A DNA stretch of 64,000 nt from an uncultured Gemmataceae bacterium (GTDB lineage Bacteria; Planctomycetota; Planctomycetia; Gemmatales; Gemmataceae). The notes under the pieces were generated by a model, which saw only the letters and a list, made by a program, of their open reading frames with translations, was not told the DNA's origin and did no database searches. Shown here in pieces: positions 1 to 64,000 of the stretch. Every line of letters begins with the position of its first letter. Position 1 is the first letter of the stretch. The stretch lies in assembly GCA_963750165.1 (NCBI GenBank), contig CAVVPN010000003.1, positions 1,376,001-1,440,000 of the forward strand. Direction: 5' to 3'. Both the position numbers and the translations under genes were made by a program.

Positions 1-72
1 CCAACTTTTTCACACGTCGAGATGCGGCGCCCTTGCCCCGCACGGGTGGCTCTGCTCGACAGCGGACGGCAG

Positions 73-132
73 CGGTTGCCACAGCAAGGGGGCCAAGGAG
101 GCCAAGGGAGCCAACTTTTTCATACGTCGAGA
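73..132. repeat. Dispersed 60-bp repeat with 9-mer (CAAGGnGGC)x3 core, copy 1
   Basis: 57/60 identical to 17689-17748; a partial copy (CCAACTTTTTTCACACGTCGAGA) sits at 1-23. Confidence 0.85.
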
Positions 133-256
133 ATCGGCGCCCTTGGGCCGGCTACAGCGTCATCCTGCGGACCCCTCAGGAACGCAGCAGCGCGTACCGG
201 AGTGTGCCACTGCCTCGCCGCCTTGCTGGAACACGCCCCGAGCCGCCAGCGGTTTT

Positions 257-910
257 CTATCCGCCAGAGTTCAACCCCCTATCACCCTCAACCGATTTCC
301 CGTCTAATGCACCACTTTGAACGCAGCGAATGCGGAAGTGCTGTTGCAGCACTTTGAACGCCAACCCACTGAGCCATGCACCAAGAATTAACCCCAACAT
401 GGACAGCAGAAAGGCCCGAACAATAACCCACCCAACTTCCATTGTTAACACGATCGGATTGGCCGAAACCAGAATCGGGAGGGAAGTGTAAAACATCCAA
501 ACGGCGGCCAGAACTGGCACGACGACCATCAAAAGCAAATAGAGCCACCCCTGTGTCCGCGCCGTCCATACCTCGAACTTCTCGAGGGCCACCAGGCCGG
601 TGATTGCCTCGTCTCGCTCTCGATCCTCGCCCGGAAACAACGCAGCGGGCAGGGCTCGCCCGGTGGAAATCATCCCATCCTGGGGTAAGCGGGAGCGTAA
701 CAGCAACTCGACGTAGCGCTCCCGAGCCTCCCGGACCGTTTGCACTTCACCAAGGTCGAATTGAAAGGTCACGGCCGACCGGCGATACATGTCGAGCAGC
801 AGGGCTGTGCGGCTGCGAAACACGGGACCCATCAATGCTCGCAGGAGGCTCTTCCAGGCTCCCAGTTCCTCGGAGTGGTCCCGTACCCGTTTCTCATCGG
901 ACGCATCCAT
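257..910 (-). CDS. Hypothetical membrane protein (two C-terminal TM segments)
   Basis: ORF directly downstream of dapB; ATG at 910 with AGGTGG RBS; hydrophobic stretches LYLLLMVVVPVLAAVWMF and IVRAFLLSMLGLILGAWL. Confidence 0.6.
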   Translation of the reverse strand: MDASDEKRVRDHSEELGAWKSLLRALMGPVFRSRTALLLDMYRRSAVTFQFDLGEVQTVREARERYVELLLRSRLPQDGMISTGRALPAALFPGEDRERDEAITGLVALEKFEVWTARTQGWLYLLLMVVVPVLAAVWMFYTSLPILVSANPIVLTMEVGWVIVRAFLLSMLGLILGAWLSGLAFKVLQQHFRIRCVQSGALDGKSVEGDRGLNSGG

Positions 911-948
911 GACGCCACCTGGAGAAGACAAAGAAGCGGTCAACGGCA

Positions 949-1743
949 TCACAACCCCAGCACGTCATTCATCGTGTACCGCCCCGCCGGCCGCCCTGCC
1001 AGGAACTTGGCCGCCTGCAGCGCCCCACGCACGTAGCAGTCGCGCGCGTGCGCCCGGTGCGTCAACTCCAGCGTCTCACCGAGCGTACTGAAGATAATCG
1101 TGTGTTCGCCGACGTTATCGCCGACACGGATCGCGTGGATGCCGATCTCGTGCGCCGGCCGCTCACCCACCAACCCCTCACGGCCGTGCCGCAGTTCCGT
1201 CTGGCCCATCGCCTCCTGGATCAGTTTTGCGAACCCCAGGGCGGTGCCGCTCGGCGAGTCCTTCTTGAAGCGGTGGTGCCGCTCCAGGATTTCCACGTCA
1301 AAACCGCGGCCCTTGAGCACCTGCGCCGCCTGGGCGACCAGCTTCATCAGCACGTTGACCGCCAGGCTCATGTTCGGCGCCATCAATACGGCGGTGTGGT
1401 GCGCTGCCGCCTCGATCTCGCGCTGCTGCGCCGGCGTGTGGCCGGTCGTCGCCACCACGATGCCGATCTGGCGCTCCAGCGCTACCGGCAGCGCCGCCAT
1501 CGTCCCTTCCGGCGTCGAGAAGTCAATCAGCACGTCCAGCCGCTGCTCCACCGGTACGAACGACTGCACCGGCACGCCGAGCTTGCCGATGCCCGCCACC
1601 TCACCGGCGTCGCGGCCCTGCTGCGGATGACCCGGCGCGTCCAGCGCCGCGGCGAGCGTCAGTTCGCGGTCCTCGTGCGCCAGTTGCACGATGCGCTGAC
1701 CCATGCGGCCGCAGGCGCCGTTGACAGCGATGAGCGTCTTCAT
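949..1743 (-). CDS. dapB: 4-hydroxy-tetrahydrodipicolinate reductase
   Basis: NGACGRMG Rossmann motif, IDFS, ERHHRFKKDSPSGTA signature, RVGDNVGEH. Confidence 0.97.
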   Translation of the reverse strand: MKTLIAVNGACGRMGQRIVQLAHEDRELTLAAALDAPGHPQQGRDAGEVAGIGKLGVPVQSFVPVEQRLDVLIDFSTPEGTMAALPVALERQIGIVVATTGHTPAQQREIEAAAHHTAVLMAPNMSLAVNVLMKLVAQAAQVLKGRGFDVEILERHHRFKKDSPSGTALGFAKLIQEAMGQTELRHGREGLVGERPAHEIGIHAIRVGDNVGEHTIIFSTLGETLELTHRAHARDCYVRGALQAAKFLAGRPAGRYTMNDVLGL

Positions 1744-1827
1744 GCGAACACCTCGAGGGTATTGATGTCCCGTCCGAGGCGTTTCTATCCCGCGACCGTG
1801 CCCTCGTCGAGGCCGAGCGCCTCCGAC

Positions 1828-4800
1828 TCACGGCGCCACGGCCGTCACGGTGCCATCCGGGTTTAGCCGCGTGGCGTAGCGGCGCTGGAACTGGTAATAG
1901 TCGGCGCTGGTGATGTAGCCGCGCCCCGAATAGTCCAGGAACGCCCGGTATTTGGTCTGGCCGAGCACACTGTTCAGCGACTGCTGCATCGTCGTCAGGT
2001 CCACGTTGGTGACCTGACCGTCGCCGTTGACGTCGCCGAAGTAGCGGAAGAACGCCGCCGCCTGCGCCGCGAACGGGTCGCCCGCCGTCGCCAACCCCGG
2101 CCCGCCCGGGCCGCCGCCCTGGATCGCCGACTCGTTGAATTGCAGCGTGTAATTGCCGTCCTCCAGCGAGGCGAACTCCGTGCCCAGGCCGCTGAAGCTG
2201 TAAATCACCGTGTAGTTGCCGTTCGTGCGGTTGTAGGAAGCGCTGAACACGTTGGCGTGGATCAGCGTGCCGCCCGCCGCCCCGTACGGCCCGTTCACCT
2301 TGATGAGATCCAGGCCGCGGTTCGTCGTCGGTGATTGCAGGTTCGGGTCCAGGAACACGAAACTGCTGAACGTCACCTGAAGGTAACGGATCGCCGACTT
2401 CTGGCCGTTGTTGACGTTGCCGGCGGCTCCGGCCACCAGCGTACTCGTGCCGCCCTGGACCGCCGGGAGCGCGAAGTTCGCCGAGTAATTGACGCTGCCC
2501 ACGACCACCGGCGGCGGCGCCGAGGTGTTGCCGTAGGTCACGAAGCCGAGGCTGCTGTCGTCCAGGTCGTGCTCGATCAGCTGCTCGACCTGGAACAGCG
2601 GCAGGTTGGCGTTGCCGTTCCAGGTGTTGTTCTGAGCGGTCACGTCCATGCGGCCCAGCTGCGGCCCCACGGCGCCGTAGTTGAACGACTGCTCCACGCC
2701 GTTCGGCAGGGCGCCGAACGGAGCCGTGCCAGTGTTCAAATCGCGGATGGCCTGCGGGAAGATCGGCCCCGGGTTGGGCGTGGCCGTGGCCGAGGTATCC
2801 AGCGTGTAGCCGTTGAACGTGTTGTTGCCCGTGCTGTGGGCGGTCGAGCCCAGCGGTGTGCCGCTCAGCAGACCGGTGATGTCGCCGTAGTAGCCGACGT
2901 TGCCGGCCGGCCCGTTCGGCAGCGGTGTCGCCGACGCCGCCAGCTGGCCCGCATCCACGATGCCGCCGTTCTGCACCTGCAGGCCGCTGGCGAAGTTGCC
3001 GACGTTGTCGTTGTTGATGTGGTCGCCCTGCAGCAGCGCCGTGCCGCCGGCGACCAGCACGCCGACGTTCTGGTCCTGCACCGTGCTGTTCTGCAGGTTG
3101 GCGCTGGCCCTGGCCTGCACGCGGACGCCCACGGCGGTGACGTTGCCGCTGACCAGCTTGTCCACCGTGATGCCCGCGGTGGTGCCGATCTGCACGAACA
3201 CGCTGCCTGGGTTCACGTCAATGCCGATGCCGCCCGTCGTCTGCGGGTTGTCGATCGTCAGGTTTTGAATCTGCGTCGGGTTCGCCCGGGTGCTGGCGAT
3301 CACGGCCACCTGGCCCTTGATCGTGCCGCTGCCGTTGAGCACCACGCCGGCCGAGTCCAGGCTGACCGCCCCGCCGTTCACCGTGGCGTTGTTGTTAATG
3401 GCCCCGCTGACCGTCAGCGTGCCGACGTTCACGATCGTCAGGCCGGTGTAGGTGTTCAGGCCGGACAGCGTGAACTGGTCGCTGCTCTGCTTGATCAGGT
3501 TGCCGCTGCCGCTCATGACGCCGGCGAACACGGTGTTGGTGGCGTCGCCCGTCCTCAGGGTGTAGGGGTTGAGCGTCACGAAGGTGCCGGCCACGCCGGT
3601 CAGGTCGCCGATGGTTACGGTGGTCTGCAGGTCGAGCGTGGCGCCGGCCACGGGGATCGTGACAGAATTCGTGGGAAAGATGGGTTGCGCCACCGCCAGG
3701 CTCAGGGTGCCGGCGTTGATCGTCGTCAGGCCGGTGTAGGTGTTGAAGCCGCTCAGCGTCAGTGTGCCGCTGCCGTTTTTGGTCAGCGTGCTGCCGCTGC
3801 CGTTGATTACCGACGAAATGCTGCCGGTGCCGGTGTTGGTCACCGTCATCGGCTGGCCGTTCAGGTTCACCGGGTTGCTGCTGATGCTCAGCGTGCCGGC
3901 GTCGGTGATGTTCACGGGACCGGCGGTCACAGTGATGCCGCCGCTGATGCCGAAGTTGGTGCCGGTCAGGTTGACGCCGCCCGCGGCGCTCGCGGTCAGC
4001 AGGCCGCTGAACGTCGAGGTGCCGGTGCCGGCCGATTGCGTGATCGCGCCGGCGGTGATGGCGCCGGCGTTGACGTTGTTGGCGGTGGTGATCGTCAGGC
4101 TGGTCAGCGGCGCGCTGCCGCCGACCGCCCCGCTCAGATTGACGCTGCCGGCTGCGGTCGGCGTCAGCGTCAGCGTCTGGGCGCCGTTGATGGTGCTGGC
4201 GAAATTGATGTTGCCGCCGCCGGTGTTCGTCACGATGACGTTGCTGGCCAGGGTCACCGGGTTGTTGACCTGGATGTTGCCGGCGCTGGTTTGCAAATTC
4301 GTGTTGAGGAATGTGCCGGCGCCGGCCGGGGCAGCCCCGCCGACGGCAGTGTTGTCCAGCGTCAGGGTGCCGGCGGCGCTCAGGGCGGTGTTGCCTGCCC
4401 AGTCGAGGCGCACGGCGTCCGTGCTGGTGCCGCCGGTGGCGAACACGTCCTTGCCGGTGGCGGTCAGGGTGCCCGCCGAGGTCACCTGGCCGGTGTTCGC
4501 CCCGGTGTGATCGACCCAGGCGCCGCCGGCGCCGACGCCCGCGGCGCCGGTGCCGGCGGTCAGGCTGACGTTGCCGGTGCCGCCCGTGGACAGCGGCGCC
4601 CGCACGATCACGTCCCGTGCCGCCGACAGCGTGGCGTTGCCATTGGTGGCGCTGACCGTTCCCATCGTGATTATGTCGCCGGCCGTAGTGGTCAGGGACA
4701 GGTTGCGCGTTGTCGCCGTCGGGCCGTTGGCCGTGACCGTGTCGGCCGTGATGGTGCCGCCGGCCGTGATGATGATGACACCGTCCGCGGTGGTCACACT

Positions 4801-7800
4801 GGTCAACGTCACCGCGTCCAGCTCGCCGATCCAGATCCCGTGCGTGCCGGCGTTGGGAGTGTTGGTGGTCGCGGCGGTGATGCTGTTGGCCGCGGTGTCG
4901 ATCATGGCCGTCGCCCCGGGCGCTCCAATGTCCACGGCGGCGGTCAGGTTGACCACGTTGCCGCTGATGCGCGTGGCGTTGTTGCCGTCGTCAAGGATGG
5001 AACCGGTGGTCGCCGTCACGGTGGCGGTGGCGGAGGCGGACACGGTCGTCACGGTCAGATTGCCGCTGGCCGCGGTCACGGTGGCGGTGCCGGTGGCGGC
5101 GCTGACGTTGAGCACGTTGGCCCCGGTGGTGTTGCGGATGCTCACGTCGCCGGTGCCGCTGCTGGTGGCCGTGATGTTGCTCACGGTCGTGTCCAGGCTG
5201 ATGCCGGTGCCGGCCGAGGCGGCCAGGCTCGTGGCGGCGACATTGACCGCCGCGCCGTTGCCGTCGGTGATGGCGCCGCCGCCGGCGTTCAGCGTGGCCG
5301 TGGTGCCCGCGGTGATGAGGGCGTTGGCGGCAATGGCCTGCGACGCGATGTTCACCGATCCTGCGAAGTTCACGGCGCCGTTGACGGCGACCGAGTCGGT
5401 GCCCACGCCGGTGTTGATCTGGAAATTGGTGATGTTGCTGGCGGTGCCGTTGGCGCCGCTGACGGTGATGGTGTCGTTGCCGTCAACGGTGGTGGTGTCA
5501 ATCACCAGGCTGGTATCGTTGAAGAAGGCGGGCGTCTCGATGGCCACGCCGCCGCTTGTGCCGGTGACGCGGATGGCGGAGACGGTGCCGGTCTGGAAGT
5601 CGGTGCCGTTGGCGACGGTCAGCACGTCGTTGGCGCCGGGCAGGTTGAGCGTCGCCGTGGTCATGCCCGAGATGTCTACAGGCTGCAGGCCGGTGAAGGT
5701 GATGAGCGTGCCGCCGACATTGATGGTGCCGTTGCCCGTGGTGACGGCGTCGGGCAGGTAGGTGGCGGCGTGGGCGCCGTCGCCCTTGACGTACAGGCGG
5801 TCGGTGATGCCGGCACCAGCGGTGCCGCCGTGGAAGATGACCGGCACCGCGAAAAAGCCGCCGACGTTGTAATCGATCAGCAGCGAATCGCTGACGCCGT
5901 TCTGGCCGTTGAGGGTGTATTGCGACACGGCTGCCACCGGGTGCGAATCGACCAGGACGCCGTTGCGGAACAGTTGCAGAAGGCTGCCGTTCCGCTCCAG
6001 CACGAAGTTGGCGCCGCCGCCGGTCTCGGTGTAGCTGGCCGGGCCGCTGACGTTCAGCGTCACGTCGTTGCCGTCGCCGCCGGCGTAGCTGATGACGCCG
6101 GTGAAGGCGCCGACGCTGACCGTGGCGCCTTCCGGCAAGCCGTTGAAGGTGCCGGTGACGGGATCGGTGCCGTCGTTGTTGATGATCTTGACAACGGTGC
6201 CGGCGGCCGGCGCCGCGGCGCCGCCCACCAGGTTCAGCGTGGCGCCGCCAAGGGTCACGGTGCCGGTCACGTTGGTCTGGTCGTAGTCAGTGCCGGCGGT
6301 GGCGTAAGGGCTGTTCAACTGAACCTTGTAGGTTGAACCGGCGGCCAGCGTCAGATTGCCGGTGCCGAGGATGGCGGGACTGCTGCCGGGGAACAGCGTG
6401 CTGCCGCTGTTGACCTGCACGGTGCCGGCGGCGGTGCCGGTGCCGCCAAGGGTCGCGGTGTTGTTCACGCTGACCGCGCTGCCGGCGGCGGTGGAGCCGT
6501 TGACCAGCAACGTGCCGCCGTTCGCGGTCGTGGTGCCGGTGTAGGTGTTGGTGCCGCTCAGGGTCAGGGTGCCGGCGCCGCTCTTCGTCAGCGCCACGGT
6601 GCCGCTGCCGTTCTGGATTACGCCAGAGAAACTGCCGCCGCCAGCCCCGACCGTCAAGGTAACTGCGCCGGCCACGCCGCTGCTCACCGTGCCGGTGCCG
6701 TTCAGGCCGTTGATCGTCGGGCTGAGGCCGTTCAGGTCGAGCGTGGCAGTCGTGAGCGTGACGCTGGTGGTGGTGGGGACGGCGGCGGCACTGGTGAAGC
6801 GGAACGTGTCGCTGGCCGCACCGCTGAACGTTTCTGTACCTGGGGCGAAGCCGTTGTCCATCGCCGCCAGCTGCACCAGGCTGCTGCTGCCGGCGGTATT
6901 GATGGTCAGGGACGTGGCGGGGTTGGCGAAGGTGGTGGTCTCGAACGCCGGGCCGCCGGTGCTGCGGATCTGCGAGACGCCGTCGGTGAGGTTGCCGTTG
7001 TCTTCCAGGCTGGCCTGGGCGCCGGCGGGCAGGTTGAACACCAGGTTGCCAACGGTGCTGCCGGTCATGTCCACCGGGGCGAGGCCGTCGTAGGTGATCG
7101 TGTCGGTGGTGGTGCCGGCGCCGGTCGTGTCGTAGACGAGACTGCCGCTGTGCCCGGGGCCGGTGGTCGTGAAGGTCGCCGTCGCCATGTTGAACGTGCC
7201 GCCCTTGACGACAAGATTGTCCCCCGCGTTGTTGCCGCCGTGGTAATCGATGGGCGTGGTGAAGAAGCCGCCCGTGCCGCCGAAATTCACCGTCAGCGTG
7301 TCGGTGCCGCCGGCGGTGTTGAAGATCAGGTGGCCGGTGACCGACGCTTGCGGGAGGGTCAGCGTCTGGTTGTTGTTGGAGAGCGTGCCGCCGCTGGGGG
7401 CCGACTGGAACTGCTGGCTGGCGTCGGTGATGACGAAATTGCCCGCGCCGTCGGCGCTGACGGTCAGGCTGTTGTTCACGTTGGCGGTGTCGGCAATGGT
7501 CAGGTTGCCGGAGCCGTCGAGCGTCGGCGCCAGGGTGCCCCCGGTCATCACGGCCTGTATCTGGGCCGTGCTCAGGGCGTTGTCGTAGAAGCGGACGTCA
7601 TCGACCAGGCCCGGGAACCAGATATTATTGTGCGCGTCGCCGCCGATGGTCGTGTACGGGTTGATGGTCAGCGCCGCGGGGTTCACGTTCGTAAGGGAGT
7701 TCTGCTGAACGCCGTCCACGTACAGATAAATCGTGCCGCCCTGCCGCTCCCCGGAGATGAAGTGCCACTGGCCGTCGTTGACCGAGGTGGTGGACTGGAT

Positions 7801-8256
7801 GGTGGTGTCCGGGCCGTAGGAGCCGCCGCCGATGCCGAACCCGAACTTACCGCCGGCGTTGATGGTAGTGCCGAAGTCGTTGGCTACCCCGGGCCACTCC
7901 GAGGTGATGATCGGGTTGCCGTTGTAGAACTGGTTGCCGCCGCCGCTGGCGGTGGTCTTGATCCAGGCCGTGATGGTGAAGTCATTCTGGACCGGCCGGT
8001 TGATCTGGACGTATTGCCCACTGCCGGCGAAACTGAACGCCTGGCCGTAGACGCCGGGGGCGTAGGCGGCGGTGCCGACCCAGGTGCCGTTGTCGGTCCC
8101 CTGGCTGTCATTGGCGTTGCCTTCGGCCTGATACCAGTCCACCAGGGCGGGAGTCAGACGGATTTCAAGGGGCTCCAGCTGCAACCGCACCCGGTTGCGC
8201 CGGGCCGACGTGCCAGAGGAATTCCGAGACCACTTCTTCAGCCAGTTGAAGATCAC
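1828..8256 (-). CDS. Large secreted/surface protein: LamG-like domain, autotransporter-associated beta-strand repeats, beta-helix region, C-terminal dockerin-like Ca-binding domain
   Basis: GTG at 8256 with AGGAG RBS; RRNRVRLQLEPLEIRLTPA export motif; DFTITAWIK..NDGQWH..GLVDDVRFY (LamG); LTKSGAGTLTLSGTNTYTGTTTANGGTL repeats; FGDVNGDGQVTNVDL near the C-terminus. Confidence 0.85.
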   Translation of the reverse strand: MIFNWLKKWSRNSSGTSARRNRVRLQLEPLEIRLTPALVDWYQAEGNANDSQGTDNGTWVGTAAYAPGVYGQAFSFAGSGQYVQINRPVQNDFTITAWIKTTASGGGNQFYNGNPIITSEWPGVANDFGTTINAGGKFGFGIGGGSYGPDTTIQSTTSVNDGQWHFISGERQGGTIYLYVDGVQQNSLTNVNPAALTINPYTTIGGDAHNNIWFPGLVDDVRFYDNALSTAQIQAVMTGGTLAPTLDGSGNLTIADTANVNNSLTVSADGAGNFVITDASQQFQSAPSGGTLSNNNQTLTLPQASVTGHLIFNTAGGTDTLTVNFGGTGGFFTTPIDYHGGNNAGDNLVVKGGTFNMATATFTTTGPGHSGSLVYDTTGAGTTTDTITYDGLAPVDMTGSTVGNLVFNLPAGAQASLEDNGNLTDGVSQIRSTGGPAFETTTFANPATSLTINTAGSSSLVQLAAMDNGFAPGTETFSGAASDTFRFTSAAAVPTTTSVTLTTATLDLNGLSPTINGLNGTGTVSSGVAGAVTLTVGAGGGSFSGVIQNGSGTVALTKSGAGTLTLSGTNTYTGTTTANGGTLLVNGSTAAGSAVSVNNTATLGGTGTAAGTVQVNSGSTLFPGSSPAILGTGNLTLAAGSTYKVQLNSPYATAGTDYDQTNVTGTVTLGGATLNLVGGAAAPAAGTVVKIINNDGTDPVTGTFNGLPEGATVSVGAFTGVISYAGGDGNDVTLNVSGPASYTETGGGANFVLERNGSLLQLFRNGVLVDSHPVAAVSQYTLNGQNGVSDSLLIDYNVGGFFAVPVIFHGGTAGAGITDRLYVKGDGAHAATYLPDAVTTGNGTINVGGTLITFTGLQPVDISGMTTATLNLPGANDVLTVANGTDFQTGTVSAIRVTGTSGGVAIETPAFFNDTSLVIDTTTVDGNDTITVSGANGTASNITNFQINTGVGTDSVAVNGAVNFAGSVNIASQAIAANALITAGTTATLNAGGGAITDGNGAAVNVAATSLAASAGTGISLDTTVSNITATSSGTGDVSIRNTTGANVLNVSAATGTATVTAASGNLTVTTVSASATATVTATTGSILDDGNNATRISGNVVNLTAAVDIGAPGATAMIDTAANSITAATTNTPNAGTHGIWIGELDAVTLTSVTTADGVIIITAGGTITADTVTANGPTATTRNLSLTTTAGDIITMGTVSATNGNATLSAARDVIVRAPLSTGGTGNVSLTAGTGAAGVGAGGAWVDHTGANTGQVTSAGTLTATGKDVFATGGTSTDAVRLDWAGNTALSAAGTLTLDNTAVGGAAPAGAGTFLNTNLQTSAGNIQVNNPVTLASNVIVTNTGGGNINFASTINGAQTLTLTPTAAGSVNLSGAVGGSAPLTSLTITTANNVNAGAITAGAITQSAGTGTSTFSGLLTASAAGGVNLTGTNFGISGGITVTAGPVNITDAGTLSISSNPVNLNGQPMTVTNTGTGSISSVINGSGSTLTKNGSGTLTLSGFNTYTGLTTINAGTLSLAVAQPIFPTNSVTIPVAGATLDLQTTVTIGDLTGVAGTFVTLNPYTLRTGDATNTVFAGVMSGSGNLIKQSSDQFTLSGLNTYTGLTIVNVGTLTVSGAINNNATVNGGAVSLDSAGVVLNGSGTIKGQVAVIASTRANPTQIQNLTIDNPQTTGGIGIDVNPGSVFVQIGTTAGITVDKLVSGNVTAVGVRVQARASANLQNSTVQDQNVGVLVAGGTALLQGDHINNDNVGNFASGLQVQNGGIVDAGQLAASATPLPNGPAGNVGYYGDITGLLSGTPLGSTAHSTGNNTFNGYTLDTSATATPNPGPIFPQAIRDLNTGTAPFGALPNGVEQSFNYGAVGPQLGRMDVTAQNNTWNGNANLPLFQVEQLIEHDLDDSSLGFVTYGNTSAPPPVVVGSVNYSANFALPAVQGGTSTLVAGAAGNVNNGQKSAIRYLQVTFSSFVFLDPNLQSPTTNRGLDLIKVNGPYGAAGGTLIHANVFSASYNRTNGNYTVIYSFSGLGTEFASLEDGNYTLQFNESAIQGGGPGGPGLATAGDPFAAQAAAFFRYFGDVNGDGQVTNVDLTTMQQSLNSVLGQTKYRAFLDYSGRGYITSADYYQFQRRYATRLNPDGTVTAVAP

Positions 8257-8651
8257 AGGTGCGACTCCTGAGCAAAGAGAATGCGGTCTGACCCAGGGCA
8301 ACAGGGAAACCGGCAGGGCCTGGGGCGCGGAGACAAAAGTTGTTACGCGAATCAAACGGAATGATTCTGCAGACCCCTCGTTTTGTGCCCATCCTGCGGC
8401 GCATTGGGAAAACGCATTATGTGTTGGTAGGATGTTACGATCCGGCAAAAAGTTCCGTCAAACGAAAAAGCACCGATTCTGCCCGCCGCGCCAATATAGC
8501 TCCCGTACAGCCGGCAGATCGGAGATTCTTGCCAGATTCGCTACACCTGGCAAATTCACTCCGTTTCTCCCGGGCGCCCCTGCCGACAGCTGACGTAGTG
8601 TATAGTGTTACCCCGGCGCTCTCCCCTTCCATCACCCTGCGAGGACCGGCC

Positions 8652-9620
8652 ATGCACACTCCCAACGACCCGCGCCCCGGCGACTCCCTGACGCGCCGTC
8701 ACCTGCTCGGCGGCCTGGCCGCGGTCGGGGCCGGCGCGGCCCTGGCCGCCCTGCCGACGCCCGCCGCCGCGGCGGTCGTTCAGCAGCCGGCGAAGTTGCG
8801 CGGCAACGTCAACCACTCGGTCTGCTTCTGGTGCTTCAACACCGCCGGCGAGAAGTGGGACCTGAACACGACCTGTCGCCATGCGGCGCAGCTGGGCTGC
8901 CGTTCCGTCGAGATCGTGCCGCCGGAGCAGTGGAAAATCCTGGAAAAACACAAGCTAATCTGCGCCATCGCGCCCAACGGCATGGACGGTATGCCGTTCG
9001 TCCGCGGTTACAACAACCCGAAGTATCACCAGGAATTGAACGCCCGGCTGCGCAAGGTGATCGACGCCTGTGCCGACGCGAAGTTCCCGAACGTGATCGC
9101 CTTCACCGGCTACAAGTGGCGCAACGCGGAGAACCCGAAAAGCGGCGAGATTCCGCGCGGCGAGGCGGCGGACAACTGCGTCAAGGGCTTGCAGGCGGTG
9201 GTGGGCCACGCGGAGAAGCGCGGCGTGACGATTTGCGTGGAGCACCTGAACACGCGCGACAGTTCGCACCCGATGAAGGGCCATCCCGGCTACTCCGGTG
9301 ACGACCTGGACTGGGTGGCGGCCATCATTCGGCGGGTGGGTTCGGCGCGGCTGCGGTTGCTGTTCGACGTGTACCATGTACAGGTGATGCACGGCGATCT
9401 GCTGCGGCGGCTGGAGCAAAACCGCGACATTCTCGGCCACATCCACACGGCTGGCAATCCGGGCCGCGGCGAACTGGACGAGCGGCAGGAGATCAACTAC
9501 CCGGCGGTGATGCGTAAGTTGCTGGACCTGAAATATCGGGGCCACGTCGGCCACGAATTCATCCCAACGCGGGCGCCGCTGGCGGGGTTGCGGCAGGCGG
9601 TGCAGGTGTGTGACGTATAA
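8652..9620 (+). CDS. Hydroxypyruvate isomerase-family TIM-barrel protein with Tat signal
   Basis: TRRHLL twin-arginine signal; VEHLN, LFDVYHVQ, HIHTAGNPGRGE, GHEFIP motifs; GAGGA RBS. Confidence 0.88.
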   Translation: MHTPNDPRPGDSLTRRHLLGGLAAVGAGAALAALPTPAAAAVVQQPAKLRGNVNHSVCFWCFNTAGEKWDLNTTCRHAAQLGCRSVEIVPPEQWKILEKHKLICAIAPNGMDGMPFVRGYNNPKYHQELNARLRKVIDACADAKFPNVIAFTGYKWRNAENPKSGEIPRGEAADNCVKGLQAVVGHAEKRGVTICVEHLNTRDSSHPMKGHPGYSGDDLDWVAAIIRRVGSARLRLLFDVYHVQVMHGDLLRRLEQNRDILGHIHTAGNPGRGELDERQEINYPAVMRKLLDLKYRGHVGHEFIPTRAPLAGLRQAVQVCDV

Positions 9621-9647
9621 CGTAGTGCAGGCGGGCCGCCTCATGCC

Positions 9648-9838
9648 AACCACATTGGCTATCTTTGATTGATGTAAGTCCTTAACTGCCGGGGGTTGGG
9701 GTTGCCGAAACCCTGGATTTTTCAGCCACGATCCGGAGGGGCCAACGGGACTTGCCGGCGGCCCCCCCAACGGTCGAACCCATGTAAACCAGGGAAAAAC
9801 CACAATTCGGCATCCCGCCAACGATAGCCAATGCGGTT
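9648..9838. repeat. 191-bp element bounded by 20-bp imperfect inverted repeats
   Basis: AACCACATTGGCTATCTTTG (9648-9667) matches the reverse complement of 9819-9838 at 18/20; nested internal complementarities. Confidence 0.6.
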
Positions 9839-9982
9839 TCCCTTGATTCGACAATTGCCGCCGCCGGTGGACAGGGCGTGGCAGCTGGCGGGCGGTCCCC
9901 GGCGCGCTCCGGACGGAGGCGACTCACTATATTAGCCAGCAATTCGAGTTCGCCACCCCCATTACCCCACGGACGCCGGGCC

Positions 9983-10993
9983 ATGAAAGTCATCGAGTTG
10001 CAGAACCGTTTCGACATCGACTCCCTCGCCGTCACCGAACGGCCCGAACCGCAGCCCGGCCCCGGTCAGGTGCTGCTGCGGTTGCGGGCCTGGTCGCTGA
10101 ACTACCGCGACCTGCTCCTGGTCAAGGGGCTCTACAACCCGAAGGCGAAACTGCCGCTGGTGCCGCTGTCCGACGGCGCCGGCGAGGTGGCGGCGGTCGG
10201 CCCCGGTGTGACGCGGGTCAAGGCTGGCGACCGCGTGGCCGGCATCTTCATGCAGCAGTGGCTGTGCGGTGACGTGACCGAGGCGAAGGCCAGGTCGTCG
10301 CTGGGCGGCGGCGGTCCCGGCATGCTGGCGGAGTATGTCGTGCTGGACGCGGACGGCGTGGTGCGCGTGCCGGAACACCTCAGTTTCGAGGAGGCTGCGA
10401 CGCTACCGTGCGCCGCCGTGACCGCCTGGCACGCGCTGGTGACCGAGGGATCCGTCAAGGCCGGTGACACCGTGTTGACACTGGGCACCGGCGGTGTGTC
10501 GCTGTTCGCGGTGCAGTTCGCCCGTTTGCTGGGAGCGCGCGTCCTCGCCACCTCCGGCCAGGACGAGAAGCTGGCCCGCGTCCTGCAACTGGGGGCGTCC
10601 GACGGCATCAACTACAAAACGACGCCGGACTGGGAAGAGAAGGTGCGCGAGCTGACCGGCGGCGTTGGCGTCGATCACGTCGTGGAGGTCGGCGGCGCCG
10701 GCACGCTCGGCAAGTCGCTGCGGGCCGTGCGCATGGGCGGCCGTATCAGTCTGATTGGCGTGCTGACCGGCGGCGGCCAGGTCAATCCGATGCCCGTGCT
10801 CATGAAGAACGTCCGCGTGCAGGGCATCTACGTCGGCAGCCGCGACATGTTCGAGGCCATGAATCGGGCCATCGCCCTGCACCAGCTGCGGCCGGTCGTG
10901 GATCGCGTCTTCCCGTTCGCCGAAACCCGAGCGGCTCTGCGCCACCTGGAGAGCCAGGCGCACTTCGGCAAGGTCGCGATTCGCCTGGGCTGA
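9983..10993 (+). CDS. NAD(P)-dependent medium-chain alcohol dehydrogenase/quinone reductase family protein
   Basis: SLNYRD, PLSDGAGEV, LPCAAVTAW, GTGGVS, AHFGKV motifs. Confidence 0.92.
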   Translation: MKVIELQNRFDIDSLAVTERPEPQPGPGQVLLRLRAWSLNYRDLLLVKGLYNPKAKLPLVPLSDGAGEVAAVGPGVTRVKAGDRVAGIFMQQWLCGDVTEAKARSSLGGGGPGMLAEYVVLDADGVVRVPEHLSFEEAATLPCAAVTAWHALVTEGSVKAGDTVLTLGTGGVSLFAVQFARLLGARVLATSGQDEKLARVLQLGASDGINYKTTPDWEEKVRELTGGVGVDHVVEVGGAGTLGKSLRAVRMGGRISLIGVLTGGGQVNPMPVLMKNVRVQGIYVGSRDMFEAMNRAIALHQLRPVVDRVFPFAETRAALRHLESQAHFGKVAIRLG

Positions 10994-11001
10994 CCTCCTT
11001 C

Positions 11002-11067
11002 TCGTGGGGCAGACATTCCTGTCTGCCATCTTTTGAAGGTTGGCAGACAGGAATGTCTGCCCCACGA
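11002..11067. repeat. REP-like doublet GTGGGGCAGACATTCCTGTCTGCC
   Basis: Two inverted palindromic units just after the stop codon; same unit at 62257-62282. Confidence 0.85.
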
Positions 11068-11076
11068 AAATTGCTC

Positions 11077-11105
11077 TTGCCACGCAGGCCGACCGTCGCT
11101 ATACG
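11077..11105 (+). promoter_or_regulatory. Putative sigma70-type promoter
   Basis: TTGCCA-N17-TATACG directly upstream of the structured region. Confidence 0.5.
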
Positions 11106-11111
11106 CCCCCC

Positions 11112-11426
11112 TCGTTGTTGACGACGGCTGACGCCACCGCCGCGGACGACACCCGTTTCACACAGCCGAACTCTGCTGCGTGCCGGATTTTGCGGGAAAC
11201 CGGCACTGTCCGCCCTCCTGGGCAGTAGCGTTCATCTCGCTGGGACCAGTGGTTTTGGGTCGGCCACCCCAGTGGGAGCTTCGCAGTAGAGTTCTTGTCG
11301 GACCGGGAGCCGGGCCCTTGTGCCCGGCTCCCGGGGATACACCGCGACCAGCCTTCCCCTGAGCCGTCGGTCGGCGCCGCCGTGTGCGGGCCGGCCGACG
11401 TTCCAGGGGAGGGCTTGTCGCATTTT
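11112..11426 (+). ncRNA. Putative large structured non-coding RNA, family unassigned
   Basis: Nested stems, including 11168-11180/11282-11294 closing three hairpins, plus hairpins at 11303-11334 and 11344-11421 followed by a T-run; most non-Watson-Crick pairs are G-U on the + strand; no credible ORF. Confidence 0.6.
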
Positions 11427-11550
11427 TATACTCTTGCATGTGCAATTTTTGCAAGCCTGCCCCATTTCACCGCTGTAAAAAAGGTCGCCCAACCGGTCGT
11501 GTCGCCGACCCACATTGCGAAATTTCCAGGGTTTTTCGGCTTTCCGGCGT

Positions 11551-11568
11551 TTGGCACACCATGTGCAA
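11551..11568 (+). promoter_or_regulatory. Putative sigma54 (-24/-12) promoter
   Basis: TTGGCACACCATGTGCAA: GG-N10-GC with TGGCAC core, ~145 bp upstream of the CDS at 11711. Confidence 0.5.
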
Positions 11569-11710
11569 CATTTATTTCTAGTTGGTACATCTTGCGGAAC
11601 AACCCGGGGGCCAACCGACCCCCGGAAACACACCCCGTTGCTTTCCTCGGAACAAAGCCACGGTTTTTCCGGACGCGCACCCCGTGCGCAACAGAGAAGA
11701 GGTACGTCTC

Positions 11711-12268
11711 ATGGCCGCCCTGCAACTGGCCATCGCCCTGGTTTGGCTGTCCACGCCCCCCGATCAATTTACCTGCCCTGAGATGAACCAGTGGCACCGG
11801 GTGCTGGCCGGGCCGATCCGGGTGCTGGCCCTGCGCTGGGAGGTGCTCGACCCGCGCGAGGCCGGCCACCTGCTCGCCCGCGCCGAGGACTTCAAGGACG
11901 ACCTGCGCACCCTGCAGGAGCGCTGCGAGGAGTTGCGCACGGCGCCGCCGCTGTGCGAGGCCGAGCGTTTCCCGGGCCGCGATCTGGTCAGCGACATGAT
12001 GGCCTTCAACCGCGCCTATCACGACAACCTCAGCAAGCGGCTTGAACTGGACCGCATCCACGCCGAGGAGTTGCGTCAGGCACTGCAGGAGACCGATCAG
12101 CTGCACCGCGTTTGGAATACCGTCCACGAGATCAACTGCCCGTATTACTACGTCACCTACCGCCGCCAGGCCCTGCGGCAGTTGCGCGAACTGATCGGCG
12201 AGCAGGCGTTCTACACCGGCAACCTGCCGCCGCACGTGCCGCTCTGGCGCATCCCGGAAGCCCGTTGA
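11711..12268 (+). CDS. Hypothetical helical protein
   Basis: AGAGG RBS, GC3-biased codons, followed by a terminator-like hairpin. Confidence 0.75.
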   Translation: MAALQLAIALVWLSTPPDQFTCPEMNQWHRVLAGPIRVLALRWEVLDPREAGHLLARAEDFKDDLRTLQERCEELRTAPPLCEAERFPGRDLVSDMMAFNRAYHDNLSKRLELDRIHAEELRQALQETDQLHRVWNTVHEINCPYYYVTYRRQALRQLRELIGEQAFYTGNLPPHVPLWRIPEAR

Positions 12269-12271
12269 GCA

Positions 12272-12324
12272 AAAAAGATTCACCACAGCGAACGCTCTCC
12301 GCGTTCGCTGTGGTGAATCTTTTT
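12272..12324. terminator. Bidirectional hairpin between convergent genes
   Basis: AAAAAGATTCACCACAGCGAACGC-tctcc-GCGTTCGCTGTGGTGAATCTTTTT perfect inverted repeat. Confidence 0.8.
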
Positions 12325-12338
12325 AACCCCCGAGGTCG

Positions 12339-13793
12339 CTACTTGCCGCCGCCGCGGTTAATGGTGAGGCCGATGACGCGCGCCCGCGGCCCGGTCACGC
12401 GCACGACGATGCCTGCGGGTTCGCTGCTGCCGCTCGAGATCAAGGACACGAGCACGACGCGCGTCTGCGCCGATGGCAGCTTCAGCAGATACGCGGAGTC
12501 CGCCGGACTCGCCTTCTTGGCATACTCCTCCACCGTCACCACGTTGCCCACCTTGAACGACGCCTGCTGTTGCTTGAGTTGCTCCTTCATCCCCTCGAAC
12601 ACCATCTTGAAGAAGCCGTCCAGGTCTTCGCGCTTCGTGAACTGGGCCGCGCTTGCGAAGTTGAAGGGCACGTCCGTCGATTTCTGGAACATTTTGAAGT
12701 CGGTGTTCAGGATGCTGTTGAGGAACTGTCGGGTTACGTCCCGCGAACGCTGCTGCGTGTTGGCGAAGAACAGATCCGTGTCGCTTTTCGCCAGGTCGAA
12801 CTTGGCCGCGCGCTCCTGCCACCACTGCTTCCAGGCAGCCTGGGCCTTGCCGCGCACTGCCGGGTCGTCGGTCACCGCGGCCTGCGGGGCGGCGTTGCCG
12901 GCAACGCGCTGCAACAGATCCTCGGCCTGCTCGGCGTAGCGGAACGGGCCGTCGGCCAGCAGCGCGATCAACACCGGCACGCCGATCTTGTCGCGAGCGC
13001 ACAGCAGCCCCTGGGCGGCGCGGAAGCGAACCATCGCCTCCTTATCGGCCAGCAGTTTGCGCACCTCGGCGCGCTGGGTAGTGCTGCCCTCGCGGCCGAG
13101 CACCAGCGCCGCCACGGCGCGCCGCAGCGGCGACTTGTCTGTCAGGGCCGTCGCCAGCACCGGGTCGATCTTCTTCGCGTCGATGGTCAGCGTCAGCACC
13201 GTCGCCACCATTTCATCCTCCACGAGGTCGTTGGCGGCGTAGGGCAGGAAGTTCAGCAGCAGCGGCACGGCCCCCTGCGGCCGGCGCTCGCGCAGCAGCC
13301 GCACGGCCGCCCCGGTCTGGGCGCTGGTGAACTTCCCCTCGATCTCCTGCATGATCTTGCTGGCGCGGCGGCTGGTCTCCAGATCACGGCCTTCCATGAA
13401 GGTGCGCAGCAACGGCAGCACCCGCGGGCCTTCCTTGAGCAGATCCCGGGTGGCCTTGTCGCGCACCTTGAAGGACTTGTCGGCCAGGTTCTTGATGATC
13501 GGCTCCAGGCGGGTGCGGTCCTGCTCGGTGGGAATGCGGTTGTTCAGGAATGTCAGCAGGGCGGGCCCGTCGGTGGCGACCCTGGCTTCCTTGAGCAGGT
13601 GCTCATCCTCGGCGATCTGCGGATCGACGGGCAGAGCGAACAGTTCGAAGAACCGCGACTGCTGCGGTCCCTGGGCCTTCTTGTCCTTCTTCTCCATCGC
13701 CTGCTGGCCGCGCAGCCCGGCGGTCGGCCCGCCGACGGCCAGTGCCAGCGCCGCCAGCAAACCGAGGGTGACAACCATCCGTTTCATGGGCAC
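12339..13793 (-). CDS. Exported HEAT-repeat protein
   Basis: Signal peptide; LADKSFKVRDKATRDL, LRRAVAALVLG, VRFRAAQGL repeats. Confidence 0.8.
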   Translation of the reverse strand: MPMKRMVVTLGLLAALALAVGGPTAGLRGQQAMEKKDKKAQGPQQSRFFELFALPVDPQIAEDEHLLKEARVATDGPALLTFLNNRIPTEQDRTRLEPIIKNLADKSFKVRDKATRDLLKEGPRVLPLLRTFMEGRDLETSRRASKIMQEIEGKFTSAQTGAAVRLLRERRPQGAVPLLLNFLPYAANDLVEDEMVATVLTLTIDAKKIDPVLATALTDKSPLRRAVAALVLGREGSTTQRAEVRKLLADKEAMVRFRAAQGLLCARDKIGVPVLIALLADGPFRYAEQAEDLLQRVAGNAAPQAAVTDDPAVRGKAQAAWKQWWQERAAKFDLAKSDTDLFFANTQQRSRDVTRQFLNSILNTDFKMFQKSTDVPFNFASAAQFTKREDLDGFFKMVFEGMKEQLKQQQASFKVGNVVTVEEYAKKASPADSAYLLKLPSAQTRVVLVSLISSGSSEPAGIVVRVTGPRARVIGLTINRGGGK

Positions 13794-13907
13794 ACTCCGT
13801 CCAAGGTTGCGAACGCCGCGCCGGCAGCGGGTCGGTCGTTCTGGGGAGGAATCCTGATACAGCCTCCACCGGATTGTGCATGAGATTTCCGGTGTTCGGG
13901 AGCCTGG

Positions 13908-15521
13908 TCAATAGCCGCCGTTGAAGCCGAAGGGTTGGTACGCCACGACGCGCACGTCGTCACCGCGCACCGACACCACCAGCGCCACCGAGCCGAACAG
14001 AATATTTTGGTCGCGCACGTCGGCCGTGGCCACGAACAGGCCGCTGTGTCGGTAGGTCTGCAGGAACGACTTCCATCCCTGCGGGGCCTTCTTGGCGAAC
14101 TCCGCCGCGGGCATGAAGCGCTTGAACGTGAGCGGATAGCCGAACTGATTGGAGGCCATCAACTGCGGATAATACTGGTCCAGCTGAGCCCGCGTCGTCA
14201 GCCACGAGAACGACACGGGTTGCATAACGCCCTTGCCGTAGCCACCCCCGTAGGGGTTCATCTGGTTCTGGCGGGTGAACAGGGCAAAGGGCGCGTCCGT
14301 GAGACGCCGAAACGCCTGCGCGTCGTGTTCGTTCAAACAGCGGACGAATTCCACGGCGACGGCGTAAGCGCGGGGCAGCGATCCCGTCCGCGGCCCGACG
14401 CCGGTGAGTGCCGGCAGCGACCGCCGGCCGCTGCGCTCCTGCCACCAGGTGACCCAGCCGTCGTGGTATTGTTTGCGGACGTTGCCGAAGGTCGCCTCCA
14501 GCGGTTGCTGATTCGGTTGCGGTGTGTTCGGCGTGTAGACCGCGGACATCGGCCCCGAGTAGATGCCGTTCATGTTGGGTTGCTTGGGCAAGGGCGGCAT
14601 CTTCTTGTCGAACTTCGGATACAGCGCCAGCGGCGCTGAGTCGCCGGCCAGGCGCAGCAGCACTTCCTCCGCCCGCTCCGCCCACGGCAGCGGGGCCTCG
14701 GCCAGCATGTCGAGCAGCACCGGGACGGCGGCCCGGTCGCCGCCGCCGAGCAGCCCCTGCGCGGCGCGGAAGCGCACGCCCGGGTCGGTGTCTTGCAAAC
14801 ACTGTCGCGCCACCTGTTGATGCCGGGCGCTGCCGTGACGGCCCAGCACCAGCGCCGCGGCGGCGCGGCGCGCGGGGATTGGGTCTGTTATCGCCACGCG
14901 CATCAGGTCAATGGTTTCGCCTTCGGGCATACCAATTTCCCACAGGGTTGCCAGCGCCTCCTCTTCTCCGTGTTCGTCCGCCACCGGCAAATATTGCAGC
15001 AGCGCCGCCGTGGCGCCGGCCGGCTTGCGGTCGCGCACCAGGCGCAGCGCGGCGCTGACCGCCTCCGGCCCCTGGCGGCGGACCATCAACTCGCGCAGCC
15101 GCTGCAAACGACGTTTCAACTCCAGGCCGGCGGTTTTGTCCAGTTCCGCCAGCGGCGGCAGCGCCGAGGGGCCGACGGCGATGAGATCCTTCAGGGCCTG
15201 TTCGCGGACGCGGTAGTTGCTGGACGACAGCCGCGGCAGGGCATGGGTGACGCGCTGGTAGGGCGACTTCGGCCCGGCCTGCCAGCCGACCACTTCCAGC
15301 AGTTCGCGCGGCTTGACCAGCGGCGCGGGCGGCCGGGCCGCGGTGTGCTGCCAGCGCAGGAACTCGAGCAGGGCTGGGCCGTCAGTCGGCAGCTGGAGGC
15401 CGCGCAGCAGCCGCTCGTCGTCGGCGCACCGGGCGGCGTGCGCCGCGGTCGGGACGCTGGGCTCCAGAAACCCACCGAACGCCAGCAGCAGCATGGGCAA
15501 GGCAGACACTCCAGTGGGCAT
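13908..15521 (-). CDS. Exported HEAT-repeat protein (paralogue of 12339-13793)
   Basis: ATG at 15521 with AGGAGG RBS; shares TDGPALL.FL, RRAAAALVLG, VRFRAAQGLL, AE.AE..L.R.AG with its neighbour. Confidence 0.8.
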   Translation of the reverse strand: MPTGVSALPMLLLAFGGFLEPSVPTAAHAARCADDERLLRGLQLPTDGPALLEFLRWQHTAARPPAPLVKPRELLEVVGWQAGPKSPYQRVTHALPRLSSSNYRVREQALKDLIAVGPSALPPLAELDKTAGLELKRRLQRLRELMVRRQGPEAVSAALRLVRDRKPAGATAALLQYLPVADEHGEEEALATLWEIGMPEGETIDLMRVAITDPIPARRAAAALVLGRHGSARHQQVARQCLQDTDPGVRFRAAQGLLGGGDRAAVPVLLDMLAEAPLPWAERAEEVLLRLAGDSAPLALYPKFDKKMPPLPKQPNMNGIYSGPMSAVYTPNTPQPNQQPLEATFGNVRKQYHDGWVTWWQERSGRRSLPALTGVGPRTGSLPRAYAVAVEFVRCLNEHDAQAFRRLTDAPFALFTRQNQMNPYGGGYGKGVMQPVSFSWLTTRAQLDQYYPQLMASNQFGYPLTFKRFMPAAEFAKKAPQGWKSFLQTYRHSGLFVATADVRDQNILFGSVALVVSVRGDDVRVVAYQPFGFNGGY

Positions 15522-15918
15522 ACGATCCTCCTTGTTAGTGATCCCGGTACGAATTACAGCGATTGTAAGTTTTTCGCCGCCGTTTCCGCCAGCCGGAACG
15601 GACGCGAAAAATCCACGGCGACCCCAACACACTTCCGACGAATGACTTGTGCTGTCGGATTGCAGCGTCCGCGCCGACCGGCACGCGATCTGCAATGACA
15701 TACATTCGACCTGATCGAGCCAAGAAGCGCAGGTCACTCCGGTGGGTTGGCAGCCCGCCGCCTTCCCCGGCGGCGGCCACGGCTTCCCCCGGCCGTGCGG
15801 CGAACGGCGTTCGTTGCGGAGGTTCTTCCCCACCTCCCGACCCAAGGCGACCGCCCCGCGGCGAACCCCCGGATGACCGGTGCTTCCCTGTCTAACTCCC
15901 GCCCTGACCCCTACCGAT

Positions 15919-16335
15919 TTACCCCCCTTCGCCACCCGCTTCCCCCGGCGGGTGGCTTCTTTTTTTGATTCCGGCATCGCGCAATTTCATGGTGGTGTTG
16001 GTTGCCTCCACGTCGGGAAGTTCCCTGCGCGGATCCTGGTCGCCGAGTTGCAACAGGAAGACATGCTCGCCCACCTGGAGACGATCGCCGTTGTGCAGCG
16101 GCGCCTGGCTGCGGATGCGCTGACCGTTGAGGAACGTGCCGTTACTGCTGCCGAGGTCGGCGATCGTGGCCTCGGCGCCGCGCAACCGCAACAGGCAGTG
16201 GTGGCGGCTGATGGCCGCGTCGTGCAGCCGCAGGTCGCAGTCGCTGCCGCGGCCGACCAGGAACTCGTCCTTCACGATGGCGATTTCATGGCTCAGGGCG
16301 GATGCTTCCGCCATCTCGATGAGTTTGGCCGTCAT
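15919..16335 (-). CDS. FHA domain protein
   Basis: VGRGSDCD..ISRHHC..DLGSSNGTFLNG FHA signature. Confidence 0.92.
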   Translation of the reverse strand: MTAKLIEMAEASALSHEIAIVKDEFLVGRGSDCDLRLHDAAISRHHCLLRLRGAEATIADLGSSNGTFLNGQRIRSQAPLHNGDRLQVGEHVFLLQLGDQDPRRELPDVEATNTTMKLRDAGIKKRSHPPGEAGGEGG

Positions 16336-16439
16336 GAGAGTGTCTCCGAAAAAGCAGCCGCGTGGTGGTCCAGGTCGTTTTCGTTATGATAACCGCGACG
16401 CCGCCTGCAAGATAGGGCCTACCCGCCAGGAGCTTCCGC

Positions 16440-17642
16440 ATGGACCCGACCGCCGCCCGGGCCTGCTTCCCCGGCACCCGCGACTGCGTGTTCCTCGACG
16501 CCGCCTGCGTCAGCCTGCTGCCCGTGCAGGCCGCGGCGGCGTTGCAGCGTCTGACGCAGGAACTGCTGACCTGCCCGGCCCGCGACGCCTCGGCGCAACA
16601 TATCGCCCTGGACCGCAGCGCCGACCAACCGCGCCACGAGGCCGCCCGACTGATCGGCGCCCGCCCCGAGGACGTGGCGCTGATCGAGAGCACGACGCAG
16701 GGCTTGCAGGCCATCGCCGCGACGGTGCCGCTGGGGCCGGGCGACACGGTGCTCGTCGGCGCCACGGAATTCATGGGCCTGGCAGTGCCGTGGATTCCGC
16801 GGCAGGCGACGCAGGGCTTTCGGCTGGAGGTGGTGCCGCACCGCGACGGCCGGCTGCTGGCCGAGGATTTTGCGCGCGTGGTCGATAGTCATACGCGCAT
16901 GATTTTGCTGAGCAGCGTGCAGTGGAACAACGGCTACCGCGCCGACCTCGCGGCGTTCAGCGAACTGGCCCGCGCCCGCAACCTCATCCTGGTCGTGGAC
17001 GCGATCCAGCAGTTGGGGGCGGTGGCGCTGGACGTGGGGCGGACGCCGGTTGATTTCCTGGTGACCGGCGGGCACAAGTGGCTGAACGCGCCGGTGGGCC
17101 GTGGTTTCCTGTATGTCCACCCGCGCTGGCAGGAGCGGCTGCGGCCGGCGGCCTGGGGGTATCTCAACATCTGCCAGCCGCCGGAGGGCTGGGCCAACTA
17201 TTTCGCGACGCCGACGATCCCGGCGGTGCGCGACTACGACTTTCACCGCGACGCCCGCGCCTTCGAGGTCGGCGGCACCGCGAACTACCCCGGCAACGCA
17301 GCGCTCGGGGCGGCGCTGGCGCTCATCAACGAACTCGGCATTGATGCCATCAGCGGATACGTCCTGGACCTGACCGAGGAGCTGCTGGAGGGGCTGCGGC
17401 GGGCAGGTACGACGGTGGTGACGCCGCCGGAGCGGGCGAGCCGGTCGGGCATTGTGACGTGTACGCTCGGCCGCGGCGTGGCGGCGGATACGGCGTTGTT
17501 GCAGCAATTGCTGGACCGGCGCATCCTGATCTCGCAGCGCTTCACGGCGGGCGTCGGCGGACTGCGGGTGTCGGTGCATTTCTTCAACAACCGGGACGAC
17601 ATCGGGCGGCTGACGGAGGCAATGCGAGAGTTGTCCGATTGA
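16440..17642 (+). CDS. Class V PLP-dependent aminotransferase (cysteine desulfurase-like)
   Basis: FLDAAC, VDAIQ, GGHKWLNAP, FEVGGT, LRVSVHFFN; AGGAG RBS. Confidence 0.9.
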   Translation: MDPTAARACFPGTRDCVFLDAACVSLLPVQAAAALQRLTQELLTCPARDASAQHIALDRSADQPRHEAARLIGARPEDVALIESTTQGLQAIAATVPLGPGDTVLVGATEFMGLAVPWIPRQATQGFRLEVVPHRDGRLLAEDFARVVDSHTRMILLSSVQWNNGYRADLAAFSELARARNLILVVDAIQQLGAVALDVGRTPVDFLVTGGHKWLNAPVGRGFLYVHPRWQERLRPAAWGYLNICQPPEGWANYFATPTIPAVRDYDFHRDARAFEVGGTANYPGNAALGAALALINELGIDAISGYVLDLTEELLEGLRRAGTTVVTPPERASRSGIVTCTLGRGVAADTALLQQLLDRRILISQRFTAGVGGLRVSVHFFNNRDDIGRLTEAMRELSD

Positions 17643-17688
17643 CCGCGCGCGCCCGACAGGACTGGCATTGGTGGTCGCTCGGTGGCGC

Positions 17689-17748
17689 CGGTTGTCGCAG
17701 CAAGGGGGCCAAGGAGGCCAAGGGGGCCAACTTTTTCATACGTCGAGA
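17689..17748. repeat. Dispersed 60-bp repeat with 9-mer core, copy 2
   Basis: 57/60 identical to 73-132. Confidence 0.85.
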
Positions 17749-17823
17749 TTTGACCCCCCTGGTCCTTGCGGGCTGGCGCGGTGAGGCTTCCAGTGACACC
17801 CAGGTTGCTCTCAAGAGGGATCC

Positions 17824-18813
17824 ATGAAACACCTCGGCAAGACCGGCCTGACGGTGTCGCGGTTGGGTCTGGGGTTGGCGGCGCTGGGCCGGCCGGGCTA
17901 CATCAACCTCGGCCACGCCGACGACCTGGGCCATGACTACGACGTGGCGGCCATGCGTCGCCGGGCGTTCATGGTGCTGGACGCCGCCTGGGCCGCGGAC
18001 GTGCGCTACTTCGACGCCGCCCGCTCCTATGGCCGGGCTGAGGAGTTCCTGAGCGCCTGGCTGGCTGCGCGCGCCATCGATCCGGCGGCGGTGACGGTCG
18101 GCTCCAAGTGGGGCTACACCTACACCGCCGACTGGCAGGTGCGGGCAGAACACCACGAGGTCAAGGACCACCGCCTGCCGGTGCTGCGGCGCCAGTACCA
18201 GGAAAGCCGTCACCATCTCGGCCCACACCTCGACCTTTATCAGATCCACTCGGCGACGCTGGAGAGCGGCGTGCTCGATGACCGGGACGTGCTGGCTGAG
18301 CTGGCGCGGCTGCGCGGCGGTGGCGTGAAACTCGGCCTGTCAGTGAGTGGACCGCGGCAGGGCGAAACGCTGCTGCGGGCACTGGACGTGGCCGTGGACG
18401 GTGTGCCGCTGTTCGACTGCGTGCAGGCGACGTGGAACCTGCTGGAACGCTCCGCGGAACCGGCGCTGCGGCAGGCGCACGTGCGCGGCCTGGGCGTCAT
18501 TATCAAGGAAGCGCTGGCCAACGGGCGGTTGACGCCGCGCAACCAGGACGCGGCCTTTGCGGAACAGCGACGGCGGCTGGAAACCACGGCAGCGCGGCTG
18601 GGGACGACGCTCGATGCGCTGGCGCTGGCGGCAGTGCTGGCGCAACCGTGGGTGGCTGTCGTGCTCAGCGGCGCGACGACGGCGGAGCAGTTGCACTCGA
18701 ACCTGGCGGCGCTGACGGTGCGCTGGGACGAGGCGGCCGCGGCGGAGTTGGCGGCGCTGGCGGAGACGCCGCCGGCGTACTGGTCGGAGCGGGCGCGGCT
18801 GGCGTGGAACTGA
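17824..18813 (+). CDS. Aldo/keto reductase
   Basis: LGKTGLTVSRLGLG, FDAARSYG, GSKWG, LDLYQIH, QATWNLL. Confidence 0.93.
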   Translation: MKHLGKTGLTVSRLGLGLAALGRPGYINLGHADDLGHDYDVAAMRRRAFMVLDAAWAADVRYFDAARSYGRAEEFLSAWLAARAIDPAAVTVGSKWGYTYTADWQVRAEHHEVKDHRLPVLRRQYQESRHHLGPHLDLYQIHSATLESGVLDDRDVLAELARLRGGGVKLGLSVSGPRQGETLLRALDVAVDGVPLFDCVQATWNLLERSAEPALRQAHVRGLGVIIKEALANGRLTPRNQDAAFAEQRRRLETTAARLGTTLDALALAAVLAQPWVAVVLSGATTAEQLHSNLAALTVRWDEAAAAELAALAETPPAYWSERARLAWN

Positions 18814-18847
18814 CAACCAGGCTCGGTAAGTGAGGCGGGGCGCCGTG

Positions 18848-21800
18848 TCACGGGCCCGGGACCATGCGTACGCGCAGGCCACCGCTCTTCACGCTGGTCA
18901 CCAGTCGTGTGCCGTCGCCGCTCAGCGCCAGGCCGAACGTTTGCCCGTCCGGCTCCAAAAAACGCCGCAGCATGCGTCCGGTGTCCACCTCCCACACGGT
19001 AATCCGGGGATCCAGCTGGTGCTGTTTATCCAACCGCTCCGTGGCGGTCGCCACGCGCTTGCCGTCAGCGCTCGAGCACCACCTGCCGCACCACCTGCCC
19101 ATCGCCCGCCAGCTGGATCACCTGCTTGCCGCTGTCCGCGTCCCAGACCCGAACGGCGCCGTTGTCGAAGCCCACGGCCACGCGCTTGCCGTCGGCGCTG
19201 AGCGCGAGACAACGGGTATGGCCGTCGTTGCCCTCCACCATCTGCCGACCCGCACCACGGCTGTCCGTGTCCCACACCTTGATCGCCCCGTTCTTGTGCC
19301 GCGTCGCCAGCCGGTGGCCGTCCCCGCTCAGGGCGAGGTCAATAACCGGGTTGGGGGTGTCCGTCTTCCACAGTTCCTTGCCGCTATCGGCGTCCCAGAG
19401 TTTGACCGTCCCGACGGCGTTGGCACGGGCGACGCGGCGGCCATCGCCGCTCAGGGCAGCCGCGTGCCACCAGTCTTGATGCTCCTTCAGCAGCGTCTTC
19501 GGCTGGTCGGCTTTGGGGTTCCACAAAAACATCTCCAGAAGTGGGCCTGGAATGTTTTTTTCAAAGTGCCCGGCAAAACTGGCAATCCGCTCGCCGTCGG
19601 CGCTCAGGGCCACGGCCGTGACGGGCGTCTGGTGTCCGGGCAGCACGCGCAGCACCTGACCGGTGTTGCCGTCCCACAGGCGCACGATGCCGTTGCCGTC
19701 ACCGCTGACGACGCGGCCGCCGTCCGCCGTCACCGCCGCGCTGTGGATCGAATGGGGGCACTTCAGCGCCAGGTAATCCAGGTCGTTGTCGGCGTCCCAG
19801 GCCCTGGCGTAGCGATCGCGGCCGCCGCTCAGCAGCCGCTTGCCGTCCCGGCTCAGGGCCAGGCCCAGTACCAGGCCGTGGTGCCCGTGCAGCGCCACCA
19901 GTTCCTGTCCCGTCGTCAGATCCCAGATTTTAATGGCGTTGGGGAAGCTGCCGCTGAACGCCCGCGTGCCGTCGGAACTGATCGCCACGCACGGCACCCG
20001 GAACCCATTCCCGGGCAGCGTCACCAGCAAATCGCCGGTCGCCGCGTCCCAGACGCGCACCGTACCGTCCTGGCCGCCGCTGACGACACGCCGGCCGTCG
20101 CCGGACACCGCCACGCACAGCACGCCGCCCTTGTGGCCGCGCAGCGTCCGCAATTCCTTGCCCGTCTCCGCGTCCCACACCTTGACGGTGCCGTCCTGGC
20201 TGGCGCTGACCACCTGGCGGCCCCCGTCCGCGAACGTCACGGCCCAGACCCAGTCCGTGTGGCCGCTCAGTGTCCGCAGGGCCTTGCCGGTGTCCGCGTC
20301 CCAGAGCCGCACCGTCATGTCGAAACTGCCGCTGGCAACGCGCTTGCCGTCGAGGCTGAGGGCGACGCCGGCCACGGCCATCTTGTGACCCGTCAGCGTC
20401 CACACGACCTTGCGGTTCGCCACGTCCCACACCTTCACCTTACCGTCCACGCCGCCACTCACCGCCCGACCGCCGTCCCGGTCCAGCGCGACCGCCAGCA
20501 CGTCGCCCCTATGTCCATTCGGCGGGGAAACTTCAAACCCGGTCCCCATGTCCCAGAAGACCAGGTCACCATCCTGGCCGGCGCCGGCGGCCCGCTGGCC
20601 GTCGCCGCTCAGGGCCACGGCGATGACCGCCCCGGGGCGCCGCAAGGAGGTCCAGCTCTCCGGCCGCAGGCCCAGGTCCCAGACCTTGACCGTGTTGAGC
20701 AGGCTGCCCATGACCACCCGCTTGCCGTCGCCCGAGAGGGCCACGCTGTACACCGTCACCGGCAGGTCGCGCAGCGTCAAAATCGGCTGCCCCGTGTGGG
20801 TGTCCCAAAGTTTGGTAGTCCGGTCGCCGCTGCCGCTGGCGATGCGGTTGCCGTCGTGGCTGTACGCCAGGCCCAGCACCGAGTCGGTGTGTCCCTCCAG
20901 CCTTGTGAGATGGCGGCCGGTGTCGCCGTCAAAGACGTGGAGGACAGGGTCGTCGCCGGAAGTGACCAGGCGTTTGCCGTCGGCACTCAAGGCGATGGCG
21001 CGGATGGCCTTCGAGCCGGCCTGGAAGGCGCGACCGTTGTTGGTGTCAAGAATTCGGTCGCGAATCATGCCGCTCATGTCGCCGCAGACCACGCGCTGGC
21101 CGTCCGGGGTGATGGCCAGGCAGGTGACGGCCGCAGTTTGGTCCTTGAACACCTGGAGTTCCTTGCCGGTCCTGGCGTCCCAGACGCGGACGGTCCTGTC
21201 TGCGCCGCCGCTGAAGACGCGGCTGCCATCGTTGCTGAGGGCCACGGCCAGCACGTCCCCGCTGTGCCCCAACAGCCGGCGCACTTCCTTGCCGCTGTCG
21301 ATGTCCCACAGATGGACCTGAGGGCCGCTGGCACTGGCGACCCGCTTGCCATCCGGCGTGATGGCGACGGCGACCACCTTCTGATTAAAGCCGTGCTCCA
21401 GAGTGCGAAGTTCCTGGCCGGTGTCGCCATCCCACACTTTGACGGTGCAGTCGTGGCTGGCGCTGGCGATGCGCTTGCCGTCCGGCGTGACGGCCACGGC
21501 CCGGACCGGGGCTTTGTGGCCGCTCAGACCGCGTTCGACGCGGTTGTACAGCGTCCACAGGAAACGGTGCCCCCAGCCGCGGAATTCGAGCCGGCACTCC
21601 GCCAGCAGGTCCAGCGCCCGGATGAAGTCGCCGGCCTGGCCCTCGCGCAGCGCCAGTGCTACCTTGTTGTCGTACAGCAACCGCTCCGCCCGCAGCAGCG
21701 CCTGCTCGGCCCGCTGCTTATCGAGTTTCGCTTCCAGGGCGTTGTTGCTCGCCTCTTGCCGGGCCGTCTCCGCGTTGACCTTGGCGATGACTTCGGCCTC

Positions 21801-23102
21801 CCGACTATTGACCGCCGCGCGCTCGTTACGCTCGGCGACCGTCTTCTGCGCGGCGAACTGAAGCCGCGCCTCCTCGGCGTCACGCTGGCCCTGCCGCGCC
21901 TCCTCGGCGCTGGCGTGAGCCCAGAGCGCGAAGCCCCACGCCACCGCCGTGCCCAGCAGCAGCGCCGTCGCCACCGCGCCCAGCAGTCCGGCAATGGCGG
22001 GGTTGCGCCGGCCCCAGCGCAGCAGCCGTTCCGCCGCGCCCACCGGTCGCGCCAGGATCGGCTCGCCGTTGCGGTAGCGGCGCAGGTCGTCCGCCAGTTC
22101 GCGCGGCCCGGCGTAGCGCTTGTGCGGCTCTTTTTCCAGGCATTTCAGGCAGATGGTGTTCAGGTCGTGCGGCGTCCCGGGGGCCAGCTGCGACGGCGCC
22201 GCCGGCTCGGTTTGCAGCACCTGCTTGAGCGTCTCCAGGGCGGTCGGGGCGTTGAACGGCGGCCTGCCGGTCAGGCACTCGTAAAGGATGGCGCCCAGCG
22301 CGTACACGTCCGCCGCCGGGCCGACCTCGCGGTTCTTGCCGGCGGCCTGCTCGGGGGCCATGTAACTGGGCGTGCCCAAAATGTGGCCACTGACCGTCTG
22401 ATGGGCCATATCGAGGCGCTTGGCCAGGCCAAAGTCGGCGATCTTGGGGGTGCCGTCGGTGGCGAGCAGCACGTTGGCGGGCTTCAGGTCGCGGTGGACG
22501 ATGCGCACCTGGTGGACCACTTCCAGGGCACGGGCCAGCGCCTCGACCAGCGTGGCGGCCTCATCGGGCGAGAGCGGCTTGCCGGCGAGCTTCTGGTGCA
22601 GGCCGCCGCCGGGGCAGTATTCCAGGGCCAGGAAGGGCCGGCCCTGGTGCGCGCCGACGTGGTAAATCTGCACGATGTTAGGGTGCTGCAGTCGGGCGAC
22701 CGTCTCCGCCTCGGCCTGGAAGCGGGCCAACTCGGCGGCGTCGGCGTCGGGGCCGGCGCGGAGCACCTTCAGCGCCACGGTGCGGTTCAGGCTGACCTGG
22801 CGGGCCTTGTAGACGACGCCCATGCCACCGCGGCCCAGTTCGACCAGATCGGTGTAGTCGGGGATGTGCGGCATTTCCGGGACGGTCGGCCACGGCACAC
22901 CCAGGGTCGCGCCCAGCGGCGGGGCGGAGCCGGGCGTGACGGGCGGCGGCAGCAGGCGGGCGGACAGGGTGTGCAGTTCCTTCAGGTGTCGCTGACACTC
23001 CGGGCAGTTCGCGACGTGGACCGTCAGCAGGGCGGCCTCGTCCGCGCCGAGGCGGTCGTCCAGGAATTGACGCAGCTGCTCGCTCGGGGGACAGGCGGTC
23101 AT
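18848..23102 (-). CDS. Ser/Thr protein kinase with TM segment and many WD40 repeats (apparent frameshift near 19070)
   Basis: LGRGGMGVVY, VALK, HRDLKPAN, DFG, GTPSYMAPE; N-terminal HVANCPEC zinc finger; GH..WD repeats continue in ORF 18848-19102. Confidence 0.92.
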
Positions 23103-23194
23103 GGGTCGTCCTCGCTGGCCGCGGGCGGGACGGCTTTTCCCGGCCATTATGACGGTGCGCGGGACGGCCTGCAACTGTCGCTCCGAGTTCTTTC

Positions 23195-23249
23195 GTGGGA
23201 TGGGCTTGCAGCCTGTCGAGCAGCATGACAGGCCGGAAGCCCATCCTCC
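23195..23249. repeat. Degenerate REP-like doublet GTGGGATGGGCTTGCAGCCTGTC
   Basis: Inverted pair of imperfect palindromes in an intergenic spacer. Confidence 0.65.
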
Positions 23250-23264
23250 CGTAGACAATCCGCT

Positions 23265-24227
23265 TTATTTCTCCCGGCCCCACTGCTTGCCCAGGGCCTC
23301 CCAGTCGCGCTCCGGCTGCACGATCAGGCCCAGCACCACGCCGCTCGGGACAGGATAAGTCGGGCACACGGGAGTCACGTCGCCGAAGTGGTTTTTCAAG
23401 GAATTCTCCGTCACGGTAAGCGCCTTTCTGTCCTCCCGCGTCGCCCCGGCGCCGGCGTGGTACAGCACCGGGCCTTCGGGAAACGTCTGTGCCTGCACCC
23501 AGTCACGCACGCGGCGATAGCGCCGCGGCGTGTCGGCCACACTTGTCAGGTAGACGATGAAATAGCCCGCCGCCTGGGCCTTCGCCAGCGCCACCCGGGC
23601 CGCGTTCAGGCCGGCGAACGCGCGCACGGTCTCGGCCTTGCGAAAGTCCTCGGCCCGGTCGGTCAGCGTATGCACATCCACCAGCAGCACCTTGGCCGGC
23701 GGCGGCTTGATCCAGATGCGGGCGTTGTCTGTCGCCGTGGTGTTGCGGGCGCGGTCGAGGTAGCGCACCTGGAAAACGAACATCCCCGGTGGCAGCCGGT
23801 CCGGCCAGGCGAGCGCCACGGCCCCGTCCGCGGCCGGTTCGACCGGTTGGTCGCGCGTCTGGTCCGGCCCCGCTGGCGGCACCATGCGTGCCACGTACAC
23901 CTCGCAGGTGGAGAAGTTGACGCTGCCCCCCTCGGCCGACGCCGGTTCGAGCCGGGCCTGGATGCTGTGATCGTCCTGCGGCCCCAGCCAGAGTTGGTCG
24001 AACGCCACGACTTCCAACACGGGCGGCGGCGGCTTCGGCCAGAACCACCACACGGCCAGGCTGACCGGCAGGGCGAACAGCAGCAGCAGGAGCAGTCCCC
24101 ACGCCAGGCGGCGCGGCCGGCGGCTCCGCACGGAACTTTTCAGCTGGGAGGTGAGTTGCTCCAGCCGCGCCGGATCGACGGGCCTTTTGCCGGCGCGGCC
24201 GGGGGGGGTCGGGTCAAGGTTGCTCAT
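23265..24227 (-). CDS. Single-TM hypothetical protein with possible degenerate HAD-like C-terminal domain
   Basis: ATGA overlap with the upstream gene; TM LAWGLLLLLLFALPVSLAVWWFW; VLLVDV..GYFIVYLTS..FPEGPVL pattern. Confidence 0.65.
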   Translation of the reverse strand: MSNLDPTPPGRAGKRPVDPARLEQLTSQLKSSVRSRRPRRLAWGLLLLLLFALPVSLAVWWFWPKPPPPVLEVVAFDQLWLGPQDDHSIQARLEPASAEGGSVNFSTCEVYVARMVPPAGPDQTRDQPVEPAADGAVALAWPDRLPPGMFVFQVRYLDRARNTTATDNARIWIKPPPAKVLLVDVHTLTDRAEDFRKAETVRAFAGLNAARVALAKAQAAGYFIVYLTSVADTPRRYRRVRDWVQAQTFPEGPVLYHAGAGATREDRKALTVTENSLKNHFGDVTPVCPTYPVPSGVVLGLIVQPERDWEALGKQWGREK

Positions 24228-25362
24228 AACGGTGCCGGTTGCTGCCGCAGCTGCGTCGAGGACACGTCCACGCGGAAGCGCTGCGGCGGGATCGCCTGGA
24301 ACAGGTCGCGCCACGCCGCGGGCACGCCGATGCCGTCCAGGTCCAGATATTGTCCGCTGCCGTCGGCCCGGCACGCAACCAGAAATCGGCAGCCGTGGCC
24401 GCGAATCGCGTCCAGCGCTGCCGCCATGCCTGTCTCACCGTCGGCGTAGTAGTGCGGCGCGAACAGCCGCGCCGCCGTGTCCGCCCCGACCACGAACGCC
24501 GTGCCCGGGAACAATCGCGCCTTCTCCGCGAACGTCGGCGCCGCCGTCAGCCAGACCGGCGCCAGCCACGCGAACTGCCGCAGCCGGATCCGCACTTCTT
24601 CGGGTGGAATCGCCCCCTTATCGACATTGCGGACACTCAGCTCGAAGGCGGCCGGCTGGCCGAGCAGTTCGGCGGCGACGCGGGCCAACTCCCGATGGCC
24701 GTGATGCAGCGGGTTGAATGCCCCGGGCAGCAGGGCCGCGGGCGGCGCCGCGGTGGCGTGCAACCGGCCGTCCGGCGCGACGCACAGCATCTGGCCGGCG
24801 CTTACCAGGAGGGCCGCCCCATCCGCGCCCGGTTCCTCCGTCAACCGATCTCCCGGCAGCAACGCGACGGGCAGGGCGGTGCTGATGCCGAACAATCGCG
24901 CCATGGCACCGAGCAGCAGGGCCTTGACCACGGCTTCCTCGCCGGCACGGTCGCGAGCGCCCTTGTCCAGGGTCAGGCTCAGGGTGAGGGTGGCGGTGTC
25001 CGTGCAGACGGTGATGAAGGCGCGATGGTCGCCGCGCTTGGGCCGGTCGGTCGCCAGGCTGGCGGTACAGCCGATGCCGGCGACGGCGTGCCCCGGTGCC
25101 AGCCAGGCGGCGCGGTCGCGGCGCGCGCGGCCATGGCGCGGCTGGTGGCGGCGGAGCAATACTGTTCAGGGGAGTGGCCCAGGAATTCACACAGCGCCCG
25201 TTCGTGATAGGGGATGACGACTTCCAGCAAGGTCCGCGAGCCGCCGGGCACGTTGAGCAGCTGGGCCGCCGCCCCGGTGCCGCCGCCGGTCAGCGCCAGC
25301 ACGTACTGGTAGCGTCCCTCGCGGTGCAGTGCCTCGATCAGTTGACGGGTGGCGGTGTCCAT
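24224..25362 (-). CDS. CinA/PncC-like plus nucleotidyltransferase (NadD-like) fusion; apparent frameshift near 25120
   Basis: N-terminal LTGGG..PGGSRT..PY; C-terminal PGAFNPLHHGH (HxGH), VVGADT, DVSSTQLR; the two ORFs join with one added base. Confidence 0.8.
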
Positions 25363-25443
25363 GAGCGAGCCCTGTCTTTCCTTGCCCTGCTCGGTGCGTG
25401 TAACATCATAAGGATACTCGAACCGCAAGCACCGGACGACGCC

Positions 25444-26307
25444 ATGACCGACCATTTCGATCTTCAAACCGCGGCACGAGCCATGCAGGCAGCAGGCGAG
25501 CAGGGCAAAGCGGTCGCCCCCGTGCTCAAGCGCCTCTGTCCCGCCATTTCCCGGCAGATTGTCACAGATGGGGACACGCCCGGGCTGCTGTCGTTCTGGG
25601 GCCGCAGCGCCAACGTGGATGAAAACGTCGGCCAAACCATCGTCCCGCCGGCGATCCTGCAGGCCATCGGTCAACTGGCCGGGGTGCCGCTGCGGGGGCG
25701 TTTCGTCCACGCTGGCTTGCAGCACACCTACGGCTATCTCTTCAGTCTGATCGAGACGCCGTACGGCTACAAGCGTGACCGCTGGGTGTCGGAGGAGTGG
25801 GAACGCGGCTTCGGCATCGACCGCTCACTGCTCGGCCCGGTCCCGCGGGCCGGCACGCTGCTGGCGAACCTGACCTGGTTCATGGGTCAGGTGGTGTACT
25901 GCGAACTGCCGCGGCCGCTGCATGCCCTCGAACAATGCGCGGCGGCGGTCGCCCCGGAACTTGTTTGCTATCCGTTCCGCGATCTCCCCGTCCGCCGCGT
26001 GGTGGAACAGGTCGAATACCCCCCGGACAGCGGCCGCACGGTGCAGCTGTTTACCGACCTGGTGCCGTACCCCAATCCCCCCGCGGCCCCGGACGCCGAT
26101 GTCGCCGTGCTGCTGTACTCGGTGCAAGCCGGCGCGCGCGTACCGCCGCGGCTCATCACCGCCTTCCCCGTCCGCGAGCAGATGGTGCAGGAACTCACGG
26201 CGTCCGCCTCCGGGCGGGCACGCAAGGATGTGCGGCTGCGCTACAACGCCTACCTGCCGGGACTCTACGGCAAGATCGCGCAGGGCCGCCGCTTCCTGGC
26301 CCGCTAA
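25444..26307 (+). CDS. Hypothetical protein
   Basis: Good codon bias; motif-like HAGLQHTYGYLFSLIETPYGYKRDRW. Confidence 0.75.
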   Translation: MTDHFDLQTAARAMQAAGEQGKAVAPVLKRLCPAISRQIVTDGDTPGLLSFWGRSANVDENVGQTIVPPAILQAIGQLAGVPLRGRFVHAGLQHTYGYLFSLIETPYGYKRDRWVSEEWERGFGIDRSLLGPVPRAGTLLANLTWFMGQVVYCELPRPLHALEQCAAAVAPELVCYPFRDLPVRRVVEQVEYPPDSGRTVQLFTDLVPYPNPPAAPDADVAVLLYSVQAGARVPPRLITAFPVREQMVQELTASASGRARKDVRLRYNAYLPGLYGKIAQGRRFLAR

Positions 26308-26392
26308 GTCAGTGTTCAACGATTACTTCCGCAAAGGGCGGCTAGAATAACCTTGGTCCTTTCGCAGCTTGCTCGAAGGGAGGTAAGGTCCG

Positions 26393-26551
26393 ATGGCCAA
26401 GAAGAAACATCTGGCCAGGAAACGTCTACACAGCGGAAGAGTTGGCGAAGGCAAACCCGGCCCAACAGGCGGAACTCCGCCAACACCTGGAAAGCCGCCG
26501 CCACCGGCGGGTCAACCGCACGCGATCCCCACGCATTCCTCCAGCAGTTAA
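26393..26551 (+). CDS. Small 52-aa basic/Pro-rich protein (MAKKKHLARKR...)
   Basis: Strong RBS AAGGGAGGT upstream of the ATG and TAGAAT at 26343; too short for the ORF track. Confidence 0.5.
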   Translation: MAKKKHLARKRLHSGRVGEGKPGPTGGTPPTPGKPPPPAGQPHAIPTHSSSS

Positions 26552-26593
26552 AGGAAAACCTGCTCCGGCCGGCTTTACCGTCCTGGTTTTTTT

Positions 26594-26714
26594 CTAGGAC
26601 AGCAATCCTGACTGGAGTGGACAGAATTCCCTGTGTATTCAGACAGATGGACTAATGAGCACCGCCATTATTCCCTGGGGAACTCCACGGCTCCAGTCAG
26701 GATTGCCGTCCTAG
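26594..26714. mobile_element. 121-bp MITE, copy 1
   Basis: 24-bp terminal inverted repeats CTAGGAC(A/G)GCAATCCTGACTGGAG; 119/121 identical to 39897-40017. Confidence 0.85.
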
Positions 26715-26752
26715 AAAAAAAGACGAAAGGGTGATGGAGGAAGCGTCCGCCC

Positions 26753-27887
26753 TCAACCGCCTTTTCCGTGCAGCACCTTCTCCAGCAGTGGATACGCCAC
26801 CCGGCCGCTCCACGCATGGCCGCCGTCGAAACGGTCTACCTGCAACTGCTCCGCGGCGCCCAGCACCTTGTACGCCCGGCCCATCCGCTCCAGCGCCCGG
26901 TCCACCCATTTCGGGACCATCAACTTGTCCTTGGCCCCGACCTCCCAGACGCACGGCCGTGGCGCGATCAGTGAGCCGATCTCCGGCACGTCGCCGTACT
27001 CCAGCAGGCCGGGGATCACCTGGGCGCCGCAGCTGTAACGCACCGCCACGCGCTCCTGCATCACGTTCAGCGCCTCCGGAAACCACCGCGACGCGGATGC
27101 GCGGCTCCAGGGCGGCGGTCAGCATGGTCATGCGGCCGCCGTAGGACAGGCCGACGCAGCCGAGTTTCTTCGCGTCCACCTCCGAGCGCCGGGCCAGCAG
27201 TTCCACCGCCCACAGGCAGTCGCGCAGGTTCTCGCCCATCAGCACCTTGCCGAACATTTGCAGTCGCAAAAAGGTGATGCCGCACGCATCCTGTTTGCCG
27301 TAGGTCGCCGGGTCGCCCAGCCGGCGGCCGAACGGCGTCAGGCACGGCACCGCCACCACGTAGCCGCGCCGCACCAGCTGCCGGCCGTAGTCGTAGTTGC
27401 ACGACGCGATCGCCTTGGCCACGCCCGGCTTGTCGTCGCAGCCGGCCACGGGGTCGTAGCCGTAATTGCCGTGGCCGTGCAGCGCCAGCACCCCCGGCCG
27501 CGGTTTGTCCTTGCCGGCGCCTGTCGGCACCAGCACGTGGACCGGCAGCGGCGGGTGGCCGGCGGCGGTCAGGATTAATTCTTCGCGGCGATGGTCCTTC
27601 AGCTCGACGACGCGCTCGACGTGGGTTTTCCACTGGGCGGGCGGCCGGTGCGGGCCGAGCAGGGCGCGGAGCTTGGCGGCGAACTCGGCCTGCCACTTCC
27701 GGCACTCTTCCGCCGTCTGGCCACGGAACTCCAGCTTCAACGGCGCATCCGCGGCCATCTGGCGGAGGCGCTCGTCGATGGTCGGCACCCGCTGTGGCTG
27801 TTGCGCGAACAGTGCGCCCGCGGCGAGCAGGGCCGCGGCGGCAACCGCCAGCAGCGGCCGGCGGACCCAGGAGAAGCATCGACGCAT
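26753..27887 (-). CDS. Exported alpha/beta hydrolase (dienelactone hydrolase/acetyl esterase-like); apparent frameshift near 27075
   Basis: Signal peptide; LALHGHG, GLSYGG nucleophile elbow; LIAPRP and FDGGH lie in the second frame. Confidence 0.85.
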
Positions 27888-28203
27888 GGAAAACCTCCCT
27901 ATCCGGCGCGCCAACAGCAAACGCCTCTTTGCGCCATCACGTCTTACTAATACGGGGAAATTGGCCTGTGCCAAGCATCGGCGCCGCGCCGTGCCAACCG
28001 CCCTACCCGCAGGGCCGTTGCGCTTCTTGCTCCGCGCCTGGCGGTAAGTTCCCTGGGCGGCGCGGGGTGTCGGATTGTGGGTGGGGAATCCGCGCGTCCC
28101 CTGGGGCTGACAGGGGGGTCTGTGAAATGAAACGAGATGAAAACCTTCCCTGGCACTACCTCCATAATACCGCCCAGCCCGCTTCCGGGGAACCGCCTCT
28201 TTC

Positions 28204-28261
28204 GTGGGGCAGGCTTTCCAGCCTGCCGAGGCGCCACGGCAGGCTGGAAAGCCTGCCCCAC
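28204..28261. repeat. REP-like doublet GTGGGGCAGGCTTTCCAGCCTGCC
   Basis: Perfect 24-bp inverted pair with a 10-nt spacer. Confidence 0.85.
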
Positions 28262-28295
28262 ATTCCCAGCCTTGAAACAGTGAACGACCCTGGCC

Positions 28296-29180
28296 CTATC
28301 CGGCCAGCACCTTGACCGGCCGCAGCACCCGCGGCCCGGCCTGGTACTCCGCCACGGCCACAAGCTGGCCCGCCGCGTCGAAGATGGCCACCGCCGCCCC
28401 GTCCGCCGCGTCCGCCGGCAGCGCCAGCGCGCCACCCTGGCGCAGTCGCTGGGCCTGATCCGCGCTGACCGTGACCGCCGGCAATTCGGCGACGGCCGCG
28501 GCCACCGGCAGCAGCCGCGCCCGCGCCACGGCGGCGTCGGCGTTCGGCGGCAGGCCCTGCTCGGCGGTGAACGGCCCCAGCCGTGTCCGCCGCAGCGTTT
28601 GCACCAGCGCCCCGCAGCCGAGCCGCTCGCCCAGGTCGCGGGCCAGCGACCGGATGTACGTCCCCTTGCCGCAGCGCACCTCCAGCTCCAGGTGGGGATA
28701 CGCGAAGCTCGCCACGTCGATGCCGTCGATGCGCACGCGCCGCGGTTGCAGCATCACTTCCTCGCCGCGCCGGGCCAGGTCGTAGGCCCGCTGGCCGGTG
28801 ACGCGCGCGGCCGAGAACTGCGGCGGCACCTGCTCGATCACGCCGACGAACACCCGCAGCTGGGCCTCCACCTCGGCGCGGTCGGGCGGCCGCGCCCCCG
28901 GCATCGGCGTAACGGTGCCGTCGGCGTCGTCGGTGTCGCTGCGGCTGCCGAGCAGCAGACCGGCGCGGTAGGTCTTGGCCATGTCCTGCACATACTCGCT
29001 CAGGCGCGTGGCGGCGCCGGCGCACAGCACCAGCACGCCGGTAGCCAGCGGGTCGAGGGTGCCGGTGTGACCCAGGCGGGTGCCGCGCGGGAACCAGCGC
29101 TGGGCAGCGTCCACCGCGGCCCGCGAGGTCATGCCCGTGGGCTTGTCCAGGACCAGCAACCCGTGAACGGCGGCACTCAT
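28296..29180 (-). CDS. truB: tRNA pseudouridine(55) synthase
   Basis: LDKPTGMTS, GHTGTLDPLATGVL, CGKGTYIRSLARDLG. Confidence 0.97.
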   Translation of the reverse strand: MSAAVHGLLVLDKPTGMTSRAAVDAAQRWFPRGTRLGHTGTLDPLATGVLVLCAGAATRLSEYVQDMAKTYRAGLLLGSRSDTDDADGTVTPMPGARPPDRAEVEAQLRVFVGVIEQVPPQFSAARVTGQRAYDLARRGEEVMLQPRRVRIDGIDVASFAYPHLELEVRCGKGTYIRSLARDLGERLGCGALVQTLRRTRLGPFTAEQGLPPNADAAVARARLLPVAAAVAELPAVTVSADQAQRLRQGGALALPADAADGAAVAIFDAAGQLVAVAEYQAGPRVLRPVKVLAG

Positions 29181-29307
29181 GACGGCACCTCGGGCAAGGG
29201 ATCTCTTTCAGCGGCGGCCTGGGTCGAGTATAACGCGGAGGGTGGGGCCGTCCAGTCTGACGCCGGAGGCGTCTGGACGGTTCGCGCAGCGGAGACAAGG
29301 GGACACC

Positions 29308-30210
29308 ATGCCGGTGCCGGAACTGTGCGTCATCTTCAACCCCAGGGCGGGCCGGCAGCGGGCGGCCCGCCGGCTGGCACAGCTGCGGCATAACTGGGCG
29401 GCCCGCGCGGTCTTCTGGCCGACGGAGCGGCCCGCCCACGCCGAGGAGTTAGCCAAGTATGCGGCCCAGGAGGGCTTCGCCACGGTGGCGGCCGCGGGCG
29501 GCGACGGCACACTGCACGAGGTCGCCAACGGGCTGCTGCAGGCTGGCCGGCCGAACGTGGTGTTCGGCGTGGTGCCGATCGGCTCGGCCAACGACTATGC
29601 CGTCAGCCTCGCGAGCAACGACGTCGGGCAGCACGAGCCGCAGCCGGTGGACGTGGCGACGATCAGCGACGCCACGGGCCGGCAGCGGCACTTCATCTGC
29701 TGCATGGGCCTGGGGCTGAACGGGGCCGTTACCCTGGAGGCGCGGAAGATCAAACGGTTGCAGGGGCTGGCGCTGTACGGCCTGGCGACGCTGCGGGCGC
29801 TGTGGTATCGCTACGCCACGCCGCCGCTGGAGGTGACCATCGACGGTCAACCGCCGGTGACGTGGCCGACGCTGATGCTGAGCGTGATGCTGGGGCGGAG
29901 TGAGGGCGGGTTCGTGATGGCGCCGCGGGCGCGGGTAGATGATGGACTGTTCGACTACCTGCAAGCGGGGGCGCTGTCGCGCTTCGAGGTGATGCGTTTC
30001 CTGCCGCGGATGGCGATCTGGGGGCCGCCGGACGATCACCCCAAGGTGCGCCAGGGCCAGTGCCGTGAACTGACGCTCCGGTCCCCTGTGCCGTTGACCG
30101 TCCACATCGACGGCGAATTTTTCGCCCGCCCCGAGGACGACGTCCGCACGATGCACATCCGCCTGGTGCCGCACGCCCTGCGCCTGCAGGTGTTCACGCC
30201 GGGCCAGTGA
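29308..30210 (+). CDS. Diacylglycerol/lipid kinase family protein (YegS-like)
   Basis: IFNPRAG, AAGGDGTLHEVANG, PIGSANDY, HIDGE. Confidence 0.92.
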   Translation: MPVPELCVIFNPRAGRQRAARRLAQLRHNWAARAVFWPTERPAHAEELAKYAAQEGFATVAAAGGDGTLHEVANGLLQAGRPNVVFGVVPIGSANDYAVSLASNDVGQHEPQPVDVATISDATGRQRHFICCMGLGLNGAVTLEARKIKRLQGLALYGLATLRALWYRYATPPLEVTIDGQPPVTWPTLMLSVMLGRSEGGFVMAPRARVDDGLFDYLQAGALSRFEVMRFLPRMAIWGPPDDHPKVRQGQCRELTLRSPVPLTVHIDGEFFARPEDDVRTMHIRLVPHALRLQVFTPGQ

Positions 30211-30212
30211 TG

Positions 30213-30266
30213 GTCTGTCTTCGTTCGTAGTACCGCCTGAAGGCGGTACTACGAACGAAGACAGAC
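30213..30266. repeat. GTAG-type REP hairpin / bidirectional terminator
   Basis: GTCTGTCTTCGTTCGTAGTACCGCC-TGAA-GGCGGTACTACGAACGAAGACAGAC; core recurs at ~53394-53411. Confidence 0.8.
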
Positions 30267-30269
30267 TCG

Positions 30270-30887
30270 TCAGCGCGTGTTCTGCGTCCGGGGCCGGACG
30301 GTTTCAATCGAGCGGTTGATCCACCAGCCGCCGGCCACCCCGAGCATGATGGTGAGCACCAGCAGAATCGTCAGCAGACCGAACACTCGCAACGGCGACT
30401 CCGGGGCCGACAAGGGCTCCCGGGCCGGCGGCGGTTCTTCCAGCCGGTCGGGTGGCTCCAGGGACATGCTGGTGATGGCACCCCCCGGTCGGCCCGTGGA
30501 GGGCTCGTCCAGTACGATGGGGTCGAGCACTTCCAGCGGCTCGTCGCTGCTGGGTGAGGAGGGCGGCGGAGCCACGGCCGGCGGAGGTTGTGGCGGGGCG
30601 AGAGGCGACGGCGCTGTCAGGGCAGGGTTGGCCGCCGGCGCCAGCGCAGGGTTGGCCGCCGGCGTGGGAGCCACCGGGCCGTTCGGCGGCGCGGCTTCCG
30701 GGGTCGGGAGCGGTGCCGGCGGTGCCGCCGCGGCTTCAGTCGGCGCAGGCGCGGCAGGCGCCGCAGGCTCTGCGGCCTTCACCTGGAGCTTGAAGCCACA
30801 GGCCGGGCACTTGATATACTTGCCCGCCAGATGGTCCTGCACGCGTAGTTTGCGCTTGCAGCCAGGACAGTGCAGCAGGATGGGCAT
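30270..30887 (-). CDS. Zinc-ribbon, Pro/Ala-rich, C-terminal TM protein
   Basis: CPGC..CPAC at the N-terminus; low-complexity linker; C-terminal hydrophobic helix. Confidence 0.8.
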   Translation of the reverse strand: MPILLHCPGCKRKLRVQDHLAGKYIKCPACGFKLQVKAAEPAAPAAPAPTEAAAAPPAPLPTPEAAPPNGPVAPTPAANPALAPAANPALTAPSPLAPPQPPPAVAPPPSSPSSDEPLEVLDPIVLDEPSTGRPGGAITSMSLEPPDRLEEPPPAREPLSAPESPLRVFGLLTILLVLTIMLGVAGGWWINRSIETVRPRTQNTR

Positions 30888-30907
30888 GCGCCACTCCGCC
30901 AGGGGGT

Positions 30908-31237
30908 TCAGCGGTAATCTTCACGGATCGGGTAGAAAATATCCAGCGCTTCCACCGGTTCGTCCAGGGCGACGACCTTGTGGGCCACGCCACCGGGGAT
31001 GCGAAACAGGTCGCCGGCTTGCAGCGTCTTCTCCTCGCCGCCGATGTGGAACACCGCCCGGCCCTTGAGGACCACGCCCACCTGTTCGTGCGGATGGTGG
31101 TGTTCCTCGACGACCGCGTGTGGCTCCAGCCGGGCCAGCGACAGCATCATCCGGTCGGCGACGCAGGTCTGCACCGTCACGCCGGGGAAGATGTTGTGGC
31201 GGGAACACTCGTCGGCGGTGGGGAAATACTGGCTCAT
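30908..31237 (-). CDS. Cupin domain protein
   Basis: HHHPHEQVG..IPGGVAH..DIFYPIREDY. Confidence 0.9.
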   Translation of the reverse strand: MSQYFPTADECSRHNIFPGVTVQTCVADRMMLSLARLEPHAVVEEHHHPHEQVGVVLKGRAVFHIGGEEKTLQAGDLFRIPGGVAHKVVALDEPVEALDIFYPIREDYR

Positions 31238-31271
31238 CAGAGACCCTACCCTGACTTCAGCGAAGAAAGAC

Positions 31272-31306
31272 AAAAACCCTGAGCCGCCGTCGGGGCGGCT
31301 CAGGGT
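31272..31306 (-). terminator. Rho-independent terminator
   Basis: ACCCTGAGCCGCC/GGCGGCTCAGGGT stem with a T5 tail on the minus strand. Confidence 0.75.
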
Positions 31307-31331
31307 CCGTTACCTCCACCCCACACGGCGG

Positions 31332-32524
31332 TCAATTTTTCAGAGCGCCGCGCAACTGGTAATGCATCTCCGCGGTGTTGCGGATCATCAACGACATGGT
31401 CGGCTGTTGGAACGTGATGGTGCCGGTGCCGCCGTTGATCTGCCAGCTGCCCGGCTCGACCGAGTTCATGATGTTCAGGATCAGGCCGTTGACGTTGGCG
31501 TACATCTGCTGTTGATTGATGTACGGGTTGGGGCCCATGGCCACCGGCACGACGAGATCCTGCACCGGATAAGCCCGCGTCACCACCGCGTCCTTCGCCT
31601 TGGCCGGCGTCATCACCTGGACGGCGGCCTCCTTGATGATGAACGTCAGCCCCTTGTCGGCCAGGATTTTTTTCAGGATCGTCCGCACGGTCACCTTCTT
31701 CGGCAGCTTGAACGTCACCTTGTCGGTGTCGTATTCAACGCCGGCTTCCTTCAGCGACACCTCATCAATGGAGACGATGAGGTTGGTCTTTTCCTGGATC
31801 ATCTCGATGGCTTCCTTGAGCGTGACCTGATCAAAGTTGGGCGTCATCACGGAGTTGAGGGCCTTGAGCATTTCCAGCTCGGCCTTGGTGTACTTGGACC
31901 GAATATCCCGCTCGGTGGCCCTCACGAACCGTTCCGTGAAGGGCTTCTCCTCCATGTTGCTGTACGTCCGGTAAATGTCATTCGTGATGTTGACGGTGGA
32001 CTGTTCACGCTGGTTCTTGAGGCCGCTTTGCACCATCAGCGTCTTGTTGCCCTGGTTGATGAAACTCCCCGCCTGGCCGGTGACGCCGGTGCCCTGCGAC
32101 CGGTCAATGCCCTGCCCGCCCTTGGCCTTCGTCTGCTTGATGAGCCTGGCCGCGGCCTGTTTGGACTCCAGCTCCGCCTGCACGGCCTGTTCGCGGGCGA
32201 TGGCGTCCAGGGCGGTGAGCCGGGCCTGGACCTGCCGCTGCAGTTCGGCGCGTTCGGGCTCGCTCAATTCGCTCGCACCCTCCACGCGGGCCAGGGCGGT
32301 CTGCAACAGACTCCGCGCCCCTGCGGGTTGGTCTTCTGCAGCTGGAGGGCGCCCGCGATCAACCCCTTCACGTCCGACTGCAACTTTTGCGAACCCAGAT
32401 CGGTCTTGGCCTTGAACTTTTTCAGGTAATCGTCGGCGCACAGCGTGGCACCGCCGCACAGCAGCACGGCGAGGGCGCAGACGGCCCCGAACACCAGGGA
32501 TTTCGGCAGGCGGACGGCTGACAT
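31332..32524 (-). CDS. Exported protein with secretin N-terminal (STN/N-domain)-like region; apparent frameshift near 32320
   Basis: Signal peptide in ORF 32264-32539; FDQVTLKEAI..TRAYPVQDL..SVEPGSW..GGTGTI..LMIRNTAEMH; no secretin barrel. Confidence 0.7.
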
Positions 32525-32645
32525 GATGATGCTCCTCATGTGCTTGGGGTTGGGCGCACCCTCTCCCCCTATCCTTATTAACGTACCCCGGCCGGCAACG
32601 TTTAGCCAGAGAAAAAAAAGAAACCCGGAACGCCCGCACAGATTC

Positions 32646-34124
32646 TCAACGGCGGAGCAGCGCGAGAAAGCGCTGGTAGGGCTCTTGCCATGCCTGTGGG
32701 TTGTGCGGCGTGTACTCGCGTACCTCCACCGAGCGCCGCACCACCTCGCGCCCCTGCGCCAGCGAGCCGATCAGCCGCAGCCCCAGCGCCTGCACCAGCA
32801 CGTTGCCCAGCGCGGTCGCCTCCACCGGCCCGGCCAGCACTGGCCGGTCGCAGGCGTCTGCCGTGAACTGGCACAACAGCGCGTTCTGACTGCCGCCGCC
32901 GACGACGTGGATCACCTCCACCTGGCGGCCCAGCAGTTCTTCGAGCCGCTCCAGCACCCAGCGGTAGCGCAGCGCCAGACTCTCCAGGGCGCAGCGGACG
33001 ACGGCGCCCGGTTCGGCCGGCGCGAGCTGACCGGTGCGGCGGCAGAACTCCGCCAGCGCCGCGGGCATGCTCGCCGGCAGGATGAAGGTGGCGTCGTCCG
33101 GATCGACCAGGCTGGCGAACGGCGGCGCCACCTCGGCCAGCCGCATCAACTCCTCGTAGTTAAAATCGTGGCCGGAACGCTCCCACGCCCGGCGGCACTC
33201 CTGCACCAGCCACAGACCCATGACGTTCTTGAGCAGGCGGACGGTGTTGCCGACGCCGCCCTCGTTGGTGAAGTTGCACGCCTGCACCTGTGGGTTGACC
33301 TGCGGCCCCGGGATTTCGACGCCCATCAGCGACCAGGTGCCGGAACTGATGTACGCCCAGGACGCCGCTGACGCCGGCACCGCCGCGACTGCCGCCGCCG
33401 TGTCGTGCGTCGCCGGCGCGATCACCGGCACGCCCACCAGCCCCGCCTCCGCCGCCACCGACGGCCGCAGCGGTCCCAGCACCGTGCCCGGCGGCACCAG
33501 TGTGCCGAAGATTTTGTCCGGCAGCCCAAACGCCCGCAGCAGGTCGCGCGCCCAGGTGCGCGTGTGCGGGTCGATCACCTGACCGGTGCTGGCATCGGTG
33601 TATTCGTTGACCTTGATGCCCGTCAGGAGGTAGTGGAACAGGTCCGGCATGAACAGTAGATGTTCGGCCACGTCCAGCAGCGGCGAACGGTCGCGCTGCA
33701 GCGCCAGCAGCTGGAACAGCGTGTTGAAGCGCATGAACTGGATGCCCGTCTGCCGAAACACCTCGTCGCGCGACACACGCTCGAAGGCGGTGTCGAGAAT
33801 CGTTTCGGTGTGCGGGTCGCGGTAGTGGCGTGGGTTGCCGAGCAGCGTACCGCCGCGGCCCAGCAGCGCGAAATCGACGCCCCAGGTGTCCACGCCGAGG
33901 CCGTCCACGCCGCCGTGCTCCGCGGCACACTTGCGGCAGGCGGTCAGGAGGTCGCCGTGCAGCCGCAGCACGTCCCAGTGCAGCGAGTCCAGGGTGCGCA
34001 CCGGGCCGTTGCCGAAACGGTGGACGACTTCGAGGCGGAGGCGGTCGCCGTCGAAGTGGCCGATGATGCCGCGGCCGCTCTCGGCGCCGAGGTCGAACGC
34101 GAGCAGTTTCTTGGTGGCGGACAT
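32646..34124 (-). CDS. rhaB: Rhamnulokinase family carbohydrate kinase
   Basis: FDLGAESGR, DTWGVDF, HDTA, ISSGTWSLMG, FTNEGG, LKNVMGLW, GPVEATALGN. Confidence 0.9.
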   Translation of the reverse strand: MSATKKLLAFDLGAESGRGIIGHFDGDRLRLEVVHRFGNGPVRTLDSLHWDVLRLHGDLLTACRKCAAEHGGVDGLGVDTWGVDFALLGRGGTLLGNPRHYRDPHTETILDTAFERVSRDEVFRQTGIQFMRFNTLFQLLALQRDRSPLLDVAEHLLFMPDLFHYLLTGIKVNEYTDASTGQVIDPHTRTWARDLLRAFGLPDKIFGTLVPPGTVLGPLRPSVAAEAGLVGVPVIAPATHDTAAAVAAVPASAASWAYISSGTWSLMGVEIPGPQVNPQVQACNFTNEGGVGNTVRLLKNVMGLWLVQECRRAWERSGHDFNYEELMRLAEVAPPFASLVDPDDATFILPASMPAALAEFCRRTGQLAPAEPGAVVRCALESLALRYRWVLERLEELLGRQVEVIHVVGGGSQNALLCQFTADACDRPVLAGPVEATALGNVLVQALGLRLIGSLAQGREVVRRSVEVREYTPHNPQAWQEPYQRFLALLRR

Positions 34125-34218
34125 GGTTTCTTCTCCCAGGGGGTGGGGAGCATTCTATGCCCCGCGGTGGCGAGCGGCGCGGACCGTCAAACTCGCACGT
34201 TCTGGGCTATGCTTGTCC

Positions 34219-35712
34219 ATGAGCACACCCGCGCAACCGACACAACCCGGCTGCAAAGAAATCACTGCGGTCGCCGCCGGCCTCGCCGCACTCATGGCGC
34301 TGCAACTGGTGCTGGCCAATGCGCTGTATCTGTTTCATACCCATTTCTGGCTCGACGAACTGTTCACCTACGCCATCGTCGCCGACCCGGATGTGCCGCA
34401 CTCACTGGAAGCGCTGGCCGGTGCGGTCGATACCAATCCGCCGACGCTGCACCTGCTGTTGCGCGGCTTCTCGACGCTGCTCGGCGGCCCCGGCGAAGTG
34501 GCGTTTCGCAGCTTCGCGCTGCTGGCGATGTTCGCCGCATTGCTCGGCATCTACCTGGTGCTGCGCGATCTGTTTCCACTACTGCCGGCGCTGGTCGGTG
34601 TGCTGGCGGTATGGTGCCATCCACTGATCCTGCGACATGCGTTCGAGGCGCGCTTCTACGGCCCCTGGCTCGCCGGCCTGGTGTGGTACGCCTACTTCCT
34701 GGCGCGGTCGCTGCGGGCGCCGCGGCAGTTCGGCTGGCTGGCGGCGGTGGCCGTGGCATCCGTCTTTGTGTGTACCATCCACTATTTCGGCATCATCACG
34801 CTGGGGCTGGTCACGCTATTCGAGCTGTGGGCACACCGGCCCTGGGGCAAACGCTCCCTCCGCCCCCTGGTCGCGGTCGCCTGCGGGCCGCTGGCGCTGG
34901 CCGCGTGCCTGCCGTTCTATTTCGGCCAGCGCGCGGCGCTGACTGTCGGTACCTGGTGTCCGTCGCCGGACTTGCTGGGGACCGTCGGCGGCCTGGCGCC
35001 GCTGCTGGTCGTGCTCTGCCTGTTCGGCCTGCGCGGTCTGTTCGCCCGGCACCTGCCCGCCGGCCGCGACCCCGGCGCCGTGCTCGGCCTGGTGGCGCTG
35101 GCGCTGCTGCCGGCGGCGCTGACGGTGTTCTCGCTGACCGTGCAGCCGGCGACCATGGCCCGCTACGTCCTGCCCGCGCTGGCGGCGCTGGCGCCGCTGG
35201 CGGCCTTCGTCTGCGTGCTGCTGCCGCGGCCGGTCCGCATCGGCCTGGGCCTCGGACTCGCCGTCGCTGGCGCCTGGGGCCTGCACGACCTGGCCAACCT
35301 CTACCGTGACCGCGACCGCCAGACCGACGAACTCATCGCCGCTGTCCGCGAACTGCCGCCGGACACGCCGGTCGTGTTCGAGTACACCAACACGCTGTAC
35401 GCCCTCGACCACTACGCGCCGGACCTCGCCGGCCGCTGTTACTTCCTCGACTTCGAGCGCGATCAGCTCGAACACGCCAGCAACCACCGCGTCACCACCC
35501 GCGACGTGGCCCGGCAGTACACGAAGTTCCGCGGCCGCCCCGGACTGATGCCCTGGACTGATTTCAAGAGTCTGCCGCGGCGCTACGTGGTCCCCGGCGC
35601 CGAGCCGTCGGAACCGATTGACGAACCGCACACGCGCTTCCCGGGCTTCGCGCTCCGGCAGCACCGGGCGGGGCTTTACGAGTTGACGCCCGCGGCGCAG
35701 GCTTCGCGGTGA
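34219..35712 (+). CDS. Polytopic membrane glycosyltransferase (GT-C/PMT-ArnT-like)
   Basis: FWLDE loop after the first TM, NPP, EARFY, HYFG, ARY; about 10 TM segments. Confidence 0.75.
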   Translation: MSTPAQPTQPGCKEITAVAAGLAALMALQLVLANALYLFHTHFWLDELFTYAIVADPDVPHSLEALAGAVDTNPPTLHLLLRGFSTLLGGPGEVAFRSFALLAMFAALLGIYLVLRDLFPLLPALVGVLAVWCHPLILRHAFEARFYGPWLAGLVWYAYFLARSLRAPRQFGWLAAVAVASVFVCTIHYFGIITLGLVTLFELWAHRPWGKRSLRPLVAVACGPLALAACLPFYFGQRAALTVGTWCPSPDLLGTVGGLAPLLVVLCLFGLRGLFARHLPAGRDPGAVLGLVALALLPAALTVFSLTVQPATMARYVLPALAALAPLAAFVCVLLPRPVRIGLGLGLAVAGAWGLHDLANLYRDRDRQTDELIAAVRELPPDTPVVFEYTNTLYALDHYAPDLAGRCYFLDFERDQLEHASNHRVTTRDVARQYTKFRGRPGLMPWTDFKSLPRRYVVPGAEPSEPIDEPHTRFPGFALRQHRAGLYELTPAAQASR

Positions 35713-36470
35713 CAGAGGACTGACACGCCCTCGCGCCGCAGCACGGCGAGCAGGGAGACGCCCACGGGCAGCCGGCACCAGCGCCAGCAGGCAGGCTTCA
35801 CCATGAAGTGATAAAGCAAGCGATTCAGCCAGCGGCCGGGCACCTTATCCTCGGCCCGCTCTGCCCCCGGCCGCGGCGGAAACCAGCGCCGCCAGAGCCG
35901 CACCAGGGCGATCAGCGGTAGCACCGCCGTGTTGAAGTAGGTGCAATGCAGCAGCCGCAACCCCGGTTGGCCGACGTGAGCCAGTAACTCCTTGCGGACG
36001 TAGCGGCGACGGTGGTGCAGGGCCACGTCCCAGTCGCTCCACAGCCACTTCAGCGCCGGCACCGTGACGACCAGCAGACCGCCGGGCCGCAGCAGCCGCG
36101 TCAGTTCCCGCACCGCCGCAACGGGGTCGTCCAGGTGTTCGAGCACGTCCAGGGCGGTCACCACCGTGGCGGTGCCGTCGGGCAGGTCGATGTGATCGAG
36201 AGCGGTTTGCAGGACACGGCCGCCCACCGCCTCGACGCGCGGCCGGGCCGCGGCAATGCTCTCGGCGTGGTCGTCCAGCCCCACCACCTGGCAGGTCGCG
36301 CTCACCTCTTCGAGCAACGTGCCGGTGCCGCAGCCGGCGTCCACCCACACGTCCTCCGGTTGCAGCGTGAGGTGACGGTCCACCCAGTGGCGGACGATGG
36401 CGCGCTTGCCCTGGTAGAACCAGTGGCGGCGGTCGAGGCGGTCGAGCTTTGCGTATTCTTCGGCGTTCAT
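35676..36470 (-). CDS. Class I SAM-dependent methyltransferase
   Basis: HWFYQGKR, DAGCGTG, LDVLEH, VTVPA..D..HHRRRY; start overlaps the GT2 stop. Confidence 0.9.
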   Translation of the reverse strand: MNAEEYAKLDRLDRRHWFYQGKRAIVRHWVDRHLTLQPEDVWVDAGCGTGTLLEEVSATCQVVGLDDHAESIAAARPRVEAVGGRVLQTALDHIDLPDGTATVVTALDVLEHLDDPVAAVRELTRLLRPGGLLVVTVPALKWLWSDWDVALHHRRRYVRKELLAHVGQPGLRLLHCTYFNTAVLPLIALVRLWRRWFPPRPGAERAEDKVPGRWLNRLLYHFMVKPACWRWCRLPVGVSLLAVLRREGVSVLCHREACAAGVNS

Positions 36471-37411
36471 GAAGACGGCCCCGTCTGATGCACCTGGCGG
36501 ATGAAGTACAGCGGCCGGCGTTTCACCTCGTCGTAGATGCGGCCGATGTACTCGCCGAGCAGGCCGACGCTGAACAGTTGCACGCCTCCCAGGAACAGAA
36601 TCGACACGATGGTGCTGGTGTAGCCGTCCACCACGGGTACGCCGAACAGGCCGACATTCAGCAGCCGGCACGTCACGAGCACCATGCCGTAGAGCATGGC
36701 GAACCCCGCCGTCAACAGCCCCAGGGCCAGGCTGAGCCGCAGCGGCTTGTAACTGAAGCCGAAGATGGCGTCCAGGGCGTAGCGCAGCAGCCGGAAGAAG
36801 CTTTGCTTGGGCTCGCCGGCGGCGCGCTCCGCCCGGTCGTAGTGGACGATGGCCGTCTTGAAGCCGACCCAGGCTCGCAGCCCCGGCAGATAGCGGTTCG
36901 TCTCGGTCAGGCGGTTGATGGCGTCCACCGCCTGGCGGTCGAGCAGGCCGAAGATGCCCGCGTTCAGCGGGATGGGGTAGTCCGACAGGAAGCCCAACAC
37001 CTTGTAAAAGAGCCAGAACAGGCCGCGGCGCAGGCCGGTCTCGGCGCGCTTGCGGCGCTCGGCGATGACGATCTGGGCGCCGTCGCGCCACGCCGCCACC
37101 AGGTCCGCAATAACCCGCGGCGGGTCCTGCAGGTCGCCGTCGATGAGCACGACGGCGTCGCCCCTGGCCACGGACAGTCCGGCCGTCAGCGCCGCCTGGT
37201 GGCCCCAGTTGCGCGACAATTCGACCACCACGACGTGCGGGTCGTCCTGCTGCACGCGCAGCAGCAGCTCCCGGGAGCGGTCGCGGCTGCCGTCATCGAC
37301 GTAGACCACCTCCCAGGGCTCGCCGAGGCCGCCGGCCACGCTGGCGATTTCCTTGTGCAGCCGGTCGATGAGCGCTTCTTCGTTGTAGATGGGGATGACG
37401 ACGGAAATCAT
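36467..37411 (-). CDS. GT2 polyprenol-phosphate glycosyltransferase (GtrB/ArnC-like)
   Basis: SVVIPIYNEE, VDDGSRD, SRNWGHQAA, DGDLQDPP, two C-terminal TMs, GEYIGRIY. Confidence 0.93.
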   Translation of the reverse strand: MISVVIPIYNEEALIDRLHKEIASVAGGLGEPWEVVYVDDGSRDRSRELLLRVQQDDPHVVVVELSRNWGHQAALTAGLSVARGDAVVLIDGDLQDPPRVIADLVAAWRDGAQIVIAERRKRAETGLRRGLFWLFYKVLGFLSDYPIPLNAGIFGLLDRQAVDAINRLTETNRYLPGLRAWVGFKTAIVHYDRAERAAGEPKQSFFRLLRYALDAIFGFSYKPLRLSLALGLLTAGFAMLYGMVLVTCRLLNVGLFGVPVVDGYTSTIVSILFLGGVQLFSVGLLGEYIGRIYDEVKRRPLYFIRQVHQTGPSS

Positions 37412-37774
37412 GACTTCACCTGCTCGGGGAACCGGACGTACCTTCGTCCGGCGGGGGATCAGGTCAAGTCTAGGTCAGCGGGGGGCGGCGGGCGGACTTT
37501 TTCGGCCTGCCCGGTGGCAAGGAGCCGGGGCCGACCAGTTGGCAGATGGTCGCGCTGCCGTCGTGCCGGCGGTTGCCAGGCCGCGCAAGGGCGTCAAGGC
37601 CGTCAAGGGGATCACGGGCCGCGCGTTGCCAACCGGACCTGCCGCGCCCTGCCGGCGGGCGCCTCTCGCTGCCAGGTCGAGCAAGGCCGTCAAGGGCGTC
37701 ATCCGCACGCGAGCCCACCCCGGACCCCCTTGCACCGACTGGCAGCGGAAGGCGTTGCCCCGGTCTGGGGCTCC

Positions 37775-37899
37775 TAGAGCGGTTCCCAGTCGCGTGGACT
37801 ACAAGTCGTGGGACGGCTCTCCAGAGCCGTCGGGAGAACGCTGACGGCTCTGGAGAGCCGTCCCACGACTTGTGCGCTACCCAAACGCGAACCGCTCTA
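37775..37899. mobile_element. MITE-like element with TAGAGCGGTTC termini enclosing a REP doublet
   Basis: TAGAGCGGTTC...GAACCGCTCTA ends; inner GTGGGACGGCTCTCCAGAGCCGTC doublet. Confidence 0.65.
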
Positions 37900-39817
37900 A
37901 CGGTAGACGGTGAGGCTGGGCAAGCTTCGCCGTAGTTCGGCGACGCCGGCATCGGTCACGACGGTGTCAGTGAGACTGAGCACGCGGAGCGCCGTCAGCC
38001 GGGTCAGCGCACAGCCCCCGATCCGTCACGGGCGTGCCGTCCAGGGCGAGATCCTCAAGCGCTTTCAGTGCGGCCACGCCCTTCAGCCCCGCGTCCGACA
38101 CCTTCGACCGCGCCAGGTCCAGGCTCCGCAGGGAGGGCAGCCGGGCCAGTGCGGCGACCCCCGCGCCCGTTACTTCCGTACGGCTGAGGCTCAACCGCCA
38201 TAGGGCGGGCAGCCCGGCCAGGTCCTTCAGCCCGGCGTCGGTCACCCCGGTGCCGTCGAGGGACAGGCCGCGCAGCGACTTCAAGCGGGCGATGTCTCTC
38301 ACCTCCGCGTCGGTCACACGCACGGCCACGAGGGACAGGTCCTCCAGCGCCGTCAGCCTGGCCAGTTCCTTCAGACCGGCGCCCGTCACCGGGGTGGCGT
38401 CGAGGTTCAGCCCCCGCAGGGACCGCAGCCGGGTCAGCCCCTGCAACACCTCGTCCGTGACGTTGGTGTTGCCCAGGTCCAGGTGGCGGAGTGCCTTGCA
38501 CCCGGCCAGTTCCTTCAGCCCCGTGGCCGTGAGGTTGTGGGCGGTGCGCAGGCCCAGCGCTTCGAGCGCCGGCAACTGGGCCAGTTCCTTCACGCCCGCG
38601 TCCGTGACGTCGCTGCTGCCCAGTTCCAGGGCGCGCAGCGTCTTCAGTCCGGCCAGTTCCTTCAGCGCCGCGTCCGACACGTTGGTGCCGAACAGGAACA
38701 GGCCGAAGCCGTGCGGCGGTTGGGGCAATTTCCCGATGCCCCCCTCCGGCCACTGGTCGAACGCGAAGGCCGGCACCCACCCCGGCTCTGCCGCCGCGAC
38801 CTGATTGAGTTTCGCGAACACCGTGACCCGGTCCGGACTCATCCAGCCCACCCGGGCCCCCGCCTGCCGCCAGGCGGCGACGACTTCCGGGGGCAGGGAG
38901 CGCGGCCGTTGGCCCTGGTTGGCCGCGGCGGCCTGCTTCCCGGCGGCGCCACCCTTCGGCGGCGTCGCCGGCCCGCCGGCGATGAGCCAGCCCACCCCGG
39001 CCGCGGAGAACACCAGGACCAGCAGCCCCAGGACGACCCGCGACGGCGCCGACGCACCGACGCCCTGGGCGAGCCGCAAGGCCACGGCGGAGACGCCGCC
39101 GGCGCCCTGTCCGGCCGTGGCCGCCAGCACGGCCGGCGCCGTGGCCGCGGCCAGCGCCGCCGGCACCGCCGCCGCGCCCGGCGCCGCCTGGGCCGCGGCA
39201 AGGGCCGCCGCGAGGGTCAGGCCGCGCCGGGCCAGGCGCTCGTGCAACCGGCGACGGCCCCGCTCCAATCGGCCCTTGACCGACCCCGGCGTCCAGCCCA
39301 GGCGCCGGGCCGCCTCCTCCTGCGGCACGCCTTCCAGGGCACACAGCAGGACCGGCAGGCGGTACGCTTCGGGCAGCAGTTCGACCTCCTCGTCCAGGGC
39401 GGTGAGCAGTTCGCGGCCGGCTACCTCGGCGAGCGGGCCGCGGCCGGGCGCGGGCGGCTCCGGCGAAACCGCGACCGGCCGCGGCTGGCGCAGCACGGCA
39501 ACGGTGAGCGCCTTGCGGGCCACGCGCAGGGCGACGCCGTATAGCCAGCCCGTCAGCCGCGCCGGCTGGCGTAACGCGGCGGCCCGCCGTGCCAGGACGA
39601 GGAACGTGGCCTGAAAGGCGTCCTCGGCGGCGTGATGGTCGCCGAGGACGCGCCGGCAGACGCGCCAGACCATCGGGCCGTGGCGGTGGACCAGCGCGGC
39701 GAAAGCCCGCTCGTCGCGCTGGTCGGCGTAGCACGCCAGCAGTTCGGCGTCGCCGGCCGACGGCGGAGCCGCGCGGCTGCCCAGCAGGTTGATCAGGTGT
39801 GGGAAGTGGGTGTTCAT
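37897..39817 (-). CDS. ECF sigma factor with TM helix and C-terminal leucine-rich repeats; apparent frameshift near 38012
   Basis: RHGPMVWRVCRR..AEDAFQATFLVL..WLYGVA; LPEAYR..GSVKGRLERGR; VTDAGLKELA-type LRRs continue in another frame to the TAG at 37897. Confidence 0.9.
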
Positions 39818-39896
39818 GGGAGTGTCCCTCGGGGTTCAACAGTTTCTGACCAGCAGATACTGCCCCGAAGGGCCCCGACCGCACACGGATTTTTTT

Positions 39897-40017
39897 CTAG
39901 GACGGCAATCCTGACTAGAGTGGACAGAATTCCCTGTGTATTCAGACAGATGGACTAATGAGCACCGCCATTATTCCCTGGGGAACTCCACGGCTCCAGT
40001 CAGGATTGCCGTCCTAG
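39897..40017. mobile_element. 121-bp MITE, copy 2
   Basis: 119/121 identical to 26594-26714; CTAG at both ends. Confidence 0.85.
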
Positions 40018-40028
40018 TTTTTTTCGAC

Positions 40029-40472
40029 TCAGAGCAGGTCAGCCAGCAGCCGCAACGCGGCCGCCGCGTTCGCACGGGCCGCCGCACTCAACCCCTCGCC
40101 CACCTCCGTCCGGGTGATCGCCACCGCGAGCAGCCACGCTGCCGGCACCTTGCCCCACAGGGCCGCCGTCAGCCCGAGGAGCCGGCGCGGCGTGAAATGG
40201 TGCGTCAGCCGCGGGCCGTCCTGCTCCGGGGACAGCGGCTCCACGGTCACGGCGGCGGTCGGGACGTCGGTCAGCCGGGCGTCCACGAAGACCACGCGGG
40301 CCACGTTGAGCAACAGGGCGGCGAGTTCCGGCAACAGTTGTTGTGTCGAAAGTGTCTGGACGTTGGCGATACCCTGGGCGGCGACTGCCCGCGCCACCCA
40401 CGGCCCCACGCCGTCGTCTCCGCGGAGCGGGTTACCGATGCCGATTACCAGCGTTTGTGGATGCGCGGCCAT
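40029..40472 (-). CDS. hoxW: Hydrogenase maturation protease
   Basis: IGIGNPLRGDDGVG, QLLPELA, FVDA, THH; start overlaps the hoxH stop. Confidence 0.88.
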   Translation of the reverse strand: MAAHPQTLVIGIGNPLRGDDGVGPWVARAVAAQGIANVQTLSTQQLLPELAALLLNVARVVFVDARLTDVPTAAVTVEPLSPEQDGPRLTHHFTPRRLLGLTAALWGKVPAAWLLAVAITRTEVGEGLSAAARANAAAALRLLADLL

Positions 40473-41899
40473 CAGTCTCCCCGGCGGGCCTCGTCCAGCA
40501 CCCGGCCCGCAGCGTCCACCAGCTGGACGTGCAGCGCCATCTGGCCGAGGGCGTGCGTCGAGCAACTCAGGCACGGGTCGAAGGCGCGGATGCCGGCCTC
40601 GATGCGGTTGAGCACGCCTTCGGGAATCGTCGCATCCTTGACGTAGTGCTTGGCGATCTGCGTCACCGTGCGGTTCATCGGCAGGTTGTTCTGTCCCGTT
40701 GCAATGAGCAGGTTCACCTTGAGCAGCAGGCCGTTTTCATCGACCGTGTAGTGGTGGAACAGCGTGCCGCGCGGCGCCTCGCTGCAGCCGACGCCGTCGC
40801 GCTGGTTGATGCCGGCCTCGGCCTGCAGCCGGCCGGCGTACAAATCCTCGTCGCCGAGCGCCGCCTCGATCTTTTCCAGGGCCGCCAGGATTTCCAGCAG
40901 TCGGGCATAGTGGTAGAAGAACGAGCTGAGCACGACAGCGCCGCCGCGGCCGCGGTACTCGGCCAGCTCGGCGTCGGCGCGCGGCGAGTTGAAGCGGCGG
41001 GCGACGTTGAGCCGGGCCAGCGGCCCCACCCGGTACGCTCCGTCCGGGTAGCCGAGCGCCTTCCAGTACGGCGATTTCAAATACGACGATGGCTCCCCCG
41101 CCTCGCCCAGAAATTCCTCAAATTTCGCGGGGTCCGCACGGTCGGCGACCGGCTGGCCGGCCGCGTCCACGACGCGCAGCGGGCCATCGTAATGCTCCCA
41201 ATCACCCTCCGGCGTCACCAGGCCCAGGAACAGGCTCGGGAAATGGCCGAACGCGGCCGCCTCGTCCTTGAAGCCGTCGAGCAGTGACTTGAACTTGCCG
41301 AGCGCCGCGGTCGCGGTGGCCAGCGCCTCCGGCAGCTTCTCGCGGATTTTGCCGCCGCCCTCGCGCGGCAGGTGGGCGCGGACGCCGCCGGGGATCGCCC
41401 ACGCGGGGTGAATCTTCTTGCCGCCCAGCCACTCGATGATTTCCTGGCCGAACTGCCGCAGCCGGATGCCGCCGCGGGCCAGCGCCGGCTCGACCGCGGC
41501 CAGGCCGAAGACGTTCCGCTGGGCCGGGTCGCTGTCCAGGCCGAGCAGCAGATCCGGGGCGCTGAGGTGGAAGAAGCTCAGTGCGTGCGACTGGACGATC
41601 TGGGCCAGGTTCATTAGCCGTCGCAGCTTTTCCGCGGCCGGCGGGATGCGCACCGCGAGAATGGCGTCGCCGGCCTTGGCGGAGCAGAGCAGGTGGCTGA
41701 CCGGGCAGATGCCGCAGACGCGCGGCGTGATGCTCGACATCTCCCACAGCGGCCGGCCCTCGCAGAATTTCTCGAAGCCGCGGAACTCCGCGACGTGGAA
41801 GCGCGCGTGATCCACCTGGCCCGCGTCGTTCAGGCGGATGGTGATCTTGGCGTGGCCCTCGATGCGGGTCACGGGGTCGATGATGATCTGCCGGGACAT
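40472..41899 (-). CDS. hoxH: Bidirectional NiFe hydrogenase large subunit
   Basis: [10 protein letters not shown]1 [19 protein letters not shown]2 DPCLSCSTH plus cleavable extension. Confidence 0.95.
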
Positions 41900-41914
41900 G
41901 ACGCGGCCCTCCAC

Positions 41915-42036
41915 CTCTTCGGGCGAGCGGCGCGGCGTCAGCCCGCCGGTGTTGTGCAGTACTCTTCGGGCGAGCGGCGCGGCGTCAGCCCGCCGGTGTT
42001 GTGCAGTACCGGCGGGCTGACGCCGCGCCGCTCGCC
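41915..42036. repeat. REP cluster: 47-bp perfect tandem duplication plus an inverted unit
   Basis: 41915-41961 equals 41962-42008; inverted GGCGAGCGGCGCGGCGTCAGCCCGCCGGT to 42036. Confidence 0.88.
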
Positions 42037-42050
42037 TCGAAAACCCAACC

Positions 42051-42593
42051 TCACCCGAAGCGGATGAATTCCCCCGCGAGCGCCGGCGTCTCGCCCTTCA
42101 ACACCGCCTCCAGCAGCGCCCGGATGCGCGGCGCCGGCGGCGGACAGCCGGTCAGGTACACGTCCACCGGCACCACCTCATGCACCGGCCGCGCCTGGTC
42201 CAGCAACGGCGGCAGCACGCCCGCCTCGCCCGGCAGCCCTGGTCGCAGCGTCGCCAGCTCGACGTAACTCCGCCGCAGCACCGGCTCCGCCTTGCCCAGT
42301 GGGTTGCGCAGCGCCGTGACGTTGCCCGTCACCGCACAATCGCCGAACGCCACCAGCACCCGCGTCCGCGCCCGTACCTTGTGGATCATCTCCAGGTTGT
42401 CCGTGTTCGCCACGGCCCCTTCCACGAGCGTCACATCGACGCCCTGCGGGAACTCCTTCACGTCCAGAAGGGGACAGTACACGAGGTCCGCCAGCCGGGC
42501 CAACTCCAGCAGCCACTCGTCCAGGTCGAGGAAGGACATGTGACAGCCGGAACAGCCGCCGAGCCAGATCGTGGCGAGTTTCAGACGTTCCAT
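42051..42593 (-). CDS. hoxY: Bidirectional hydrogenase small subunit
   Basis: [28 protein letters not shown]. Confidence 0.94.
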
Positions 42594-43297
42594 TCGTGAC
42601 GCTCCCGGGCGACAATGAGCAGTTCCAGCCGGCCGCGCTCGTGCTGCACCCCGGCGACCGGCGTGCCCCGCGGGAACAGCGCCCCTGTCGGACACGCCGC
42701 CACGCACTTGCCGCACGACGTACACGTCTCCGACTGGCCCCACGGCTGGTTCAGGTCCGTGATGACCCAGGAGTGAACGCCGCGCCCCGCCACGTCCCAG
42801 GTGTCGGCGCCCTCCACCTCGTCGCAGACACGCACGCACCGGGTACACAGGATGCAGCGGTTGTGGTCCATGCCGAAGCGCGGGTGGCTGTGATCGACCT
42901 TGAGATCCGGGAACAGGTAGTCGAAGCGGACGTGATCGACGCCGAGCTTCACCGCCAAATCCTGCAGCTCGCAGCGGGTGTTGGCGACGCACACCGAGCA
43001 GACGTGGTTGCGCTCCGCCAGGAACAGCTCGATAATCATCTTGCGGTACTCGGCCAGCCGCGGCGACTGCGTGTGCACGACCATGTTCTCGGCCGCCTGC
43101 GTGACGCACGCCGGCAGCAGCCGCGGGTTGCCCTCGACCTCCACCAGGCACAGGCGGCAGGCGGCCACCTCCGACAGCCCCTCCAGGTGGCACAGGGTCG
43201 GCACGAACACGCCGGCCTCGCGCGCGGCCTGCAGCAGTGTCTCGCCGGCGCGGGCGGTCACGGGCTTGCCGTCGATGGTCAGGGTGTTAACGGCCAT
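42581..43297 (-). CDS. hoxU: Bidirectional hydrogenase diaphorase Fe-S subunit
   Basis: PTLC..ACRLC..AC, HVCSVC..C, CILCTRC..C, CTSCGKC..CP. Confidence 0.94.
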
Positions 43298-43333
43298 GCG
43301 CTGCTCCAACAATATGCCCCGGGAACCCCCCGC

Positions 43334-43544
43334 GTTGTGGCACGGTCGGGAGACCGTGCCACAACGGGGTGCGGCTCACACCTCCCGCGTTGTGGCACGG
43401 TCTCCCGACCGTGCCACCTGCCCCGACCGAAGCTCTCCTCTTCTGGTCGCTCGAACGAGGGGAGACCTGCGGTCGGGCCGAGTGGCCTGGTCCGGAGACC
43501 AGGCCACAACAGGAGGGCGAGACCGTGCCACAACAGGGCGCGGC
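43334..43544. repeat. REP cluster GTGGCACGGTC..GACCGTGCCAC containing a composite REP-hairpin-REP unit
   Basis: Several palindromes; the composite unit at ~43389-43511 is homologous to 59770-59894. Confidence 0.85.
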
Positions 43545-45153
43545 TCACACTTCGGGGACCGAGGCCCGCCGCAACTTCGCCTCATACTCCCCCCGGAAAT
43601 GCTTCAAGCTGCTCAACACCGGATTCGGCGCCGACTGCCCCAGGCCACACAGGCTCGTGTGCTTCACCATGTCCGCCAGCGCCTCCAGCCGCGTCACATC
43701 CACCGGCGACCCCGCGCCCCTGACCAGGCGCTCCAGCATGCCGTGCATCTGCACCGTACCGACCCGACACGGGATGCACTTGCCGCACGACTCGTCCTGG
43801 CAAAAGTCCATGAAAAAGCGGGCCACGTCCACCATGTCGGCCTTCTCGTCCAGCACGATCATGCCGCCCGAGCCAACGATGGAGCCGATGGCCGCCATCT
43901 CCTCGTAGTCCACCGGTGTGTCCAGCAGCGACGCCGGCACGAAGCCGCCCGACGGGCCGCCGGTCTGCACCGCCTTGACCTTGCCGCCGTCCGGTGGGCC
44001 GCCGCCCATCACCTCGACGATCTGCCGCAACGGCGTGCCCATCGGCACCTCCACCAGCCCGGTGTAACGCACCTTGCCGGCCAGCGAAAACACCTTGGTG
44101 CCGCGACTCTTGCCCGAGCCGATGGCCGCGTACCACTCCGGGCCGCGGCTGATGATCGGGGCGATGTTGGAAAACGTCTCGACGTTGTTGATGAGTGTCG
44201 GACAGTCCCACAGCCCCTCGACGCCCGGGTATGGCGGTCGCGGCCGTGGCAGGCCGCGCAGCCCTTCAATGGAGTGGATCAGCGCCGTCTCCTCGCCGCA
44301 GACGAACGCCCCGGCGCCGATGCGGATCTGGATGTCGAAGGCGAACGGGCTGTCGAGCACCTGCGCCCCCAGCAGACCGTGACGGCGGGCCTGCTTGAGC
44401 GCCAGTTCCAGGCGGTGGATCGCCAGTGGATACTCGCCGCGGACGTAGACGAAACCCTCGCGGGCGCCGATGGCGTAGCCAGCCAGGGCCATGCCCTCCA
44501 GCACACGATGCGGGTCGCTCTCCAGGACGGTGCGGTCCTTGAACGCGCCCGGGTCGCCCTCGTCCGCGTTGCAGATGACGAACTTGCGGTCGCCCGGCGT
44601 CTTGGCCGCCACGCCCCACTTCAGGCCGGTTGGGTAGCCGGCACCGCCGCGGCCGCGCAGGCCGCTCCGGGCCACCGCGTCCACCACGTCCGCCGGCCGC
44701 AACTCATGCAGCGCGCTGCGCCAGTGCCTGGTACGCGCCCGCGGCAATCGCCGACTCGATCCGCTCCGGATCGACCCGCCCGCAGTTCTCCAGCACCACC
44801 GACATCTGCCCCGCGAAGAACGGGTGGTCCGGTGGTGCCTTCGGTGCCGTCGCGGTACCGCCGCGGGCCGCCTCGACCAGCGACGGCGCGTTCTCCGGCG
44901 TCACCTGCAGGTACAGATCGTCGCCCGGATCGACGCGCACCAGCGGCCCCTGACTGCACAGCCGCAGGCAACCGACGCCGACCACCTCGGCCCGGTCCTG
45001 CAAGCCCGCGGCGGTCACGGCCCCTTCGAGCGCCTGCTTGACGCCCTGGCTGTTCGCCGACTGGCAGCCGGCCGCGACGCAGCAGCGGAAGCGCAGCGGC
45101 TTGTGGGCCGCCGTCTCGGTTTCCGCGATGACGCTCAGTTCACTCGGCTCCAT
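43545..45153 (-). CDS. hoxF: Bidirectional hydrogenase flavoprotein subunit (NuoF-like); apparent frameshift near 44722
   Basis: N-terminal 2Fe-2S thioredoxin-like domain; [41 protein letters not shown]. Confidence 0.92.
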
Positions 45154-45658
45154 GCGCCAGCCACCCTTTCACGCGCTCCCGGATCGACTCGACGCTGACA
45201 TGGCCCGCGACGGTGCCGTCGTAGACCACCGCCGGGGCGATGCCACATGCCCCCAGGCAGCGGGCCGAGAGCAGCGATACCCGGTTGTCCGCGGACGTGT
45301 CTCCCGCCTTGACGTGGGCCAGTTGCTCCACCGCCCCCACCAGCGCCGCCGCCCCCTTGACGTAGCAGGCGGTGCCCATGCACACGACGCACTGGTGTTC
45401 GCCGCGCGGCGTCAGCGAGAAGAAATGGTAGAACGTGGCGACGCCGTAGACCCGGCTCGGCGGCAGCTTCATCTTGTGCGCGACGAAGTGCAGCAGGTCC
45501 ACGTCCAGGAAGCCGAACAACTCCTGGGCCAGGTGCAGCACTTCAATGAGCGCATGCTGGGCGAAGCGATGGCGCTTCATCTCGGCTTCGAGGCGTTTGA
45601 AGCGCTTGTCACCGCTGGGATGAGGCGGGGCCGGCGCCGTGTGCGGACCTGGGTTCAT
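45140..45658 (-). CDS. hoxE: Bidirectional hydrogenase 2Fe-2S subunit (NuoE-like)
   Basis: LIEVLH..YGVATFY, CMGTAC, CLGACGIAP; GGAG RBS. Confidence 0.93.
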   Translation of the reverse strand: MNPGPHTAPAPPHPSGDKRFKRLEAEMKRHRFAQHALIEVLHLAQELFGFLDVDLLHFVAHKMKLPPSRVYGVATFYHFFSLTPRGEHQCVVCMGTACYVKGAAALVGAVEQLAHVKAGDTSADNRVSLLSARCLGACGIAPAVVYDGTVAGHVSVESIRERVKGWLAHGAE

Positions 45659-46237
45659 GGAGACTCCTTCACCGGGCATGATCCGTTGCCGTCCCCGCTG
45701 GTGGGGGTCGATCCCCTGGCAGCAGTATAGGGCGTGGCCCGACCGGGGGACAGACCGGCACACGCTTCAAGCAAATTCAGGGGCGGTTGCTGCGCGGGGC
45801 GCGACATCTCGCCCCCGGGCTGGTTTCGCCGCTGCGGCGCCGCACCACGACTCACGGGCGCTGTGCGGTTTTGCGCCACCCAGGGGCCGCCCTGTGCGGG
45901 GCGAGCACAGGACAGCGGCGGCGCGAGCCCCTTGGGGTCGCGCCGGGCATTGGCGGAGGTCGTGCAGATCGGTCAGCGAATCAAATGAGTTCGGCTACCT
46001 TGCCGCGGGCCGTTGCCGAGTTCGGAGGCCGTTCAAGCTACTCCGGCTGTAGCTTTTACAGATTCCGGCGCACGCGACTTGCAATCCAGCTTCTGGGAGG
46101 TTACGTTTTTTGTCAGGCGCTGGCGTAGCGCAGCGCCTGGCGGAGAGCGTAAAATCTGAAAAATCGACCCTTGCTTGATAGGACGCGCGGCGCGCCCTAA
46201 TCACCTGGTTCGGCGAAGAAGGTGGAGGTGGCGTCGC

Positions 46238-46660
46238 GTGGAACGCTGGGTCGCCTACGCCCTGATCTCAATGGCGTTCGCCGGGTTCACCTCGGTCATC
46301 GCTAAACAGGGACTGGCCGGCATCTCGGGCGAACTCGGGCTGGCCGTTCGCACCTGCTTCGTGGCCCTTTTCGTCTTGGGGTTCGCGGCTGTCGCTGTGC
46401 CCCGCGAGCAGGTCGGCTCGCTTGCCCGCCACAACCTCCTGTGGCTCGGGCTATCCGGAGTGACCACGGCCGCATCGTGGGTGTTTTACTACAAGGCTCT
46501 CAAGGACGGCGAGGTGTCCACAGTCGCCCTGATCGACAAGGGCAGCTTCATGGTGGCCGTGGTCCTAGCATGGCTGCTGCTCGGCGAGCGGATCACGACC
46601 CGGATTGCCGTAGGGAGCGCGCTTATCTTGGCCGGGCTGGTCGTCGTGTCCCGCCGATAG
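46238..46660 (+). CDS. EamA/DMT family small membrane transporter
   Basis: GGAGG RBS plus GTG; about 5 TM; SWVFYYKALKDGEVSTVALIDK, LLGE. Confidence 0.88.
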   Translation: MERWVAYALISMAFAGFTSVIAKQGLAGISGELGLAVRTCFVALFVLGFAAVAVPREQVGSLARHNLLWLGLSGVTTAASWVFYYKALKDGEVSTVALIDKGSFMVAVVLAWLLLGERITTRIAVGSALILAGLVVVSRR

Positions 46661-46671
46661 CCGCCACGGGC

Positions 46672-46833
46672 TAAGTGGTTCGTACCGCCCCATTAACTGG
46701 AGGGTTGCGGGATCGTTCGTAGGACGGCTCTCCAGAGCCGTCCCGGGGCGAGCAGGACGGCTCTGGAGAGCCGTCCTACGGTCCCAGGCCGTCACCCCCC
46801 AACTCTCCAGTTAATGGCGGTACGGACCACTAA
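46672..46833. mobile_element. MITE-like element with ~35-bp imperfect inverted arms enclosing a REP doublet
   Basis: AGTGGTTCGTACCGCCCCATTAACTGGAGGGTTG ... CAACTCTCCAGTTAATGGCGGTACGGACCACT; inner GTAGGACGGCTCTCCAGAGCCGTCC doublet. Confidence 0.65.
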
Positions 46834-47055
46834 AGCACGCCAAACGAGGGGGTTCACCTGTCCCTGCGGGGATGTAGGCTTTTCGGGAACTCATGGTCCT
46901 CAGTGCCCGCCGGGCTCGCTCTGACTGCGGGCATGGTAACATATGAGTCGTTGCACGTGACGGGCCAACTGAGGTTCATCTGCTAAATAGAAGTCGAGTG
47001 GCCCGCACCTGAGCTATGTTGTTCGTCAGACCGTTTCAACGAAAGACCACGAATC

Positions 47056-48197
47056 ATGAAGCGACATCAATTGGGGGCAGTGCGGCTGGTCGTGGCGGTA
47101 CTGCTGTACGCCGCGTGGGCGCCGGCGCCGGCCGCTGGCCAGGCGCCGCAGGAGGTCAAGCGCGTGCGCGTGCTGCTGGCGCTCGACACCGACGACCGCA
47201 TGGGCGCGACCTGGGGCCTGGACGGCGACAACCTGCGACTGCTGATCGAGCACGCCGTCAAGAAGCAGGGCCTGGCCGGGCGCGTCACCATCGACCAGTT
47301 CACCGGCAAACAGTGTGCGCCGCAGTTCATCCTCGGATATTATCAAAACCTCAACACCGGCCCCGACGAGGCGCTGCTGTTCTACTTCTCCGGACACGGC
47401 GGCTACGACGGCAAGAAGGGGCACTTCCTGGCGCTGACGCGGGGCGCCCTGTATCGCCGTGACCTGCTGGCGGCGATGGCGACGAAGAATCCCCGGCTGC
47501 GCGTGGTGCTCACCGACTGCTGCGCCAACCTGGCGCGGGCGCCTGGCAGGGCGAGCCGGCGGGCGCCGTGACGCGGCCGCTGCAGGGGGAGGGCGATGGC
47601 AGGTCCCAGCCGCGGGCGGCGAAACAGGAGCCACCGAAGCGCTACGAGGTGCTCGCCAAGGTGACGCCGCGGCCGCCGATCGAACCGCTGCGGCCCGACC
47701 TCGGCAACATCATCCGCCCCGTCCAGCGTGCGAAAAAAGAGGAGCCGCCGCGGCGCAGCGTGGCGAACCTGAACCCGAGCCCGAACGGTCCGGTCAACCC
47801 GAAGGCCAAAAAAGAGGAGCCGCCGTTCGAGCTGTCGCGCGGCGTGATGCTGCGCACGGCGGCCGGGGCGATCACTTTCGAGGACGTGCTCAGGAAGACC
47901 GACGGGGCGGCGCTGCGTGACCTGCTATTTCGGCAACGGGGGCTGGTGGACATCAACGGCTGCAAGCTGGGCAAGCTGTCGCACGGCACCCTGGAATGGG
48001 GCGGCAGTCTGTTCACCATCGCGTTCCTGTTGTTACAGGCCGAGGACCGCCAGCAGCTGGGGGCGCCGCCGGGCGGCACGCTGACCTGGGAGCGGTTCTT
48101 CCCGGTGTGGATGCAGATGACGGAGCGTGTCACGCGCGGCACCACGCGCGGGCAGGTGTCGCAGTCGCCGGAGGCGTTCAAGCTCGGCGGACCGTGA
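47056..48197 (+). CDS. Exported caspase-like (peptidase C14) protein, split near 47550-47571
   Basis: Signal peptide; FYFSGHG and LTDCC catalytic dyad; p10-like GGSLFT in ORF 47568-48197. Confidence 0.75.
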
Positions 48198-48246
48198 GGC
48201 CCTGTGGGGGGCGTGGCCAACGATTTTTTCCAACCTTGGAGGGCGC

Positions 48247-48624
48247 ATGAAACGGGCGCTGGCAGGCGTGATCGTGGCGGGGTTGTTCCTGTTGCTGGTC
48301 GGGCAGAGTGGCCAGGCCAATTCCAAGGACGGGCCACGGCGCTGGACGCGGACCATCAAGAAGAACAGCGAGGTCATTTACAAGATTGTGTTCCTCGCCG
48401 AGAAGCAGCAGGCCCGGCGTCTTGCCGAGTTCTGCGTCATTGGTGACGGCAGCACCGACGTGGATGTCTTCGTCTACGACGCCAGCGGCAAGCAGGTGGT
48501 GTCGGACACCGGCTACAGCGACCTGGGCATGGTGCGCTGGGCGCCGAATGTGACGCAGGAGTACACCATCAAGGTCAAGAACCTCGGCAACGAGGACAAC
48601 ACCTGCGTGATCGGGCACAACTGA
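48247..48624 (+). CDS. Small secreted beta-sandwich (PPC-like) protein
   Basis: GGAGG RBS; signal peptide; GDGSTDVDVFVYD..YTIKVKN. Confidence 0.75.
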   Translation: MKRALAGVIVAGLFLLLVGQSGQANSKDGPRRWTRTIKKNSEVIYKIVFLAEKQQARRLAEFCVIGDGSTDVDVFVYDASGKQVVSDTGYSDLGMVRWAPNVTQEYTIKVKNLGNEDNTCVIGHN

Positions 48625-48630
48625 CGCGGC

Positions 48631-48675
48631 CTTCATTCATGGTTTCGCGCGGGCCGCGCGAAACCATGAATGAAG
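48631..48675. terminator. Hairpin between convergent genes
   Basis: CTTCATTCATGGTTTCGCGCG/CGCGCGAAACCATGAATGAAG perfect stem. Confidence 0.75.
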
Positions 48676-48685
48676 ACCAAATGTC

Positions 48686-51226
48686 TTAGCGGTCCGGTAG
48701 CAAATCTTCAATGAAATACAGGTTGGCGTTCTCGAGATTGTTCTCCGCGGTGCCGAAGCAGAGCCGCCGGCGTTCGCCCTGCGCGGTGGGCGTGATCGTC
48801 AGCGCCGGCGACGAGCCCAGCAACGTGCCCGGCACTTCCAGCTTCTGATAATTCCAGTGGACCTTGCCGGTGTAGGCGTCGATGCAGCTGACACGGCCGT
48901 TGCTGGCGACGACGAACACCGTGTTGGCGCGGGCGTCGCCGCCGCTCACGTCCAGCGCCGGCGTCGTCACGACAGGGCTGCCGAGGTCCTTCTTCCAGCG
49001 CAACTTACCGTCGTAGCGGCCGACGCAGTACAGACTGCCGTCGCGGCAGCCGAAGTAGACGCGCAGCCGGTCGATGGCCACGCGGTTGATGACGCCATCG
49101 GCCACACGGTACGGCTCCCAGAGCGGTTTGCCCGTGGCGGCGTCCACTGCCAGCAGCGCCCCCACCGGCACGAACACACTCGAACTCTCCGTCATGCGGC
49201 CGTTGCCCAGGCCGAAGAACACCTGGCCGTTGTCCACGACCGGGCCGCCCCAGCCCGGCAGGTGGTATTTCTTGTCGCCGCCCTTTTGCAACGTCATCCA
49301 CGATGGCGTGCGCTCGAGCCAGATTTTCTTGCCCGTCGCCGCGTCCAGGCAGAAGATCGCCGGGTCGCCGAACTCCGCTGCGGTTTTCGCGTCCTCGTCG
49401 ATGCCGGCGCAACCGTACACCCGGCCGCCGGCCACCGCCAACTTGGCGTCCACGTGCAGGTGCAGGCCATCCTGCGACCCGTCGTAGCGCCACACCTGCT
49501 TGCCGGTCTTCGCGTCCAGGCAGAGTACGCCGTCGTCGCCGGCGCCAGTGTACACCTTGCCGCCCATCACCACCGGCGTCGATTCGACGTGGCTGCTGGT
49601 CGGCGCCGACTGCCACTTCAACGTGCCGGTGTCCGCGTCGATGCAGAAGACCCGGCAACCCTTGTGCTTGTGAAAGCCCTCGCCGATGTAAATGCAGCCT
49701 TCGGCGTACACCGGGGAGGAGAAGATGTGCTTCATCGGGATGGCGCCCTTGGCCTCGTCGCCGTCCTCCTTGAAAGTGTCCCAGACCTTCTGGCGCGTCT
49801 TCAGATCGAAGCAGTACACGACGCCGTCATCGACTACCCCCTGAACCGCGGCAGCGACGTAGACGCGGTCGCCGACGATCAGTGGCGACGACATGATGAA
49901 CGTGGCCTGCTCCCCCAGGCGGCAGTCGAGGTGCCAGACGCCATCCTCGCGCAGTTCGGCCGTCTGCCGGCCCTGGCCGGCCGCGTCCTGATCGGCCCTG
50001 GCTTCCTGGGCGCCGGGCCGCAGCAGCGTCAGCGCGACGCAGCCCAGCAGCGCCACCCAGAGCATGACGCCTTCCGTCGGCAAGGGCGTGCGCCGCGGGG
50101 CGGCTGGCGCCGAAGCGTCCGGTTGCCGGTGGCGTAGCACCCAGACGACCTTGTACAGTGTGCCGACCCAGACAGCTACGGAGAACGCCAGCAACAGGTC
50201 CCACCACTGGCCGTACACCGCCGGCCGGTCAATCAGGTAATAGACGACCAGGGCGGCACAGGTCAGCGTCAGCACGGTGAGCACGATCAGTTCGGTGCGG
50301 CGCGGCGGTTCCAGGGCGTCTGGCTCCGTCGCCAGCGCGTGGATGTGCCGCCGCCACGCCCACAGCGCCCCCAGTGCCGTGACGCCGAGCAGCGTCCCCC
50401 ACAAGACGGCCGGGTTCGTCCACCACGCACCCCAGTAGTTGCCGCGCTGCCAGGCGTGCAGCAGGTAGAGCGTGCTCACCGTGCTGACGACGGTGAAGAA
50501 CGCCAGCCAGCGGCGGAACAGCACCAGCACGCCGCCGAACAGGCTCGGGAACAGCAGCGCCAGGATCGCCAGCGGGCCGCCCACGCCCAGCGTCGGGATG
50601 ACCGCCAGCAGCGGGCCGCCCCCGTCCCCCCCACGCCGGCCCGTCTTCTGCGGTGCCTCGGGGCCGAACCCGGGCTTCTCCTTCTCGTTCACCGCCGGCC
50701 ATTTCTTGGCGTCCTTCAGCCCCGCGGCGAGGACTTGCTTCAGCTCCTCGGTCGTCCCCTTGAAGGTGCGCCGCAAGTACGGTTCGCCGTGCGTGAACTT
50801 CCAGGCCACGGAATCGTCGCCCGGCTTCGCGGTGGCGATCATCTGGAACCAGGTGCCGTTGGTGTACGCCAGCGCCGTGTACATGGCGCCGCGCTTCGTC
50901 ACGAACAGAACCACCGGCAGATCGATCGCGAGCCGTTTGACGAGTTGCGGCGGGTGGTTATCTTTTTTCGCTTCCGCATCTCCCGTCAGGTTGATCGGCA
51001 GGCGCCGCAGCGGTAGTTTGCCCTTGAGGTCTTCCGTAACCATCAGGACCGCCGCGGGCCGCTGCGGGTCGAGCTTATCCACCTTCGCCACCACGATGAA
51101 GTTGCCGCTCGCTACAAACGTCTTCAACGGCGTTGGGGCCGTGATGTACGCTGCCGCCTCGCCCGCCAGCCAGCCCAGCGCCAGCACCGCCGCCCCGATC
51201 CAGAAACCGCGTCGCCGCATGTTCAT
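48686..51226 (-). CDS. Membrane protein with N-terminal exported domain, ~6 TM and C-terminal PQQ/BamB-like beta-propeller
   Basis: SSP..VY, CIDADTG..W, CLDAKTGK..W repeats; central hydrophobic segments. Confidence 0.82.
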   Translation of the reverse strand: MNMRRRGFWIGAAVLALGWLAGEAAAYITAPTPLKTFVASGNFIVVAKVDKLDPQRPAAVLMVTEDLKGKLPLRRLPINLTGDAEAKKDNHPPQLVKRLAIDLPVVLFVTKRGAMYTALAYTNGTWFQMIATAKPGDDSVAWKFTHGEPYLRRTFKGTTEELKQVLAAGLKDAKKWPAVNEKEKPGFGPEAPQKTGRRGGDGGGPLLAVIPTLGVGGPLAILALLFPSLFGGVLVLFRRWLAFFTVVSTVSTLYLLHAWQRGNYWGAWWTNPAVLWGTLLGVTALGALWAWRRHIHALATEPDALEPPRRTELIVLTVLTLTCAALVVYYLIDRPAVYGQWWDLLLAFSVAVWVGTLYKVVWVLRHRQPDASAPAAPRRTPLPTEGVMLWVALLGCVALTLLRPGAQEARADQDAAGQGRQTAELREDGVWHLDCRLGEQATFIMSSPLIVGDRVYVAAAVQGVVDDGVVYCFDLKTRQKVWDTFKEDGDEAKGAIPMKHIFSSPVYAEGCIYIGEGFHKHKGCRVFCIDADTGTLKWQSAPTSSHVESTPVVMGGKVYTGAGDDGVLCLDAKTGKQVWRYDGSQDGLHLHVDAKLAVAGGRVYGCAGIDEDAKTAAEFGDPAIFCLDAATGKKIWLERTPSWMTLQKGGDKKYHLPGWGGPVVDNGQVFFGLGNGRMTESSSVFVPVGALLAVDAATGKPLWEPYRVADGVINRVAIDRLRVYFGCRDGSLYCVGRYDGKLRWKKDLGSPVVTTPALDVSGGDARANTVFVVASNGRVSCIDAYTGKVHWNYQKLEVPGTLLGSSPALTITPTAQGERRRLCFGTAENNLENANLYFIEDLLPDR

Positions 51227-51448
51227 GTCTCCGTTCCGCTCTCCGTGGAAGGCGATGCGTTCAGCGTCTTCGCCCCATCTTAACCATGCCTTCACGACGG
51301 GGGAAGCAGGCCCGGTGAAAAAGCGCTGACACTTTTGTCATCCCCGACCCGTCCATCTGCCAAAGTGACAGCGCCCCCGCAACCGCTCGCAACCGTCATC
51401 TTTGCGCAGATCGTTGTACAGCAAAATCTTACGTCGTCGCTGACGTAC

Positions 51449-51464
51449 TGGCACAACGCTTGCT
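51449..51464 (+). promoter_or_regulatory. Putative sigma54 (-24/-12) promoter of the chaperone cluster
   Basis: TGGCACAACGCTTGCT matches TGGCAC-N5-TTGCW exactly; IHF-like AGCAAAATCTTA at 51420-51431. Confidence 0.7.
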
Positions 51465-51606
51465 TACACCAACTCCATTCCCAAGGGAGAATCCCTGGCC
51501 CGAGCCGGCCGGAGAAACTCACCCCCTTTTGACGCAGGCGAACGCAAAAACACTCCCTCGGCCCGGGGCCGAGGGGACGGCTGGCAATGAAAAAGGAGAT
51601 GCGTGG

Positions 51607-53310
<1,704 letters not shown>

Positions 53311-53314
53311 CTGA

Positions 53315-53450
53315 ATTGCAGATTTGAGATTGCAGATGGAAAGACTTTGGGTTCGCAGTACCGGCTTTAGCCGGAATCGGCGACCCAGCTTCCGCCTGAA
53401 GGCGGTACTACAAACCAGAGTCTTTCAATCTGCAATCTCAAATCTGCAAT
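53315..53450. repeat. Inverted 7-mer tandem-repeat arms enclosing a GTAG-type REP pair
   Basis: ATTGCAG ATTTGAG ATTGCAG ... CTGCAAT CTCAAAT CTGCAAT. Confidence 0.85.
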
Positions 53451-53472
53451 CTTCCTGGAGGGCTCTCCGAAC

Positions 53473-53796
53473 ATGGCACGAGAACCGGCAACGAAAGACG
53501 TGGCATTGAAGATTCGGCCGCTGGACGACCGTGTGGTGGTCGAGCCGCTGGAGGCGGAGGAGATGACGAAAGGCGGCATTTTGCTGCCGGACACCGCCAA
53601 GCAGAAGCCGCAGCGCGGCCGTGTCCTGGCGGTCGGCCCCGGCAAATTGCAGGAGAACGGCCAGCGTGCCGTGCTGGCGGTCGCCAAGGGCGATGAGGTC
53701 ATCTACGGCCGCTACGCCGGCAATGACATCGAGATCGAGCGCCGCGAGATCAAGATTCTGCGCGAGAGCGACATCCTGGCGAAGGTCGTGAAGTAA
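53473..53796 (+). CDS. groS: Co-chaperonin GroES
   Basis: IRPLDDRVVV, TKGGILLPDTAK, AVGPG, LRESDILA. Confidence 0.97.
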   Translation: MAREPATKDVALKIRPLDDRVVVEPLEAEEMTKGGILLPDTAKQKPQRGRVLAVGPGKLQENGQRAVLAVAKGDEVIYGRYAGNDIEIERREIKILRESDILAKVVK

Positions 53797-53804
53797 ATCA
53801 TTCC

Positions 53805-53904
53805 TTGGCCACAGAGGACACAGAGAACACCGAGAGAAAATACAGAGAAACAATTCATTGGAATTGGGTTTTCTCTCGGTGTTCTCTGTGTCCTCTGTGG
53901 CTAA
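53805..53904. repeat. Inverted 9-mer tandem-repeat hairpin
   Basis: GCCACAGAGGACACAGAGAACACCGAGAGAAAA ... TTTTCTCTCGGTGTTCTCTGTGTCCTCTGTGGC. Confidence 0.88.
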
Positions 53905-53928
53905 TACTTAACCGGAGAAACGCGCACA

Positions 53929-55575
53929 ATGGCGAAACAATTGCTCTACACCGACGAGGCCCGCAAGAAGTTGCTGCAAGGCGCCGACAAGCTCGCCCGC
54001 GCCGTCGGCAGCACCCTCGGGCCGACCGGCCGCAATGTCATCATCGACAAGTCGTTCGGCGGCCCCACCGTCACCAAGGACGGCGTCACCGTCAGCAAGG
54101 AAATTGACCTGCCCGATCCGTTCGAGAACATGGGCGCCAAGCTCGTCAACGCCGTCGCCCAGAAGACCAGCGACGTGGCCGGCGACGGCACCACCACCGC
54201 CACCATCCTGGCGCTGTCCATCTATCAGGAGGGCCTGCGCAACATCACCGCCGGCGCCAACCCGATGGCCGTCAAGCGTGGCATCGACAAGGCGGTCAGC
54301 GCCGCCGTCGAGAGCCTGGAAAGCCTGACCAGGCGGATTCCCCCGATCGACAAGGGCGGTCGGGAAATGCTGACCCACATCGCCAGCATCAGCGCCAACA
54401 ACGATCTGGTCATCGGCGAACTGATGGCCGACGCCTTCTCGAAGGTCGGCAAGGATGGCGTCATCACCGTCGAGGAGGGCAAGACCTCCGAGACGACGCT
54501 CGACTTCGTGGAAGGGATGCAGTTCGACAAGGGCTACATCTCGCCCTACTTCGTGACCAGTGCGCAGGACATGAAGTGTGAGATGGAAGACCCGCTCATC
54601 CTCATTTACGAGAAGAAACTGTCCGGCGTTCGCGACATGCTGCCGCTGCTGGAGAAGGTGGCGCAGGCCGCCAAGCCGCTGTTGATTATCGCCGAGGACG
54701 TGGAGAGCGAGGCGCTGGCGGCCCTGGTGGTCAACAAGCTGCGCGGCGTCCTGCAGGTGTGCGCGGTCAAGGCGCCCGGCTTCGGCGACCGCCGCAAGGC
54801 CATGCTCGGCGACATCGCCGTGCTGACCGGCGGCCAGTTCATCAGCGAGGACCTGGGTCTGAAGCTGGAGAACGTCACGCTCGACCAGCTCGGCAAGGCC
54901 AAGCAAGTGCGCGTCGAGAAGGAGAGTTGCACCATCGTCGCGCCGCCGGACAAGAAACAAAAGGGCTTGATCCAGAAGCGCATCGACCAGATCAAGGCGC
55001 AGATGGAGCAGACCGAGAGCGAGTACGACAAGGAGAAGTTCTCCGAGCGGTTGGCGAAGTTGACGGGCGGTGTGGCCATCATCCGCGTCGGCACCGCCAC
55101 CGAGGCGGACATGAAGCAGAAGAAGGCGCGCGTCGAGGACGCCCTGCACGCGACACGCGCGGCCGTTGAGGAGGGCACGCTGCCCGGCGGCGGCGTCGCC
55201 TGCATTCGCGCCATCCCGGCCGTCGAGGCCCTGGCCGGAAAGCTCAAGGGCGACGAGAAGGCGGGGGCCGAGATCGTGGCGCGGGCGCTGGAGAAGCCGG
55301 TGCGGGTCATCGCGGAGAACTCCGGCACCGACGGCGCGGTTGTGGCCGACGAGGTGCGGATCCGCGGTGAGAAAAACGCCAACTTCGGGTATAATGCCAA
55401 TACCGGCGCGTACGAGGACATGTACAAGGCCGGCATTGTGGACCCGACCAAGGTGACGCGGAGCGCGCTGCAGAACGCCGCCAGCATCGCGGGCCTGATG
55501 CTCACGACCGAGGTGATGGTCACCAAGATCGATGAGGACGAGCCCAAGAGCAAGGTGGCGGGCGCGGTCCGCTGA
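53929..55575 (+). CDS. groL: Chaperonin GroEL (copy 2, no GGM tail)
   Basis: [33 protein letters not shown]. Confidence 0.98.
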
Positions 55576-55577
55576 GG

Positions 55578-55668
55578 ATGACAAGGTGACCAGGTGACCA
55601 GGTGACCAGGTGACAGACGGCAACCCCGATGGTCACCTGGTCACTCGATCACCTGGTTACCTTGTCAT
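55578..55668. repeat. Inverted 8-mer tandem-repeat hairpin
   Basis: ATGACAAGG(TGACCAGG)x3 ... GTCACCTGGTCACTCGATCACCTGGTTACCTTGTCAT. Confidence 0.88.
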
Positions 55669-55679
55669 GGAGGATAAGT

Positions 55680-56837
55680 ATGGCCGGCGGCAAGCGGGAC
55701 TATTACGAAGTGCTCGGCGTCAGCAAGGAAGTCAGTGCGGAGGAGCTGAAGAAGGCGTACCGCACGCTGGCCATGAAGTACCACCCCGACCGCAACCACG
55801 GCGACGAGGAGGCGGCGGTCAAGTTCAAGGAAGCGGCCGAGGCGTATGAGGTCCTGAGCAACCCCGACAAACGGCAGCGCTACGACCGCTACGGCCACGC
55901 CGGACTCGGCGACGCTGCCGCTCCGCACTTCGAGAACGCTGAGGACATCTTCAGCGTCTTTGGCGACCTGTTCGGCGAAATCTTCGGCGGTGGTGGTCGC
56001 CGTCGGCAGCAGCAGCCCAGCGGCCCGCAGGCCGGCGACGACCTGGTGGCGCGGCTGGAGATCGAACTGATCGAGGCGTACCGCGGCTGCACCAAGTCGG
56101 TCACCATCCCGCGCGAGGAGCACTGCGACACCTGCCACGGCACCGGGGCCAAGCCGGGCACCAAGCCGGTGATGTGCCGGCAGTGCGGCGGCCGCGGCGT
56201 GGTGCAACTGGGCCACGGCTTCATCCGTATTCCGCAGCGCTGCGGCGCCTGCGGCGGTCGCGGCGTCATCATCACCGAGGTGTGCCCGAAGTGCCGCGGT
56301 CAGGCCCGGGTGGCCACGCGGCGCACCCTGGAGGTGACCATCCCGGCCGGCGTGGACAATGGCGCCCGCCAGATGCCGCCGCTGCGCGGCGAGGGCGGTC
56401 TCGGCGAACCGGGCGCAGCGCGCGGCGACCTGTACTTTGAAATCCACGTCAAACCGCACTCGATGTTCAAGCGGGACGGCGATCATCTGCTGTGCCAGGT
56501 GCCGATCGGCTTCAGCCAGGCGGCGCTGGGCGGCCCCATTCAGGTGCCGACGCTGGACGGCCCGATCACGCACGAGATCAAGAGCGGTCTCCAGAGCTAC
56601 ACGCGCATCGTGGTCCACGGCAAGGGCATGCCCACCGTGCGCGGCAAGCGCCGCGGCGACCTGTATGTCGAGCTGGTCATCGAGACGCCGACGCATCTGA
56701 CCAAACGGCAGGAGGAGCTGTACCGCGAGTTGGCCGAGATCGAGGGCAAGAACGTTTCGCCGCAGCGCAAGAGTTTCTTCGAGCAGTTGAAGGGCCTGTT
56801 CACCGGCGACCACGCGGAAGGGGCCAAAAAGCCCTGA
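55680..56837 (+). CDS. dnaJ: Chaperone DnaJ
   Basis: RDYYEVLGV, HPD motif, four CxxCxGxG-type zinc repeats; GGAGG RBS. Confidence 0.97.
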   Translation: MAGGKRDYYEVLGVSKEVSAEELKKAYRTLAMKYHPDRNHGDEEAAVKFKEAAEAYEVLSNPDKRQRYDRYGHAGLGDAAAPHFENAEDIFSVFGDLFGEIFGGGGRRRQQQPSGPQAGDDLVARLEIELIEAYRGCTKSVTIPREEHCDTCHGTGAKPGTKPVMCRQCGGRGVVQLGHGFIRIPQRCGACGGRGVIITEVCPKCRGQARVATRRTLEVTIPAGVDNGARQMPPLRGEGGLGEPGAARGDLYFEIHVKPHSMFKRDGDHLLCQVPIGFSQAALGGPIQVPTLDGPITHEIKSGLQSYTRIVVHGKGMPTVRGKRRGDLYVELVIETPTHLTKRQEELYRELAEIEGKNVSPQRKSFFEQLKGLFTGDHAEGAKKP

Positions 56838-56902
56838 GCGGAATGACAGTTGCAGATGCTTGCGTTGGACGGCCGGCCCTTTGCAATTGAGGGAGTAGCA
56901 CC

Positions 56903-57469
56903 GTGAGCGAAGCCAAGACCACCCCCGAGCAAAAGTCCGCGGCCGACGGCGCCACGCCGGAGCCGTCGCAGGCGACCGCCAGCCCGCAGGAACTCGCGGA
57001 GTTGCGCAAGTGCGCCGCCGAGCGCGACCAGTACCTGGACCTGCTGCAGCGCACCCGTGCCGACTTCGAGAACTACCAGAAACGCAACCGTCAGGAGCGC
57101 GAGCAGGAGCGGAAGTACCAGTATGGGCCGCTGGTGCGCGACCTGCTGCCGGTGTTCGACAACCTGCAGCGCACCATCGTGGCGGCGGAGCAGGCCGGCG
57201 AAAAAGGGCCGCTGGTGCAGGGCGTCCACATGGTGCAGGCGCAGTTTTTGGAACTGCTCAAGCGCCACGGCATCACGCGCATCGAGGCGCGGCCGGGCCA
57301 GCCGTTTGACCACAACCTGCACGAGGCCATCCAGCAGGTGCTGGCGCCCGGTCAGCCGCCGGACACGATTGTGCAGGTGGTCGAGTACGGTTTCTTGAAC
57401 CACGACCGGGTGCTGCGGCCGGCCAAGGTGGTCGTGTCCGCGGCCGCGCCGGCAAAATCGGAGCGCTAA
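56903..57469 (+). CDS. grpE: Nucleotide exchange factor GrpE
   Basis: RADFENYQKR, LLPVFDNL, FDHNLHEA, RVLRPAKVVV. Confidence 0.96.
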   Translation: MSEAKTTPEQKSAADGATPEPSQATASPQELAELRKCAAERDQYLDLLQRTRADFENYQKRNRQEREQERKYQYGPLVRDLLPVFDNLQRTIVAAEQAGEKGPLVQGVHMVQAQFLELLKRHGITRIEARPGQPFDHNLHEAIQQVLAPGQPPDTIVQVVEYGFLNHDRVLRPAKVVVSAAAPAKSER

Positions 57470-57507
57470 GCCGCCAGCGGCAGAAAGACGAGAAGAGGGG
57501 TCAAACC

Positions 57508-57852
57508 ATGCCAACCTACGAATATGTTTGTGACGCCTGCGGCCACCAGTTCGACGAGTTCCAGTCGTTCTCGGACGAGCCGTTGACGAAGTGCCCGGAG
57601 TGCAAGAAGAAAAAACTGCGACGGCTGTTCGGCACCGGGGCCGGCATCATCTTCAAGGGCTCCGGTTTTTACGAAACGGACTACCGCAGCGAATCGTACA
57701 AGAGTGCCGCCAAGAAGGACTCGGAGGCCGCCAAGCCCACTGCCGAGAGCAACGGTACGGCGAGCGGCGACAAGCCGGCGAACGGCGCCGGGGGGGCGAA
57801 GGACGCCGGCACCACAAAATCCGCGGGGAAAAGTCCCAAGTCCAGCACGTGA
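57508..57852 (+). CDS. FmdB-family zinc-ribbon protein
   Basis: MPTYEYVCDACG..CPEC..FKGSGFYETDY. Confidence 0.92.
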   Translation: MPTYEYVCDACGHQFDEFQSFSDEPLTKCPECKKKKLRRLFGTGAGIIFKGSGFYETDYRSESYKSAAKKDSEAAKPTAESNGTASGDKPANGAGGAKDAGTTKSAGKSPKSST

Positions 57853-57859
57853 GTTTCCG

Positions 57860-58057
57860 ATGATTAGGGTACGCTGCCCGATCTGTGACCGCCTGATGCA
57901 AGGCCAGGGACCGGCCGAGTGGCCGCAGTTCCCCTTCTGTAGCGACCGGTGTCGGTTGATCGACCTCGGCCGTTGGCTGGGCGAAGACTACCGCGTCAGC
58001 GATGACCCCACGGAGGAGTCGCCCGCGGAGTCGGACGCTGGGAACGATTCCCCTTAA
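57860..58057 (+). CDS. yacG: DNA gyrase inhibitor YacG
   Basis: CPIC..FPFCSDRCRLIDLGRWLGEDY with an acidic tail. Confidence 0.9.
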   Translation: MIRVRCPICDRLMQGQGPAEWPQFPFCSDRCRLIDLGRWLGEDYRVSDDPTEESPAESDAGNDSP

Positions 58058-58089
58058 GCCGGCCGGTCCTTCGGCCGTTCCCTCATAGA

Positions 58090-58123
58090 AGAGGCGTGGC
58101 TCTCCGGCCACGCCTCTCTTTTT
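58090..58123 (+). terminator. Rho-independent terminator of the chaperone cluster
   Basis: AGAGGCGTGGC/GCCACGCCTCT stem followed by CTTTTT. Confidence 0.8.
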
Positions 58124-58135
58124 GCGCCCGGGTCA

Positions 58136-58188
58136 GAGCCCGAGCGCCAGCGCGGGGCCAAGTCGGCCCCGCGCTGGCGCTCGGGCTC
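58136..58188. repeat. REP-like inverted repeat GAGCCCGAGCGCCAGCGCGGGGCC
   Basis: Perfect 24-bp inverted repeat with a 5-nt loop. Confidence 0.75.
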
Positions 58189-58196
58189 GGAGCGCG

Positions 58197-59384
58197 TTAC
58201 GCCAGCAATTCCGCCAGCGCCTGCGCCAGCCGATCAATCTCGTCCGTCGTGTTGTAAAAGTGCGTCGAAACCCGCACGAGTGGCCCCTCCGGCCGCTCCA
58301 CGACCGGCGCCTCGATGCGTCGCTCCCACAACCCACGACGCAACTCTGGCGGCCGCACCTTCGCCGGCAACCGAAACGCCGTCAGAAAGCCGTGCAGTTC
58401 CGGGTGCGGCGGCGTCGCCAGCGTCATGCCGTGCAGTCCTTCCAGACGGCGGCGCGTGTAACACACCAGCTCCTCGTTGCGTTCGCGGATGTGCTGCGCA
58501 CCGAGCGCCGTTTGAAAATCGATGGCCGCCGGCACCGCCAACCAGGGGCATACGTCGCGCGTGCCCTCGAACTCCAGGAAGCGCAGCCGTGGTGTCGAGC
58601 CGAACTCGTCGGGCTCATCCGGCGCACGGCCGCGGTCGGGCCGCCAACCCCAGCTGACCTGCAACGGCTGCAACCGGTCCTCCTGTCCCGGGCCAATGTA
58701 CAGGAAGCCGGAGCCGCTCGGCGCCAGCAGCCACTTGTGACAGTTGCCGCCGTAGAAGTCGGCGCCGAGTCGGGCCAGGTCGAGCGGCAGCATCGCCGGC
58801 GCGTGCGCCCCGTCCACGACGCTGAGCACGCCACGCCGCCGCGCCGCCGCGCACAACTCGCGGGCCGGCAGCACCAGGCCGGTCGGCGACAGCACATGGC
58901 TGAAGAACAGCAGCCGCGTCCGCGGCGTCATGGCGGCCTCGGCGGCGGCGACGATTTCCGCGCGGTCATCGGCCAGGATCGGCAGCGGAAAGGTGCGGAT
59001 GGTCAGTCCCTGGCGCTGGGCGGCGCGTTCCCAGCACCAGTGCATCGCTCCGTATTCGTGGTCGGTCAGCAGGATGTCGCCGGGCGCCGCCAGCCGCAGC
59101 GATTGGGCGACGAGGTTGACGGACGTGGAGACGTTGGCGGTGAAGACGAGCCGCTGCGGCTCCGCGCCCAGGAATTGCCCGAGCCGCGTGCGTGCCTCCC
59201 ACAGCAGCGGCGGCAGTTGACGGAGGAAGAAATCCATCGGCTCCGCCGCGAGCCGCTGCCGCAGCGCGGTGGCGTACTCGAAGACCGGCCGCGGCAATGG
59301 GCCCCAGGAGCCGGTGTTGAGGTTGGTGACGGTAGGGTCGAGCAACATTTGCTCGCGGGCCTGGGACCAGAGGGTTTCGGACAT
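58197..59384 (-). CDS. Class V PLP enzyme (isopenicillin-N epimerase/EgtE-like)
   Basis: LNTGSWG, DHEYGA, SHVLSPTG, DGAHAP, GNCHKWL, RVSTHFYN. Confidence 0.9.
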   Translation of the reverse strand: MSETLWSQAREQMLLDPTVTNLNTGSWGPLPRPVFEYATALRQRLAAEPMDFFLRQLPPLLWEARTRLGQFLGAEPQRLVFTANVSTSVNLVAQSLRLAAPGDILLTDHEYGAMHWCWERAAQRQGLTIRTFPLPILADDRAEIVAAAEAAMTPRTRLLFFSHVLSPTGLVLPARELCAAARRRGVLSVVDGAHAPAMLPLDLARLGADFYGGNCHKWLLAPSGSGFLYIGPGQEDRLQPLQVSWGWRPDRGRAPDEPDEFGSTPRLRFLEFEGTRDVCPWLAVPAAIDFQTALGAQHIRERNEELVCYTRRRLEGLHGMTLATPPHPELHGFLTAFRLPAKVRPPELRRGLWERRIEAPVVERPEGPLVRVSTHFYNTTDEIDRLAQALAELLA

Positions 59385-59482
59385 GCGCTCGATCCGGCTT
59401 TTCCGCTGTTGCTGGTGGGGTTAAGATGATACCAACTGGAATAAGCTATCGGGACGCCGCGTTTCCGGCGAGGGCAAAAAAC

Positions 59483-59971
59483 GTGCTCGCGAAACCCATC
59501 GACGCCCAGGTCATCAACGGCCACCTCCACCACCAGGACCGGTGACGAACCGCCGGACCATTTGGAGGTGGAAAAGGATATTTACGTGCCCATGCCCTTT
59601 CAGCGTGGGACGTTGCCGCACAGTGCGATTCTTCCCGGAGGACCCCTGGAGCCGTGCCTCATCGTGCCGGAGGATTGGGCCGATGGCGAATGACTACCCC
59701 TGGTACGCGGCCGTGGCGGAAAGTCACCTGGAACAGGGCAATTTGTTCCAGGGGTGTCCTGGTCTCCCCCCGTTGTGGCCTGGTCTCCGGACCAGGCCAC
59801 GACCATGACCGAAGGTCTCCTCTTCAAGCGCCTGGCACTCGGGGAGACCTTCGGTCGGGGCCCGTGGCCTGGTCCGGAGACCAGGCCACAACGGAGGCGG
59901 CCACAACGGAGGCGGCGTTCGCCCGCTTCTTCAGGCGGGTCGGTTTGCCCATCGACGTACCGCCGTTCTGA
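59483..59971 (+). pseudogene. Degraded two-gene module (toxin-antitoxin-like); second gene interrupted by a REP element
   Basis: Fragments VLAKPIDAQVINGHL and ..PEDWADGE* overlap the ATG at 59683 (MANDYPWY..LEQG..CP); C-terminal AFARFFRRVGLPIDVPPF* follows the REP. Confidence 0.5.
59770..59894. repeat. Composite REP-hairpin-REP element
   Basis: GTGGCCTGGTCTCCGGACCAGGCCAC ... GACCGAAGGTCTCC/GGAGACCTTCGGTC ... inverted REP; homologous to ~43389-43511. Confidence 0.85.
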
Positions 59972-59991
59972 TGCTTCAGAAATCAAAGCGG

Positions 59992-60849
59992 TCAGGTCCG
60001 CGCGAACGGCACCACCCACGGGTGCCGTTCGATCAGCCGTCGCACCAGTTCCGGGTCGGGCGTGAACGGATTGAGCGGCACGCGCGGCGGCGGCAGCACA
60101 TGACTGGCGGCGAACGGCGTCTCGCGCACCTTGCGGTTGTACGCCTCCACCATCAGCGTTTCCAGGTTGATCGTGTCCTGCAGGTTGTACGCCAGCAGCG
60201 TCTCCAGCGCCGCCCGACTGCGGTGCTTGCGGTACTCCTGCCACAGCAGCACCGCCACGTAGCCGTCCACCTGCTCCAGCCCGGGGCGCTGAATCCCCAG
60301 CAGTTTCTCGCAGTTTTTCAGGCCACCCGTCAGGCCGAGGCTGCGCAGGATGTAACGCAGGTCGATGTGCGCTTGCGGAAACGTCATGCCGAACTGCCGC
60401 TGCAAAAACGGCAGGTCGAACGAGGCGCCGTTGTAGGTCACCAGCACACGATAGCCGGCCGCCGCCGCAGGGAAGTCGCTGAGGTTCTCGCCGTGGATGA
60501 AGTAGCGCACCGTGCGGCCGTCGAACAGCGCCACCGTCGTGACGTGGTCGCCGGGCTGGCCCAGGCCGGTCGTCTCGATGTCGAGGTAGGCGCAGCCGCC
60601 GCGGAAGTCGCCGAACAGCCGCCAGTGCTGGCTGGCCTGGAGGCGGTCGGCGAAGTAGCGTGGATCGCCCTGTTCCCAGTGGTGTAGCGACTCCTGCAAA
60701 TGCTCCGCCGCCGACTTGCGCACCGCCGGATATTTCGCGGACTGGGCCTGCGCCAGCAGCGCCGCCCAGGATGTGACGCCAGCCTCCCACAGCTTTTGTT
60801 CGCTGCGGGGGCCGATGCCGGGCAGGTGGCAGAAGGTGTTGCGTAGCAT
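59992..60849 (-). CDS. RNase H-like exonuclease (YprB-like)
   Basis: HLPGIG HhH, YLDIETTG, TYNGASFDLP, HIDL, GGLK, YNLQD. Confidence 0.9.
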   Translation of the reverse strand: MLRNTFCHLPGIGPRSEQKLWEAGVTSWAALLAQAQSAKYPAVRKSAAEHLQESLHHWEQGDPRYFADRLQASQHWRLFGDFRGGCAYLDIETTGLGQPGDHVTTVALFDGRTVRYFIHGENLSDFPAAAAGYRVLVTYNGASFDLPFLQRQFGMTFPQAHIDLRYILRSLGLTGGLKNCEKLLGIQRPGLEQVDGYVAVLLWQEYRKHRSRAALETLLAYNLQDTINLETLMVEAYNRKVRETPFAASHVLPPPRVPLNPFTPDPELVRRLIERHPWVVPFART

Positions 60850-60964
60850 CAACGGCGTTCCTGGCCAGAAACGGCGACGAATCGTTTCCCCCGATTGTAT
60901 AACAATCCTTGCCGTCATGCCTCCCCACCCCACCGAACCAACCCCGACCAAGGAGCCCTCTGTC

Positions 60965-62242
60965 ATGAAACGCACTGTCTTCGCCCTGCTCGTGCTCGTG
61001 TCCCTCAGCGCCGTCCCGTTCGCTGCGGCGGACGACTGGCCGAACTGGCGCGGCCCCGGCGGCATGGGCCACACCACCGAAAAGAACTTGCCACTGACCT
61101 GGGGCGGCAAGGACGGCGCCAAGGTGCTCTGGAAGGCGCCGCTGTACGACCCCACGGTCAAGCTCAACCTCGACCAGAACCAGTCCAGCCCGGTCGTCCG
61201 CGCCGGCCGCGTTTACGTCACGCTCTCCTACTGGCCGGCGGGGGTGAGCCAGGACAAATACCCCGAACACCACGTCCTCTGTTTCCGCGCCGCGGACGGC
61301 AAGCGCCTGTGGGACACGGTGGTGCCGCCAGGACCGTGGCTGCTGAAGGATCTGCGCGGCGGCTACACGGCGCCGACGCCGGCGGTGGACGGCGAGCGCG
61401 TCTACGTGGCGTTCGGCTCCGCGGTGGTCGCGGCGCTGGACCTGGACGGCAAGCTCATCTGGCGCAAGGAAATCAAGCCGCATTTCTTCGACGTGGCCTT
61501 CGCCGCCAGCCCGGTGCTGTACCGCGGCAACATACTGGTGATGTGCGAGCAACTCGCGGACAAGTCCACGCTGCTGGCGTTCGACCGCAAGACGGGCAAC
61601 CTGGCCTGGGAGAAGAAGCGGCCGGGCGCCGACTGGACGCACAGCACGCCGGTGCTCGCCCAGGTGAACGGCAAGCCGCAGCTGCTGGTGGCGGCGGCCA
61701 AGGCGGTGCAGGGGCTCGACCCGGACAATGGCGCCATCCTCTGGACGTGCAAGACAGGGGGTGAGCGGACGGGCGACACGCCGTCGCCGGTATACGGCGG
61801 TGGTCTGGTCTACTGCGACAGCGGCCGCGGCGGCCCCGGTGTGGCGGTCGATCCGACCGGCCGCGGCGACGTGACCGCGACGCACCTCAAGTGGACGATC
61901 CAGGGTGTGCCACAGGGCTTCTCCTCGCCGGTCATCGTCGGCGACTATTTGTATCGCGTCCACGCGCCGGGCGTGCTGAAGTGCTGGCAGCTGGCGACTG
62001 GCAAGCAGGTGTATTCGCAGCGGCTGGAGGGTGTGTCCACCAGTTCCAGCCCGATCGCGACGGCGGACGGCCGGCTGTACTTCGCCAGCGCCGGCAAGAG
62101 CTACGTCGTGCAGGCGGGGCCGAAGTTTCAGGTGCTGGCGGTCAACGACCTGGGCGACGCCAGCCAGGCATCGGCGGCGGTGGCGGACGGGCGCATCTTC
62201 CTCAAGGGCGGCCGCAACCTGTATTGCATCGGGAAGAAGTGA
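60965..62242 (+). CDS. Exported PQQ-like beta-propeller protein
   Basis: Signal peptide, DDWPNWRGP, SSP/TP..W repeats; AAGGAG RBS. Confidence 0.9.
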   Translation: MKRTVFALLVLVSLSAVPFAAADDWPNWRGPGGMGHTTEKNLPLTWGGKDGAKVLWKAPLYDPTVKLNLDQNQSSPVVRAGRVYVTLSYWPAGVSQDKYPEHHVLCFRAADGKRLWDTVVPPGPWLLKDLRGGYTAPTPAVDGERVYVAFGSAVVAALDLDGKLIWRKEIKPHFFDVAFAASPVLYRGNILVMCEQLADKSTLLAFDRKTGNLAWEKKRPGADWTHSTPVLAQVNGKPQLLVAAAKAVQGLDPDNGAILWTCKTGGERTGDTPSPVYGGGLVYCDSGRGGPGVAVDPTGRGDVTATHLKWTIQGVPQGFSSPVIVGDYLYRVHAPGVLKCWQLATGKQVYSQRLEGVSTSSSPIATADGRLYFASAGKSYVVQAGPKFQVLAVNDLGDASQASAAVADGRIFLKGGRNLYCIGKK

Positions 62243-62256
62243 CCACGCTGTTGACC

Positions 62257-62282
62257 TGGGGCAGACATTCCTGTCTGCCCCA
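62257..62282. repeat. Single REP palindrome
   Basis: TGGGGCAGACATTCCTGTCTGCCCCA, same family as 11002-11067. Confidence 0.75.
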
Positions 62283-62296
62283 CGTCCGCGCGATGT

Positions 62297-64000
62297 TCAC
62301 GCTGGACGTGCCTGCGCCCGCTTCTTCTTTCGCTTGCGCGGCCGGTCGTCCTCTTCCTCCTTCTTCTTGCGCCGCACCACCAGGAACGGAAAATAGTCCG
62401 GCTGGAAGATCGCCATCGCCACCTCCAGCACGACCACCGCCACCAGCAGGGCGATCAGGATCCACAACCACGTCAGGTTCTTTTCCGGCACGTCGGTGCG
62501 GATCGGTTTGCCCGCCGCGGAGTCCTTGCTGACGGCGGTTGACAGCACGGGCGTCTTTTCCACCTTTTTGGCCGGCGGCGGCTGCTTCGGCGTCTTCTCC
62601 TTCTCCACGGGCTCTTGCAAGATGGGTGGCGAGGTGGTTTGCTTCTCCGTCGGTAGCTTTTCCACGATCTGCTGCGTGAGCGACTCGGGGTGGAACGGCA
62701 AGGCGCTGGCCAGATCCTGCGTGAAGTTGGCGCGCTTGAGGAACAGCAGTGCCAGGCAGGTGTCAATGGGCACGGCGGCGCCGTGGTAGCCGCCGTCCTG
62801 CCAGTGGCCGTCGCGGTCCTGGTTGGCGACCAGGATTTCCGCGCCCCACAGATACCAATCCTTGGTGCCCAGTTTGGGCAGACTGTACAGCACCGCCACG
62901 CGCTCCACCGACCACAGGAAATACAGGTTGCCCCTTGGCAGGTTCTCCAGCCGGCCGGTCGGGCGGCCGATGTAGCGGTCCAGGGCCGCGAAGCCGTTCA
63001 CCACCCGCGGATCCTGCTTCTGGCGGGCGCGCTCCTGCGCCGCGGCGATACGCTCGCGGAGTGTGCGCTCCAGCGGCGGCACCAGCGACAGCGGTCGCGG
63101 CACTGCCACCAGGGCGGCGACCTCCCGCGGTTGCAGCGGCAGCGGGGGGACCTTCGCCGGCGGCTTCGGCTGGGCCAGACCGTGGCCGATGGCCAGCCCG
63201 AGCAAACCGACGCAGTTCATCGCAGGCCGGTGCTGACCGCTGCCGCCATAGCGGTAGTGGTAGTCCCAGCTGCCGTCCTGGTTTTGGCTCGTCTCAAAGC
63301 GGCGCGCGATCAGCTTCAGGCTGCGCTGCACCGGGATGTCGTGGCGGCCCGCCGCCCACAGCGCGAGGATGGCGAACTGCGTGTTCGAGTTGTCCGTGGT
63401 GCCGAGCTGCGGCTCCTGCGACTTGTCCTTCGGATCCTCATTCACCAGGTCGGCCGGATTCTGAAAGATCGGCAGGCTCTTCCAGTACGCCGGCGTCTTG
63501 GCCGGGGTCAAATTCTTCATCTTCAAGTAGGCCATCAGGGACCGGTGCTGGTCGGCGTCGAGGACGGGACAGCGGTAGCTCCAGCCGCCAGTCGGCGTCT
63601 GCCCCGCGATCAACCGTAGGCTCAACGCCTCGATCCACAGCCGGTCAGTCTTGTTTTTCCTGTCCGCCAGCCGGTCCAGGAACAGGATCGCCAGGGCCAG
63701 CTCGTAGGTCCGGTCGAGTTTATCGATGTTGTAGCGGACAAACTGGGCGGCGCGCTGCACGGCGGGGTCACTGGCCGGCACGCCGCACTCCAGGAGCGTC
63801 AGGCCGGGCAGGGCGGCGTAGCCGACGCGATGCGCCCCCTTCTCGTCCGCCCAGGTGCCGGTGGGGTACTGCGTGCTGCGCAAATAACGCACGCCCTTGT
63901 CGATGGCGATGTTCACCCGGCGCTGGACCTCGGGTTCCAGCTGCGGCGGGTCCGCCCGGAGTGCGGCGGGACGGGCCCCTCCGAGCAGGGCGGCACCGGC
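62297..64000 (-). CDS. Prenyltransferase/squalene-cyclase-repeat alpha-toroid protein with C-terminal TM anchor (5' end truncated by the window)
   Basis: QYPTGTW, QTPTGGW, DNSNTQFA, QNQDGSW, QDRDGHW repeats; frame stays open to the window edge. Confidence 0.85.
   Translation of the reverse strand, partial: AGAALLGGARPAALRADPPQLEPEVQRRVNIAIDKGVRYLRSTQYPTGTWADEKGAHRVGYAALPGLTLLECGVPASDPAVQRAAQFVRYNIDKLDRTYELALAILFLDRLADRKNKTDRLWIEALSLRLIAGQTPTGGWSYRCPVLDADQHRSLMAYLKMKNLTPAKTPAYWKSLPIFQNPADLVNEDPKDKSQEPQLGTTDNSNTQFAILALWAAGRHDIPVQRSLKLIARRFETSQNQDGSWDYHYRYGGSGQHRPAMNCVGLLGLAIGHGLAQPKPPAKVPPLPLQPREVAALVAVPRPLSLVPPLERTLRERIAAAQERARQKQDPRVVNGFAALDRYIGRPTGRLENLPRGNLYFLWSVERVAVLYSLPKLGTKDWYLWGAEILVANQDRDGHWQDGGYHGAAVPIDTCLALLFLKRANFTQDLASALPFHPESLTQQIVEKLPTEKQTTSPPILQEPVEKEKTPKQPPPAKKVEKTPVLSTAVSKDSAAGKPIRTDVPEKNLTWLWILIALLVAVVVLEVAMAIFQPDYFPFLVVRRKKKEEEDDRPRKRKKKRAQARPA

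Follow-up and report, generated by a model that had tools for sequence, protein, structure and literature searches.

The region at positions 11077 to 11427 on the + strand of the window (the whole 64-kb stretch of DNA that was analysed, from an uncultured Gemmataceae bacterium) almost certainly contains a conserved functional RNA, and it apparently represents a genuine, undescribed structured ncRNA class of the Planctomycetia. It is the RNA class that is new; the mechanism may be of a known kind. An earlier note, made from the letters of the sequence, had placed here a standalone and possibly undescribed ncRNA of ~310 nt. The standalone and undescribed character is now strongly supported by the lack of an Rfam match, the single copy, the covarying homologues and the promoter found in Gemmatales. 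The proposed length was not retained, since the conserved unit comprises ~180 nt, while leader and terminator are variable and the ~310-nt transcript is a prediction.

The conserved core (~180 nt, 11160-11342) consists of a four-way junction without linker bases (P1 to P4/P5), followed by a 3' hairpin. The junction domain (11168..11294, +), supported by covariation, is closed by P1, a stem of 13 bp (11168-11180/11282-11294) with a 3' strand of 13 nt in 79/85 homologues; this set of 85 was not chosen by exact pattern, and one truncated row was dropped from it. The four G/C bases of the junction can pair in two registers. Hairpin P2 (11181..11205, +) exposes loop L2 with the motif GCGGGA at 11192-11197, GCGGG being present in 82/85 and GCGGGA in 76/85 homologues. 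Hairpin P3 (11206..11225, +) carries the anti-Shine-Dalgarno-like loop L3, GCCCUCCU; its CCCUCCU was found in 48/85 homologues, with other sequence in several lineages. The remaining arm (11226..11281, +) is composed of P4a, a 6x1 internal loop, P4b, an asymmetric loop and P5. Its loop L5 (11257-11261) reads GGGUC in 83/85 and UGGGUC in 79/85 homologues, and the 5' side of the P4 internal loop is 5-7 nt long in 80/85, with a 1-nt bulge opposite in 80/85. A U-rich linker joins the junction domain to P6 (11303-11334), which together with a GGA-containing tail occupies 11303..11342 (+). P6 covaries and was found in 71/85 homologues; some lineages have lost it, and there a U-run comes after P1. 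Based on these retention counts of loops and helices, the minimal element comprises the junction and its loops L2 and L5. Such fixed helix and loop lengths, together with two fixed loops, would fit recognition by three-dimensional shape. The 13-bp stem and the three inner hairpins described in the earlier note are thus present where they had been placed, including P3 (CTGTCC/GGGCAG), which lies outside the single-sequence MFE structure but is backed by comparative folding.

For tertiary contacts, a mutual-information scan (L2 columns excluded) gave no credible covarying pair. Loss of L3 tends to go with loss of the tail, as 103 of 108 tail-positive sequences have L3 and 26 of 46 tail-negative sequences lack it. 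A pseudoknot between the two was rejected, because no compensation was seen across 18 variants (6.9 observed vs 7.5 shuffled).

Covarying homologues, named by the earlier note as a check, were found across the class Planctomycetia. In the model-fitted alignment two-sided changes occurred in 54 of 55 pairs, and 94.6% of the cells could pair compared to 70.4% after shuffling and 37-44% after sliding, in an alignment that leans toward its own model. In the unfitted MAFFT alignment of 22 sequences, 38/55 pairs changed on both sides, and RNAalifold gave the same helices unaided, with a different register at the four G/C bases of the junction and at P5. Folding energy was similarly low on both strands (z of -7.3 on the + strand and -6.6 on the - strand relative to shuffled sequences), so that the strand is not given by energy alone. 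It is fixed by the 3785 stem cells of 73 homologues, in which G-U/U-G (366) far exceeds A-C/C-A (46), in agreement with the G-U bias from which a + strand RNA had been proposed. The region had been called free of ORFs, which does not apply, as several chance ORFs of at least 60 aa overlap it; coding is argued against by homologue loops that differ in length by single bases.

In the source genome a sigma70-type promoter is predicted at 11077..11105 (+), with a -35 hexamer TTGCCA (11077-11082), a 17-nt spacer and a -10 hexamer TATACG (11100-11105). The hexamers are located as the earlier note had given them, and from them a transcription start is predicted near 11112 (+); a strict promoter scan of the window did not list this promoter. 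Of the 29 Gemmatales copies, 22 show a TTG...TA pattern 67-137 nt 5' of the core, compared to 2 of the other 44; by this pattern no promoter was found for relocated copies outside Gemmatales. The 5' leader (11112..11167, +) is variable and folds locally into a hairpin that is not conserved; BLASTN matches to homologues span only positions ~90-278 of the query, without this leader. An outer stem 11118-11124/11295-11301 had also been proposed. These segments are complementary, but in the ensemble 11118-11124 is paired with 11156-11162 (6/7 bases at p 0.87-0.93). At the 3' end, a long terminator-like hairpin with a U-run (11344..11427, +; -66 kcal/mol), the sequence of which is not conserved, contains the stem 11344-11421 followed by ATTTTT; this stem and the hairpin 11303-11334 had been correctly positioned before. 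A hairpin with a U-run follows 33 of the 51 copies that have no same-strand gene of the dcw (cell-wall/division) operon next (8/51 when shuffled), and 6 of the 21 copies that have one (2/21 when shuffled). Predicted promoters and terminators are therefore associated with the relocated copies. Four RNA runs from one study covered the Blastopirellula marina locus (L116) in contigs of 3-14 kb with flat depth throughout.

Some other elements of the window surround the RNA. A REP-like nested palindrome is situated at 10998-11071, after an alcohol dehydrogenase gene, and pieces of it of 16 and 23 nt are present 109 and 96 times genome-wide. The window also encodes a repeat-rich protein of 2206 aa, probably secreted, at 1828-8448 (-), and two neighbouring HEAT-repeat proteins at 12339-13793 and 13908-15518 (-). 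A 185-aa ORF (11711-12268, +) without a Pfam match adjoins the RNA in several Gemmataceae loci; it is single-copy in 32/36 Gemmatales and present in 0/115 other genomes of the class. A putative sigma54-like promoter (TTGGCAC-N5-GTGCA, judged against the sigma54 consensus) lies ahead of this ORF, with an inverted repeat upstream of it that could be an activator site (11434-11456 and 11551-11567 for the two elements).

Searches of the window against Rfam 15, which covers riboswitches, T-box, raiA, OLE and ribozymes, gave 0 matches at gathering thresholds. With E up to 10 no match spanned the core; the best weak matches were miRNA hairpins on the flanking palindrome and terminator, and P6 was touched by only two matches, both below 14 bits. 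Four homologues (L052, L116, L055 and L092) were also without an Rfam match, so that the outcome of a known RNA, named in advance as refuting, is absent. The earlier note had seen no hallmarks of tmRNA, RNase P, SRP or 6S RNA, and each of these does have its own gene outside this region. As identities, RNase P, SRP and tmRNA could be rejected because the genome's own copies score above cut-off at other places, while 6S RNA was rejected since its gene (RF00013, 56.2 bits) is located on contig C12 and the present fold is a junction, not a rod. ARAGORN reported nothing in the window. A bacterial Y RNA was discarded as well, as no PF05731 (Ro60/TROVE) match was found in the source genome. In the literature consulted the RNA was undescribed: no planctomycete term occurs in the main text of PMC11109978 or PMC5737381, whose supplements might list it, and one supplement of PMC8632094 showed no match to it.

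BLASTN revealed one full-length copy in the source genome and matches in 28 of 60 relatives, from which 22 loci, including that of the window, were taken as true homologues; these align over about 11160-11346 only. The covariance model R1, built from the MAFFT alignment of the 22 loci, matched 55/151 Planctomycetia genomes; with R2, for which 73 sequences were used, 69/151 were matched, each of them once. In total, over 150 homologues were collected. An exact-pattern scan of GTDB returned at least 120 stretches; among the 80 matches listed, 76 pass the model; these are titled mostly Pirellulales, Gemmatales or Planctomycetales, with Blastopirellula marina DSM 3645 among them. The other four, all from outside the class (L115, L126, L140 and L175), failed the model and were rejected. 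One locus titled Acidobacteriaceae (L143, genome G368) passed it and carries a Gemmataceae-type promoter. Its label is suspect, since the Gemmatales-specific ORF lies in the same genome at a distance of ~2.6 kb from the RNA, suggesting that the record was mislabelled or misbinned. In a phylum sample of 151 genomes R2 gave 9 matches, namely the source genome, seven others from its class and one weak match; the latter, the sole one out of class, falls within an ORF and was rejected, so that the other classes of the phylum in this sample had no credible match. Viral contigs, phages and plasmids gave no match to the RNA, nor did R2 match in 11 out-of-class mraY neighbourhoods, with the in-class control scoring (12 of 30 loci).

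No copy of the RNA was obtained from 82 of the 151 class genomes, where a miss means 'not found', as the model scans score few candidates per genome. These 82 include 22 of the 30 other genomes of the source family, and in family f5 the RNA was found in 0/36. It is therefore dispensable. Five negative genomes were still negative under deeper scoring, and together with 18 empty regions upstream of mraY this points to true repeated loss.

With respect to gene context, the RNA is located directly upstream of mraY in 26 of the 28 genomes that have both; in the other two it lies near contig ends. The usual 5' neighbour of the mraY-linked RNA is a Mur-ligase (murF-like) gene. Pfam searches of 137 crudely picked flanking ORFs from 73 loci gave a Mur ligase on the 5' side in 23 and an MraY-family protein on the 3' side in 11, the remaining ORFs being unrelated. 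In some copies inside the dcw operon 30-50 nt separate the upstream ORF from the start of the core, and a terminator was not detected. There are 41 RNA-positive genomes without an over-cut-off mraY, among them the source genome, in which tblastn queries with murF, mraY and murG were unmatched and only murB was found. In genomes that have lost murF and mraY, it is often beside a remaining Mur ligase gene, and then murG or a terminator follows; elsewhere the 3' genes are unrelated and often convergent. Conversely, 18 mraY-positive class genomes do not have the RNA. Upstream of mraY in these 18 there was no match at E < 0.05 (one region being truncated), and most of the spacers are too short for the RNA. 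No association of the RNA with mobile elements or metabolic genes was seen. Its retention without mraY and its own promoter and terminator signals indicate that the RNA is selected apart from its neighbours. It was kept after loss of cell-wall and division genes, so that an independent function is probable.

Across the class, 105 of 151 Planctomycetia genomes lack an over-cut-off mraY, compared to 137 of 151 genomes with one in the phylum sample. Genomes of family f37, which is in a different class of the phylum, have a conserved and stably folding element of another kind 5' of mraY, found in 12/12 (L277:1190-1345, L282:1140-1275, L292:1090-1260). It has a long closing stem, an internal hairpin and GAGGGAAACG...GGTATCGGCCG, with no credible Rfam match and no R2 match. 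This element could be another undescribed RNA that occupies the position upstream of mraY; homology between the two is only a possibility.

Taken together, we lean towards a trans-acting RNA of the class Planctomycetia that is recognised by its shape, most simply by a protein. The gene would encode a structured ncRNA in which a rigid four-way junction presents the two nearly invariant G-rich loops L2 and L5. The RNA would most likely work inside a ribonucleoprotein, with L2 and L5 binding the protein and the RNA serving as scaffold or decoy. Its ancestral seat would be the dcw operon, between the Mur ligase (murF-like) gene and mraY, a position that would tie the level of the RNA to the envelope-synthesis genes. 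On decay of the operon the RNA would have been kept, the Gemmatales copies gaining a promoter and a terminator of their own. Partner profiling gave no distribution that matches that of the RNA among mraY, the 3' ORF, CsrA and SpoVG. CsrA is present in 151/151 and SpoVG in 148/151 class genomes, the latter nearly always single, and being near-universal neither tracks the patchy presence of the RNA.

Several known systems bear a partial likeness to this RNA. U1 snRNA also has a four-way junction, a U-rich linker and a terminal hairpin. This likeness is topological only, as the present RNA has no U1 motifs and no Rfam match, and no Hfq match exists in the source genome. The EAR antitermination RNA is likewise a structured RNA within a long envelope operon, but the RNA studied here persists as a separate unit away from the operon. 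In common with CsrB/RsmZ, it has GGA in a hairpin loop and a host with many CsrA paralogues; it differs from them in its rigid junction and in the number of conserved GGA sites, about two, and its best-conserved loop has no GGA. The raiA motif RNA (PMC10861870) is comparable as an orphan ncRNA that has several stems, acts in trans, is confined to certain lineages and typically lies between two conserved genes. It belongs to Bacillota and Actinomycetota and has other neighbours (PMC10861870), and no Rfam raiA match was obtained here; the likeness is one of situation, not homology. Rli31 of Listeria shares a C-rich apical loop, which SpoVG binds in vitro according to PMC4959528. Rli31 is a long hairpin with a terminator (PMC4959528), whereas in the present RNA the C-rich loop is dispensable and SpoVG, present in 148/151 class genomes, does not follow the distribution of the RNA. 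Rhodopirellula-1 is the only motif listed with Planctomycetes in the main text of PMC2864571; it is a short AAC...GUU hairpin that also occurs in Proteobacteria, and its sequence and fold are unrelated.

The alternatives to a protein-bound RNA are all less probable. Pairing with other RNAs in trans, through L5 UGGGU to the NCCA 3' ends of tRNAs and/or through L3 CCCUCCU masking Shine-Dalgarno sequences, is considered unlikely. Binding of tRNA 3' NCCA ends is known from the T-box antiterminator, L15 of RNase P and the 23S P-loop, and L5 UGGGUC (79/85) contains UGG and resembles the P-loop of the source genome's 23S rRNA, GACUGGGGCGGUC. L3 shares CCUCCU with the 16S rRNA 3' end, which in the source genome is GGAUCACCUCCUUU, and Shine-Dalgarno sequences are in use there (AGGAG at the expected position in 318 of 2807 ORFs vs 21 in a background window). 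However, both likenesses extend over 5-7 nt and could easily arise by chance, L3 is missing in 37/85 homologues, no mRNA target stood out among 5429 start regions of one genome, and no match to the T-box family was found in Rfam. An Hfq-dependent base-pairing sRNA in particular was rejected, since the source genome (93% complete) has no match to PF17209. A cis element of the dcw mRNA, acting in processing, stability or EAR-like antitermination and later moved to other operons, is slightly less credible still. The location directly 5' of mraY in 26/28 genomes and close 3' of the Mur ligase stop speaks for it, as does the absence of a detected terminator in 15 of 21 dcw-internal copies. This role fits only the ancestral position, as the RNA is kept in the 41 genomes without mraY and missing from 18 with it, and the Gemmatales copies have a predicted promoter and often a terminator of their own, with a next gene that is often convergent.

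A sponge for CsrA-family proteins resembling CsrB/RsmZ, working through the GGA of L2 and the AGGGA of the tail, is improbable. Known sponges of the CsrB type have many GGA loops and little conserved architecture. Here the mean number of GGA per core is 4.5 versus 3.2 in shuffled sequences, ANGGA is missing in 65 and single in 65 of 157 homologues (0-1 in 130/157), and L5, the most conserved loop, contains no GGA. These observations outweigh the 2-16 CsrA matches in each of the 151 class genomes (7 in the source genome), the GGA end of L2 in 76/85 homologues, the common GGA tail and the recognition of GGA hairpin loops by CsrA (PMC13443453). For a ribozyme or ligand-binding RNA, with the two loops docking as an active site, the multistem junction, the fixed geometry and the two invariant loops could be quoted, as well as the argument of the raiA paper that catalysis is frequent among large, conserved ncRNAs of bacteria (PMC10861870). 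This reading is very improbable in view of the few invariant bases, the lack of a covarying tertiary pair, the L3-tail pseudoknot that failed its control, and the missing tie to mobile elements or metabolic genes. An attenuator or riboswitch of the 3' gene, one of the options of the earlier note, and a MITE or DNA palindrome are largely refuted and hardly credible. The Gemmatales-specific ORF does adjoin the RNA in several Gemmataceae loci, but it is present in many RNA-negative genomes, and 16/16 regions upstream of it were without a match. The proposed anti-terminator pairing of 11212-11221 reaches -19.7 kcal/mol as an isolated duplex but has a probability of 0.0 in the full transcript, and the terminator sequence it would pair with is not conserved. 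A cis-regulatory leader was thus rejected, the 3' genes being varied, unrelated and often on the opposite strand. A MITE/REP repeat or DNA palindrome was rejected on the single copy per positive genome and the G-U to A-C ratio of 366 to 46; the many dispersed copies, named in advance as a refuting outcome, did not occur.

Returning to the trans-acting, protein-bound RNA, a more far-reaching version can be put forward tentatively, and as a whole it is rather unlikely: that this is a new functional class of bacterial ribonucleoprotein RNA which arose in the dcw operon of the Planctomycetia ancestor, acts in the unusual envelope growth or the budding division of these bacteria or binds tRNA 3' ends via its P-loop-like loop, and was kept after loss of murF and mraY. 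Lineage-wide classes of multistem bacterial ncRNAs are few. The present one offers over 150 homologues, a fold backed by covariation, two loops to mutate, natural lineages of loss, and a cultured carrier, Blastopirellula marina DSM 3645. Its probable origin in the dcw operon and its survival past the loss of murF and mraY may give access to how the envelope grows in bacteria with FtsZ-independent division.
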